From Vezdaea acicularis (lineage: Eukaryota), in assembly GCA_026025075.1 (NCBI GenBank), contig JAPEUI010000025.1, positions 62,001-126,000 on the forward strand: DNA of 64,000 nucleotides, given 5' to 3'. Shown here piece by piece: positions 1 to 64,000 of the stretch (position 1 is the stretch's first letter; each line of letters begins with the position of its first letter). Made by a program: the position numbers and the translations under genes. The notes under the pieces were generated by a model. The model searched no databases and was not told where the DNA came from. It was given only the letters and a program-made list of their open reading frames with translations.

Positions 1-2496
1 TGTAACGACCTGCATATAGTCAATTCTCTAGGCCAACATACTCGCTTGGTGTTCATGCCTTCTCTCGTAAATCTTTGAAGAGTCTCTGTTCCTCGGCTCG
101 GATTCGAAGCCTTGCTTGGTCTATTTCGTTACCTAGGCGGGTCCACTCTGGGAGATGAAACGAAAGTGTTGATTTGGTCGAGCTAACTGTCCTAGCCTCT
201 GGAAGAGAACCAAGTGCCGCCTTGGTGTCCTTGCCCTTCACGTGACATATGTGGCCTAGTCCTGGTGTCCACCTCAAGGTGAGTGTAGAAGCACCTTACA
301 CAGGGTTAGTCAGTCCCTCCCTTACCAGGAAACATAAGCTTAGCAGATTTACCTAGTTTTTCACGTATATTCTTGGCAAGTTCGGGCTTTTCGGATCTTA
401 ATTGGTCTAGATCTTTATGAAGCTTGCGTAAAACGTTGCTTGCCCTTTACAAGTCAGAGTACAAAGTCAAATATCAAGATAGGAACTCTCACGCCTTTTT
501 CATAACCCAAACATCTGTTGAGTCAAGATTGGAATTTTCGTTACTATCAAACTCCCCCAAACCCTTGACTCTTCCGCATCGGGATGTGAAAGACTCTGTT
601 TTCTGTTTCTCTGCTGTATTCGCTGTAGCTGTTCGTTGTGCGAGAGCTGCAATAGTCGAAGCATTGTAGTCCTCGATTTGATGGCGCTGGGCAAGAGCCT
701 CCTCATCTACAGAACTGATAATGTTGGCCGCAAGTGCACTCGTACCTTGCATTTCTAGACGGCTAGTAAGGTCACGAACACAGTTTGGCTGTATGTCTAG
801 CGTATCTGAATCATGCACGATAGCTGAATGACCTTTGAAACTTAACAGTGCTGAATTGATCAACTCGGTGGCTTCTATCGTCTTCGCTAGCGAGATGAGA
901 TCGTCCGCATCACCACGTCCAAGAGAGAACTTTTGAACTAGTCTCTGAGAGTCATAGGATCGGCAAAGATAATTGACGATTTCCTCCCTAAGCGACTCGT
1001 TGGTTAAAAGTAGCTCTACAAGATCTAGGCGACCATTGATTACAGAGAGCGAGGTTGATGGAGATGCTGAAGGTATCAAATTAGCTCAAATCGCCAGACC
1101 GAGACAGACGGGTCGGGTCAAAAGAAACGTCCCCAACAATACTCACAAAGCCAGTTGCTTAACAGCCTTGCCCCGCCTTTAGTGCTCGTCCGTCGAATAG
1201 AGTGAAGAAGGCTACCCCTTGAAAGGCCGTCTTTCATCGTAGTTTTTATCTCGAGAGACCTCATGCTGTTTTTATCAATGAACATATGTTCTGCTACCTG
1301 CTTTCTCACAGGAGGCTGCAGTTTGAGTGTCTGGCCTTGTAATCGAGACGTAACATAATCAAGTAAGTTTGTTCCGGCCCAAATTTCCTCTCTTGTAAAC
1401 TTAGTTTCGTCTGCAGCAGCTACTGGTCTCTCCAGCATTGGATTCCAAGCAGACAAAGAAGGCTCTAGGGCCGAAAAAGAGTGGTATGTAATCAATAGAT
1501 GTTCTTCTCGTAGCGAAGCTAGAACTCCGTGATCATGGGAATGCTTCAATGCTTCATCAACGATAACTTCGCGAGGTCCTATACTCGAGATAGCGGAGAG
1601 CAGCGAAGAAAGCAAAAGCTGCTGCGTAAAGAATTGTCCTGTTGATAAGTCCAACCAAGCAAGTCCAACTGGACTATCGAGACCCGGAGTTTTGCCCGCT
1701 ACCAAGCCAGGATTGCGATCCTCAAGACTACCGCCTAACACGCCAACCGGTTCTGACTCTGGCAAGAGAACGGAAAGAAGGAAATTATTATCTTGAGGTT
1801 CCATGAACTGTTCGTCTATTAATGTTCCAGGGCTGACAATCCTCGTGACTCGCCGGTCAAAGAGGAGGCCACCTGATTTGACTTTCTCCGAGGTGTCATT
1901 TGCAAACTCCTCGCTCAACGCCACGTACTTATTAAGATCATGGACCAATGTCTTCAGGTATCGATCTAGCTGGTAAAACGGAAATCCTGCCTGAAGTGAC
2001 TCTAGTTAGAGATATTGTGGGGTTGTAAGTGGATACCCACCATAGCCACCGGACCCACGGCACTAGTCTTCTTTTGCGCTACTTTTAAGTTCAAAAGCGG
2101 TCCGTACTCTTCGGCGTGTTCGAAGTATAGCTATCATCGGATCAACGGTGGACCTTGTCTTAGCTTAGCTGGAGGGGGGCGCACCTCATAAAACCCCCCT
2201 ACTCGGGTAAGGAGCACACAGTTGCCAAACCGTCTCATGTTAGACCTGGCCTGCCTTAAGACTGTTGGATAGGTCACGTCATCTCCATCTCTGTCAACCG
2301 ACTCCATGGTCAGAGGGCCCTGGGGAAGCTCGTGTAGCCGTACTTGGCACTTTGTCTTCAAAGGTCGATACCATTGTTTCAACGAAGGAGGGCGACGCTG
2401 TGACTTAAGTACTTGAGGTAGGCGTGCAATAGCTACAAGAATGATTCCTGACTGTGTTTGGAAACTTAGGGCCCGATTTATGACATTTCTGCTCAT
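1..2496 (-). CDS. MSH1: Mitochondrial MutS-family mismatch repair protein, multi-exon; 3' end runs off the window start
   Basis: Spliced exons 2496-2185, 2130-2041, 1990-1147 and onward give LLTRVGGFYE|LYFEHAEEYGPLLNLKVA...AM|AGFPFYQLDRYLKTLV and RRVTRIVSPGTLIDE (MutS domains I-III). The N-terminus is basic and presequence-like. Confidence 0.93.
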
Positions 2497-2993
2497 TTCT
2501 GGTACAGCAAGCTCGGTGTTACAGTAAAAGTAGAACTTCGGGTCTCGCGGCCAAACTCAAAATTTTAACCGAGACTAACTTAGCGCTTGTATCACATTTA
2601 ACCACATGTAGTATACTCAACGGCATAAACTTTAAGAGAAGAATGCTATTATTTCTAAACAGCTATATAAAGCAATGCAGGAAGATTCGATCTATGCAAT
2701 TGATTTTAAACCCGGAAACACAAATGTCAGCCCATTGCTCAATGCCCCAGAGACGATCAACATGAGGTCAAGATTGGGCTGCGAGAACCATGACCCACTT
2801 GTCAAAAACCTGTGAGCCGAGTCGGCAATCTCCTGCTGCTGCACGAGCTATTGTGTGATCAGATGGCTTCTTGAGACGAATAGAAAAAATCATCAAGCCC
2901 TCAATTGCCGTGTTCATCCTGTTACGCCCTGCCCTTCTAGTGGTGGAGAATAATGGAAGCATCAATCATTAGGCAGTGTCGAAGCTTGATCCT

Positions 2994-4402
2994 CTATTGA
3001 GACGCACATTGCACCCTTTCTCCCCCTGAGTGACCTTCGTCATCATCTTCGTCCATTGCCATGCCGTTGCCTTGCGCTCTCGATTGTTGGCCAGCGTCAA
3101 TATCTTCAAGTGCTTGGACTTCAACAAGAGCATCGTCGGGAATCGGCTGAGCAGTAGTACGAGGAGGAAGGATGCTCTCCAATATAGCATAGTCGCCTTG
3201 GTTGGTAGCAAAGTGTGGCTCTGGGAATTTGACGTCGAAGTGAATGTAGAGATTTCCAAAATCGTGGTGACGGAAAGACGGCATACCCTGCCCTCGGATC
3301 ATTTTGACCGATCCTGTGACATGATTAGTATAGCTTCATGATTTCTCGAATCTTAAAGGACGTACCCGGCTTGATCACCTCCCCAGGAATGATTTCAATG
3401 CTCAACCATCGGTCATCGAGGTGTTCAACATTAACCGTGCCACCAGCAAGAGCGGTCACTAGATCGATTTCCGCGCGATAGAAGAGATCATCGTCCTTGC
3501 GTTGAAATCGAGGGTGCGGCTTTTGTTCGATCTCGAACTGCACATCTCCAGGGAGGACTCCAGGCATCTGATCACCCTCACCTCTGAACTCGATCTTGTG
3601 GCCGTTCTTGACTCCCTTGTCCACATGAACGTGAAGCACCTTACGCTCAACAATTGTCTTCTTACCACCGCAGCCCTTGCACCTATCCTTGTCCCGAATG
3701 ATTTCCCCTTCTCCACCGCAGTCGGGACAAACAGTTTGGAATCGTTGGATCATAGGTCCCATCTGCCTCATCATCGTCTTCATACCCCTCCCATCACACC
3801 CCATGCACTTCTTCACAGCGCCTTCTTTCCCTCCTCGACCGTCACATTTAGGGCAAATGACCGATTTCTGAAGTGCCAATTTTGAGACTTTTCCTTTGTA
3901 TATGTCCTCCAGGGCGACTTTGTGCGTATGATGAATTGTTCTCGCTTTCTTCGGTCCAGTTTCGCGCATGCCACCTCCAAACATTCCACCAAAGGCTGAA
4001 CCTCCACCAAAGAATTGAGAAAAGAGGTCCTCAGCTGACATGCCTCCTCCTGCGCCACCTTGCTCTAGCCCCTCCTCACCATACTGATCATATAATTGTC
4101 GTTTTTGAGAGTCGGATAGGATCTCATATGCGTGGGAGATCTCTTTGAATTTCTCCGCTGCATCTGGATTATGTGCATTCTTGTCTGAAGTAGCACAAGG
4201 CATTAATAAGATACGCACCTCCTGCACGACATTGTGTTGGCTTACCTGGATGGTGCTTAAGCGCTCCTTTCTTATACGCCGTTTTAAGCTCTGCCTCGGT
4301 GGCGGTTGGGGAAACCTTGTGAAGATAAGTCAAATGAAGCTCTCCGAAAGAAGATCAAACACGTACCCCAAGTGTATCATATAACTTCGTTTCTCTAACC
4401 AT
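2994..4402 (-). CDS. YDJ1: Type I Hsp40/DnaJ co-chaperone (Ydj1/Mas5), 4 exons
   Basis: Starts [12 protein letters not shown] at 4402. Has a J-domain with HPD split by an intron, a G/F-rich linker, four CxxCxGxG repeats and a C-terminal CaaX box CASQ*. Confidence 0.97.
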
Positions 4403-4478
4403 CTTGAGCGCTCGGTATGGTGTGGATGTCTAGAAGTTTGAGACAAGGCAGAGGTTGCGAGAGTTCGCGTTGCCTTGG

Positions 4479-4510
4479 TATATAACGAGGGCCTGCGAAG
4501 ATTCTCGAAG
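4479..4510 (-). promoter_or_regulatory. TATA element plus perfect three-unit heat shock element upstream of YDJ1
   Basis: TATATA at 4479-4484. cGAAg aTTCt cGAAg at 4496-4510 is the canonical nGAAn inverted triplet, about 95 bp upstream of the ATG of a known Hsf1 target class. Confidence 0.75.
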
Positions 4511-5349
4511 CGGGCACCTAAGGCGGAACTCTATCACGAGAAACACAGGGGCAAATTCAAACTGAGAGGCGAATGTTAAGCTGGCAAAAAATCGAAGCTT
4601 CCGATAATATCTTGGATGGAGGTCAGCGTATTGATTGCCGATAAAAGCGAGGCTGAAATTTCGTTCTCAACTGACTTTGAAGCGAGTCTATAAGGGTTCC
4701 ACAATCAACACGTAAAGTACTAGGTGTTGAAAGCTCAAGCGTCGGTGAAGAAAGAATTAGATCGTATTCGGAGGAAATGCCAGTCTCGTTCTCGAGCTGC
4801 AACAAATCCCAGTGATGGCTAGGTACAAACAAAGATGATGCCTTGTGAAAGTTTACCTTCTGAAGATGTCCCGTCTACGATCAGGCTGTGGCTTTTTCTT
4901 GCGCAATGCGACGGCTGTAATTGGAGGCGAGGGTCAAGAATAAATTTCGAGGTCGAGCTCCATCAGTGGGCCGACTGCCGCTTAGTCGGATTATTTTAGA
5001 CGCCCTGGAGAACGTGATGGAACCTCATAGATGTTGGGATCCCTTAAGCCCACGTCCTCGAGCGCGCAACAAAGACTTATGGGGATAAGTAGTATCGAGT
5101 CTCTAGGACAGCGAATGTCGTTATTTTTGTGGTATTGGTCTAGAATTTTAATTCCAAGCGGAAAGCTGTGTATTAAAATTCACTGTTGAAAAAGTCATCG
5201 CAATCGGCGTTTAGAGCTTCACATGATGTTTACGCCTCGCTTATGATCGACGACACTACTTTGCGGAGCTATCTAGAATGATCATTGTCAATCACGTCAG
5301 TAAGATTCCTAGATTTGGCCTTTGTAAATTTCGAACAAATATATAGACT

Positions 5350-6032
5350 ATGGAGCACGACGCTGGGTTCATCGCTGCGCTTGAAGAAGCTAGACTCAGT
5401 GTGAAGGAAGGGGGCATCCCTGTACCTCACTTTTATCGGGCTGAATTTCCGAGCAGCGGCTGATGCCTTGTAGATTGGAGCAGCCCTTGTTTCCAAAGAA
5501 GGAAAGATACTTGGGCAAGGTCACAATATGCGCGTACAGAGGGGTAGCCCAACATTACATGTATGTCCGCCACTCGTCGATAGAGTTGTGCTTTATTCCG
5601 CCGATTCAATGACGCCATGATAAGTAATACATTCAATACCTGCGCAGGCGGAAACATCAGCGCTTGAGAACTCTGGCCGTCTCCCTGCGTCGGCGTATGT
5701 TGGCAGCACTATGTACACTACCCTCTCACCCTGCGACATGTGTACAGGGGCCTGTCTCCTCTATGGTATCAAAAGAGTTGTGATGGGCGAGAATGAGAGC
5801 TTCCGTGGTGAGGGCGAAGCTTACCTCAAGCAAAGAAAAGTTGAACTTATCAACTTGAATAATCGAGAATGCAGGGAGCTTATGCAAGCATTCATAAAAG
5901 AAAAGCCAGACATCTGGTAAGTTAGTCCCCCGCTTTGACACGACCCCACGAATTAAAGCAATTCTTTTCGAAATTTAAGGAAGACTGAACCGTGGGATGT
6001 ACGACAATAGGAACGAAGACATCGGGGAATGA
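5350..6032 (+). CDS. FCY1: Cytosine deaminase, 4 exons
   Basis: MEHDAGFIAALEEA...EGGIP|IGAALV...GHNMRVQRGSPTLH|AETSALE...TTLSPCDMC...W|NEDIGE*. HAE and PCxxC are the zinc motifs. Confidence 0.95.
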
Positions 6033-6203
6033 CACCCTCTTGCAAAATTGATCCTTGTATGCTGATTATGGAATTCATGGATGATATTTCCTATCTACAA
6101 ATGTCAATAAATTTCTCCAGTCGTCGTTTGTGCTATGTATGCCAAATATGTATGCAGAACCAGAGAGTGCCAAGCAAGAAGGTATATGCGCCTCACCGAG
6201 CTG

Positions 6204-7510
6204 TTAAATTCCTCCTACCCTGTGAATTTCCTCGAAGAAAAATTTAAGATCGTCTGGATCGACTTTAGGAGTTATTCCTACAATCCTGTCAGTTATTAAT
6301 CAATACCTATTCTAGGCTAGATTCACCATGACCGAGATTTGCAATCCAGCCCTGCTTCCCTCCCCCAAAGCCTTTGACCATAGCCTCAACAACTTCTGTA
6401 ATAGCTTCTTTGCCTCCGTAAAGAACACCTGGGTCAGCATTGCCTTGCAAGACTACACGGTTCCGAGCAATCCTGAAAGCTTCCTTGGGATCCTGCAACC
6501 AGTCTAATCCAACAACATCATAACCAGAATCGCATAAAGCGTCGAGAGCATACCAAGCGCCCTTTGCGAATACTGTCATTGGGACGCGTGCGTGGTTCAG
6601 TTCCCTAAGACGCTCCGGAAGATGTGTTGAGATATACCGAAGGTACGGAAGACAAAATATGTCAAATGAAGTAGGGGATAGCTCTGATGCCCATGAATCA
6701 AATACTTGTACCAGCTTTGATCTATATCAGCGAGTTTCAAGTGGAATATAGACTTCCAAGTACCTGTGCGCCCGCGACCACCTGCTGAGCGAGATACTCC
6801 ACACATAGTTCTGCAATCTTCTGCAGCAACTTTTGACTTGCATCAGGGTACTTGAAAACCCAAGTCTTCACCTGTATGAAGAGTTTACTTCCACCTCCTT
6901 CAACCATATAGCACAATAAAGTCCACGGCGCCCCACAGAATCCAATCAAAGGCACCCGACCACGGAGCCTCTGGCGTGTCAGGGTGATGGCTTTATAAAC
7001 ATAATCGAGGCTCTCCTTGATGTCGACCTTTTTAGTCAAGAGACGTATATATTGCGGATCATCTGGCGACTTCAATGGCTCAGGGAAGTGAGGCCCTTTT
7101 CCGTCCAGCATCTCCACAGTCATTCCCATGGCTTGAGGAATGACTAGAATGTCAGAAAAGATAATTGCAGCATCAATAAGTCCAGCATAGCGGTCGATTG
7201 GTTGTAGTGTCAACGTGGATGCGATATCAGGTGACCGGCAGCACTCGAAGAAGTCTCTATCTCCCTTTGCCTCGTGGTATTCGGGGAGATATCGGCCGGC
7301 TGAATAAATTAGTTCATGATCGTTATTCATTATACGTGTAGGAAAGCTGGTACCTACCTTGTCGCATTACCCAAACAGGTGGCCGGGGCACCTTTTGGCC
7401 TGCAAACACCTCTTTAGTAATGAAAATCATGTACGACTGTAGAGAGAATCCAAACCAGTCGCCACCCGAAGCAGAAGATCATTTTGAAGGGGCTCAAATT
7501 GTGAACTCAT
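6204..7510 (-). CDS. HEM12: Uroporphyrinogen decarboxylase, multi-exon
   Basis: [17 protein letters not shown]..., [35 protein letters not shown] and IANLGHG|ITP...[12 protein letters not shown]. Confidence 0.96.
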
Positions 7511-7925
7511 TCTGGACTTCGTATGATTCACCAAGGCATCGACGTTGGTATTGTAGCTCTCTGCTCCCTCAAGCGATTCTGTAGAACCTGAAACCAAGCA
7601 GCTTGCTTAGTAAAGTCATTTCATCAATTGACAAGATTCACATCTCACATCTCGTCGAACTAAAAATACTATATCAAGTTCACGGACTAGCCTGTAAAGT
7701 TAAAGTCCTAATGTCTCATGGATGTAAGGATTTGTTTGCCATAGGCCAATATGGTTCTCGGGGTGACAATGCTTTACTATAAAGTTCGATGCTTTACTTT
7801 CATGCTTGTCCCTAGCGGCCACGCCGCTGGTGGGAAGCTTGGTGACTACTGAAGCTACCCTAACCATCTGGATAAATTCAAATGCTATTTCACAGGGTGG
7901 CAAAGAACGCATGCTCCAACGCCAA

Positions 7926-8615
7926 TTAATCTCTACCTGCTCCAAAGTTTACCTTGTTGCGTTTACTACTCTTCCCTTCTTCATCATCAACATCCTCTCC
8001 TTTCTTTTTATTGCGCTTCACTCCCTTGTTGCCTACGGTCGCAGTCGATACTACCGTGGGCTGTGATGAGCTCTCACGGTTGTTAAAAGAAGTAGCAGTG
8101 GGTGTGGGTGCATGGGAAGGGGTTGTGTGAGCAGATGATGGCGCAGTGGGTACTGGAGAATCCTAGGCCCCTTGTTGTGAGTATACAGAGTTGCATAGGA
8201 TAAATACACAGATTCATACGTTGAAATAAGACGCACTACTCCTAGAGAAGACCCTATCAGCCTCGGTTACACCTGTTCTCTTCCTCCCAGCACCTCCTGC
8301 GGCGCTACCTGTGGCACTTGAAGAACCCTTGATATAGTTATCAAACCCTTTGATGATATTGCCTGCTGATGTCTCCTCGAGGTACGAGCTTTCGAGTTTG
8401 TAGAGGTTATCTTCGAGATTGGACTGCGTGGAGCTGTTAGCTAGTTTGGTGAGCTTCGTGTACAATGAGTAACAGACTAGGTTTTTGTCAAGTATACGTT
8501 TCTTATTGATAGTTTCTCGGAGCTCTGAACGCAGTCGATTGTAGTAGGGCATACCACGACTTGCATCTGCGTTTGGATTGGCCGCAGTCCCCGTAGGAGG
8601 GATGTTCTCGGCCAT
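7926..8615 (-). CDS. EAF6: NuA4/NuA3 histone acetyltransferase subunit Eaf6, 3 exons
   Basis: LEDNLYKLESSYLEETSAGNIIKGFDNYIK...DRVFSRSS signature. The last exon is DSPVP...KRNKVNFGAGRD*. Confidence 0.9.
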
Positions 8616-8881
8616 CGGTTATGACTGTTGGAATTGAAGCTTTGCAGATCTGTTGGCCGCCGACCTTCTATGACCTCAAGAACGGTGGCCAGATTGTAAT
8701 AAATGTTATTGAATGATAGTTTGCCGCCTCATGTTGAAATCTGAGCTGTGCCCCTGGCGTTAAAGGGTTTATATACGGGCACTTGCAAAATCAGTGGTGA
8801 TCACGTGTGTTTTTGTACGACACGCCCTGATTATTAGTTGCTGACAGGACGGCATCTAATCTACATCAATCGTTTTCTATT

Positions 8882-10735
8882 CTAATAAAGCTCTCGGCAC
8901 TTCAGCTCCGCCTTTCGGTTTCTTATGGTTTTCTCCTTTAATATGGCAGCTCTAAGTTCGTCAGCCGTTCTAGAGCTTGACACAGCCTGCTCGAAACTCC
9001 AATCAGCAATTGCGAAGGCTCCTTAAAACTACGTGATCAGTGGCATTAGGCATCACCTCATCCTCAGCTATGGTTATCGGGACCCACCTCTTCAGTACCT
9101 TTGATTGCACTCTTGATCGGGCTCCTACCATCTGTGCCTTGACCCGGGCTCCTATACGTCCCAGAAACAGAAGAGTCAGCTTGAATGCGTCGATCTCCAT
9201 CTACAGAGGAGACAGAAGAGGTATTTCGCCGCTTTCTTGGTGTATCAGACCCTATTCTCGACCTACGCCTCTTTCGAACCCTGTTAGGGCTCCTACTGCT
9301 GCTTCCACTTGCATCCCTATGTCGCCGGCGGGTAATGCCTCGACTGCGGCTACGGCTGCGGCTACGGCTGCGACTTGGAGACGGGCTGAGGCCTCGATCT
9401 CTGGCATTGTAGTCTTGGTCCTTTCGAACATTAGCGCGTGTACTATCCAGCTCGTTGTTTTTCCCATAGGGAGATGAAGTTCTCATTCTGGCAGACATAT
9501 CTATGCGTTTACGCCTAGGCCTCGGACTGAGAGATCTAGATCTTGACCGAGAAATAGAGGTTCGCGTTCTTGGATGGTAGTTCCTTGAAGGAAGCGCAGA
9601 ATCACGCGAGGAAGCAGGGGAGCGAGTATTTCGTGATCGATATCTTCTAGGAGAACGTGAGCGAGAGGCTTCAGATGATGTATAAGATTTGCGGCGACGA
9701 TCACCACGGCCACTACGATCCCGGCTTCTTCTTCTTCCCGCCCACAGGTCACGGCTCGGCTCATAACGGGCTCGAGATCTTGATCTCAACCTCTCGGGAC
9801 TTCGGTATCTTCTTGATACTCTTACTTCATCGTCATCTCTTCGTTGTCGTTGGCGTTGAGGAGACTGCGGACGCACCGGTGACACAGACCTTGACAAAGA
9901 TCCTGTAGCGGACCGTCGACGGTCACCGCGAGTTCTAGAAGGGATATAAGTATCTCTTCTCCCTCTTGGTGCTTGCTGGTAATCTTCTCTCCGGGGAGAA
10001 AAGCGTCTTCTGGGTTGTGGAGAGCGGGAACTGCGCGGAATACCACGACGTTCGACATCGCGGAGGTTTCTTCCTCCTCTATTCCCTCGGCGCATGTCAC
10101 CTCTCCCGCGGCGGTCTCCTCCTTCTCGGTCGCGAATGAACTCAGTATCTCGTTCCCTTGTTTGGACATCCCGCTTTCTGCGGCGTACATCTTCCGCTGC
10201 CTTTTCCGCATCGATCTGCTTGCGTAGGGTTAGCTGAGTACCTTAACTTCTTTTAGCGCTGAGTGACCTTTTCCTGCATGAGCTCTAGTTTCTTCGCCTC
10301 TAGCAACTCTTTTGGCACGCCTTGTGGATTGGACTGTGCGCTTAGGCACAAGGTCCATAGCTCAAGACAGAACTTGGGGGTATCCTTCTCGAGAAAACCA
10401 GTCAATTGAATCTGGAGCTTTTTAATTTCTGGCTAGTAAATGTCAGGAACATGTAGAGTAAATAAGGGTTTGGGGAGCCCATACAAAACGTGAACCTTCC
10501 AGCAAATTAAAGCAGAGCTCAATAACAACGTCATCCTCATTTCCAAGGATCTCTGATATTTTTCCTGCGATCCATCTGGAGGACGAGCGTGTTAGCAAGC
10601 TTCTTGTAAGTAAGTTATGGCGAATCTAAACCTTTTCATGACTTCCAGGTTCACCTTCTTCATGTCAACTCTTTGGTTGAAAATGATAGGAAACTTGGTC
10701 TGCCTAAGCAGCTTCTCATCAACGCTGCTAGCCAT
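8882..10735 (-). CDS. PWI-domain serine/arginine-rich splicing factor (SRRM1/SRm160-like)
   Basis: N-terminal exons read MASSVDEKLLRQTKFP...RVDMKKVNLEVMKR|WIAGKISEILGNEDDVVIELCFNLLE (PWI domain), followed by a long RS domain. The 3' end is 9064 if unspliced or 8882 via intron 9086-8987. Confidence 0.9.
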
Positions 10736-11309
10736 TCTAAATGCAATGAACGGTTCACTCCCTGTCGATCAAGAGGTCGCGTTGACGAGATTCTGACGGT
10801 TGCAGAAGTTATACGACGGGCCGCTTAGGAACACAAGTTTTGGCATGATAAGGAACGCTCCACTTTCGCGCAATAAACGCCTCCGTCTGTTTGGAACAAA
10901 TCAAAGGCAGAATTTATTTCTTAATATCTTCATTCCTACAATACGAAGTGCGACAGGATCATTAATGTTTTGGGCTGACTAGATTAGATTACTTTTAGTG
11001 AATATCAACCGCTTAACGTATCTAAGATGAAATCCTGTTCCTCTCACGTCCTAATACAAGTTAAGATATGAGTAATTATTTGCTGGTCATGCCAAAACTT
11101 AGATTTCTGATGATTTCTCATCGTATGCTCTAAAATTTATATACTCAGAGTACCTCTCAAGGGTTTAGGGTGAGCAAAACATAAGACCCTAGCTCACTAG
11201 TAGTTGGGAGCATGTGAATTTTTTTATGCTTGCTCAATGATTATCTCCAATGAACCTTGTAGTCATGGGTCGAGCATCAGCGATTCGTGAAAACACCGAA
11301 AAGGAAGAG

Positions 11310-11640
11310 TCAGACTCGTCCCTTTTGGCCGAGCTTCATCATGATTTCAGTTACGGCGCTCCTTGCTTGGTTCAGGTCAGGATCCCTCCCTTCCGAAAAC
11401 CTCGTTTTCACAGTTTTGTGAAGCGCTATTAAGTCGTGTGCCCGAGCTATGTCCTTGTCATGGGCTTTGTTTTTGTGGTTTGCTGGAGAGAGTGGCCCAT
11501 GACTCCCACCCATGGAAAGGAGTTGTGATGCGCCGACAAGAGCTAGAGCTTCATCAGGGTCCTGACATACGTCAACATATGTCAGAGCACTATGTATGGA
11601 AACGTACGCAAACTCTCAGAGAGGCCAGATCCGACAGCAT
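11310..11640 (-). CDS. Small hypothetical protein (about 95 aa), 2 exons
   Basis: ATG at 11640 gives MLSDLASLRVC, then a gtacgt...tcag intron in phase 0, then DPDEALALVGASQLLSMGG...DKDIARAHDLIALHKTVK...LNQARSAVTEIM. Splice sites are clean and in frame. Confidence 0.7.
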
Positions 11641-11813
11641 TTCTGCAACCTGCATAGTGAGTAGTGATGCAATTGTGCCTGAGAAGAGCGAGTTCGGTTC
11701 AGAATTTATCCTGATAGTTTGGTGACCACGCACGCGCTATTAAATGTGTGGAGGCTTAAAATATTCATCCGCAATTGCTGCAAAGCTGACAAATCTAATC
11801 AACCTGCTCGAGA

Positions 11814-12646
11814 ATGACGGCCAGAAATTTAAGCAGTTTTCATAAATATTCAAGAACGGTGGCTTGCATCGGACGAAACTACGTGTAGAGTAATCTAAGC
11901 TGAAAGTTTCACTACATGGCAGATTTAATCAGTGTCACAGCGACCATGCGAAGGAACTGTCAAACGCTGTTCCAACGAAGCCATTTTTCTTTTTGAAGCC
12001 ACCCTCCTCTATCCTTGAGCCATCACAGGGACCTGTGCTGCGTCCACATGGCGTCGAACTGCACTATGAGGTAGAGCTGGCGGTTATTATTGGTCACAAG
12101 CTGCAGGATCTTGGAGAACATGATGAGGAGGATGCAATGGCTGCAATCGGCGGATACGCGCTTGCAATCGATATGACTGCCCGGAACTTGCAAGATATTG
12201 CGAAAAAGAAGGGCTTACCGTGGACAGAGGCGAAGGGGTTCGATACATTCTTGCCCATGAGGTAATGATGCTCTCCCCTTATAGCTTAGCACTGTTCCAC
12301 CGTACTGATGGAACGCAGCAACTTCATCGAGAAAGATCTGATCCCGGATCCACATAATGTCCGCCTTTATCTGAGTACAAACGGTCAAGAACGGCAATCG
12401 GACAGTACAAACCTGATGATTTTCCGTATTCCTCGAATTATCAGTGAAATCTCAAGAGTCATGACTCTCGACCATGGGGATATCATTCTTACAGGAACTC
12501 CCAAGGGTGTAGGGGAGGTCAAGACAGGGGACTTACTGACGGCTGGAATCGAGGTTAATGGGAAGGAGTTGACCGAGGGCAAAATTGAAGTCGAAATCGC
12601 AGATCGTGCGTCAAAAAGGGGCTCCACTTTGAATACTGGCAAATGA
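11814..12646 (+). CDS. FMP41: Fumarylacetoacetate-hydrolase family protein (FAHD1/Fmp41-like acylpyruvase or oxaloacetate tautomerase), 3 exons
   Basis: ACIGRNYVDHAKEL, PFFFLKPPSS, LHYEVELAV, IDMTARNLQ, GLPWTEAKGFDTF and GDIILTGTPKGVG. Confidence 0.88.
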
Positions 12647-12766
12647 GTCATTTGGGCTCAAGTTTAGGTAATTCAAGGCTGCGGGACATCCGACCATATC
12701 GCGAAGTGTCTAAAAACTCATCTGCGTACGAAGTGCCTAAAGATTTCAACGGTATCCTAGGCACCA

Positions 12767-13463
12767 CTACTCATTTGGATTCGGCGCCTTGTCTTTTGGA
12801 ACAACGTCTGCTAGCTCACCACATTTGCCGCATTTTCGCTTTTCGTGGTCATTCCGAAAACCTTCCACAGCTTCTTTGATTTGTGTACCCAGATCAGTAC
12901 AATGGAAGCTTGCCTCATGCACAATAGCCGCACAATTCTGGCAGTACCATCTAAGTCGGTCTTTCGAGTCGGCTGGACGTGGTTGTTCTAACACAATTCC
13001 TACAGTCGTTGCGAAGCGTACAGGGTTGTGTGGAGTGTTTGCTAAGGCGTGTGAGAAGAAACCTGGGACATCTGGAAAGAGGAGTTTACGAGGAAGTAGG
13101 AACATCTCCCCTTCACCAATCGTAATGTCACGGAATTTTCCTTCATCGACAATCTTCAGTAACATTGCCCCACGATATTGGTAGAACCATTCCGCGGTCT
13201 CATTGATGTGATAGTCCGTCCTTGCATTGGGACCTCCTACAATCTGCAAAATGTCTATAATTAGGCGTTCACTGATTACATCTAGACGCACAGGGTCTTA
13301 CCATAACTGTCACATCTTCATTATAGACGCAATAATTATTGATAGGCGGTTGCAAAAGATGGGAATTCTGCTCTAACCTATATTAATGTTATCAATGCAA
13401 ATTCGTGAAACTCGTAAGACATACGGTTTACCATTTGGGTAAATTTAGAGGGGCCAAAAGCAT
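12767..13463 (-). CDS. BNA1: 3-hydroxyanthranilate 3,4-dioxygenase (kynurenine/NAD pathway), 4 exons
   Basis: [47 protein letters not shown] and NTPHNPVRF. Has the rubredoxin-like CxxC pairs WYCQNC and KCGKC. Confidence 0.96.
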
Positions 13464-13714
13464 CTTCAACTACCATGAAGATATTATACGTAAGAGATGC
13501 TGAGGTCAGTACATCTCGCCCAAAGTGGATAAAACAAGCAAGCTTAAGCGGTGGATCTCGGCTTAGATGCCGAAGATTCCCGAGATGTCACGTGGAGCGT
13601 TACAACGTCGTTGTCCAGATGTACGAAGTAAACCACTGCTTCCTGTGCGCGTTCACGTTGACATAGCACCATAGAAAGCATTGGCCAAATCTGTTGTTGG
13701 GCTCTGAACGAAAC

Positions 13715-14403
13715 ATGGATCATTCCCATCATTCTGGCATAGACCATGGGAGTATGGGCGATATGCCCATGTGCTCCATGAAAGTAGGCGCACCCTGCAC
13801 CCTCTCATACCAAAGGCTGAGCCTATGCTAGATGACTTTCCATTGGAATGCGGAAAATCTTTGCATTATATTCTCCAGATGGCGCATCACTAGCACGGTC
13901 ACTCTGCTACTTTCACTTCTAGCAGTCGCTGCACTCACTGCCGGCTATGAATACGTGCGTGCAGTAGCTACGGCATATGACGCTCACTGTCAGGCACGAC
14001 AGGAGGGAAAGTCGCCAATTTTATCACGTAAGCATTCATAGTAACCTGGGGAGGACGTGGGACGCGTACGACAGCTTTGCTGAGAGGTGGTACGGCGTGA
14101 AGAGGTCTCAAACCATACTGAGAGAACATCATTGCTGTTTCCAGGACGAGAGAGAGAGGACGTTGGCGGTGAAAAGCTGCTTAAGGCGCTCTTCTATGCA
14201 GTACAAGTGTTCTATTCTTTCTTTATAATGTAAGTAGCATCTGAATGACTAGCAAGGGCCTGAAGACTGATATTATGTTCCCACATAGGCTGCTCTTTAT
14301 GACATATAATGGCTGGGTGATGTTGGCAGTTGCCGTAGGCGCCTTTGCTGGTTATTTGGTCTGGGGTGGGGGAAGCGCTGCGAAAAGTGTAGCGTGCCAC
14401 TAA
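13715..14403 (+). CDS. CTR2: Ctr-family copper transporter (vacuolar Ctr2-like), 4 exons
   Basis: His/Met-rich N-terminus MDHSHHSGIDHGSMGDMPMCSMK|MTFHW, MLLFM (MxxxM), GAFAG (GxxxG) and C-terminal ACH*. Confidence 0.92.
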
Positions 14404-14498
14404 GCTTTGAAAGGTCAAGAACAGCCATGTTCATTTCACTTCATAGAATTAGGGAATCTGCATTATCTGCTCCGACATTGGCTGACGCCAAACGAGTT

Positions 14499-16126
14499 TT
14501 ATCCAAGCAAGTCTTCGTCACTATCTGCACCAAAGCCAAAGCTAAAAGAACTGTCTTGCGCTTCTCTGATCTCACCGTAAACTACCTCATTCCATTTTCG
14601 CTTTCTGTTGGATTCAACTCCCTCCTCAGACCATGTCGGCCATCGATCCTTCAATCGCTTAACAAACAGATCGTAGGGATTGATGACTTCCTCCTTGAAA
14701 CCAGACGCCTGATCCATATGGTCTTTCAGAAATCTCAGAGCTTGACCAATACCGCGTTCAGGGACGAAATTTTGAGTCAATGCGATCGTTGGATCCAGGT
14801 TCACTACTAAGTGCCACCATCCTGAAGGAACGTATACAAGTTCGCCTTCGCCACAAACGCCTTCGATGCAACCAGGAGTCTCGCGGGCAATAGCATGGAA
14901 ACACAATAGGTATTCAGATATGCTGAGTGGAGACGTAACTTCGGACTTATCCTGAGACACAAAAACGCCTGGTGGAGTTATATGAGGTGGGAAAAGCAGC
15001 CAATATTTTGAACCTCGGATGACAGCGTTCCAGGCACTTGTAGCATTTGGATCCTTGTGAAATGTGCTACCGCTGCGCTCAGGACCGATGATCAGCCAAC
15101 GGCTGTCCGGACGATCCTCGCGAAGGAGCGAGAAAATGTCTTCACCAAAGCAAGAGGGAGTCCAGTAGTCTCCTATAGCGTCCCCACTGGCGGCCACCTT
15201 AAGGTCCATTTTTTCCACGAAGCAACGGTCAAAGAGATATAACGGCGATTCATCGTTGTTATGATACATGTAGTCGATGTAATCCTTGAGAGGCCAATCC
15301 ACAGCTTCTGCCCGGAAAGAAACCTCTGCATAGCTTGATAGCAAGAAATCAATTGTCCAGTTCTCATAGATAGGCCATTTTGCCACCACTGCGTGCAAAA
15401 TAAAGGGTTCAGTGGCCCAAGATGTCGAAAATTCCTTGTAAGAGAGTTGATCGAAACGAGTGATCTCGTTTCTCTTCGGAATGCCCATGGCGTACGGTCT
15501 GAGTGGCGTATGAGCACATTGAAAGGGGCGATACAGAATGTCAGAGAAGACGCCTATGCAAGACACATCCACGGCTTTCGAATTACGGGCCCGAAGAAAA
15601 GTTGAGCGCCAATCTCCCTGCCATTTAGGGTCGATGGTTATAGAGGACCTGGTTCGAAGAAAACTTCAGTAAACAAACGTTTCTTAATCGAGAGCATACA
15701 TGTAAGACGATCCCGACAGGTTAGGAAGAACATAGATAAGCCAAGTATCCGGTAACACTATGAGAGAGAGAATGCCTGATGTGCTACTACAGCCTGTCTG
15801 GGGAAACTGAAGTAGCAAAAGAAAGGAAAGGATCCCGGAAGGATAGGTAATTACTCTAAGAAGATGGTTTTCCACAGTTCTTCTGACACCGAAAATGCAA
15901 ACAGAAATTTGCAGGTCCCTCCAAGGCGTATGTTCGAGCCCGCGTTAAGACACTCAAATATCTTTTGGATGATCTCATCCGGCACCTTTGCGAACAGGCC
16001 TGCTGAATATCTCAAGTTTAGCTTTGCTGCAAAAGCGTTTCCGGACGGTCTGATGCCCAATGGATGGGAGGGAATCGTGACTGTGGTCTCAGTGGCAGTA
16101 TCGTCAGCGCTAAGTGTGCGAGTCAT
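14499..16126 (-). CDS. F-box and JmjC-domain protein (JMJD6-like 2-oxoglutarate oxygenase), 2 exons
   Basis: HPLGIRPSGNA plus F-box (VPDEIIQKIFE). JmjC motifs WLIIGPERSGSTFHKDPNATSAWN and VPSGWWHLVVNL. Intron 15854-15649. Confidence 0.93.
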
Positions 16127-16413
16127 TGCTGCGCGGCCCCCCTTCCCTTATAACTCTGTCGTAGATTTAGCTTGTCAGTATGATTTATACTATAGTTTTT
16201 CGAGTTGACGACCGGGGCGAATAGAGACAATTTGGTACCTAGGTCGCAGAAGATCATAGCCCACATGCTAAAGACATTGTGACTGATAGAAAAGCCAAAA
16301 CGGGCTTGCCACAGTCGAGACCTCTAAAACGATCCTCTGCGGTGAATGACACATGAGTATCTTGTATAGGGCGGTGGAGGGGTTGTTTAGCGCACGGGCT
16401 CCAAGCGAGGCCA

Positions 16414-16421
16414 AAAAATTT
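16414..16421 (-). promoter_or_regulatory. RRPE-like element (AAATTTTT) in the JmjC/eIF4A divergent promoter
   Basis: Matches AAAWTTTT about 290 bp upstream of the eIF4A ATG. The motif is short and could occur by chance. Confidence 0.3.
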
Positions 16422-16704
16422 CGATAAACTTTCGCTGGTCGACAATCTTTCTCCCTCCCACCCTCAACTTAAATTATACATACAACGATCAATACAAATC
16501 GGACCACTACTATACTCTCGGCTGTGAGGTATAGTTCTCTGGTCTTCTAGGCTGTGGAAATTGCTTTAGCCGTTGCAATAGTCCCTTGAGACTTTGTTTT
16601 GCGCTACCTTTCGTACACCCCACATTCCTCACCTCACCTTAGGTCCACCCTCTTAGATCACCAAAAATAGCTTGAGATCTAGACTTCTAGGATCAACCGC
16701 AATC

Positions 16705-18231
16705 ATGGCTGACGCTGGCCTGGAGGAGATCCCTGAGGGTACGTTCTCGTATGATAGTAATTTTCGTCGTTTGCGCGTTGACCAAAGTTCTTTTACTTTG
16801 CGCTATGGAGCAATGGGGGTATCTTAACAATTCTAACAAGTTCTTTTTTCAAAAGGCCAAATCGAATCCAACTATGACGAGCAGACAGACTCATTCGACG
16901 CTATGAACTTGAAGGCTGAACTGCTTCGCGGTAATACGATGCCACTTGGATCATCCAGACTACGCTAGTTGCTAACGGTATTAGGTGTCTATGCCTATGG
17001 CTTTGAACGCCCTTCAGCCATCCAGCAGCGTGCCATCATGCCTGTTATCAATGGTATGGTATGCCTGTTGTTATAAGTAGGGAGGATATGCTGACCAACA
17101 ATTAGGCCGTGATGTAATCGCTCAGGCTCAGTCTGGAACTGGAAAGACCGCAACGTTCTCAATTTCAGTTCTTCAGAAAATTGATCCCGCGGTCACGCAG
17201 TGCCAAGCTTTGATCCTTGCTCCTACCCGTGAGCTGGCTCAACAAATCCAGAAAGTGGTTGTTGCAATCGGCGATTTCATGGACATCAAAACTCACGCTT
17301 GCATTGGCGGCACCAACGTTCGCGATGACATGAAAGCCCTCCAGGATGGACCTCATGTCGTTGTTGGAACGCCTGGCAGAGTGCAAGATATGATCCAGCG
17401 TCGAGTCCTTAAGACAGACCAAATGAAGATGTTCGTTTTAGATGAAGCTGACGAGATGCTCTCTGTAAGCTTCCCTAATAGCTTCATATAACATAACATT
17501 TACTTACATCAATGCTCTTTCAGCGTGGTTTCACCGAACAGATCTATGACATCTTTCAGCTTCTCCCACAAGCTACTCAAGTCGTGTTACTCTCGGCTAC
17601 TATGCCACAAGACGTCCTCGAAGTCACTACCAAATTCATGCGCGAGCCTGTTCGTATCCTTGTCAAGAAGGACGAGCTCACTCTTGAGGGTATCAAGCAG
17701 TTCTATATCGCCGTCGAGAAAGAGGAATGGAAGTTGGACACACTTTCTGATCTCTATGAGACAGTCACTATTACCCAAGCTGTCATCTTTTGTAACACCC
17801 GGAAGAAGGTCGATTGGTTGACCGACAAACTAACCGCGCGTGACTTCACGGTATCCGCTATGCATGGGGATATGGATCAGGTCCAGCGCGATCTGATCAT
17901 GAAGGAGTTTCGCTCTGGCTCGTCCCGTGTATTGATCGCTACTGACTTGCTTGCTCGCGGAATCGACGTTCAACAAGTGTCCCTCGTTATCAATTATGAT
18001 CTCCCGGCAAATCGTGAGAATTACATCCATAGGATTGGTCGCGGAGGTCGTTTTGGCAGGAAAGGTGTGGCCATCAACTTCGTCACTGCAGATGATGTGC
18101 GTATGATGCGAGAGATCGAGCAGTTCTATAGCACGCAGATCGAGGAGATGCCTATGAATGTTGCAGGTATGTCTGCTCCGCATCGATATATTTTTCTTGA
18201 CCAAGGCTGACAGAATTCAGATCTTATCTAG
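16705..18231 (+). CDS. TIF1: Translation initiation factor eIF4A (DEAD-box helicase), 6 exons
   Basis: [60 protein letters not shown] and ending MPMNVA|DLI*. Confidence 0.98.
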
Positions 18232-19028
18232 ACTTTTGCTTCTGCATTTTCTTGGCCATGTCTTCATTCTCGGCATCGCTTCGGTGTTCTCTCAAAAGCA
18301 TCTGGGCCAAATCTGTCGAGGATGCACATGGTTAAGGAGATTGTTGGAATCCAGAAAGGCTGCATAATGTGCTGAAATGATAGTAAAACTTGGCGGACAA
18401 ATGGATCAGGGCTGAGTGCTCAAAGTTCTCTTAAAAATTTCTTTTTGTCTTAAACTGGCAAGCTCTATTAGCATGATATCATGGGAATGCACAATATCAG
18501 ACCTTTCCTCACCATCATGGAATTGATCTTAGCGTTCATCTCTAAGGTCGCTCTATTTGACTTATTGCTTCAAGGAATGATGCTGATATTTGGGTTCATG
18601 AGACGGCGAATCGTCTTCCTTCAAACAAAATGTTGGCAGAACAGATCGGCCCTAGGAATACAAGTGACGATTGATTCTATTTTGTCATGCTCAATAGACC
18701 AACTCATGCCTAGAATGTTGACTCCCAACGATTTATTGACTGGCCGTAAGATACCAAAAGCGTAAGTGCCAGCATTGAAGCTCACTGTCTCGACCCACAA
18801 GACAAAACATTGTAATTTGTCCAGACATAGGTCATTTAGACTGTTAATGCATCGATATGGTGCTGGCCAGATTTTGAAAGGGTTCTATATGATTCACTAC
18901 TTCGGCTAGGTTGTCTCCCCTCCAACTATCCTGCTGTGCTTACTAGGAAACACGAAGCAGATCATTACGCGGAGCATCAGATTCTCGTTAGGCTCCGCAT
19001 GATCTTCTTTCATGCTATACATCTAGAT

Positions 19029-21262
19029 ATGGCTGCTACTGATCCCGCTGATCTACTTTGGCGCTTTCAGCTGCGACAGGATAACCGGGAAGTTTTTACG
19101 AAGATTAGAAGCCTACAAGAGAACATCCAGAAATTCGCCTCGGATTACGGGACCCTTACGATAGATTTGAGAGAATTGAAGAGCAAAGTGAACGAGCCAC
19201 CAAATGTGATCCAAAGGCTCCAACAGGAGCTCCAAATTGTCTCAAGGCTCGCTGAAAATTATACAGGAGAACAGGCATGCTTTAATAAGCAGATTAAAGG
19301 GCAAATTCAGATATTCTCAAGAACAATCGAAGGTCTCAAAGAAGGACAAGTAGAGTTCGAGAAGCGATTTCGAGAAGCCAGCCTAGGTTTGGACGTTGTC
19401 CAAGCCTGTGCCAGGGAATCGGCATTAACATTAGATGATTTAACTCGGAAGTACCGAGACCTGACTTCCCACGTCGACCGCCAATTGAAGCAGCTTGAGC
19501 AAGTGACATCGGAAAACGATGCGAATGTCGAACAATCACTCGCTCAAGCCTCAAATGCTATAGATACTTTGCAGAAGTCATCCAAACTGAACCAGTCACG
19601 TTTAGAGGCAAGACTGGCAGCCTTGGAGGGCTCTTTACAAGCGGAGAGACGGCAACGTAGCATGCTAAATGCCAAGGTGAAGGAATTAGAAGGTGTCCCC
19701 CAAACCCAAGCCCTAGGCTACTTTGACTGCCGACAGGCCACAGCTCGAGAGAATCCGAGCCAAGTGCATCAAAGGGTTACTTCAGGATCTCATAAAAGGC
19801 AGAGGACACCACGAGAAACTGCTAGCAACCTGCGTACCTTGACAGACGATGAGTCGATTGTTCAGGAGTCACACAGTTAGTGGTCATTCCTAAACTGCTG
19901 ATTAAACTCTTTCTAAATTTACTTTCATTTTTAGGTGGACCGTTTCAGAAAGTTGGCACACCTAATCTGCCACTTAATTTATCTCTGACAGCAGGGGTAC
20001 CAGAGTCCTCTGCTTTCGGTCAACCAAACCCCATTTCTTCTTTATTTTACAAAACAGGGGATGAGTCTTCTTCTAGGGCCGAGGCTGGAAACGCCTTGCT
20101 TGAGCAAGCAGGGAGACAATTGAGTGATCTGGGTCGGTCTCTTAGAGTTGTATCGAGTCAGGTTGAATCTAGAAATGATGTTGCTTACAGTGGCCAGGAG
20201 TTAGAAGAGCCCACAGTGAAGGAGAATGTCTGCCTAGCCACTAAATCCATTTCTAGCTCGACAAAGCACGATAACGACCTCAAGGTATCTAACTTTCGAG
20301 CTTTACGGTCTAACACTTTTGAAGGAACTCCTGTTGGTCAGCTATATGAACCCTTAATCTCTTTACCTAGCCCAGATATTTCTCGGCATCTCCAAAATAC
20401 CTTGAACATAGCGCAAGTCAGCAGAGGAAAGGCGGAGAACGCTGAAATTACTGTACAGCCACAACAAACCTCACTAGCTATTTCGTCTTTCGAGGAAACC
20501 CAATCCAGAAACATCCAGTCATCGTCAGATGCTAAATTAAGGGAAAATTCATATGCGCTAAGAGAGAGCCAAAGAGCTACAGGTGCCAGTAACGCGCAAA
20601 ACTTGTCTACCCTATCACCTTCCAAAGGAAAGATGGACAAGGCTACGGGAACAAGCCCGCGGATTATTCCTCAACAGACGGCAAAGATTGAAGCAAAGGG
20701 AAAAGGGGTTATTATCTCCAAATCACAAAGCTCGCCTGTTGTTTCACTCCACACAAGCACGAAGAACAAAGCTGGCCAAGTACAGCTACAGGCTGGCACA
20801 CAACGCGATTCAAAGTTCCTGAAGAAAGAGAAGGGGGCAACAGCCGTCCCTAAGCCTCAAGACTCAGTCCCTAGTTCACCATCTAAAGGAAAAAAGAGGA
20901 AGTACAAAAACGCTCCGTTGCAGCCGCAGACAATTGTACGAAATAACTTAAATCACATGGAGAATATCCAGAACAACTATTGTTCCCAAAGGGCGCTGCT
21001 AGAAGGTACAGCTTCGAAGCGACAGAAACTCATCCAGCAGCGAGCAAGCTATGAAGCGTCTGTTCTGGCCAATATCATAGCTGAGTCACATCGGCAGCGG
21101 GAGCGTTTATCTCCCCAGGTTTCGGCTGAAAGAAGGGCTAGGCCTGTTACTGCCCGGGAGAGGCCAGCAACTAGAGCAGGTACCTTAGCAAGCAAAAGGG
21201 ATGCGGACCTCGAAGCCAACTTAGCAGCCTTACCCGAGAAGTTAAGAAAGACTCTAATGTAG
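19029..21262 (+). CDS. Hypothetical protein: N-terminal coiled coil and low-complexity Ser/Lys-rich C-terminus, 2 exons
   Basis: Two long ORFs are joined in frame by a gttagt...ttttag intron (about 19876-19934). The first exon shows a heptad pattern and the second has NLS-like KGKKRK. The start codon is uncertain. Confidence 0.7.
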
Positions 21263-21557
21263 TAGCAATTGGGAGGTCTCGTAGGATCAAAAATGCTATG
21301 AATGGCTTCATGCGATGAATGCTTTTGGCCTATGGTGGCGGCGATATCTAGCTCTGCGCGAAGCATGAAAGTGCAAAATTGTGAGATTTAGACAGGCCTG
21401 TGGAGAAAGTGTTTTACATGGTAGCTTCCGTGTGCAATTGGAGACGGATGTAAGATATCAACCCCCTGGACCAATCTAACGAATGGTTTGCCTTACCGAG
21501 CTTTTAAGTTGTTTAGGCCATTATAGTCTTAATTCTGTCACGGTACTCCCCTTTCCC

Positions 21558-24500
21558 CTATAACTGGAGCCTCCAAGTTCCTACCTCGAACGGCCTTAAC
21601 TCAACATCTATGGTGTATGATGAGCCGATCTGCTTGATCTTCACAGGCTCCTGGTCATCTTCTAATAAGTTTGTCTTCCAGGCCCTCTTAACCTCAAGCT
21701 TCGTTTCCAGGGTCCCCCTACTCCTACCACCCAACGAGTCGTAGATTCTAATAATAATGCTCCTTCCCTCCCTCACAGCTAATTCGCCCCTAGACACGTC
21801 TTCATCATCCTCCCCGCGCTTAATTGTGTCTAAAATAAGCGACTCGTCTCCCGTAAACTTGATTGAGGAGAGCATGTTGTCCCCAAGCCTCGCCTCTTCA
21901 GGCGAGATAGGCGCGATAAGACGCAAAGGATTATTAAAATTGAATGCCGTCCTCACAGTCGTGCTACCCACGGGTCCCTGGTGGGGTAGAATGGCATACT
22001 TGATGTAGTGTCTACCCATGTCTGCATGAGCGTCTGGAGCCTTTGGTGCCCTCAGAAGACTCAAGCGCATCAGATTTCCGCAAGTGGCAAAGCCGTATTT
22101 GCTATCATTCAGCACACTAACTCCGTAGTCATGCTCCGAAAGATCAGCCCACTTGTGGCAGCAGACCTCGAACTTAGCCATATCCCAGCTGGTGTTGTAG
22201 TGAGTAGGCCTTCGAACAATGCCGTACTGAGTTTCGTAGGATGCTTCCGTGTTCCGGATGTCTACTGGGAATTCGACCTTGAGAAACTTCATGTTTTCGC
22301 GCCATTCAACTTCGCTTTCAATTTGTACGTATGAAGGTGAGCCCCTATGACTGGCGGAGAGGCTGACAGTTGTTATTATCCAGCTCTTAGCACTAATCTT
22401 AGTTTCAGTCACTACGCTGACGCGAGAAGGCCCGGACTCGGCGATGAAGGTCTTGCTTGCATGGAGTTCTTTACGGGTCTCGAGGTGGAAGACTTCGACA
22501 TCCCAGGCTTGCCAATAAAGCGGCTTATCATCGAAGATGACAAGCTGATTCGCTTTTCCGCCCTTAGGAATGACTTCGCGTTTATTGACGAGGTCATAGA
22601 GAGATGTTATGACGCCGGACGACATTTCAACTACGTATTCGTCGTTAGACAACTGAAAAACTCCTTTGGTTACCTCTTTAACAGAAGCTTTGCCGGAGGG
22701 CTTCATAATAACCCCTTCATTGTCAGAAACCAATGCGTATTGAGATGGCTTGTCAATGTTCGATCTTAGGGATTTTGATATGTCTACGTTCTCAACTCTG
22801 CTCCAAGCAAGAGTATTCAACCCTTTAAGCGGCAAGATATCCCTCTCGGTCTTCGAAGAGTCGTAGAAAGTATAACCAAGAGCGAGGAGCGCATCTGTCA
22901 ATAGAGTCTCCCCTCGCTCGAACACTTCCTCATAAAGCTATATGGATCAGCTTTCTCTTTTCTTATTAAAGATAAATCGAGAGTAATACCTTGTCCGAAT
23001 CATCATAGCACATCTCAATACTACTTCCAGGAAGGCAATCATGAAATTGGCAGAGAAGGATCATTTCCCACAGGTCATCTATGTCCTCCTTGGGATATCT
23101 GTAACCGTGTTTCTGCTCGCTCACAACATCCCTCAGACTAGCGAGCGTGGATAGGTACTCGATATCGTGCATCAGTATCTCTGATTTACGGTTGTTTCGC
23201 TTGTTATTTGCTTGAGTTGTGTATGTACCTCGGTGTAGTTCAAAATATAGTTCTCCGTACCAGGTAACGAAGTCAGTTCCCTTTTTCGCTCTTGTCTCAA
23301 GCCTATCGAAGAAGTCCTCGACAGAATCACCCATCTTGACTCTTGGAAGCAGGCCAACGGTATCTGAAAGACCCCTGCAGCGTCTCAGCTTTTCAAGCAT
23401 CTGGAAGGTTGGTCCTCCTCCCCCATCCCCCTTTCCGTAAACTAGCAGAGAAGTGGCGTCTTGATCCATAGATTTGTGCTGAGAAACACTTCTCTTTACA
23501 TCACCAAAGTGAGCGTCAGCTGTGTAGGTCTCAGAAGGGGCCATATGACATATCACTTGACTTCCATCAAGGGATACCCAGTTGAACGTAGTGTGCGGGA
23601 AGTTGTTGATGTTGTTCCAGCTTAGTTTTTGAGTGAAGAATCGGCTCATTCCTGCAAGTCGGCAGAGCTGTGGGAGTTGACTTGAGTATCCAAAGGTATC
23701 TGGCAGCCAGAACGTGCGGCATCGTTCCCCGAAATGGCTCTCGAAGAACCTCTGGCCATAGATGAATTGCCGCACCAGCGACTCCCCACTTGGCATATTT
23801 GTATCGTGCTCGACCCAACTGCCCCCAACGGGCTGGAATGATCCTTTCTTGACCTTCTCCTTTACTCTGTCGAAAAGACTGGGGTAATATTGTTTGAGCC
23901 ATTTGTATTGCTGGGCTTGCGAGCAAGTGAACCGATGTTCGGGATACCTATCCATAAGATCGCACTGATTTGCCCACGATCTTGCAACTTTCCGCTTCGT
24001 CTCCGCCCAGGGCCAGAGCCAGCATGTGTCAATGTGACAATGCCCAATAGCGTAGACCAAGACCTCCTTGTCATTATCATAAACTTTTGCGGAGTTGACA
24101 TGCTCGCCCAAATATTTCTCAGCTAGTTTTCGACACTGCACCAAAGATTCTTGGTTACCAAGCTCAAATGCATTAATGATAGAATTGCCGATCTGCAGCG
24201 CTTCATGGGACTCCCAAGAGTCCCGAGGAAACTCCCTTGCAGCGTCACCCAAAATCCAGAAGTCGATGAAGAGGGCCCTAGCTTCCACATTCACAGCGAC
24301 TATATCGGCTTTTTGCAACCAAAAATATTTGTTTGGGTCCGGCGGCTGAATTGAATCGCCCCCCGGGGCATTTCCGAACATCCCATTGCACGCCATTTCG
24401 ATGTAAAAGATATGCTCCTTGCCGTCTTTCCATGCCTCAGGCAATATCCATTCGGTTCTTTCCCCCCCTCCTGTGAGGCCTTGAAGCGGCTCGCCATCAT

Positions 24501-24964
24501 GAGACCAAATCAAGCCTTCATTATTGGCATCCCAATGGAATTCGAGGTGTCGTTTCTTTCGGAGTTCAGAAGGTATTTTCAAGCATATGCGGAACCAATG
24601 TGTTGACCAACTAGGTCCAAAGGATTCGCCTATCTTGGTAGGCTTGAATTTATGAGATGTTGCAGCCTTGAATGTTGGCCGAGAGAGGTTCGGTGGTGAA
24701 TAGACAGAGAGCGAGCAGCATTCTTCGCCTGAAGCACGACCCTCGTCCATCATCCTAAAATGAGGTCAATATTTCAGCCATTGGACATAAGAGCGCTGGT
24801 AAAACCTACGCAAGTAGATTCTCTTTCTCATATTGCCCTCTGCCTGTGAACTGTTCGAGGCGGCCTTTGTAGATGTCGAAGATCTGCTGGCCCACAGGCA
24901 TTTTTGACAGCTTTGGGTATGAAGTCATAAAGCCTTTCGGCTTAGAACCGGTTTCGCCACCCAT
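21558..24964 (-). CDS. AMS1: Cytosolic/vacuolar class IIC alpha-mannosidase (GH38), 3 exons
   Basis: IGHCHIDTCWLWP, FWLPDTFGYS, GELYFELHRGTYT, CQFHDCLPGS and WDMAKFEVC. Confidence 0.97.
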
Positions 24965-25486
24965 GATGACTTTTGGTACAGCTTCCTTTGCTACGACCAA
25001 GGGTTGATTGAAAAGAGCTGGTCTACAGTGAAATAATTGTTAGTGGGAAGCATTGCCAGGAGCTTCAGGCGAGGGGTCTGTGGAAGAGGCTAGCCTCCCG
25101 CTCGCAGCGGGGTACGCTCCGCCGGCCAGGAAACAGCGAGAAGTCTCAAAAAGGATCATTGCACTTACACGGACATCCTGTAGAATTTTCAGTAGATTGG
25201 CAAGGAATTCTGAGAAGTTATCAGAGAAGTTACTGTGGCAGGTGTATGGCTTTCCCGCGTTGGACATATACGAATCTAGGATATAATGGAGCTCCCGCCA
25301 TCGGCGCATCGTCGCTGCGGTGTCCCGCATTCGACAAAGGGACAAGCTACTTCTTACCCGAGCTGACAGAAAGCTCCAATCTCATATGTACATATTTGGA
25401 GCTCTTTTTGCTTTCTTAAGTGTCTTCCAGAGGAGAAGAAAATGTGATAATATAGAGACCCAGCGTAGAAGCCAAAGCAGCCTGGT

Positions 25487-27006
25487 ATGGCTACAAGTCT
25501 TCCGCCAAAGCTGCGCATTCCAGACATCGCTCGTTTTGCACATCGCGCAGCTCAGCTGGAGACCAAAAAGCCGGTGATAGCGTATTGGTGTAAGTTGTTT
25601 CTTCTATAGGAAGTGTGCTTGACTGAGTGAGAGCATAGGTAACTACTGGGTAGTCCAGCAGATAATTTCTAAGGGTCTTCACAACACAGACGAGGAATGT
25701 AAACATTACACTGGGTCCTTGGTGGACAAGCTCGAGCGGGTATGCGAACCAACCCCATATTATGGAATATATCTGACGTTGTAGTTTAGACCAAATCGGA
25801 GAACACTGAGAATGATGCGATTGTGGATGACATCGCTGGGCAGGCATACGTCGAGCAGTTTGGCCTGGAAGTATTCCAACGGGCAGACAATGCTGTACAA
25901 ACTGGCAAAGCCTCCAAGTACGTCCGCACTACCACATATACTGTTGAACAACAGCTTATTGGAGGTCAAGACAAACAATAGATACTTTTCAGGCCGCCGC
26001 GACTTTCCTAGAACTGAATCATATCTGGGGCTCTCTTGAGCCTGATATCTCATCAAAAATCAAATTCGCCAAATATGAGGCAGTCAGAATAGCGAAAGCA
26101 ATCAAAGCTGGAGAGGATCCAAACCTCTCCAATCCGCTTCGAGAAAGCCATTCCGTGCAAGAAGACCCTCCTTTAGACCCTAACGATCCTGAGGTACAGG
26201 CACTAAGTGGGTCTCCAGGGAGACAAGATACGAGAAGGCTCCGTCAAGCTTCGGTGGAGGATGTACCTGACGAAGGCGATCGAACGCAAGCAGCCCTTGC
26301 CGCGAAATCATATCTCAATCAGTCACTTCACCCATCTCGCTCTTCGTCTGTCCCAAGACCACCTGATCTCGCAACATCCCCTGCCCCAACCCCCCCAAAT
26401 GAACACATATATGGAGAACAATTTCACCAAACCGCTGGACCTGGGAGCGATGTTTCTCCTCTTGAGCCATCACCGGAAGCGAAGAATGCATATGGAGGCG
26501 GTGACTATTTCCCACAAGTACAAGACATACCTGGTGCTCATCAAGCTCCATACCAAGACTCGGCCCCACCTTCAGGACTAGATTCTATTGATCACCTCCC
26601 ACGGCCATTGCCAGCGGATATAGGATATTACGTTCCGTCCCCTAGTCATGAGAAGTTCAATACATCACCGCCGTCAGCTACTCCATCAATATCCCGCCAG
26701 AACCCCATAGTCCCTGATCCTCAGGATGTACACTCGTATCGTTCACACCCAACTTCCCATTTTGCACTCCACCAACCGTCTTCTCAGACGTCTTACACGC
26801 AGCCTTCGGCCCCTCAACCCTTTTACACTACGTCACAGCAAGCAATGCCTGCACAGGCTGAAGAAATGAATTACAGTGTTGATGAGGAAGCAATAATGAA
26901 AGCGCAGAAGCATGCGAGATGGGCAATTTCTGCGCTAAATTTCGAAGACGTCAAGACTGCAGTCAAGGAGCTAAAGGGGGCATTAGAGACATTAGGTGCG
27001 CGTTGA
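25487..27006 (+). CDS. VTA1: Vps4 cofactor Vta1 (ESCRT), multi-exon
   Basis: MATSLPPKLRIPDIARFAHRAAQLETKKPVIAYW|CNY (MIT domain) and C-terminal VSL motif KAQKHARWAISALNFEDVKTAVKEL. Confidence 0.93.
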
Positions 27007-27190
27007 TACTAGCCATCGACGCCTTTGAAAAACTTGATACCATATAATATATTATACAGCACCAAGGCAGGGTGCTGGTATTTTCGAGGCGCCTCCAAAT
27101 TCAGTGAATATAGTGCTTGCTCAACTCCGCATCCATGCAAGACATGTCAATCAAGAGCGCCGCTCTTGAAATCTAACCAGGTTCCTTAGA

Positions 27191-27899
27191 TTACCTAAAG
27201 AATCGACTAACCATCCCACCAGCAAGAGTTCGGGCGATTCCACCTGAGTAGAGGGCACTTGAAGCAAGATTCGAGGCCTGGCTGAACTTATCGCATCTCG
27301 AGAAAGCAAGTGTGTTTGTGACGGATAGTACTACCGCAATCACTACAGACTCCGTTAGGGCTATTACAGGTGCCTTATCTCGTATCCAGGATTTCACTCA
27401 CCAACCAAGCTCAACCACATGAACTTCAGACGAACTGCCGCTAGAATGGCCAGTCCCACCCATAGCAATGGCTGCACATACAATGCCAGCCAGAAGAACC
27501 TCTTATCCGTAGGGTTGATTGTTCTGACTGCCGGATCAGAGCTCTCGAATACCCAGTGACTTTGATTATCGGCGTTGGTCGCTGCGTCTGCACTATGCAA
27601 CGGTTGCACCTCGGACCACCATCGCAAGCCAACCAACCGCCGCCCAGCAATGTTTTTAAGATAGTAGAAGTCTGCGCTAAGAAGAAGGATTGTGATGATG
27701 AAAATGAAGATGAAGTTTTCAGTGAAGAGAACGCCGAGGAGGTAGGTCAAGAGGCCGGCTGTAGAAGAAAAGGTAATTAGCGTAAGGTCGAATGAGGTTA
27801 GGAGGAACGCGTACAGATACGGAATCCGAGAAACATTAAGAGAGTAATGGGGTGAGAGCTTAGACGCCAGCTGAGCTCGCCGGGTTGGGCTGAATCCAT
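27191..27899 (-). CDS. TVP23: Golgi membrane protein Tvp23 (DUF846), 3 exons
   Basis: [43 protein letters not shown] and [12 protein letters not shown]. Confidence 0.93.
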
Positions 27900-28202
27900 C
27901 GTTGCATCAAATGGAGAAAGTGGGTAAATTTAGAGAGAGTTGATGATCTGTGATCTTGTGGAAATGCTTCAGTAGCTTCAAGTCGGAGGACGCGAGACTG
28001 CAGATCCCGAGATCTCGGCACTCGTATTCTTTGGATTCCCCGACTTCGTACTCCCAACTATCGACTATGGATTGACAGACGAGAGCCAGCATTTTAAAGC
28101 GCGGCATGGAGTCTTTCATAAAGATCATGAGTATCGATCTGGGGTGCCTTCGCTTTTGCCAAGCTCGCAGGATAGCTTCAGTCGTTTTCTAATAGACCAA
28201 CA

Positions 28203-29305
28203 ATGGCATCAACATATTCCGTCTTGCGTCGTGCTTTGCTCTATGGTATACAATGCAACACTATAATAGGCGAATCGAGTCGCTGATCCTCAGCTAGTCC
28301 CAGCTTCGTCTTCTAAGTTTCTCCAAAAGTCTATTGGCCTTGAAGTCGACTGTGTTGCCTACGATTTAGAAGATAGCGTTTCGGCATCTTCCAAAGCATC
28401 AGCCCGCCGCTTCCTACGTGATTTCTTAGCAAACAACCCTCGGCCGCAAGCAATTAGAGAAATCGGTGTTAGGATAAATAGCGTTGAGAGCGGTCTTGCT
28501 CAAGATGATTTACAGGAAGTGGTAGATACCCTTGTTAAACCCTGCCTTCATTTGCGAGAACTAAAACGACCCCTCATAGCTACAGGCACCCAACCTGGAC
28601 GTTCTTGTGATTCCCAAAGTCCGCTCAGCATCTGACCTGAAGTTCGTCGCCGATTTCATCGGGCACAAGCTTCCTAATCGCCAGAAGCAAGGCGTGATAG
28701 CCTCCGCCTCCACGCCATCCGACAGCCAAGCTCGCCCCCCTCTTCGCATAATTGCTCTGATCGAGTCTGCTCTAGCTCTCCAGAATCTTCCATCTATTTG
28801 TACCTCAACTCCCTATCTCGATGGACTTATTTTTGGCGCAGAAGATTTTGCTTACGATTTGTCCTTGACCCGAACCCCATCTCTCACGGAGTTTCTGTAT
28901 GCTCGAAGCCATATAACAACGACCGCCCGTGCTTTCAACATCCCTAATGTGATTGATTTAGTCTGCACTTCATACAAACCACCTGATGGGGAATCGACAC
29001 TTCGGATCGAATGTGAGGACGGCCGTCAGATGGGTTTCAATGGGAAGCAATGCATCCATCCGCTGCAGGTACCTATCGTCCAGGAAGCTTTTGCTCCTAC
29101 GGAGGTGGAGATTACATGGGCTATACGCGTAAGTACTGCAGATGAGAAAGCAGTAAAGAGCGGTCGAGGCGCGTGGGGACTAAACGGAAAGATGGTTGAC
29201 GCCCCAGTTGTGAAAAAAGCTCGAACAATCTTAGAAAACGCAGAGAAAGCGGGTCGAGACCTGAGTACTTTGAGAAAGAAGTGGGCAGTGCAGGAGCCCG
29301 AATGA
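28203..29305 (+). CDS. Citrate lyase beta-subunit-like / HpcH-HpaI family enzyme (CitE/CLYBL-like), 3 exons
   Basis: [54 protein letters not shown] and GKMVDAPV. Confidence 0.92.
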
Positions 29306-30723
29306 ATACGTTTGAAGGGCTAAAGATATAAGAACCTCAAGTTAAGGCCAAATGCTCAACCCTTTGCCCTCCTTTCCAATCCTTCCCGCCACAAACTGAG
29401 GACGGCAGACGAGTCCGACTTATCGCCCATAATTGTTCTGATCTTGCCATCCGTTTGTACTATTTTCGAAATCCCCTCCGGACCCGCCAAATCTGTTATT
29501 GCATATGGTCTTCTGCTTCTTCGCCCCCGCTCCCATCTATCAGCTTCCTTTCCGCTTCTTCATCTGCTTCAAGCAACCCCTCACGCGCCTTTCCATATCT
29601 ACCTTCGGTGGCCATACGCGCACGCTACGATAGCATTGCTTAAGCATCGACTCGACCTCTCTTCGCCCGCGCGTACTGAACCTCAAAACGACGGGATCTG
29701 AGTCAGACGACGTGCACGGCGCACCCGCATCGACGTATGCAATGGCTTCCGTCCATGGGGGTTTGGCACGCAGGGCCAATTTGCTACTAGGTGATCCTCA
29801 GAGAGGATAGGTGGGCTGGTTGGGCAAGCAACAGATCCCTTAGGGGGCGTCGAGATATGGGCCTTTGGAGACGCAGGGAGGTTCTTGGGCTGCCGCAGTG
29901 ATTGAAAAGGGGGGGGGGACTAGGGAAGGAAAAGAAAGAGCAAAATGTATGTCAGTGCCCGCCTGTGATGGGATCAGGACTGATGAAACCCAATCTGTTC
30001 CCACTGTTATGCCTAGCTAGGCTTCAAGAAGAGCATCAGATAGCTTCCCGCCCTGCCAATATTCTTCGATTCTGGGTTATTGTGCCTGGGATACAAGAAA
30101 CATAGGAAAGTAGCCTTGTAACTGTTGCTAAATTATAAATGACCCCGGGCCAGACTTTCAACTATAGCCCACACCTATGAGGAGCACTAAAGGCGTTGGC
30201 CGTTTCGATGTCTTTGCACGGATATAAAGCGACCAGAAGGCCAGGATATGGCGAGGAGGAGTCACTTCCAATTTCAGAGGCAAGCAGCCATATTGCCGAA
30301 GTGGACGGTCCGTCACAGACAGACCGCAAAGATAGCGGCTATGAATGCCAAATTTGAGGAAGGAAGAGAGCCACTTTAAAGGGAAAAGCTGGGTTGACGA
30401 CATAGAAGATACTGGAGGAGCACCAGACGAAGGTGCAGTACAGTAAAGCTATGTGCCATGTGTATAACTTCTTCAATGGGCCATCAGTACACCAACGACC
30501 TCGCGAGTCGTAACGCAAGACAGAAAGGAACCCCCTTTCCACCAGCGATTAGATTCAAATTTAGGGTAATCCATTAGGCATCTCATTATGATAGCTTTAT
30601 CCTCGTAGATGCATAAATACAAAGCATTAGTCGTGTGGAAGCGAGTCCCATCTTGCCGCATGCGTGAAAACGCTAATTACAATAATATCAGTCAACCCCC
30701 AGCTTTCCCCTTCCCCCTTTCCC

Positions 30724-32073
30724 CTAATACAGCAGCCGCATAGCTACCATTACTACTCCTCCGCATAACGCTGCCAGTGACCCTGATCCTGCTTCCGCAT
30801 TCCTCACTGCTAATCCGGTGAAAGTGCTTACTGGGCTTGCGGTCCCGTTGACCGTAACGATGGGTGGCGCGCTCGGTACGGTGATTGCTGGGGACGAGGC
30901 AACGCCAGGGACGACGGCGGTGGTGCTCAGAGTTGTCGGGGCGGCGCTCGATTTCGGGGCTGTTGTGCTTGAGATTGTCGTTGCGGCTGCTGATGTCGTC
31001 AGAGATGGTGCTGTGGTGGTCGGGCGCGAGGCGGCGGAGACAGGGGTTGTGCTAATGCTGGATGAAACTGTGGGTGAGGGATTAGTACTGGTGCTGACAG
31101 TAGTTGAGATAGTTGGAATTGTTGAACTCGGAGGAGTCGAACTTGGGGAAGTACTAGTGGGAGTACTAGTGGGGGGAAGAGGAGTAGTAGTAGTAAGGGG
31201 AGTAGTACTGATGGGAGTACTGAGCGGAGCACTACTCGACGGAGTAGTGCTAGAAGAAGTAGTAGTTGGGGAAGTCGCACTTGGGGGAGTCGCACTTGGG
31301 GGAGTCGTACTAGGGGGAGTCGCACTTGGGGGAGTCGTACTCGAGGTCGTAGACGGAGTTATCGTACTACTGGGTTGGGTTATGGCCGCAGCTGTAGGGC
31401 CGGAGCTTGTTGAAGCTGTTGTTGTGGGAGGTGGGGCCGCAGTAGGTGCTGATGGTGGGGTCATAACCATTCCAAGGCCAGTTGCTTGGCTTTTGGCTGA
31501 AACTGCGGACAAGCTCGAAGTGGTAGATGACGGCGGAGCTGACGTAGCGAGTGTCTCTGATACAGTCGTACTGCCTGATGTTGGGACGGCTGTAGATGCT
31601 GTAGTTGGTACAGAGGAAGTCGGTTGAGTAACAGTTGAAGGAGGGGCACTACTGGACGCAGTGGTCGAGTCCGTGACCACTGTGGTCGAACCAGTGACCG
31701 TTGTAGAGACTGCTGCTGGAGGGTCACTCGATGGAGGAGGGTCACTCGCTGGCGGAGGGTCACTCGCTGGCGGAGGATTACTCGATGGAGGAGGATCCGC
31801 TGCTGGAACAACCACGGCTGGAGCCGCCAGTGGAGCAATCGCCGCCCCTGCCGCTGTTGTTGTTTGTGTTGTTGTGATGCTTGTCGGACCCGCTGTAACA
31901 GTGACTGAAGCTGCTGATGAAACGACAGTGGCGGAGCTTGCGCTGCCTAAGTTACTTAGTACCAGGGAAAAAAATCCTAGTCCTCTGAATCACTTACTAG
32001 CTTGAGGTTGCGGTAAAGCCAAAGCTCCGAAAGAGAGGCAAAGTCCTCCAATCGCTAATCGTAGCAACATCAT
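30724..32073 (-). CDS. Secreted Ser/Thr/Pro-rich, probably GPI-anchored cell-wall or mucin-like protein, 2 exons
   Basis: Signal peptide MMLLRLAIGGLCLSFGALALPQ, an in-frame gtaagt intron, an S/T/P-rich body, and C-terminal FTGLA...GSLAALCGGVVMVAMRLLY (GPI-signal-like). Confidence 0.85.
31266..31341. repeat. Coding tandem repeat, 15-bp unit (S[AT]TPP), about 5 copies
   Basis: acttgggggagtcgc and variants repeated head to tail. Confidence 0.85.
31715..31800. repeat. Coding tandem repeat, 18-bp unit (SDPPP[AS]), about 5 copies
   Basis: ggagggtcactcgctggc and variants. Confidence 0.85.
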
Positions 32074-32958
32074 GGCGGAAAATTGACCTCTGCGACAGCA
32101 ATCAAGCAATTGGAAGGCTACCAAAATGATTGAAAACGAACGGATAGCAGCCTTTGTTCGCGGGAGGGAGCCGTGCTACTAAGTACCTCTACGACCGGGG
32201 CCGCCGCGGTGTACTTATCTTGTGCGGGAGAGCCAGAGCTGGGAAGCAAGGCCCCACCGACACTGTCGCCATCGCGGGGACCTAGCCCGAGCTGGTATCA
32301 ATCTGCAGGGACAGCGAGGTTAGAGGAAGCTCCCTCCAATACCGTCCGTTATCGAAGCTCCAGCTTCCCCGTCGGCCAGAGGCTTCCTGTGCGGGCAGGA
32401 GGCTCTCGACCCATGTTCTCGACCCTTGGCGCAAGGTCCGCGACCCAAGGATGCTGTCAAAGCCGGAAGAGCGAAGCCCCACCTATGGAGGGGACAATAG
32501 CTCCGTAGTGAAAGCCACTTGGCGTCATCGATACGTCCCTCGGCTGGCGGCGGCCGGGACACGCAAGGATAGAGCCTGGCGGCTATAGCACGACGAGCTG
32601 CGTTCCTCTTCTCCCGCCGATCGCAGCTGAATCAATGAGCGCATGCGGTGTGATTGATGGGAACAAGGCTCAAAGAGTGGTGGTGAAAGAGATCTATGGA
32701 AAAGCATAAGCGGGACAGAGCCAACGTCGTGCGGTGGTTGGTACGACCGAAGACGCTAGGCTCAAACGGACTTAGCACGCGTGTAGCTGCTGCGTGGCTG
32801 AACGCATGGGTCAACCGTGGGCTCGTCCAGACATTCACGGCATTCTAGTCTCTTCACAGCTTACAGCTCGGGGAACGGTTGTGGGGGACGAGGGTGGATG
32901 ACTGTCAGTAGGGCAAGATCAGATTGGCTCCAGATTGGCTCCCAAGCGGGCCAGACCG

Positions 32959-33000
32959 GGGCAATGGGCAAGAATGGGCAAGAATGGGGCAATAATGGGA
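32959..33000. repeat. Short intergenic tandem repeat (about 11-bp gggcaagaat-like unit)
   Basis: gggcaatgggcaagaatgggcaagaatggggcaataatggg. Confidence 0.6.
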
Positions 33001-33788
33001 CAAGCCACCACCGCAATCGTTTCCCGTCTTTGTCTCTTCTACTCCCCCACCTCAACTCTTTTGTCCCGAAGCGAGCCTTTCTGAGCATCGTGGTCGCTGT
33101 TTTCCCCTCACATCGATCAATGGATTCAGTGTCGGCCTGATCTGATAAAGGCGCAGGCGGCGATACCTGAGGGTTCCTAAGGGACTGGCAGGGAACAACC
33201 TTACACAGGCTAAGCTTTACGTGACGATCTCTCGCCGAGAACTCGTGTCTCTCGAGTTTGGATCGGAAGGAAAACGCTGCTGCCCGCATGCCCGCCGACC
33301 CCGCTTATGCCAATCAGCATAAGCCATCCTCTATCTCATGCATGCACGCATGTCCGTTTGTGGCACAAATTGTCAGCGCCAAGTCCGCCCCGAGGGCCGT
33401 CGTGCTGGTCAAAAGCCCGAATTCTTGCTCTATGAGCGCACCGAAGCGCCGGAGACCGTGCGGAGGTGACTTGCAGAAGAAAGAGGGCCGAGTAATTGAT
33501 CTGCTCTGACGACCGATCATCTTCAGCCTTGTAGAGAGGATCGTCGACAGTCGAACTCTTCCATCGCTCCAACCGAGATATTCTGGGGAGGACCCTCACG
33601 AACTCGGCCTCAACTTTTAGAATTTATTATTGAGAACCAGTGCATGTCGACTCGAAGCGCGAGAACACCCCCGTGCGTCGGCCGCAGAAACGGCCTGGGG
33701 GGACGGAGTGGAAGTCATCCTTGGCCTTCCGGAGAGTCCGCTTTCGTCGAAATACCAAACTCTTCCTAGGATCTGATTTATATCCAAC

Positions 33789-36022
33789 ATGTTTTCTACG
33801 TTGTTAAAGACCGCTCTATGGGCTATCGCTTGTAGTCATCCTATTTACGCTTGGGGAGACCTACTCTCTTCCCGAGATGTCATTCCCGCTGCGATTTCTA
33901 TTCCCCCTGCTCAAGAATGGTACTATCTCTCTTTCTAGAATCTATATCCTAGTGTCGCAGCAGGCGCCAAGAGTCTTTAAACATCTCGACCAGTACATGA
34001 TGGTCCCATCGGATCTTTATCTGTATGGAAATCTTGTAGTGCCCTGTGTATCTAGAGTCCGATGCCGCAGGTGGCTCGACGGATACTCTATACGTAGGGC
34101 TGAGGCACTCGCCCTACGAAAGGGTGTCCTCCGCGATGACTGGTCGAGGCGTCTGGAGACTTTGGCTCAGCTTTGCGACCAATTTACAGATGGCTGACTT
34201 TCAGATAGGGATGGCGACGATGGTTCTTGGTCAACCTTCCCAGTACAAGTCGGTACTCCGCCACAGGATCTCCGAGTTCTCCCCTCCACTTATAGTGTCG
34301 AGACATGGGTGATCGTACCTGAAGGCTGCCCACCTAGTTATCTTCCAGACTGCGTAGGAGCTCGGGGGGGTACTTTCTCAATTAACCAGTCGACAACCTG
34401 GAGAGATCACGCCGGTCCTTATTTTAGTCTTCTGGAGGAGAATCTTGGCTACGTTGGAAACGGACACTATGGGTACGACACTATCGCTCTAGGAAGTCGA
34501 GGTGGCAATGGTCCATCGTTTACCCATCAGATCGTAGGAGGTATATTAACGGCAGATTTCTTTGTCGGTGTGTTTGGCCTCAGCCCAAGACCGGATAACT
34601 TTAGTGGCTCTCCCGACGCGCAGCCAAGTTTTGTCCAAAATCTGAGGGCAAACAATTTAATCCCATCCACGTCGTGGGGTTATACGGCGGGAGCTCCTTA
34701 TAGTACGTTCCTGTATTTTAGTCGAAGGTGTCCGATCTAACAATATGCAGGACTAAAGAAAGTCCCTGGGAGCTTGACTCTTGGCGGCTATGATGACTCG
34801 CGATTCACGTCAAACGACTTTTCTTTCACTTTTGATAACAACAACGAGAAAGACCTTACCGTTGGAATTCAAGACATCACAACGGTCGGTACTAAAGGCG
34901 GCCAAAAGTCACTCCTTCCCAGTGGGATTCTCGCGCTGATCGATTCTACTGTCTCCCATATTTGGCTGCCCACACCAGCATGCAAAAGGTTTGAAGATGA
35001 ATTTGGATTGGTGTACGATTCAACCACAGAGCTCTATCTGGTAAACGACACTCTACACGAGTCGCTGTTGAGCAGAAACCCCAATATCACTTTTCAACTA
35101 GGAAACAGCATCAGTGGTCCTTCAATAGAGATAACTCTGCCTTACGCGGCTTTCGACCTTCAGGGTACCTATCCGTTTGTGGCGAATACCACTAATTACT
35201 TCCCACTGCGGCGGGCTGCCAACGATTCACAATATGTTATTGGCCGAACTTTCTTGCAAGAAGCGTAAGTCTAAGTACTAGATCCGTTCTTTGGTGACGC
35301 TTTTATACTTCAATACTTCGGGTGATTATGAAAGACAGGTTGCTAATGTTTGATTCAGCTATCTGATTGTTGATTGGGATCGTCGTAATTTTTCAATCTC
35401 GCAATGTATATTCGACCAGAATGCAAAGCAGCATATCGTCTCCATCCTTGCACCAGGCGAACAAAACTCTACTGCGAGCAATGCTTCGCCACCACTGGCA
35501 AAGAAGTCTTCAAATGCAGGAGCGATTGCTGGAGGAGTAGTCGGCGGACTCGCCGCAATAGCCATTATTGCACTAATCATATTTTGGAGGAGGCGGCGCC
35601 AACGCAACGCCGAAGACAAGGCAGAGAGCCAAGGGGCTGACGGGGAGACAACAACACCTGAGGGAAGTGCAGAGACGGCGTACAATCTCAACAGCACAGA
35701 ACCACACAAGCCTGGAATGGCTTCTGTTAATACGACTGGAACGACTATAAGAGCGGACTCGACTCGATCAAGACCAAAGTCGCAACTGAGCCAAGTACAC
35801 GAATTGGAAGCGGAAGAACGGCAACGACATGAGCTCCCATCCCCTGTGCCGGAGGTCGAAGGTTCACCAGGTGAGCCTTCTATCAGGACCATGTCTCCGA
35901 GAAGCCTATCGCTTGCAAGTGGAAGTATGTCACCCGGGAACATGTCACCGTCACAAATGTCCCCGGGCTCACCCGGTAGTGGATCGCATCCGTTGGACGG
36001 CTACTTTTTCCGAAGAACTTAG
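33789..36022 (+). CDS. Single-pass membrane A1 (pepsin-fold) aspartic-peptidase-like protein, probably catalytically degenerate, 4 exons
   Basis: Signal peptide, then W|DGDDGSWSTFPVQVGTPPQ, GVFGL, SLTLGGYD, LIDST and IGRTFLQEAYLIVDW. TM segment GAIAGGVVGGLAAIAIIALIIFWRRRR is followed by a cytosolic tail. Confidence 0.9.
33954..34179 (+). other. Y-shaped fold-back element inside 289-nt intron 1 (33920-34208)
   Basis: Arms 33954-33998 and 34136-34179 pair, including perfect ctcgaccagt/actggtcgag. They enclose hairpins 34007-34064 and 34081-34129. Confidence 0.75.
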
Positions 36023-36399
36023 ATTTTTACCTAATGTATTTATTGCGACTTGCATGGCGCTGGGTTTTTGATTAGTCATCTATTTTTAGGGCATTGAATG
36101 GTCAGGAAGACCAGGCGTTTGGCGAGGATGCATGCTTGCAACAGATCTCCTTTTTTTCGGCTGATTTAGCCTTCCTTACTGGATATAGCCAGGGTCATAC
36201 GGATTTATACGCCTTTCGACGGCAAGATCAAGAAAGTATCAAAATTTGGGTAGTTTTGGAGGCAGTCTTGATGTTCCAGTCCATCGTTATCAGGTCAACA
36301 GCCAGATGCATTTGTTGGTCTGGCTTGTGTTCTGCTCGTTTGACAAGCACAGAATCCTTCAGTATCAAATATCAAAGTATTCTCGCTAGCTACAAGAAT

Positions 36400-36660
36400 A
36401 AGCTGAGTTTTATCAAGAACAGTAGTTAGGAGCAGGTGAGCATGACAAGGGCGATTGCTTCGGATACATGACGGGCCTAGTCAAGTCTCCAACTTGCTCC
36501 GCATACGCAGAGCTCTACCTCATCTGCGCCCCGATGTTGTATCCTAACGTGCTGCAGCTGAAGTTATATGAGACTGACAAAAGTGACATAGTTATGCAGC
36601 ACGACTGGTTTTCGCCACAGACGCGCCATGACTTGAAGAGACGTATGCGTTGTGGTATCC
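36400..36660 (+). pseudogene. Relic of a cytochrome P450 3' end
   Basis: AYAELYLICAPML...LQLKLYETDKSDIVMQHDWFSPQTRHDLK resembles the post-heme C-terminus of fungal P450s. No intact FxxGxRxC motif or upstream gene body is present. Confidence 0.6.
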
Positions 36661-36688
36661 TGAGGCTATATAGCAAACCCGCCTTTCC

Positions 36689-38224
36689 TCACGTCACATC
36701 TCTCATCATCTTCTTCTTTTCCCTCCCCAGCCGCTCCTTGCTCGTCCGATAAAGGCTCGGAACCCCACTTCCCTCCCACCCCTCAACTTTGCCAGTCATC
36801 GCACCCACCAGCCCCTGAGCCGCCAAATAGCAATTTGGCATGCCATGCCCATTCCAGCCCGCAGCGATCCACACTCCCTCCCTTCCAGGCACAGGCCCCA
36901 CATGCGGCAGTCCATCCCCCGTCCAGCCCATAACGCCGCTCCACACTTGCTCCACACGCGCGTGGCTCTCCTCCCATCCAAGGAAGGTACGTTGCATGTA
37001 CCCCTCGAAGTAGCCCTGAGCGGAGGCAATCAGGCAGCTATCGTCTGCGTTATTAAACCATTCTTCTCGGTGGGGGAGGTAGACGTCGCGTCCGCCACCG
37101 ACGATGTAGGACCCGTCCGATCGCGGGATGAGGTAGTCTAGCCCTTTGGCGTCCCGGCGGATGGCGTATGTCATCGTCAGGGGCGGGTGGGGTGAGTGTT
37201 CAGGGACGGTGATGTGAGAGCATATCCCCTTGTATGGCACGATGACGCCTTCGAACTCGGGTAGTAGAGCTGCGGTGTAGGCATTTGTTGTGACTACGAC
37301 TGTCGAGGCTTTGATGATCCCTCGGGAGGTGGTGATAGTCCATCTCCCGTCTGCGTCAGGGATTGGAGAGAGGGATGTGGCGGGTGTGTGCGTCTGTAGG
37401 TTCACGCCACGGCGGACGGCGAGGGAGAGAAGATGGGTCAGAAGTTTGTATGGCCAGAGGTGGGCAGCGGGGGAAAACGTGTAGGTCGCACGCGCGCCTT
37501 TCACGCCCGATATCTTGGAGAGGAGGTGTTAGCGCATGATTGATCAAGATGGGAACGTCGCGAGAGCGCTCGAGATTATGAGTGCAGATTCGAGAGGTCA
37601 TGAATAAACCGAGTGGAGGATTGCATACCTTCTCAGCATCTTCCCCTTCCGCATACCCAATTTTCTCATTCAAACCCTCGAAAAACCCCGCTTTCTCCAA
37701 CCGCTCATGGCCTGCGCGCACTTGCGCGATATGATCTTTGTCATAGAGAACGTCGCATCGTCTCGTAACGACGAAATCGCAATCAATCTTCTCACTTGCA
37801 ACTAGTTCCTGGATGGTTTTGAGACCCAAGAGCTCGAACGCCGTGACCTCTTTTGCGGCCTCCATGCCATATCGCTCAGCGACTTTAGGGATGTTGTAAT
37901 AGACCTCTGGACGGAGATGACCTCCTGAAATCCGAGTTAGCAAATCAATTCCGTGAGTAAAGCGATACTATACATGCCATTCCGTCCAGTCGCACCGGAG
38001 CAAGCTTCGCGCGCCTCAAGCAGCACAATCGATTGCTCGGGCGGGCTATCCTTCGTCAAATGGTACGCTGCGGATATTCCAGAATACCCGGCGCCGATAA
38101 TAAGGATGTCACACGCATTGGGGAGTTTTTCAGTAGAGCGGTGATTATCTAGTTCATGGGGTTTGCTCCGCCAGAAGGGTTGTGTGGAGTTGGATACCGG
38201 GAAAGGAGGGGTGGGTGTGGACAT
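36689..38224 (-). CDS. FAD-dependent oxidoreductase (DAO/PuuB-like family), 3 exons
   Basis: IIGAGYSG, LLEAREACSGATGRN|GGH, WSGVMGWTGDGLPHVG and AGWNGHGMP. Confidence 0.92.
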
Positions 38225-38415
38225 TGCGGGGGAGAATGGGGGGGTCAAGCTTCAACACGGGATGAAGCGAAACAGCAACTCGCCGACAATCTTTCTAAGA
38301 GTTACATATTCATAAACAAACCCCTTATATACACTATTTGCCCCGCCCCCCACCATGACTTGACCGTAAAAGGTTTGAAATGCTATAACGCCGTGCCCAT
38401 GTGTAACTCTAACAT

Positions 38416-38661
38416 TTAACCCGAATACCCGCTCAAACTTCTAGCAAGCAACGGCCAGCCCAGAAACAGCGCCATAAAAGGAACAGCAAAAACGCCCGTC
38501 CTAGCTACGCCCTTGAGATAGAAGCCGGGGCTCGGTATCGCGTGCATTGGCGTGGTAGTGGGGTATTTCCCTGTAGGATGTGGGTCGGCGAGGTAGCGCC
38601 TTAGGCCTGAGGCAATGCGGTGTGGTGTTACGAGGGGACGTCGGAAGAAAGGAGGCTGCAT
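38416..38661 (-). CDS. Small (81 aa) hypothetical single-TM, probably mitochondrial protein
   Basis: ATG in aATAATG context. Arg-rich, acid-free N-terminus MQPPFFRRPLVTPHRIASGLRRY and C-terminal hydrophobic VFAVPFMALFLGWPLLA. Confidence 0.65.
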   Translation of the reverse strand: MQPPFFRRPLVTPHRIASGLRRYLADPHPTGKYPTTTPMHAIPSPGFYLKGVARTGVFAVPFMALFLGWPLLARSLSGYSG

Positions 38662-39516
38662 TATTGTCTTTTTGTTTCTTTTGAGGAGAGAAGAGAGAAG
38701 TTTGTGGATGCCGAGTTTTTGATTTTGAGTAGAGATAATCTTCGGTCGAGGGTTGTTATTGCAGGTACGGAAGATGGTATTCTTTGATATGATATGATTG
38801 AGTAGAGTGTTTGTGATTGATTGATTGATTGTATGCTCCATTATACATGGGCGAGGGGCGAACACTATATACATACAAGAAGATAATGAGTCCATCATCT
38901 GATATCCGGCCATGCGCGGCCCGTATTTGCTGCTTCTAGTACGTGCTCAAAGCAACTAGACAGACCTTTCTCAATTCTCTGGGTAACCTGGCGGACGCGG
39001 CCGCCGATTGGTCATAATCGTCATTGAGTAACCTGAAGGATCTCTAGGGGCTGATCGCAAGCCGCGAACACACGAGTTAAGAACACGCCTTCTCGGGCAT
39101 TTGAGGAGGACACCTGTTTAGACATGACCAGATGGCTCGCAGGGCGATTGGGTTGGAGCCATGTTGCCCCGCGATTCTCGGAAGTCGCCTAGGAAATAGT
39201 GGCGCGAAGCGAGAATAACTCTATTTCGGTAGCTTCGGTGGCTATAGGCGGCGTATCCCGCTTTTTGCATGGGAAGGACGATATCGCTCGGCTTCATCTG
39301 AGCTAGCTGGCAGATTCTCCGCATTTCCAGTCGTACCTGTGCACATTTACAAGCACATCATCCTTCCTAGCGAAGTGCTCAGCATGTCTTTTATGTACTG
39401 CCGAGAGACGGTGAGTAGCTACTTGACACTACACGACACCAGTGTTCGCAGCCCAAAAATTATCAATAAGAAATTGCTGGCTTCCAGTCTCCGATGCTTG
39501 ATCCCAGGTAATCATT

Positions 39517-42500
39517 CTACAAATATCCGTCTCCTCTTGGATCACGCCTCCTCCTCGGTGCCGTCCTTCGACCATTGGTACGAGGCTCAGGACCGGGATC
39601 GTCATAATCGTCATTACCCAGATGGTCTGGAGTCAGTCCCATGTCATCTGCCGGTACGTCGTTGAAAGGCTTGTCATCTTGCCTCCTCTGGGCCGCCCTC
39701 GTGTCCCTACGCTCTGCATCAGCAACATCCATGTTTCTATCCCTGCGGCTGGGTCTCCTCTGGTGTATCGGTAAGTTGGATGATCTTGCATCATTGTAGT
39801 CCTTTGGTCCGTTATATGGTCTCGTGTCAGCAGGGTCTCCGCCCCCTATTCTATGACCGTTCTCCCTGCCCTCGATCCTTGGGTCGGAACCACGTCCGGT
39901 GTCACCATACGCATCGTCCTGCGGCCTTAATTTTCTAGCGAGTCTACCCATTAAACTTGGACTTCTCACAGGCCCCGTGGATCTAGAGCCCGTATTATCG
40001 TCTCTTGATCCGTTATATGGCGCAGTGTCTCTTATCCGAGGGTCCTGAGCACCATCGTGAGCTTCATAGTCTTCATCTTGTGGCCTTATCCTTCTTGCGA
40101 TTCTTCCCATCAAACTTGGTCGCCTCACATATGCTCCAGTCACAGTTCTAGGCTCTCGACTTTCGTCTCGCCGATTTCGTTCAGCAGACCTGCCTTCTTC
40201 TACTTCGTTGTATCCATCTTCAGGATCACTTTCATATGTGTAGCCCCGGGCTCCTCTCTCCTTCATTCGATTCCACAGACTTGGCCTTCTTCCTTCCAAC
40301 GTCGGTCGCGGATCTCGGCTGCCATTTCTCCCGTCATTGGCAGTGGGGCCGCCTTCGTCTGCAGTATCGTATTCATCTTCGGATCCACTCATGTCACCCC
40401 GTCGCCTTCTCTCCCTAATTCGATTCCACAGGCTGCCTCTTCGTAGCATGAGCGGGTTCTTGTCCTGACGTCCTTGATACCATAATGCCGGCACCAACAG
40501 CCTATATGGAATTGTAGAACCTGATGGATCATTCTGACTTATCTCCACATTCAGTACTACTTCGAGCCCATCTTCGAAGTTAACGTGGCCCTGCCCACCT
40601 CGCTTCAGTGTACGCCCACGTCTACTATTGCCAAGGTCCGTCGGCTGACGATGGAATGGAGTACGCCCTGGCGCTAGACCCTGAGTAGCGTTGGACTGAC
40701 CTGGAGGCAGTGGAAAGTAGCCTTCTGCAGACGGACCAGGGGGCACCACACGCTCTTCACTTCTAGGGCGAGCCGCAGCGTCAAGGTAAGAAGCTGGACG
40801 TCCTTGGCGCGAGAGTCGACGGACGAGGGCTCCGGGCATCATGTCTCCACGGGATAAGGAAAGAGTACGTCGGAAAGCACCAGGCCGTGATTGTGGGCTC
40901 TGTGGCATTTCCAACTTCGGGGTTGACGGTGACTGGGGTGGCGTAGAGCCTGGGTAATATTCTCGAAGAGAACACCAGTTCCTTCGCGGGAGCAGACGCT
41001 TGTTGTTTCGAGGCGTATTGTCGACGTCGTGAGTAAAGATAGGAATCATATCTTCTTCCGTTTCTTGATCCAGATGATGCGTCTTATTTCTCTTATTTAA
41101 GATGTCACCCATAAGAGGAGGTGGAGGGGTGTTGACAATCGCTGACGACACTACGTTGTAGATATACCGATGATCATAGTCCTTTGGAATGCCGAGCTTC
41201 GGGTTGGAGTAAAACCTTCCGATTGCAGCCAGATGAACGTCGCCACTACAAACTTATTAGTTGGAATACTCAGAAAAAACATAGAGAAATTTACCTAAGG
41301 ATGGTGATCCGTATTGACTTTCCCGAAGCTAGTTCTTGAAGTTCTTGAATAAACCAACTCCTCTCACCCTTATGGTTCTTCGCCGTCCAATGGTCATCTA
41401 GATCATCCAGAACCTCGACGCCACCGTCGAATTGGTTCAGGAGTCCCCCTAGAGCGCCCGTAGCTCGTCCAAATGCTTTGATAGGGTCCATGGCTCTTGA
41501 AGTTAAGATGTTCTCAAGCCAGACCAAACGCGGGTAGGCGATTGGGATTCCAAGCATAACGATCAAGTGCTTCGTTTCTCCCCGGACAATCTCCTTATTT
41601 AGACGATCAAAAACTAGATGATAGCTCTCTTCCGTCATGATCTCATCCCTCATTCTCTCAGTCCTGTTATCTAGACCCAAAAAGGCCACCTTCTTACCAA
41701 GCGACATGAAAACACTTCTGCTCCGCTCATGAATATACGGTCCAGGGGCTGCTCCTAGAAGCCAGCTCGATTCTTCTGCCTCGGTCTCTGCAGAAACGCT
41801 GTGATGCTGAAATAGCATATAGTACTTATATGCGACTGCTCCTAGCCCAGAGAAGACTGGAGAACTCATGAAGTGATGTGGATATGATCCGTATCCATCA
41901 ATGATGTCATGATCATCCCACATATTTATCATGGGTATTTGTGAGTTCGCCATGCCAAACAGGCCTTGGGAAAACCACATAGAATAACGCTCTAGATAAA
42001 ATGTTTCAAGTTCCTCTTGCATATCAGGAGTGAACTCTGCGTTGTACTTATTCAGTGGATTCTTGATATTAAGCCAGTCATGGAATAGGGTTGTCTGCTT
42101 CATGACTGCATCATTATAAATCTGGTCTCCTCCACCAAGCATGACATGGAAAGGCCGAGTCTGGTGGCTATTGAGTACATCTCTCCATAGCGGATCGGGG
42201 CCACTAAAATTATCGGGGTTTACGCTTAGGCTGAAGCCGTTGCAGCTATGGAACATAATGTTCATAGTTTCACCCCTTGCGGGGACCCAGAATCCGGTTG
42301 CAGGCCCGCGATTGATACGATAAGCGATGTGCGCTTGGCGCGGGCCAAGCTCAACTTCGATGTTGAAGCGCCAGAAAGTGACTCCCCTTTCTGCATGTAG
42401 TCTCGCACCCTCGACTTCTTTGAATTTCCCAAGCTTCTCCCCATCACGACCTGGCTGACGACGATTGTTCGATGCCACGGGATTATCGTTTGGTCCATCG

Positions 42501-45093
42501 GCTGCTGGATAGCCATGGGTATCAGGGGGTGCAGGGACCTCTTCGAATAACCCATCGCTGGTTTCCACTCGCGACAAATCCTTCCCTTCTGGCAGGTGGT
42601 CAACAGGCTTGACATACAATGTTTGACCCGTTCTTGAAACAACTGGCAACCCTGCGATTGGGTCGACGTATTCAGGAGCTAATTCTCCATGCTCCCCATC
42701 TACTTGGGCAGGCGGTGGAGGGTGAAGATCCATAGGTTGAGAAAAGAGGCGTAAGGTTGGAGGCTGTTCGTAGGATGAGTCAGAGTCGGTAGTTACGATC
42801 AATATGGTGCCTCTCCAGATCTCACGGTCGGTCATTAATGCGCCGTTGCGATTCGAAGTGGCTGGTGGTCTATCTCGTCGTATTCCGGTGTATCGCAGAA
42901 GAGGGCCGCACTTGAGAAAGAGCGGCGGTTTGAATGATGTAGGAGCTGCTGTTTTGCGAACGCGGATAGACCGCATCGCCATGGTTAGCTTCTTGTCTAC
43001 AGTTCCTGGACAAACATGATTGGGATGAAAAACGTCATGTTCCGAAATTTTCGGACATGAATAAGAATAAAACTCAGGTGAGGTAGGCCGCTTTGAACGC
43101 GTACTATCCCAATAGGCTCCCGCGGTAGGAAGGTTCCGAAGCAATATCTTATTCCTTCGTTCCACTCTATTGAGGTCCTTAGAAGTGCCTTCGTATCCAA
43201 TATATTGACGGCCTCTCAAGACTACGGAATCCATTCTGGGGCGTGTTTCCGGGGGTCCAGTTGATGCGGAGTCCTTGTCATCAGAATAATAAGATTGTAC
43301 TATACCATCAAGATTATCTATGTCTCCATCTTTATAGGCTGTAGAGGCGTTTGCAGATCTGCGTTTTGAAGAACCTCCTTTCTCCCACCAAGCCTTATCT
43401 TCTGCTGTGGCAGTCGCACCAAGGGCAAAATCGTCGCTAATAAGCCTTGCAACCTTTGCGCCTCGCCAGTCTTCGATAGTTGTTGGAACAAGTCGAGGCT
43501 GCTTCGAAGGATAGGCTGGGTCCTTTCGATGGAGGTGCAATAATTCAGCCACCCGCCGGTTACGATGCACCGGCGCTCCATCAGAACCGAGTTCTGCCTG
43601 ATCTTGATAGTCGCGAGCATTGGGCTTACGTGCGGGATAGCCAGCATAAGTTTCACCTACGGCAGCTCCTCCAGCCGCTTTATCTGATGTCAGTAAAGTC
43701 ATTACCTGATGGAGCCGAGAAGCAATAGCTAAGAACATGAGATGGACCTACTTTCATCTCGCAGTAAGCCCCGAGAATCGTACCCATTTCCAGTAGGCCG
43801 GGACGAACTTGTTTCACGGTTTCTTCGCCGACCGTCTGCCATGATTGTACTGCCCCCAGCGGCGACAGCTGCAGCAGCTCCGATCTCTGCAGCGTGATTG
43901 GGAGATTTCCTCCGGCGAGAGCCTGAAGAAGGGTTTTGAGACCCTTGTGGGGGGCCCTGTTGATATTCTTGCTCTTGATACTCGAACCCCCCAGTATTGC
44001 GATTGACGAGCTGATCGGGGTCACTTGGTCGTTTAGATTCAATCGTGGCGCTTCGCTGTAGTCGATCCTTCTGTTTATTGCTCAAGCTTCTCACAAGTCC
44101 TGCCTCCGCCAGATGATCACCTCCAGCAGCTTGCAGAGGAATTGCAGCTACAGGCGCGGGTGCAGCAGAAGTCCTTCTACCCGTTCGTCTCGTCTGGGAT
44201 CCACGCCCTGCCCTAGCCTCTCTTGCGAGCAACTCTGCCTCTTCAACCTGAGCACGTTTCTCCTCCTTACTGATGTCTTGAAGTGTTAATTCTAATTTCT
44301 GTAAAGGGGATCGGTCAGGGGCCCATTCTCTCCGCTGTTGTGCTGAAGGGTCTGAGGCAGAATCTCGCCGTCCTGGAGAGCTAGGATCAACGTCCGCCTC
44401 TGGATTGTAACCCCTTGCAGCTGTACGTCCAGAACGAGACCGCCGAGACGAATAATCTTCAGACCGAATATTATCTATTGGATCGTCAGATCGATACTTT
44501 TGGGTGCTGGCTACGTGATGGCGAGATGACGGTTGTTGTTCAGAACGCGGAGCTGAGTTGTAACTCTCAGGATCTACTTGTCCCCTTGCACGTCTGTACT
44601 GCTCTAGAGCTCGAGCCCGAGCGGGATTTGTATAACCAGGCCCAGGTCCCTGCTGAGGAACTGGCTGCCTTGCGCCACCTGAAGGCTCCCGGTATGATGT
44701 TGGTGGAGGAGCCCGAGGGGCTTCTGGAGCTTCTGGAGGTGTTAGCGGGAGAGGCTTATCAATTATCCGCGAACCTTGGTTCCGTGGGTCTCGTGTGTCT
44801 CTTCGGCGGTTCGACTGGCTTCTCGCAACCCCGTTCACCGGCTCCTGCGCTCCATAGGCTAATGAAGGCGGCCTGGGGGCTAACCCGGCATTGGGTGGGA
44901 ACTCAGGGGATAAAGGCGAGGCATAGGGGCTCATAGTCGACAGAGAAGGGCCATCACTTTGCTGGGATTGGCGATTTGGCTTGTAGCTTTGCCGTGGTTT
45001 GTAGCTGTTAGGATCATATGGCCGATCACGTGAGTTTCGTCTGTAGGCAGAGGGGTCGTATGCGGACGATGCTGGGTTACGCTGGCTATCCAT
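39517..45093 (-). CDS. Large PhoD-like metallophosphatase-domain protein with disordered termini, at least 3 exons
   Basis: MFHSCNGFS, MLGGGDQIYND, NMWDDHDIIDGYGSY, LDDLDDHW and IL|SGDVHLAAIG. Introns at about 43751-43685 and 41294-41248 join the three long ORFs in frame. Confidence 0.9.
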
Positions 45094-45980
45094 TGCAGAT
45101 ATATACCGGAGTAGTAGCGGATAGAGCGCTGGATAGTAGTTAGGAAGAGTACGTCAGAAAGAGCAGTTGAAAGCTACGAACACGAGTCAGGAGCTTCTTT
45201 TCTAAAGCTTGCGTTTGACGTCTGGCGTATTTCTGGTGTACATATAATTGCAGGAAGAGTAATTGAGCTGGTGCGCCGTATGTTACGTAGTCTCTGGCTT
45301 CGACAAGAGCTACAGTATGTATGCTCTGGATGACCGCAAGATTGGGACGAGCGCAAGCTCTCAAACTTTAAATGGACAACAGGATACAAGCGCGAATATA
45401 TATATGTTCACATAAGGTCAAGCGCTAAAAGAGGAGTAAGAGACTTTTGAGGCAGATGGTAGTGTTGGCCTCATTTTGGCTGTGCCTTCCTTTGGTGATT
45501 GAGGTGGCTGGGATATTATTGCGTTCGAGCAGGGAAAGTGCATTTGCAACGACTACTTGCCCGATTGGCCGGCTAAGCGACCGCCAACCAGGCCCCCTTT
45601 GTGAGCCGGGAACTGAAGGCGAAGCCACGCTTGGCTAGTGACTGGGCCGCGAAAGACCAGAAACTTTGCTGGCGCTGAAGACAACGATCAAAAGACACTC
45701 CTGCTTTAATACGATCTTCACCCTCATTCCTCAGACTACACGACTCTCGCACATGCCGTCATTTGGGGGTTTTACATCTTTATGGGTCTAGCGCCTTGCC
45801 TTCGCCTACAGCTATTTCATAGTCAACAAGTAAATCCTCACCCCCTCTTCAACGAGAAGGAAGGAACCTGGACATCTTCGCATCCTTTTTGCAGCAAATC
45901 TTCTTCCAGGGATTACGCGACCGGATGTAGGGAGTTCAAGGGGTGGTCAACTTCTATTTCACCTCAAAGGAGCCTGCACG

Positions 45981-48486
45981 ATGCGAGTCCGCATACCGCT
46001 GGGACTGGCCGCATTAATATGGACAACCGCGGCAACAACCCACTGTTCGCGGAATTACGACACGCATGACTACTACGCTTTGCATCTTGATAGATCCATT
46101 TCTGTCGATACGCTTGCATCGTCTTTGGGCTTGGAGCATGAAGGGCAGCTCGGAGAGTTGGAAGATCATTACATATTTTCAGTGCCGCGAAGGGAGGCGG
46201 ACGTCGTTGACGATGCGATACAAGAGCTGCGACGGAGGAGGCGGAAACGGAGCGCCAGCCTGGAGCCCCATCCACTAGATAGTATCCTCTTCTCGCAGAA
46301 ACAGAAGTTAAAGCCACGGATGGAAAAGAGATGGGTACCTTCACCACGGGAAGCTAGAGCAGGTCCTCAGCAACCTGAGGAAACGCCGGTGGACTCGGCG
46401 ATCGAGAAGCAACAAGCGATTGCGAGAGACTTTGACATCAAAGATCCCATCTTTAAAGACCAGTGGCATCTGTACAACCCAATACAACTTGGTCATGATG
46501 TAAATGTGACCGATGTGTGGAGGCAAGGCATCACCGGACACAATGCGACCGTGGCCATCGTCGACGACGGTTTAGATATGTACAGCGATGATCTTAAGGA
46601 TAATTATTTTGCAGAAGGTTCATACGATTTCAACGACAAAGGGCCAGAGCCAAAGCCGAGGCTGGATGACGACAAGCATGGAACAAGATGTGCCGGAGAG
46701 ATTGCTGCGGTCAAGAACAACGTCTGCGGAGTTGGTGTCGCATGGAACGCAAAGGTCGCTGGTATCCGGATACTCTCAAAGCAAATCAGTGATGCTGACG
46801 AGGCTGCTGCTATGAATTATGCTTTCGACAAGAATCAGATCTACTCCTGTTCCTGGGGACCTCCAGATGACGGACAGTCTATGGATGCTCCTGGGATCCT
46901 TATCAAGAAGGCGTTCGTCAATGCCGTACAGAGAGGTCGTAATGGATTAGGATCTATTTATGTCTTTGCTTCAGGGAACGGAGCTGCAAACGATGATAAT
47001 TGCAATTTCGATGGGTATACAAACAGCATCTACAGCATTACTGTAGGAGCTGTGGACAGAAAAGGATTACACCCCTATTACTCTGAGAAGTGCTCGGCGC
47101 AACTAGTGGTCACTTACAGTAGTGGCAGCGGAGATGCAATTGTAAGTTCCCACGCTCTTAAATTAAGCGCTGGGCTTTAACAGCTTCTAGCATACGACGG
47201 ATGTTGGAACAAACAAATGCTACTCACAGCATGGAGGAACTTCAGCTGCCGCCCCTCTTGCCGCTGGAATCTTCTCTCTCGTCCTCTCCGCGCGCCCCGA
47301 CCTTGGCTGGCGCGACCTCCAGTACCTAGCAATGCAAACGGCCGTCCCTTTCGATGAAGAAGATACCGAATGGCAAAACACAACGGCCGGTTACCGATTC
47401 AGCCACAAATTTGGCTACGGTAAGCTTGACGCTTGGGCCATTGTCGAAGCTGCCAAGGACTTTCAAAAAGTCAAGCCCCAGGCATGGTTCAACTCTCCCT
47501 GGATGCACGTCAAGCGCAATATACCACAAGGCGATCAAGGCCTAGCTAGCCATTACAAAGTCACAGAGGGTGCTCTCCAATCCGCGAACTTAGAGCGCCT
47601 CGAGCACGTCACGGTCACAATGAACGTCCAGCACGCCCGACGCGGTGACCTCAGCGTCGAGCTACACTCCCCAAACGGTATCGTCAGCAGACTCAGCGCG
47701 ACGCGCCGGAACGACAAAGCGACAACCGGCTACGTCGACTGGACCTTCATGAGCGTGGTGCACTGGGGGGAGAGTGGGGTCGGCGACTGGGTCGTGATCG
47801 TCAAAGACACCGAAGTGAACGAATTCAATGGGACCTTCACTGACTGGAAACTTACTCTATGGGGCGAGAGCATTGACGCCAACGAGCAAGAGCTCCTCCC
47901 GATGCCCACCGAGCACGACGATGACGACCACGACGTCACGTCCACCATCCCGGGCTCCGTATCCACCACCAGCGTGAGCATCCCCACCGACGAACCCACC
48001 GTCACCGAAAACCCAGAAGACCACCCAGACCGCCCCGTCAACGACAAGCCAGACGAGCCTGCCTCGACGCCCTCATCCGGCTTCCTCCCCTCGTTCTTCC
48101 CCACCTTCGGCCTCACGCCACACACGCAACTATGGCTCTATGGCTCTCTCACGCTCATCATCCTCTTCTGCTGTGGCATAGCGGTCTACTTCTACCTCGC
48201 CCGGCGCAAGCGCCTGCGGGATAACCCCCGCGACGACTACGAGTTCGAGATGCTGGAGGATCAGGAAGAAGTCGGCGGCGTGGGCGGCAGGCGGCGCCGA
48301 GCGGGCGAGCTGTACGATGCTTTTGCGGAGGGAGAGAGCGACGAGGATGTCTTCCTAAGTGACGAGGAGGAAGGAGATGAGGCAGGGGATGACGGCGGGT
48401 ATGGCTACGGCAACGAAGGGAAGCAAAGGCTACAGCCAGAGGCAGAGGAGGAGCGCGCGTTGATGCACAACGAGAAGCAGGGCTAG
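45981..48486 (+). CDS. KEX2: Kexin pro-protein convertase, 2 exons
   Basis: Signal peptide, prodomain ending KR, VDDG, HGTRCAGE, ASGNG, HGGTSAA, P-domain (RRGDL), TM segment and acidic tail with YEFEML. Confidence 0.97.
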
Positions 48487-48824
48487 TCCAGGCCTTTTTT
48501 GGGGGGGAGGGATTGGTCCCCGATTTTTTTGTATTTTTCAGCCGTTGCATCGTAGGCGCGCTTCGTTTATCTGGATAGGGTACTATTCATTTCATGCTCC
48601 CCGTTCATCCCTCCTTTCCCCACAAAGTAGTTAGGAGTCTCACACGCGCTCCATCCATGATATGTCCCCCTCCCCCCCACAACGCCCTTGCGAAACCCTA
48701 AGCCCCCCCCGCTACAGTATCTTACCACTTTCTCCCTCCACCAAAATCCTCGGTGCCAGATCACCCCCGTTCCCATATCCCCTCGGCCCCTGTTCGTATA
48801 CTTTCTCGCTACGTACCCCATTCT

Positions 48825-49413
48825 CTATGGCTTGTCGGCCTCGACCGCTACTTTCGATAGAGCATCTGTACTCGCGCTCTTCGGCAGCACGGGCGTAAAT
48901 CCGTCTTTTCCGTCCGCGGCTAATGCCGCTTCGCCGGCGGCGACTTCGTAGTCTTGCGCAGCGGGGCTTTTGGGTATCTATATGCGTGTTTGGGTCAGCT
49001 GTGGTTCTTCGTTATGCGCCGCGGGCTTAGAGGGTCTCGTGTATATCCCCACTCTTCGTCCCTTTTCTCTGTGAGCCTTTCTCGGTGACTTGTATTCACT
49101 ATGCCCCTCCCGCCTACCCTCGAGTCCTCGCGCTCGCCCGCCCCTCCCCACAAACACAGTCCATCTGCGAACTAAGGAAGTAGAAGACCCTTACATTAGC
49201 AAGCACCGCCGGATCCCTCGCCCTCGCCTCCGTGACAATCTCCCCATTCGGATGCTCGTCGCCCGACGACCTGCGTACAGGCACCACCGTCCCGTTAACA
49301 AGGTGCGTCGCCGGCGTGCTGGGACTCGGGTTGATAGGACTGCCGTCTAGCTCTAGAGGCTCCATCGGGAGCGGCTCGATGACTTGGGGTGGTGGATGGG
49401 CTGCGGTAGACAT
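48825..49413 (-). CDS. Small acidic hypothetical protein (about 123 aa), 2 exons
   Basis: MSTAAHPPP...ELDGSP...ARDPAVLAN, then a gtaagg...gctgac...tag phase-0 intron (49194-48978), then IPKSPAAQDYE...EADKP*. Confidence 0.7.
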
Positions 49414-49649
49414 GTTGAGTGCTGAGTATTGGTAGCGCCGGGGGAGTGGTGAAGCTGGTGGTGATGGAGATAGTTGGCGGGGCCCTAAGACTGGGGTTGA
49501 AGGTCTGGTTTTGAGAGAGCTGGAAGGGCTGCGGAGGAGATGACAGTGGAAGAGAGGATATGTTATCAAGACCGAGTTCCTGCGTGATAGCGAGGAGGTA
49601 GGTGAGTTGCGCAGCCAGGTGGGCGGGGTGTGCCAAGCGTCGTAAGTCC

Positions 49650-49677
49650 GAGTCGAGTCGAGTCAAGTCAAGTCAAC
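49650..49677. repeat. Pentanucleotide microsatellite (RAGTC)n
   Basis: gagtcgagtcgagtcaagtcaagtcaa. Confidence 0.7.
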
Positions 49678-50509
49678 AGAGAAACCCACGGAGGGGAGTG
49701 GGTTGGGGTGGAGGGGCTGTTCAGCCGCGCGGATCTAGTCCGTGCTCAGGTTCTGCGGGGGAAAGAAGTTCCACCAGCGCTGTTGGTGGGGTTTCAAGAG
49801 ACGCTTTCGACCACTTTGCAAATATCAAACAAAGCACTCTCCCAACATCTACACGAAACAAAATGCGGGTAGAGCCGCTGTATATGACAGTTTCTCGCGC
49901 ACTCACGCTTATTTGGGCTATCACAGTATATACGCATCCATCGAGCGGCGTTTTGACGACGACGACCAACACTCGATCAAACAGTGGTGGCAGTGCAAAC
50001 CTTTTGGCGGGGGCCTGCAGTAACACGAGACATGCGGGCGGCCATGCGGACGATCCGTGGTCGCGTCCAGATGCCCCTTCGCCGCTGCCACTATCGCGGC
50101 GAGGGGGATGGAGATTTGGGCTGTTGGGACATGCAAAAGGGCATCTAGATAGATAGGGTAGTAGATAAGGAAAAGAAGCCGAGGTAACATCAACTTCACA
50201 GCTGCTTTTCCTGGTATGAGATCTCGGAGAATGGCCGTTCTGAGGTGGTTTGGCGGATGGAGTATCCAAATTCATGCCGCAGCCGTTGGCGTCGTCGTGC
50301 ATGCAGGAAAGCTATAAATATCGTCGTGCAGCGACGTCTGGATTGGCATACTTTCCACGAGTTCTGCAGAGGGCTGAATAAGGTATGAGAGCATCGTTAT
50401 GAAACAGGGCATCGTGAGTGAAAATGATTGATTGATTTCTAAGCGCATGCCACGATGATCCCCTGCGTTACCGTAGACGCCATAATACCACCAGAATCTA
50501 AGTCATGAT

Positions 50510-51626
50510 CTACAGCAGAGGGTTCTCCTTGTACTGCGGCGCCGCCCCATTGGTCTGGCTCTTCTCTGCGCCGTTAGCCCCTTTGTCAATCACTTCCTCC
50601 GCACTCTCTGATTCCTCTTCGGCAAGGAATCGTTCGGCCTCGAGCGCTGCGATACAACCAGATCCTAAAGATCTACAGTCAGTATTCGTTACACGTTACT
50701 CAGCATTGGGGGAATAACCCACCTGCACTGGTGATCGCCTGTCGATACCGCTTGTCTTGCACGTCTCCAGCTGCGAATACACCCTCGACGCTCGTGTAGC
50801 TTGTTCCAGGCTTCGTAATAATGTACCCCTCGGAATCAGTGTCCATCTGTCCTTTTACAAGCGCCGTCGCCGGATCATGCCCGACAGCGTAGAACAGGCC
50901 ATTCGCTTCCAGTTCTGACTGTTCCCCTGTCTCTACATTCTTGATCCTAAGGCTAGTCATCAACCCCTTGTCTCCTCCTTTTACCTCCTCAGCCACGGTG
51001 TTATACTTAATCATAACCTTCGGATGGGTCATCAGCCGCTTTGCCATGGTCTTGGAGGCCCTCAATTGGCCTTTCCGTACGAGTACGGTGACGTTGCTGC
51101 CATACTTTGTAAGGAAGATGGCCTCCTCTGCCGCCGAGTCGCCGCCACCAATAACCACCAATGGCCTGTTCCTGAAAATGGGCACAGCGCCGTCACATAC
51201 CGCGCACGCACTGATCCCATTCTGCCAGTATTTGTCTTCGCCAGGCAAATCTAGTCTTCGCGCCGACGCGCCAGTAGCGATAATGAGTGTGTCGGCTGTG
51301 TGCGGTTCATCATCTTCCCCATATTCAACCCAGAACTTGAAAGGCCGTCGTGAAAGGTCTACCTTTGCAACAGTCTCCGAAATAATCTCTGTTCCAAAAC
51401 GCACCGACTGCTCACGCATGTCTTCCATGAGCTGCTGGCCCATTATTCCCTTTGGAAATCCGGGGTAGTTCTCAACGTCTGTGGTTGTAGTTAGTTGACC
51501 GCCCGCTGCTATGCCGTTCGCTAGCAAGCCTTCGTAGAGGACCGGCTTTAGTTCCGCTCGAGCTAGGTAGACCGCTGCAGTATGGGCAGCAGGCCCTGAG
51601 CCTATTATAACGACTTTGCTATGCAT
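50510..51626 (-). CDS. TRR1: Thioredoxin reductase (low molecular weight type), 2 exons
   Basis: [18 protein letters not shown] redox site, [18 protein letters not shown]...[17 protein letters not shown] and ending NPLL*. Confidence 0.97.
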
Positions 51627-51853
51627 TGTGCGGAAGGGAGTCCTGCCCAGCAGAGAAGATGTTCTTGCGGGCGTGGACGAAAGAGTTGAGGTGGGAGGGC
51701 GCTGCTGTAGTAGAGATCCTGCCGCTAGTGATATTCCTGAGGCAGCACGGAGGGTCGAAGGGAAGGTCCGGCGGAAGGCTGAGGAAAACAGTTTGAATGT
51801 TGGCCGTGACTCCTGTACGAAAGAGGAGGTTTCGCTACAAGGAATCGAGAGGA

Positions 51854-51859
51854 TTTATA
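51854..51859 (-). promoter_or_regulatory. TATA box of TRR1
   Basis: TATAAA on the minus strand, followed by a pyrimidine-rich tract. Confidence 0.55.
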
Positions 51860-52414
51860 GGTGGGGAGGACCAGGATGGCATCAATTGGAGAGCTATCAG
51901 GCAGGAGCGACTAATGACAATTATGTCGAGACTCGACAGGGCTGAGATGAATGGGGATGGTGCTATTACTCAAGGATCACAAGATTCAGGAACATGGACT
52001 AACTTATACTTTTGTCGGTTTCCGCGTCATTCCACCGGCTCTCGGTAATCTACACTATTTCTAAGGCTCGGCATTTGCGGCAGGGGGGGTGCTCGCTTGG
52101 CCCCCACTAAGGTTTGTGATGACAGAAACGTGCATAAAAAGGACCCCTCTGTTGACGAAATTGCGATTTTTTTCAGTTGATTAGTTACTGTTTCACCGAC
52201 AGAGGCATTTAAGCAGCCAGCCTTATCCAAATATCTAGTTGAAAATGTATCTTGATCGTAATGGCAAAATTCCGCCATATGTACGCTTGCGGATTCAAAA
52301 ACTTATGTACATCAAGTAAATAGAAACATCAAATGAAGGGAAGAATCGAGTCAAGAATACCCAAGAAAGTCCAACCTGGCGTATCAAAGCCTGTACTCAA
52401 AACCCTACGCTAAG

Positions 52415-53298
52415 TCACATGAATCTCATTTCAAACTCCCTGAAGAGCTTGGGAGTAATCTCATCACTTGAGTTTCCTTGCACACCCCACAACACACCCT
52501 TACCGTCATAATGTTCCAAGAGAGACTGCGATGTCTCTTCAAACTTCTTCAACCGTGCCTTCCACGTCTCAGGGTTATCGTCGGCTCTTCGCGTCAGCTT
52601 CTCTCCAGTAATGTCATCTTGACCAGCAACCTTCGGAGGGTTGAAAGTAGTATTGTAAACTCTTCCCGAAGGCTCATGAACCAAACGATTGGCTATCCGG
52701 TCGAGGATCACTGATGTTGGCGTCTGCAGATGGACAACCCAATTGATGTCAATAGTCTTATCAATCTGTTGCGCTTGAGTGGCCGTGCGCGGAAAGCCAT
52801 CAAGGATAAAAGAGGCTGAGGGATCGTCCGATGTTTGGGGTGACAGTGTAGGGTCAAACGACGTCATATAGGGGTCCGCGGCATCGTCAAGTGATGGAGC
52901 CACGGCTGCAGATGAACTGAGTGACATTGTCTGCGGAAGTCCAAGTAACCAACCTCGAGTCTTGAGCTCATTGAGGATCAAGCGCAACATAACCGTATCT
53001 GGTACCAGACTACCAGCCCGCATTATGGACTCCGCCTTGATTCCTATAAATCGCATAAATCAGTCTCATGTATGTTTGCTACATCCGGGTAACCCAATAC
53101 ACCTCAACGATATTGTATGGGGTACGCATTCAAGGGCTTACCTAAGGCTGTCTTCTTTCTGACATTGTCGCGAAGTAAATCCCCGGAACTGATGGAAGAC
53201 AACGAAGGGTATCGTTGTATAAGCCTTTCGGTCTGTGTGCCTTTACCCACGCCAGGCGCGCCTACAAGAATAATTCGAGCCGCCTTCCTAAGGACCAT
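52415..53298 (-). CDS. ADK2: Mitochondrial GTP:AMP phosphotransferase (adenylate kinase 3 type), 2 exons
   Basis: GAPGVGKGTQ, SSGDLLRDNV, FILDGFPRT and LID domain HEPSGRVYNTTFNPPK...DDITGEKL. Confidence 0.94.
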
Positions 53299-54090
53299 AG
53301 TTTGAGTCAAGTTGTGCCCTCGATTGCCGTCGTCTGCTTTGCGCCGGATTCGGTTGTATCCTCCGGTGTAATCAACCGGATCTCGGACAATAGGCGACCC
53401 GACTCGACTGGACTCGACGTGGGCTTCGAAGCTGATGCCCCAGGAAGGGGTGGAAAGAAAGAACGATTATGCCGAATTCATTCCGAGATAGAGAGTATAT
53501 AGGTAAGCACACGCGTCGGAGGGGAGCATGACAGCTTCCGCCGTTCGTCCGCCCGAGGTTAAGGTGTGGGGGAGCCGTGGAGCCTACTTGTGAGCAGGGA
53601 AATTCGGTTGAGGACACCCCTGCAGTCAACCCTACAAATTGACATGCTCTTTCCACGCTTGACCTCAGAATTCAGTGTAAGGAATATTATAGAACAAGAG
53701 ATCTTTACTTTCCGGTAGAGCTAAACCCTTCACGCCGTTATATTCGTGGCCATGGTTGCGTTTCGTGCCAGAGGAGCTCATCACTAATGGCACGTGGAAC
53801 TAACCGGAGTTTATCGGACTTCCCCTGTGACGCCGACGCGAATTGCGAACTTTGAAGTTCGCGCATTTTGGCGACGTGGGCCGGCATACGTCTCGCTCTC
53901 TCCGCATTATTCCTTTCCAACTACCAACATTCAAAGTTGTCTGTATCGCCTCCTTCCTGGCTATCTAAATTTCTCTACTCGTAGTAAACAAATAAAGTGC
54001 TGCGATTTCCCAAAGAAACCCTCCGAAACAGCAACTGAATTTGTGCAACTTTTCTCACCCTGGCTTCATCGGTTTTCGGGCCAAACCAGG

Positions 54091-55855
54091 ATGAGCGCTA
54101 CCTCGAGAATCGTCGGAAATGTTGTCGTCAGACGGCCAGCGCTTGGTGGTAAGTAGGGTGTACAGATCGTCAGATTCTCTTTACTGATGACCATAGCTGC
54201 CCAAATATTATCTCGACCAACCGCTAGACTCTCCCATGGACGGATAGCTTTTCCGCGGCGCAATGCACGAGAGCTCCCAGACTACATCACTGCCATGGCG
54301 ATACTGTTGCCACGGAGAGGCTTTGCTACGGAGACATCAACTTCGACTGGAGGGGGACCAGCAGCACCGCCGCCAGGATTCAACGCTGAGCAGGCGAAAA
54401 AGCCTCTTCCTCAGGAGCCCAAATCTACTCCTGCAGCAAGTAAGAAGGCTGCGACAGAGGCTACGAAGGCAAGCAAAGATGTCGCTACTGAGGAGGATAA
54501 GCGTCGAGAACTGAACAACGGGAGCCTCACAGAATTGGCGTCGGAGAAAGATGCTAAAGAGAAGAAGCTCGAGGCAAAGAAGGAGGAACAGAAAAGCTTG
54601 ACTCTTATCCAGAAGATCCAGAAGGAAATAACGCACTACTGGGATGGGACGAAGTTATTAGCAACGGAGGTCAGAATCAGTATGAAGCTGGCAATGAAGA
54701 TGGCGGCAGGGTACGAATTGAGCCGCAGGGAGAATCGTCAAGTGAGTAGCCTTCATACATATCAGAACGCTTGATGCGGTTGACAGACGCTAATCTCCTA
54801 CCTAGCTTCAACGTACAGTGCAAGATCTAGGGCGCCTTGTCCCATTCTCCGTATTCGTCATCGTTCCCTTCGCCGAACTTTTATTGCCAGTAGCCCTAAA
54901 ACTCTTCCCCAACCTTCTTCCTAGCACCTACGAAGCCCAGAAGTCGAAAGACGCTAAAGCAACCAATTTACGAGCAACGCGTAAAGAAGTCAGCAATTTC
55001 CTCCGAAACACTCTGAAGGAAACCGGTCTCCCACTATCTCCAGCGAACGCACACAAAGAAGAATTCACAGAATTCTTCCGCAAAGTCCGCGCAACTGGAG
55101 AATCACCCACACAAGATGATGTCATCAAGGTGTGCAAGATCTTCAAGGACGACTTGACACTAGACAATCTGTCTCGACCTCAGCTTGTTGGCATGTGTCG
55201 ATATATGAATTTGGGGACCTTCGGCACAGACGCTATGCTACGATACCAAATCCGTCACCGCATGCGACAGATCAAGAGGGATGATCGCGCGATCAGCTTC
55301 GAAGGAGTCGACTCACTTAGCGTTACTGAGCTTCAGATGGCTTGCGCCAGTCGAGGCCTACGCACACACGGAGTCTCCCCCGGCCGACTGCGGGACGATC
55401 TACAAACATGGCTCGACCTCCGCCTGAAATACGGCGTGCCTTCAACCCTCCTAGTCCTTTCGAACGCCTTCATGTACACGCAAGGCAAGGAATCTGAGAT
55501 TTCCACGCAAATCGAAGCCCTCCAAGCCGTCCTCTCCTCCATCCCTGAAGAGCTCTTCCACGAGATCGAGCTCGAAGTGCACACCGCTGAGGGCGCCGCA
55601 ACCAACAAGCAGCGTCTCGAAGTCCTCAAGGAGCAGCAAGAACTCATTGAGGAGGAGAACGAGCAGAACGAGGAAAGCTCGGAGAGCGGCAGCACGGCGC
55701 CGAAAGACGACGAGGATATTGACGAGAAGGAGGAGATGCGTAGGGCGGATGCACTGAAGCAGGGTGAGGAGGGAGAACAGACTCTGCAGGCCTTGGAGGC
55801 GGAGAAGGACTCTGCGGAAGTCAAAAAGGTGGACGAGGGCCCGAAAAGTGGATGA
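54091..55855 (+). CDS. MDM38: LETM1/Mdm38 mitochondrial inner membrane protein, 3 exons
   Basis: Presequence, HYWDGTKLL, DLGRLVPFSVFVIVPFAELLLPVALKLFPNLLPSTY and LTLDNLSRPQL. Confidence 0.96.
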
Positions 55856-56122
55856 TAAAGGGGTGCAAATTCTCGGCTCTTGTGTACAGGACGGGATCAA
55901 ACGGGGGGCTACTGAGCCCAAAAATGGTTTTATACTGCTTATATTGGCAGAGATAGACTATGTAAGAAAAACGTAGTCGTACCCGCTGCATGGTCTTATT
56001 GCACTCGAGTCATGTCAACGAATGCGGATAATCGCGGGCTGGCCGGCCCATAAGTAGCCCCCCCCCCCCTATTGTCATTTCTCCAATCTCTGTTGCAGTC
56101 ATTCCCAGCATTATCAAGACAT

Positions 56123-57162
56123 CTAGATCTTAGCCTCCTTCTCTCTCCTTAAAGTATGCCGGCTCACCTCCTCGCCCCTTTCCCTCTCTCCAGCTAGCTC
56201 CCCTTCCTTTATCAGCCTCTCGATCAAGTCCTCGTCTCCAAGCTTTGCATTGTGCTCAAACTCCGGCTCCTCACCGTAGGCGATACGCGCTGCATCAACT
56301 AGGATTCTAGCCGTCATACCCCACACCCTATACCTCGTGATCAAGCCCGCCTCTTCTGCTCTGAGAAGCTCCTCCTCGGACCTGTCGTGTGAATATGTGT
56401 GCATCTTGGGCTTCGGACGTACGACCTTCTGTCCTGCTATAGGCACATAGAAGTTATGCATCCGCCACGAAGATTCGTGCCAAGACATCCACTGGCCCTG
56501 ATACCACTCTTCGTCTCCTTCGCCTCCGTCCGCCGCCTCTCCAGTCTCTCTCTCCACCCCACGTTTCTTGAGGAAACCCCTTAATGGAGCTGTGAAGACC
56601 GCAGAGACTTCCGGAGCGCTCAACCTTGGTAACAGGACCTCATCTGCCGTTTCTGTGGGGTGTGTTGTAGAGAGATACGCAACGCAGGGGCGGACTCCGA
56701 GAGAGGTCTTTGCGAGATTGAGGGGCAGCTCGCAGAGATGATTGATGGTGAAGGTAGGGGGAAGAGCGCGAGGGTTGAGGGGAAGACCTATCTCTTCAAA
56801 CGCTTCTCTTCGGGCTGTGGAAAATGTGGACTCTTCCAAGGTATCCGCTTTTCCACCCGGAAGGGCAACTTGCCCCGCATCTGCCCCGCGTAAGCTACGA
56901 AGGGACCACAATTGGAGTGGGGAGACGTGCAGGATCGCAATGTATTTGCGCGCAAGGTCAGAACGACGCGCAGATCCCCTTTGCGGTCTGCGAAGAGCAG
57001 TATCAAGACTGCTGCGCGCCGCGAGAGGGGCAGGTTTGCGTATACAGTGCGCGGGGGGACATAGGAGCTGAGACGTGCTATCGCAGCCTATACGTTGTTA
57101 GAGTGTAGTCTAAGTATGTGAGGAAGGTACTTTACCGCTGAAACAGCAGATAATGGTGCCAT
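56123..57162 (-). CDS. PCD1: Peroxisomal CoA diphosphatase (Nudix, NUDT7-like), 3 exons
   Basis: RRAAVLILLFADRKGDLRVVLT, ALPGGKAD...ARREAFEEIGL (Nudix box), RVWGMTARIL and PTS1-like C-terminus AKI*. Confidence 0.93.
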
Positions 57163-57853
57163 GATTGCGCCCGCGCCATTGGCAGCACTTGAGAATATCA
57201 AAAGGCTGTATCCAATGAGCTGTAAATTGTTTGAAGCAAGGCGTATCAACTGACAGCACCGGCCGAGTTACAGTAGCCGAAGGCTTGTCCGAACGGACGT
57301 CATGCAGCCTCCTTTTGCAGCGTCGACAATTCCAATGGAACGGCGGTGGAACGCGGTCATTTCCATCTGTTCTGCATTCACAACGGATTTATCCGTCGTA
57401 CATGCTCTAGCTTTAAAGATCCATGGTTGACAATCTCGTTTACGCCAGCTCAACATACAGAGCCACGAGACAGGGTGAAATCCTGCGACATGGTATTCGA
57501 ATCCTCATGCAGGGCCCTTCCACAGCTGGCATCACTTCCAGAAGATTGCTCTTTCCAGAGTCTGGACTAAACCCATTCGATTAGTCCTCGACAGCAGACA
57601 TTGGTCTTTCGTCCAATCTAGCCTCAGATTTCATTTTGTCCTTGTCCTCAACTCGCGTTGTCATCGCGTGGTCTTTCTCTTTCCAGTTTCTTTGTGCTAT
57701 TTGAGACTCGTCCATAGAGTCACAAGCCACAAAGATGGCAACATTCATGGACCCCAGATATCAGGATCCATGGCTTTCTCTCCTTCTTAAACCCGTCGCG
57801 TAGTGTTTCCTCTCCGCGGTAAGTTACAGAATCCTTCAATCTCGTCTGAGATC

Positions 57854-59170
57854 ATGGCGCGTCCACCGAATCCACCGAGTACTGAGGAACTAGCACGAAT
57901 GTATCAGGAGATTTCCAGTCCATCATCGATGACAGACTTCGAGGAAACCAATGCCGCTTTCGACTCTTTCCATACTCCGGCTTCGCTCCTTGGCTATATT
58001 AACAAACCTCTTCCACCTATCCCTGATCCAAAGGAGTCAAAGCCGAAGGTGAGCAGAGGGAGACACAGTGGGCCCAAGCTCTCGGACTCGGACCCGGACC
58101 CGCCCCTGCCAGCTGTGGAACAACTAGCGCCAAGCTTTTACTTGCAACCCACAACATACAGCAACTCGAGTCTCGCCGTGAATGGTCTTGAGCGACCCTA
58201 CCAGCTCGCGGATCCGTCCAAGCCAAAGTCCTCAGAAACCAGTCCACGAAGCACCCAGAGTGCCAAAGAGCTCTTATATCGAGATCTAGGCTCCCACCGA
58301 GCAAACACGGATGAGCGGCGCGTCCTCACGCTGAAAGACATGATAGACGTGGAAGAGCAGGAGCAGCTCGATGCAACCGACAGACAGCGACAAGAACAAC
58401 ATATGGCGCCAGCCCCACATCATCCACAACCAAACTCCTCGCCACTGCCTGAACAGATAAGCCCCCTCCCCTCGCGCGCCTACTCATCCAGCCACTCCCC
58501 CGAGTCCTCCTCAGACTACCAAACCCAGCGCCTCATCCCTCCACCTCTCTCCATCTACAAATCTCCCATCCCGGACCGGCCCGTCTCACGCTTCTCTTTA
58601 AACACCACCTCCTCCTCCTCCTCCTATTCCAGCGATAACCCCCATCACCCTCGCAAAGCCAACCGCTCCTCCCTGATCGCCTACCTCCGCAAATCCGCCT
58701 CCTCGTCCAAGACCTCGAAAGGCAAAGGCAAGCGCAAAAGCGCTCAGTCGTCCTCGTCGCCGACGAACGAGCACTTTCCCCCGCCCCAGCAGAAGAAGAA
58801 GGAGACGAAGACGTTTGTGCACCTCCAACAAACTATAGCAGGGAAATTCCGATACCCATACTTTTCATCCGTCCGCCCTCCTCCTCCTCCACCTCCTCAT
58901 CCCCCTATGACAACCGACAACAACCCCAATCCTCCCCACCCCCGCCATACTTCCGCACCCGCAACACCCTCCACACACCCCCCTCCTCCCCTATCCACCC
59001 GCCTCAACCAACGCTTCACAGACGGCACCATCCGCCTCCGCGGCGCCATAGCGGATAATCTCAGATTACCGAGGCCTCCGTACGCGCGGCGCGAAGCGCT
59101 GAAGCGTGGGATCGTCCGCGTGGGCGAGCCGCAGGAGTATGTGGACGAGAGGGAGGGGACGTGGGTTTGA
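57854..59170 (+). CDS. Hypothetical Pro/Ser-rich disordered protein
   Basis: Long open frame (over 430 codons) with an NKPLPPIP motif and C-terminal RREALKRGIVRVG. The start is uncertain. Confidence 0.7.
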   Translation: MARPPNPPSTEELARMYQEISSPSSMTDFEETNAAFDSFHTPASLLGYINKPLPPIPDPKESKPKVSRGRHSGPKLSDSDPDPPLPAVEQLAPSFYLQPTTYSNSSLAVNGLERPYQLADPSKPKSSETSPRSTQSAKELLYRDLGSHRANTDERRVLTLKDMIDVEEQEQLDATDRQRQEQHMAPAPHHPQPNSSPLPEQISPLPSRAYSSSHSPESSSDYQTQRLIPPPLSIYKSPIPDRPVSRFSLNTTSSSSSYSSDNPHHPRKANRSSLIAYLRKSASSSKTSKGKGKRKSAQSSSSPTNEHFPPPQQKKKETKTFVHLQQTIAGKFRYPYFSSVRPPPPPPPHPPMTTDNNPNPPHPRHTSAPATPSTHPPPPLSTRLNQRFTDGTIRLRGAIADNLRLPRPPYARREALKRGIVRVGEPQEYVDEREGTWV

Positions 59171-60160
59171 TGGTTAGTGAACCCGGGGGGGGATATCCAA
59201 AAGGGGAAATGAGTAATAGGGTACTGATTTGGCTTAGGGGAGACGGGAGGTTGGAACTCCTCCCTCCCTGAGAAACGTTAAGGGGAGGAGCTTTCAGCTT
59301 TTCGGCCGTTTATTGGAGACTTTGGAGACTTTGGGGGCGGGAGAGGACTGCATCGTATCCAGACCCTGTATCTATCTACTGTATATACAAATGATCAAGA
59401 ACAGCGAACAGCGAAACTTTGATGCAAGAACCCGCGGGGATGTTGTGAGGTTTGAGAGAAGTATGGGGTTTGGGGTTTGGGGGTTTTATGGATGGTTCTC
59501 TCGTTCTAGTTTTACTCCCGTGTCCGCTGCCGTTCCCTATCGTTCCCTGCTCTGCTCTGTCCAGCGCAGAAAGGGGAAACCCAAAGAAACCCAGGGAAAC
59601 CCGGGAAGTCAAGGAGTTGGAGAACCCAAAGAAGAAGAAGAAGGACAAACCTCCCCCCTCTCCCCAAAATCAATCCCAAACGACCTCACGCGCGCGCGAG
59701 AGCGAGAGCGATGAATAGCCAAAACCCAACCTCCTGCCTAGAGCCACAGGGAGGGAGGGAGGAGGAGACGATAGTGGGGTTGGTTGGGAATATTGAAGAG
59801 GTGGTATGAGATGTAAGGAGTTGAAGGGGTGCAGAAAGGCAGATAGGCAGGCAGGCAGGTAGGGAGATAGGCAGGGAGCGAGGGAGGCAGATAAGGATCC
59901 GGCTTTGAAAAGCTGCTAATACATGATATTCCCACACGCTCCCATGTCTCTCTCTCTCTGCTTCGCTCTCTCGTCCTCTCTGTGCGCTTCGCTCCAAGAA
60001 AAGCCCAAGAAAAAAACACCCCCCAAAAAAACGAACAGAGACCAAAAAAATGAAATAAAATAAAACTCCGCTTCACACACACCCTCCCCCCTCGTTATCC
60101 CCCCCTAGGCACCCTTCCAAGGACCCTCCTTTCAATCGAGCCTCCTTCCAGTCGAGCACC

Positions 60161-61863
60161 TCACCCCCTAACCCTCCCCGTGGCGGCATACTCCGCCGCG
60201 CGGACACTCCTGCGGTGCTCCCTCTCCATCTCGCGAATCTCCTCCGGCGTCGGCGCCGGCGCGCCCATGACCGTCAGATCGACACTACTCCTTGCACTAC
60301 CGCGAGCACTTCCCCGGCCATCGCCCGAGCCAGCAGCGGTAGGGTCGGGAAGGTCGTGTTGGCGGCGGAAGCGGGTTGGTATAAGCGCTGTGCGGAAGGG
60401 GGAGGTGAAGGGACGGAGTTGGGAGGGGTCAGGTTGGGTGGTGGATGGAGTGGTGGTAGAGGAGGGGTCGGAGGTGGGTTCGGTGGTGGTGGTGCTGCCG
60501 CGGCCGCGGCCGATGAAGGGGGGACGCCACCAATTCCCGCCGCGCTGGGGGCCTGGCTGGTCGGTCCCTGCTAGGTGCGGGGCGGAGTCGTCGAGGGCGG
60601 TCTGGCGGTCGCGGCGGTTGAGGGTGGGGAAGCCGTAGCGGTCGTGTGGTGGGTCGTTGTGGGCGGCGTGGTGGTCGCGGAAGGGGTTTCCGCCGCGTGC
60701 ACCCATCCAGGCGCTGCGCGGGGCGGAGGCGAGGGGGTGCGAGGGGAGACGGCCGTTGGCGGAGGTTGCACGACGGCGGGAGGAGGAGCCGCTGCCATCG
60801 TCAGGGCCGGTGGGGGGAGAGTCTCCGTTGCTGCCTTCGGGGCGGGGCTTGGGGACGTAGTAGTCTGCTTTGCAGAGGGGGCAGCAGGCGCGCCGGCTGG
60901 TGAGCCAGGGGTCGAGGCAGGAGGCGTGGAACGCGTGACCGCAGGTGAGCCCGCGGATGTCGTCGTTGTCTTCGAGCGTGTCGAGGCAGATGGCGCAGGT
61001 GTCGCCGGGGTTGGTGAGGAGTTCGGGAGGCACGGCCGAGTGGATGTGGTCGTCTTCGAGCTCTTCTTCGTCTTCGGCGGCGGTGGTCGTCCGCGTTAGG
61101 GTGGTCTCGGTCGGTGCGAGTGTAGTGTGGCCTTTCTCGACAAGGGAGGCGTCGGAGAAGCGGTTGTCTTTGGTGTCAGAGGATGGGACGTCGATGGATG
61201 TCTTGGATATGGGGGCAGGTGTGATGGACGCGGGCGACTCTGCGGTGGATGAAGAGTCGGCGATATGAGGTGTGCGCGGTTGATCGCTCTCGCTCTTTCG
61301 ACGCTCGGTCGATGGCTCGACGACACCTTCCTCCTCTTTCAAGCTGGCCGCTCTACTCGACGCAATGCCACCGGCTGCCGGAAGGCCCTCTCGCTCTCGA
61401 CTCAACCGCCATGCCTTGTATTTCGTCAGCGGGAAGCGCGTGTTAACGTCTTCCAGACTCATCAACTTCTTCTCTCTTCTTCGTCGATGCGGTCGAGGCA
61501 TCGTGTTCATGTCAATCTCGCCCTCTGCACTCTCTCTCGCCGCTCTGTTTCTCTGATTATATCGGAAGCAGTATTTGACGCCGACAATGATCCTGGAAGA
61601 AGAGAGATGTCAGTATTTATCGTGCGGAAAATCTCTTCCAACACGGGAGAGGCAGATCTCGTATGAATCCTGATGATCCTCCTTTAGCCGGTGAATAGCC
61701 GAATTGTGACATACCATAAGTTCGTAAAGACAACGCCAAACCCCAGCGCGACGAAGAACAATAACGGTGAATTGGTCGGCCCATTGCTACCTTGGCCGGC
61801 GGTGGTCGTCGCTCCTGGGGGTCCCCCCGAGGTCGTTGACGGTATCGCCGATACAGACGTCAT
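60161..61863 (-). CDS. Membrane-anchored RING-H2 E3 ubiquitin ligase, 2 exons
   Basis: TM segment SPLLFFVALGFGVVFTNLW|IIVGVKYCFRY (intron 61714-61593) and RING-H2 CAICLD...LTCGHAFHASCLDPWL...CPLC. Confidence 0.93.
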
Positions 61864-61949
61864 GTCGGGCAGTCCAGTTGAAGTGGTCGGTGGTCCGCCC
61901 AGATTGTAGAAATTCGACCTGATCTCCAGGCTTCGTCTTTCCTCCAATC

Positions 61950-62425
61950 TCACCACCTCCTCGATGACATTCTCGGTGTTGAAAGACGTGATGGCGGGTC
62001 GAGCAGCGAGGCCAGAGCGGAGACTGGTCGTGCTCACGCTTAGCCGGGAGAAGCGATGCGCTGATTACAGGTCTCACGCCCCGTCGTGGACCCTAAACAT
62101 TCGAGACTGGCGAGTCAATTTTTCGACGCCGTCGAGCCTAGAGCATTAGAGAGATGGATGAAGTCGCGAAACGAATGTTTGGTCGATATCGCGAGGGGGG
62201 CCCGCTCCGGTGGTGGCGAGGTTGGTGAAATGGTGATGTCGGAGTGGCCGGGCTAGGGGCAATCAAGCGTTTTTGTCACGCCTCGAGCGAGCAGATTAGT
62301 TCATTGGAACACGACGACCAGTGTGTGTCCCGACCCGATGCGACTCGATTCGCAATCAACCTGCGTTCGTCTGCACCGGCGATGGGCAGAGAGATGGTTA
62401 AGGTAGAGATGAAAGACTATTTCAT
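61950..62425 (-). promoter_or_regulatory. Cluster of five short uORFs in the putative RING-H2 mRNA leader
   Basis: ATG AAA TAG (62425-62417), ATG AAC TAA (62304-62296), ATG CTC TAG (62146-62138), MFRVHDGA* (62100-62074) and MSSRRW* (61970-61950). Confidence 0.55.
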
Positions 62426-63620
62426 GGGGTATCTCCAGTACAAGAACGGGGAAGTTTCCGTCCTTCGCGAGAGGAGGCCGGGAAGGAGAATATGTGGGCG
62501 AGCGAGCAGGTCGCGATCGCTTTGTGTGGGGCCGCAGTGAGGGAAAGAGTCTCGGTTGGGAGGGGGAGGCTGCCAGTGGCGACCAACAGCCTCGGGCGGG
62601 GGAAACACCGGTGATCAGAAGAGTGTCTCGTGCCTCAGTCATTACAGTTATGCGATAAGTTAAGTCCGGGGCGACGCATTCTTGCCTTAGCCGCATCGCA
62701 GTCCCATGAACGCAGTTTGCAGCTCGTTCTGATGTCGCTGGATATACACGTGATGCATGTACTGTACTTCTCTGCATGCAAATACAACACAAAGGCACGC
62801 ACGGCCAACGGGCATCCCATAGGCGCCGCGACGACGAGGTAAGAATAGATATGGGAAGCTGAAGCTGGAGCAAAAAGGCCGCGCACGATGGAACTCGCCG
62901 TCGAATTCCAATTCGCCGTGATGGCCTCTTCGCGCGAGACAGCCGCATGGATAGATGTCAGCTCCAGCATACGAACACAACACGAACGCCGCCATGGCCG
63001 CTGTTCCTCTCGCGCGCCCAGATCAAAGAGGTTCGTTCGCCGGCCATGCGTCCGCCCAGTCCAGCACAGCCAAAGCTTGATTTCGATCGCAGGGATACGC
63101 TCCTGGATCCGCCCAGTGTCGTGGAGCGACCGCCATTGGTCGAGACGCGCCCCGTTATTTGTGAAGCGGCGTGGGAGCAGCAGAAACTCGTCATCTGTTT
63201 GTGGCCGGCGTACGGAGAGGATATATCGCTCACCGGTGCGAAAGGACGGCGTGTTGTGATTCGCGCCCGAATGACGAGCTGATGGCGGAGAAGCTGCCCT
63301 TCCGCCTCTCTGCCCTCCTCCCTTCGCTGCGTTCTTTGTTCGTTCTTCCCGTGCCGCCCTAACCCGCGCTTCCCCCTCGTCCCACACCACCCCCTCGGTC
63401 TGCCCAGTCCGTGCGACACCGCAGTCGATCTATCTTGGATGCATTGCCCTCTTCGGCCGTCCATGACCACACCATCCCAATCTAGTCCGTCCGGCCTCTG
63501 CGCCATCCGTGTCCTCATCCTGCATCCCCATATCGGACGACTTCGCATCCGCCAGCACGCGTGTGACGAACGACAGATACAGAAATCAACGGGCTATTAG
63601 GGCAGCGCCTCTAGCGGATC

Positions 63621-64000
63621 ATGACAGATACCTCAGCCACGGCCGCGGCGACGCCAGCGGAGCCCATCGTGTTCTTCGATGTCACCCTGGCAGGTATGCA
63701 TGAGCCTTTTGGATCGCCCGAGGGCCTTGGTTGATGTCAAATACCCTTTTCCTTTTTTGAAAGACACGTCACGTGATGTGCCTCGATCTATCAAGGGTCC
63801 CGTCCTTGATACTGTTTCCGTGCGTACTACTTATGTACGCCCAGATGGACCTTCAATGTCGAATTGACTGTTTAGTATGGGCCTACACCACAGTCGCTGA
63901 CGATGTGATTGCTGGCAGGTGAGGCCTTGGGCCGCATCAAAATGCAACTCTTCTCGAACACGGTCCCAAGGACGGCGGAGAACTTTAGGCAATTCTGCAC
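63621..64000 (+). CDS. Cyclophilin-type PPIase, probably spliceosomal cyclophilin H; truncated by the window end
   Basis: [38 protein letters not shown], with intron 63694-63918. Confidence 0.9.

Follow-up and report, generated by a model that had tools for sequence, protein, structure and literature searches.

A long foldback intron in a pepsin-like gene of Vezdaea acicularis: a probable palindromic insertion into an old intron

How does a fungus with short introns come to carry one of 289 nt that folds back on itself over most of its length, and how might such an intron still be spliced? The question is raised by the first intron of a gene on contig JAPEUI010000025.1 of Vezdaea acicularis, in the 64,000-nt stretch analysed here (the window; all coordinates count from its first base). 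Judged by its Pfam matches, the host gene is a fungal pepsin-like (A1) gene. PF00026 matches exon 2 over profile positions 5-136 of 315 (E 3.2e-5) and exon 3 over positions 151-297 of 315 (E 4.2e-6). In translation, a transmembrane-like segment follows downstream of exon 3, and the gene extends to about 36020. The parts of the gene and of intron 1 are listed in Table 1. We favour, as probable though well short of certain, the explanation that a fairly young foldback insertion, either MITE-like or a product of DNA repair, lies within an old intron of normal size and is tolerated through its folding.

Table 1. Features of the pepsin-like gene and of its first intron.
Feature	Position	Strand	Description	Basis
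Exon 1	33789..33919	+	ATG, signal-peptide-like N-terminus, last bases TG of split Trp codon	translation
Intron 1	33920..34208	+	289 nt, GT..AG, phase 2	sequence, homologues
Intron 5' flank	33920..33953	+	34 nt, AT-rich; donor GTACTA; TTTCTAGAAT at 33932-33941	motif search
Palindromic (foldback) insert, putative	33954..34179	.	226 nt, 54% GC	alone -106.4 kcal/mol
Outer stem, left arm	33954..34003	+		arm alignment, pair probabilities 0.94-1.00
Central-left region (earlier hairpin A)	34004..34079	+	predicted two smaller hairpins, 34006-34028 and 34034-34079	
Hairpin B	34080..34130	+	stem 9 + 8 bp	alone -29.8 kcal/mol; P 0.99
Outer stem, right arm	34131..34179	+		arm alignment, pair probabilities
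Intron 3' flank	34180..34208	+	29 nt; branch-point-like CTGAC 34194-34198 (A 34197); acceptor AG 34207-34208	
Exon 2	34209..34702	+	pepsin-like (A1) domain, N-terminal half	Pfam PF00026
Intron 2	34703..34750	+	48 nt, ordinary, unstructured	fold z -0.65
Exon 3 (all or most)	34751..35262	+	pepsin-like domain continued	Pfam PF00026, translation

The GT at 33920 and the AG at 34207-34208 interrupt a Trp codon (TG/G), and the predicted junction peptide, ...PPAQEW/DGDDGSWSTF, corresponds to PPSQ[YS]W/DGDDG in homologues. An earlier interpretation of this DNA, made from its letters and open reading frames (hereafter the sequence-only reading), had placed the intron at these bounds, and the equivalent junction in homologous sequences bears them out. 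An intron occupies the same Trp codon in the same phase at 10 of 21 homologous loci (L001-L007, L009, L019 and L020), and the other 11 read through. The homologous introns, from five distinct groups, are 57, 82, 107, 54 and 49 nt long. Six of them, together with intron 2 of the window gene, have fold z scores from -0.75 to +0.96, with none of the seven below -1, so that intron 1 stands apart from ordinary introns both in length (289 nt vs 48-107 nt) and in z score (-5.76). In a maximum-likelihood tree of 16 distinct rows, built on an alignment of at most 164 residues, the seven intron-bearing rows, including that of the window, lie on one side of a branch (97/92); an earlier tree of 14 rows, with L019 and L020 left out, gave 91/88 for this branch. 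The intron label changes once on the tree, compared with a mean of 5.5 changes in shuffles, and none of 500 shuffles is as low. The row of the window itself has a long branch (0.6), and the rows closest to it in path length lack the intron. Because the position is shared and the intron-bearing rows fall on one side of the branch, the position of intron 1 is, on these sequence comparisons, ancestral and not a gain of this lineage.

The predicted fold of intron 1 is far more stable than chance. On the plus strand the minimum free energy (MFE) is -114.4 kcal/mol, compared with -87.0 +/- 4.8 for shuffled sequences (0 of 200 as stable), and on the minus strand it is -103.3 kcal/mol (z -4.71; again 0 of 200). 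A DNA palindrome typically shows such stability on both of its strands. The plus-strand fold pairs 206 of the 289 positions, and in a GC-corrected scan of the window (240-nt windows, step 40 nt) 33961-34200 was the top plus-strand segment (z -3.23). The self-complementary intron described in the sequence-only reading is thus confirmed, together with its outer stem and hairpin B: pair probabilities are 0.94 for gtcgca/tgcgac, 0.97 for agtct/agact, 1.00 for ctcgaccagt/actggtcgag and 0.99 for both parts of hairpin B. Other elements of that description need revision. Hairpin A (catcgga at 34007 with tccgatg at 34058) is complementary in sequence, yet the ensemble gives it a probability of about 0, and forcing it to form costs 8.6 kcal/mol; in place of a strict Y shape, the prediction is a four-way junction with two smaller hairpins in the hairpin A region. 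Substitutions between the arms had mostly been called G-U compatible, but of 34 aligned arm mismatches nine are so on the plus strand, four on the minus strand, and 21 are transversions; the bias among the transitions, 9 vs 4, is not significant. The splice signals were said to lie outside the fold. They do lie outside the palindrome, but in the whole-intron fold both intron ends pair, CUAUCU (33923-28) with AGAUAG (34203-08) at P 0.84, and the probability that the 3' TAG is unpaired is only 0.15.

The palindrome behaves as a discrete block within the intron. Its GC content is well above that of the two flanks, which together have 63 nt and 35% GC. Aligned with the reverse complement of 34131-34179, the left arm matches at 37 positions, differs at 10 and has 5 gap positions, and the flanks carry no complementarity above chance, since 303 of 500 shuffles score equally well; a palindrome reaching the intron ends was rejected on this count. 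An element made of repeated subunits (AGAGTC...CTCGAC twice) was also rejected, as 276 to 485 of 500 shuffles did at least as well as the alignments of arm with interior. The inverted alignment of inner left with inner right is marginal (34 of 500 shuffles as good). The two flanks, 34 + 29 nt, add up to the size of a normal intron, which agrees with the earlier estimate of an effective intron of about 60 nt. No empty-site orthologue turned up, and it is from the composition, the limits of symmetry and the sizes of homologous introns that we infer that the palindrome was inserted. The distance between its arms is K 0.28 (72 matches, 22 mismatches) and that between the window intron and the intron of a relative K 0.076, a ratio of 3.7. 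The palindrome would then be far younger than the protein divergence of about 50% over which the intron position is common. A second inverted repeat in the window, at 10835-11100, pairs only at its ends (z -2.68) and has no sequence likeness to the insert; it was rejected as an element of the same kind.

The mode of decay was examined in a relative, X5, which is about 95% identical to the locus (60 differences and one gap over 1,194 nt); X5 and another relative, X6, both have contigs that carry intron 1 unbroken. Between the window and X5, the intron differs by 21 substitutions in 289 nt (7.3%) and one 1-nt insertion, the upstream DNA by 17 in 282 (6.0%) and exon 1 by 2 in 131. The palindrome alone differs at 18 of 226 positions (8.0%), a rate at least as high as that of upstream non-coding DNA. 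Fourteen of the 21 intron substitutions fall at paired positions, against an expected share of 71%, and they break six pairs on the plus and six on the minus strand. There is one compensatory double change (34009 T>C with 34025 A>G). The X5 intron has an MFE of -100.1 kcal/mol, and copies of the window intron given an equal number of random substitutions have -98.3 +/- 7.6, with 37.7% of 300 at least as stable as the X5 intron. The window copy is 14.3 kcal/mol more stable than the X5 copy, a gap reached in 10% of 200 simulations. The substitutions thus appear neutral with respect to the fold, in a comparison of two lineages that leaves room for selection on the outer stem alone, and the insert appears to be drifting neutrally.

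Where did the palindrome come from? The sequence-only reading had proposed a BLASTN search of 33954-34179 for further copies. Within the 64-kb window, blastn aligned the element to itself only (next best 17 nt, E 0.18), and at >=80% identity 10 of 10 contig pieces from four sequencing runs were collinear with the locus and 0 of 10 matched on the palindrome alone; older or more diverged copies fall below this threshold. At this scope the insert appears to be single-copy. It is possible, though we are doubtful, that it was left behind by a non-autonomous DNA transposon, either a MITE or a foldback element, whose family is extinct or too diverged to detect. Like MITEs and foldback elements in introns, it is short and non-coding, with inverted arms that would fold back as RNA when transcribed within a gene (plant MITE-derived hairpins are discussed in PMC10004981); its 50-nt terminal inverted arms are 79% identical (37/47), its boundaries are discrete, its GC content differs from that of the flanks, and it decays neutrally. 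Unlike such elements, it shows no target-site duplication (TSD), judged by eye, at 33953/33954 or 34179/34180, although one of 2-4 nt could have decayed, and no family members in the window or the four-run contigs at >=80%. Its interior is palindromic too, as hairpin B illustrates, which terminal-repeat transposition does not need, and the shuffle counts given above speak against subterminal repeat units. The earlier proposal of a decayed MITE that folds out therefore holds in its description, being the best fit to a GC-richer 226-nt palindrome with normal flanks, neutral decay and a shortened path to the branch point, but its identification as a MITE finds no TSD and no second copy behind it. 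Very unlikely, in our estimate, is a mobile origin of the whole intron as a member or relic of a set of proliferating symmetrical spliceosomal introns, such as the introner-like elements (ILEs) of Dothideomycetes or the sister (stw)introns of Hypoxylaceae. Intron 1 does share with ILEs, as they are portrayed in PMC3609843, a canonical spliceosomal character, a length far above that of its neighbours and a very stable predicted structure of lower folding energy. With the sister introns, in the descriptions of Fekete et al. 2021 (PMC8469720), it shares symmetry, a predicted hairpin, no Rfam match, no TSD visible by eye and one TTCTAGAA-type palindrome. The sequence TTTCTAGAAT at 33932-41 agrees with WTTCTAGAAA at 9/10 positions on the plus strand and exactly on the minus strand, as the sole exact match in 64 kb, and the two ends of intron 1 can pair, as noted above. 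However, ILEs can number up to hundreds of near-identical copies and are a source of intron gains, as outlined by Collemare et al. 2013 (PMC3609843) in their summary of van der Burgt et al. 2012, and compensatory mutations have been reported in them, whereas intron 1 is found once in the window and the four-run contigs (>=80%), at an ancestral position and in neutral decay. The sister introns, compared here by description and junction sequences without alignment, are reported in PMC8469720 as dozens of similar copies at new positions, with gtgagt or ggtgagt as the donors listed and terminal repeats of 45-55 nt extending to the ends of the intron. None of this applies to intron 1, whose donor is gtacta and whose symmetry ends 34 and 29 nt before the splice sites, with flank complementarity at chance. 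The copy of WTTCTAGAAA sits in the intron flank, outside the arms, and 33938 G>A disrupts it in the relative; matches with <=1 mismatch are not enriched in the window (7 vs 8.7 expected). In its simple form, the introner-type explanation that the sequence-only reading had offered is refuted by an intron position common to 10 of 21 loci, with the intron-bearing rows of the tree on one side of a branch, and no other copy was seen in the window or the four-run contigs at >=80%.

Alternatively, the folded RNA itself could be functional, as a milRNA-like precursor, another intron-hosted ncRNA or a selected splicing-regulatory structure, which we regard as unlikely. The very stable long stem, with arms of about 50 nt, would be a plausible Dicer substrate, the structured intron is kept in two lineages, one pair change (34009/34025) is compensatory, and the plus-strand fold is 11 kcal/mol better than the minus-strand fold, with 14 vs 8 G-U pairs. 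However, no Rfam family matched 33700-34400 at E up to 10 and none reached its gathering score anywhere in the window, the palindrome diverges no more slowly than the upstream non-coding DNA, the fold is kept no better than by random substitutions, the G-U transition bias lacks significance, and homologous introns are short and unstructured. The Rfam result agrees with the sequence-only reading in that no known RNA family (snoRNA, riboswitch, ribozyme or SRP) is recognised, and, together with the substitution pattern, it leaves the suggested ncRNA or milRNA precursor without support. Box C/D-like words picked out by eye (AUGAUGG at 33997; CUGA at 34100 and 34194) were dropped for want of a terminal stem and of Rfam support. 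By the refuting condition that the sequence-only reading had set, no paralogous copies plus no conservation in orthologues, both the mobile and the functional readings are weakened at the scope of these searches and keep a low probability. Hardly credible is that intron 1 is partly coding, as an alternative exon or an overlapping ORF. The exon-2 frame is open over 129 codons (33808-34197), with an ATG-started ORF at 33877-34197, and is open in the relative too. This frame has no Pfam match, differs from the frame of exon 1 and is ended by a TGA within the branch-point motif; 15 of its 20 substitutions alter the residue, codon positions 1, 2 and 3 having 8, 7 and 5, and homologues join PPSQxW directly to DGDDG. 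On the absence of a Pfam match, the frame and the residue-changing substitutions, coding through intron 1 was rejected.

How a palindromic insert could be tolerated is suggested by its effect on intron geometry. We take CTGAC at 34194-34198 to be the branch point, by the fungal CTRAC consensus. With the palindrome alone paired, the structural distance that separates the branch point from the 5' splice site falls from 277 to about 53 nt, and in the relative it is 55 nt. Shortening of the branch-point distance by structure is a demonstrated mechanism in the yeast RPS17B intron, according to PMC2536676. In zipper stems, as specified in the corresponding passages of PMC12350175, the linkers total 42-85 nt and >=20 nt are asked between the stem and the branch A; the insert falls within two of the three numeric limits given there. 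The stem starts at 33954, 34 nt into the intron, its linkers amount to 34 + 17 = 51 nt and the outer stem has P >=0.94, within the limits, while the stem end at 34179 lies 17 nt from the inferred branch A at 34197, a near miss of the 20-nt distance. As in the yeast zipper-stem introns RPS17B/RP51B (as presented in PMC2536676 and PMC12350175), complementary segments, one close behind the 5' splice site and one close ahead of the branch point, shorten the path, and multi-way junctions project from the stem (as described in PMC12350175). The yeast zipper stems covered in these accounts belong to introns of Saccharomyces that have been probed in vivo and in some cases proved by mutation, unlike the predicted fold considered here, and the insert looks like a recent DNA palindrome, not an evolved stem. 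From this modelled geometry we infer that the insert is probably tolerated because folding shortens the path that leads from 5' splice site to branch point.

Taken together, the foldback-insertion explanation would run as follows. Intron 1 was an old intron of ordinary size, of which the AT-rich flanks of about 63 nt, carrying donor, branch point and acceptor, would survive. A recent ancestor of this fungus and organism A would have acquired the GC-richer palindrome of about 226 nt (33954-34179), either as a foldback or MITE-like element or as an inverted duplication arising from DNA repair, sources between which the evidence does not discriminate. The insert, apparently single-copy, would since have been in neutral decay. 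In the pre-mRNA it is predicted to form a long stem with a multi-branched head, and it is likely because of this predicted fold that a short-intron fungus would still be able to splice it; the fold would be an accidental 'zipper stem', tolerated but not selected as RNA. We consider it improbable that the young palindrome has instead been co-opted, with the stem required for splicing as a newborn zipper stem and/or processed by dicing into small RNAs while part of the pre-mRNA for a membrane-anchored pepsin-like protein. Had it been, the locus would offer, in a short-intron fungus, a datable case of a structured intronic RNA with its start in a DNA palindrome.

The locus also carries a caution, in that an intronic fold with z near -6 need not represent an RNA gene or an introner; here, homologous gene structures, a 95%-identical relative and the composition of insert against flanks explain it as a palindromic DNA insert. 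On this explanation, intron 1 is a natural example of how short-intron fungi may tolerate a four-fold expansion of an intron, and foldable inserts may be the survivors of such events. It also exemplifies a possible accidental origin of zipper-like stems. If the stem proved to be needed for splicing, it would tie palindromes made by transposons or DNA repair to the origin of structural splicing enhancers.

Intron 1 of the pepsin-like gene folds into a real and statistically strong structure. Its minimum free energy is -114.4 kcal/mol, against -87.0 ± 4.8 kcal/mol for dinucleotide shuffles (z -5.76), and 0/200 shuffles were equally stable, which upholds the fold proposed in the sequence-only reading. 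The opposite strand reaches -103.3 kcal/mol (z -4.71; 0/200), and folding well on both strands is expected of a DNA palindrome. In a GC-corrected scan of the window (240-nt windows, 40-nt step), 33961-34200 ranked first on the + strand (z -3.23). The outer stem and hairpin B formed as previously described, with pair probabilities of 0.94-1.00. Other details of that description gave way. Hairpin A has an ensemble probability near 0 and costs 8.6 kcal/mol when enforced; its region is predicted to form two small hairpins instead, which gives a four-way junction in place of a Y. The arm mismatches, said to be mostly G-U compatible, number 34, of which 9 are compatible on the + strand, 4 on the - strand, and 21 are transversions. 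The splice signals had been placed outside the fold, but base pairing joins the two ends of the intron in the whole-intron fold (P 0.84), and the 3' splice site is therefore not clearly free. Elsewhere, many of the strongest-folding 240-nt windows on both strands lie at ~56000-63000, where GC rises to 0.75 (60481-60720, in the RING-finger gene region) and no Rfam family matched; this folding probably reflects compositional or low-complexity coding sequence.

The window resembles a typical stretch of fungal chromosome, with 50.6% GC and genes for alpha-mannosidase, PhoD-like phosphatase, subtilase, and RING-finger proteins. The host gene matches PF00026 (eukaryotic aspartyl protease) in exon 2 (E 3.2e-5, profile positions 5-136) and exon 3 (E 4.2e-6, positions 151-297). 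Exons 1 and 2 join as ...PPAQEW/DGDDGSWSTF (slash, junction). The last exon encodes a transmembrane-like segment; judged by eye, the proteins of the subfamily end in a transmembrane segment and a Ser/Pro-rich tail. The first catalytic motif of pepsin-like proteases is usually DTGS. By eye, the window protein has PSTYS at this place (34270-34300) and its homologues have VSTNS, while the second catalytic site, IDST (~34930-34960), retains its Asp; read in this way, the motifs suggest that the subfamily may be non-catalytic or atypical.

Coordinates of the pepsin-like gene and its introns
Feature	Position	Strand	Remark
Gene start (ATG)	33789	+	from sequence/translation
Exon 1 end	33919	+	last bases TG of split Trp codon
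Intron 1	33920-34208	+	289 nt
Outer-stem arms	33954-34003 and 34131-34179	+	
Exon 2 start	34209	+	first base G; Trp codon split, phase 2
Intron 2	34703-34750	+	48 nt

Comparison of the exon-2 protein with metagenome contigs gave 21 homologous loci at 34-52% identity. Ten of these (L001-L007, L009, L019, and L020), in five distinct sequence groups, carry an intron in the identical Trp codon and phase, with the junction PPSQ[YS]W/DGDDG and group lengths of 57, 82, 107, 54, and 49 nt. The remaining 11 loci are uninterrupted at this position (PSQKF-DGDDG and similar). L019 (331-905) and L020 (231-807) have an extra intron within the counterpart of exon 2, which is absent from the window and the other loci. 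Because this internal intron gives stops in their match region, both were left out of the first maximum-likelihood tree (14 distinct complete rows), in which the intron-bearing genes, including that of the window, lie on one side of a branch with support of 91/88. When they were added, truncated to 123 and 131 residues, the 16-row tree separated the intron-bearing genes with support of 97/92, and the intron label required one change, whereas shuffled labels averaged 5.5 (0/500 as low). The shared codon and phase and the single change on the tree thus indicate an intron position ancestral to the subfamily, with no gain in the window's lineage. Seven of seven ordinary introns (six homologous introns and intron 2 of the window gene) were no better structured than shuffles (z -0.75 to +0.96).

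The symmetry of intron 1 is limited to 226 nt (33954-34179). The flanks outside it amount to 34 + 29 = 63 nt, matching the homologous introns in size, and have 35% GC versus 54% for the palindrome. No complementarity above chance was detected between the flanks (303/500 shuffles score equally), nor any likeness of the arms to the interior, direct or inverted (276-485 of 500), and no target-site duplication was found by eye at the palindrome. The picture suggested by the sequence is of a discrete insert within an old, normal intron. The two arms are separated by K 0.28, 3.7 times the K 0.076 between the window and X5, the relative from organism A. If born perfect, the palindrome would be a few times older than the window/X5 split, and it appears far younger than the intron position.

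One X5 contig spans 33507-34700, intron 1 included, and departs from the window at 60 positions plus a single 1-nt insertion (~5% divergence); its variants recur wherever X6, another relative, has cover. Divergence from X5 is 21/289 (7.3%) in the intron, 18/226 (8.0%) in the palindrome alone, 17/282 (6.0%) in upstream DNA, and 2/131 in exon 1; in exon 2, 18 of the X5 differences are not itemized, and the X6 pieces show ~15 differences in 380 nt. Paired positions took 14 of the 21 intron substitutions (expected 71%); six pairs are broken on each strand, and one compensatory double change occurs (34009/34025). The X5 intron folds at -100.1 kcal/mol. Versions of the window intron with equally many random substitutions average -98.3 ± 7.6 kcal/mol, and 37.7% of the 300 simulated were as stable as the X5 intron or more so, which puts it inside their distribution. 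Since the X5 substitutions preserve the fold as random ones do, this two-lineage comparison, which has low power, gives no sign of selection on the structure or sequence of the intron.

Intron 1 appears to be neither an introner-like element nor a gene for a structured RNA. An introner-like mobile intron, as suggested earlier, is at odds with the ancestral position, and no further copy appeared in the window, where the element matched only itself, or in the contigs of four runs. The locus is present in moss-metagenome runs, with smaller word shares in the organism A run and two other runs. All 10 contig pieces from the four runs were collinear with the locus and none held the palindrome only, which argues against a young multi-copy family, the search at >=80% likeness being one that old copies would escape. 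A whole-window inverted-repeat search gave one other pair of similar span, a 266-nt unit at 10835-11100 with 21-nt inverted ends 86% complementary (AAGTTTTGGCATGA.../...TCATGCCAAAACTT). Only the ends pair (z -2.68), the AT-rich interior being unstructured, and the unit has no sequence kinship to the intron palindrome; a MITE-like element in seemingly intergenic DNA is one possibility. As for an RNA gene, the Rfam covariance models proposed as a check gave no match locally at E up to 10 or across the window at gathering score. The exon-2 frame is open for 129 codons (33808-34197, +) through almost the whole intron, also in X5, which is unusual for 50%-GC DNA but probably due to chance. A coding reading finds no Pfam match and would run in a different frame from exon 1, and 15 of 20 X5 substitutions alter a residue (codon positions 1/2/3, 8/7/5); the frame is non-coding. 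The symmetrical sister (stw)introns of Hypoxylaceae contain the palindrome WTTCTAGAAA, according to Fekete et al. (2021, PMC8469720), and intron 1 has TTTCTAGAAT at 33932-41, the window's only exact match (- strand). However, this copy lies in the flank, outside the arms, and X5 carries a substitution within it; with up to one mismatch the motif occurs 7 times in the window versus 8.7 expected, showing no enrichment. The sister (stw)introns also differ from intron 1 in donor, terminal-repeat reach, copy number, and position novelty.

The likeliest account of the structure is an insert of palindromic DNA, present as a single copy and undergoing neutral decay within an ancestral intron; it may derive from a MITE/foldback element or from a repair-made inverted duplication. 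Shortening of the branch-point distance correlates with splicing efficiency in yeast, as shown by Rogic et al. (2008). Zipper stems are defined by three numeric limits in Rangan et al. (2025), including a total linker of 42-85 nt; that of intron 1 is predicted to be ~51 nt. The fold would matter passively: the insert would zip itself up and keep the splice signals at normal spacing, and may thereby escape removal by selection in a fungus with introns of ~50-100 nt.
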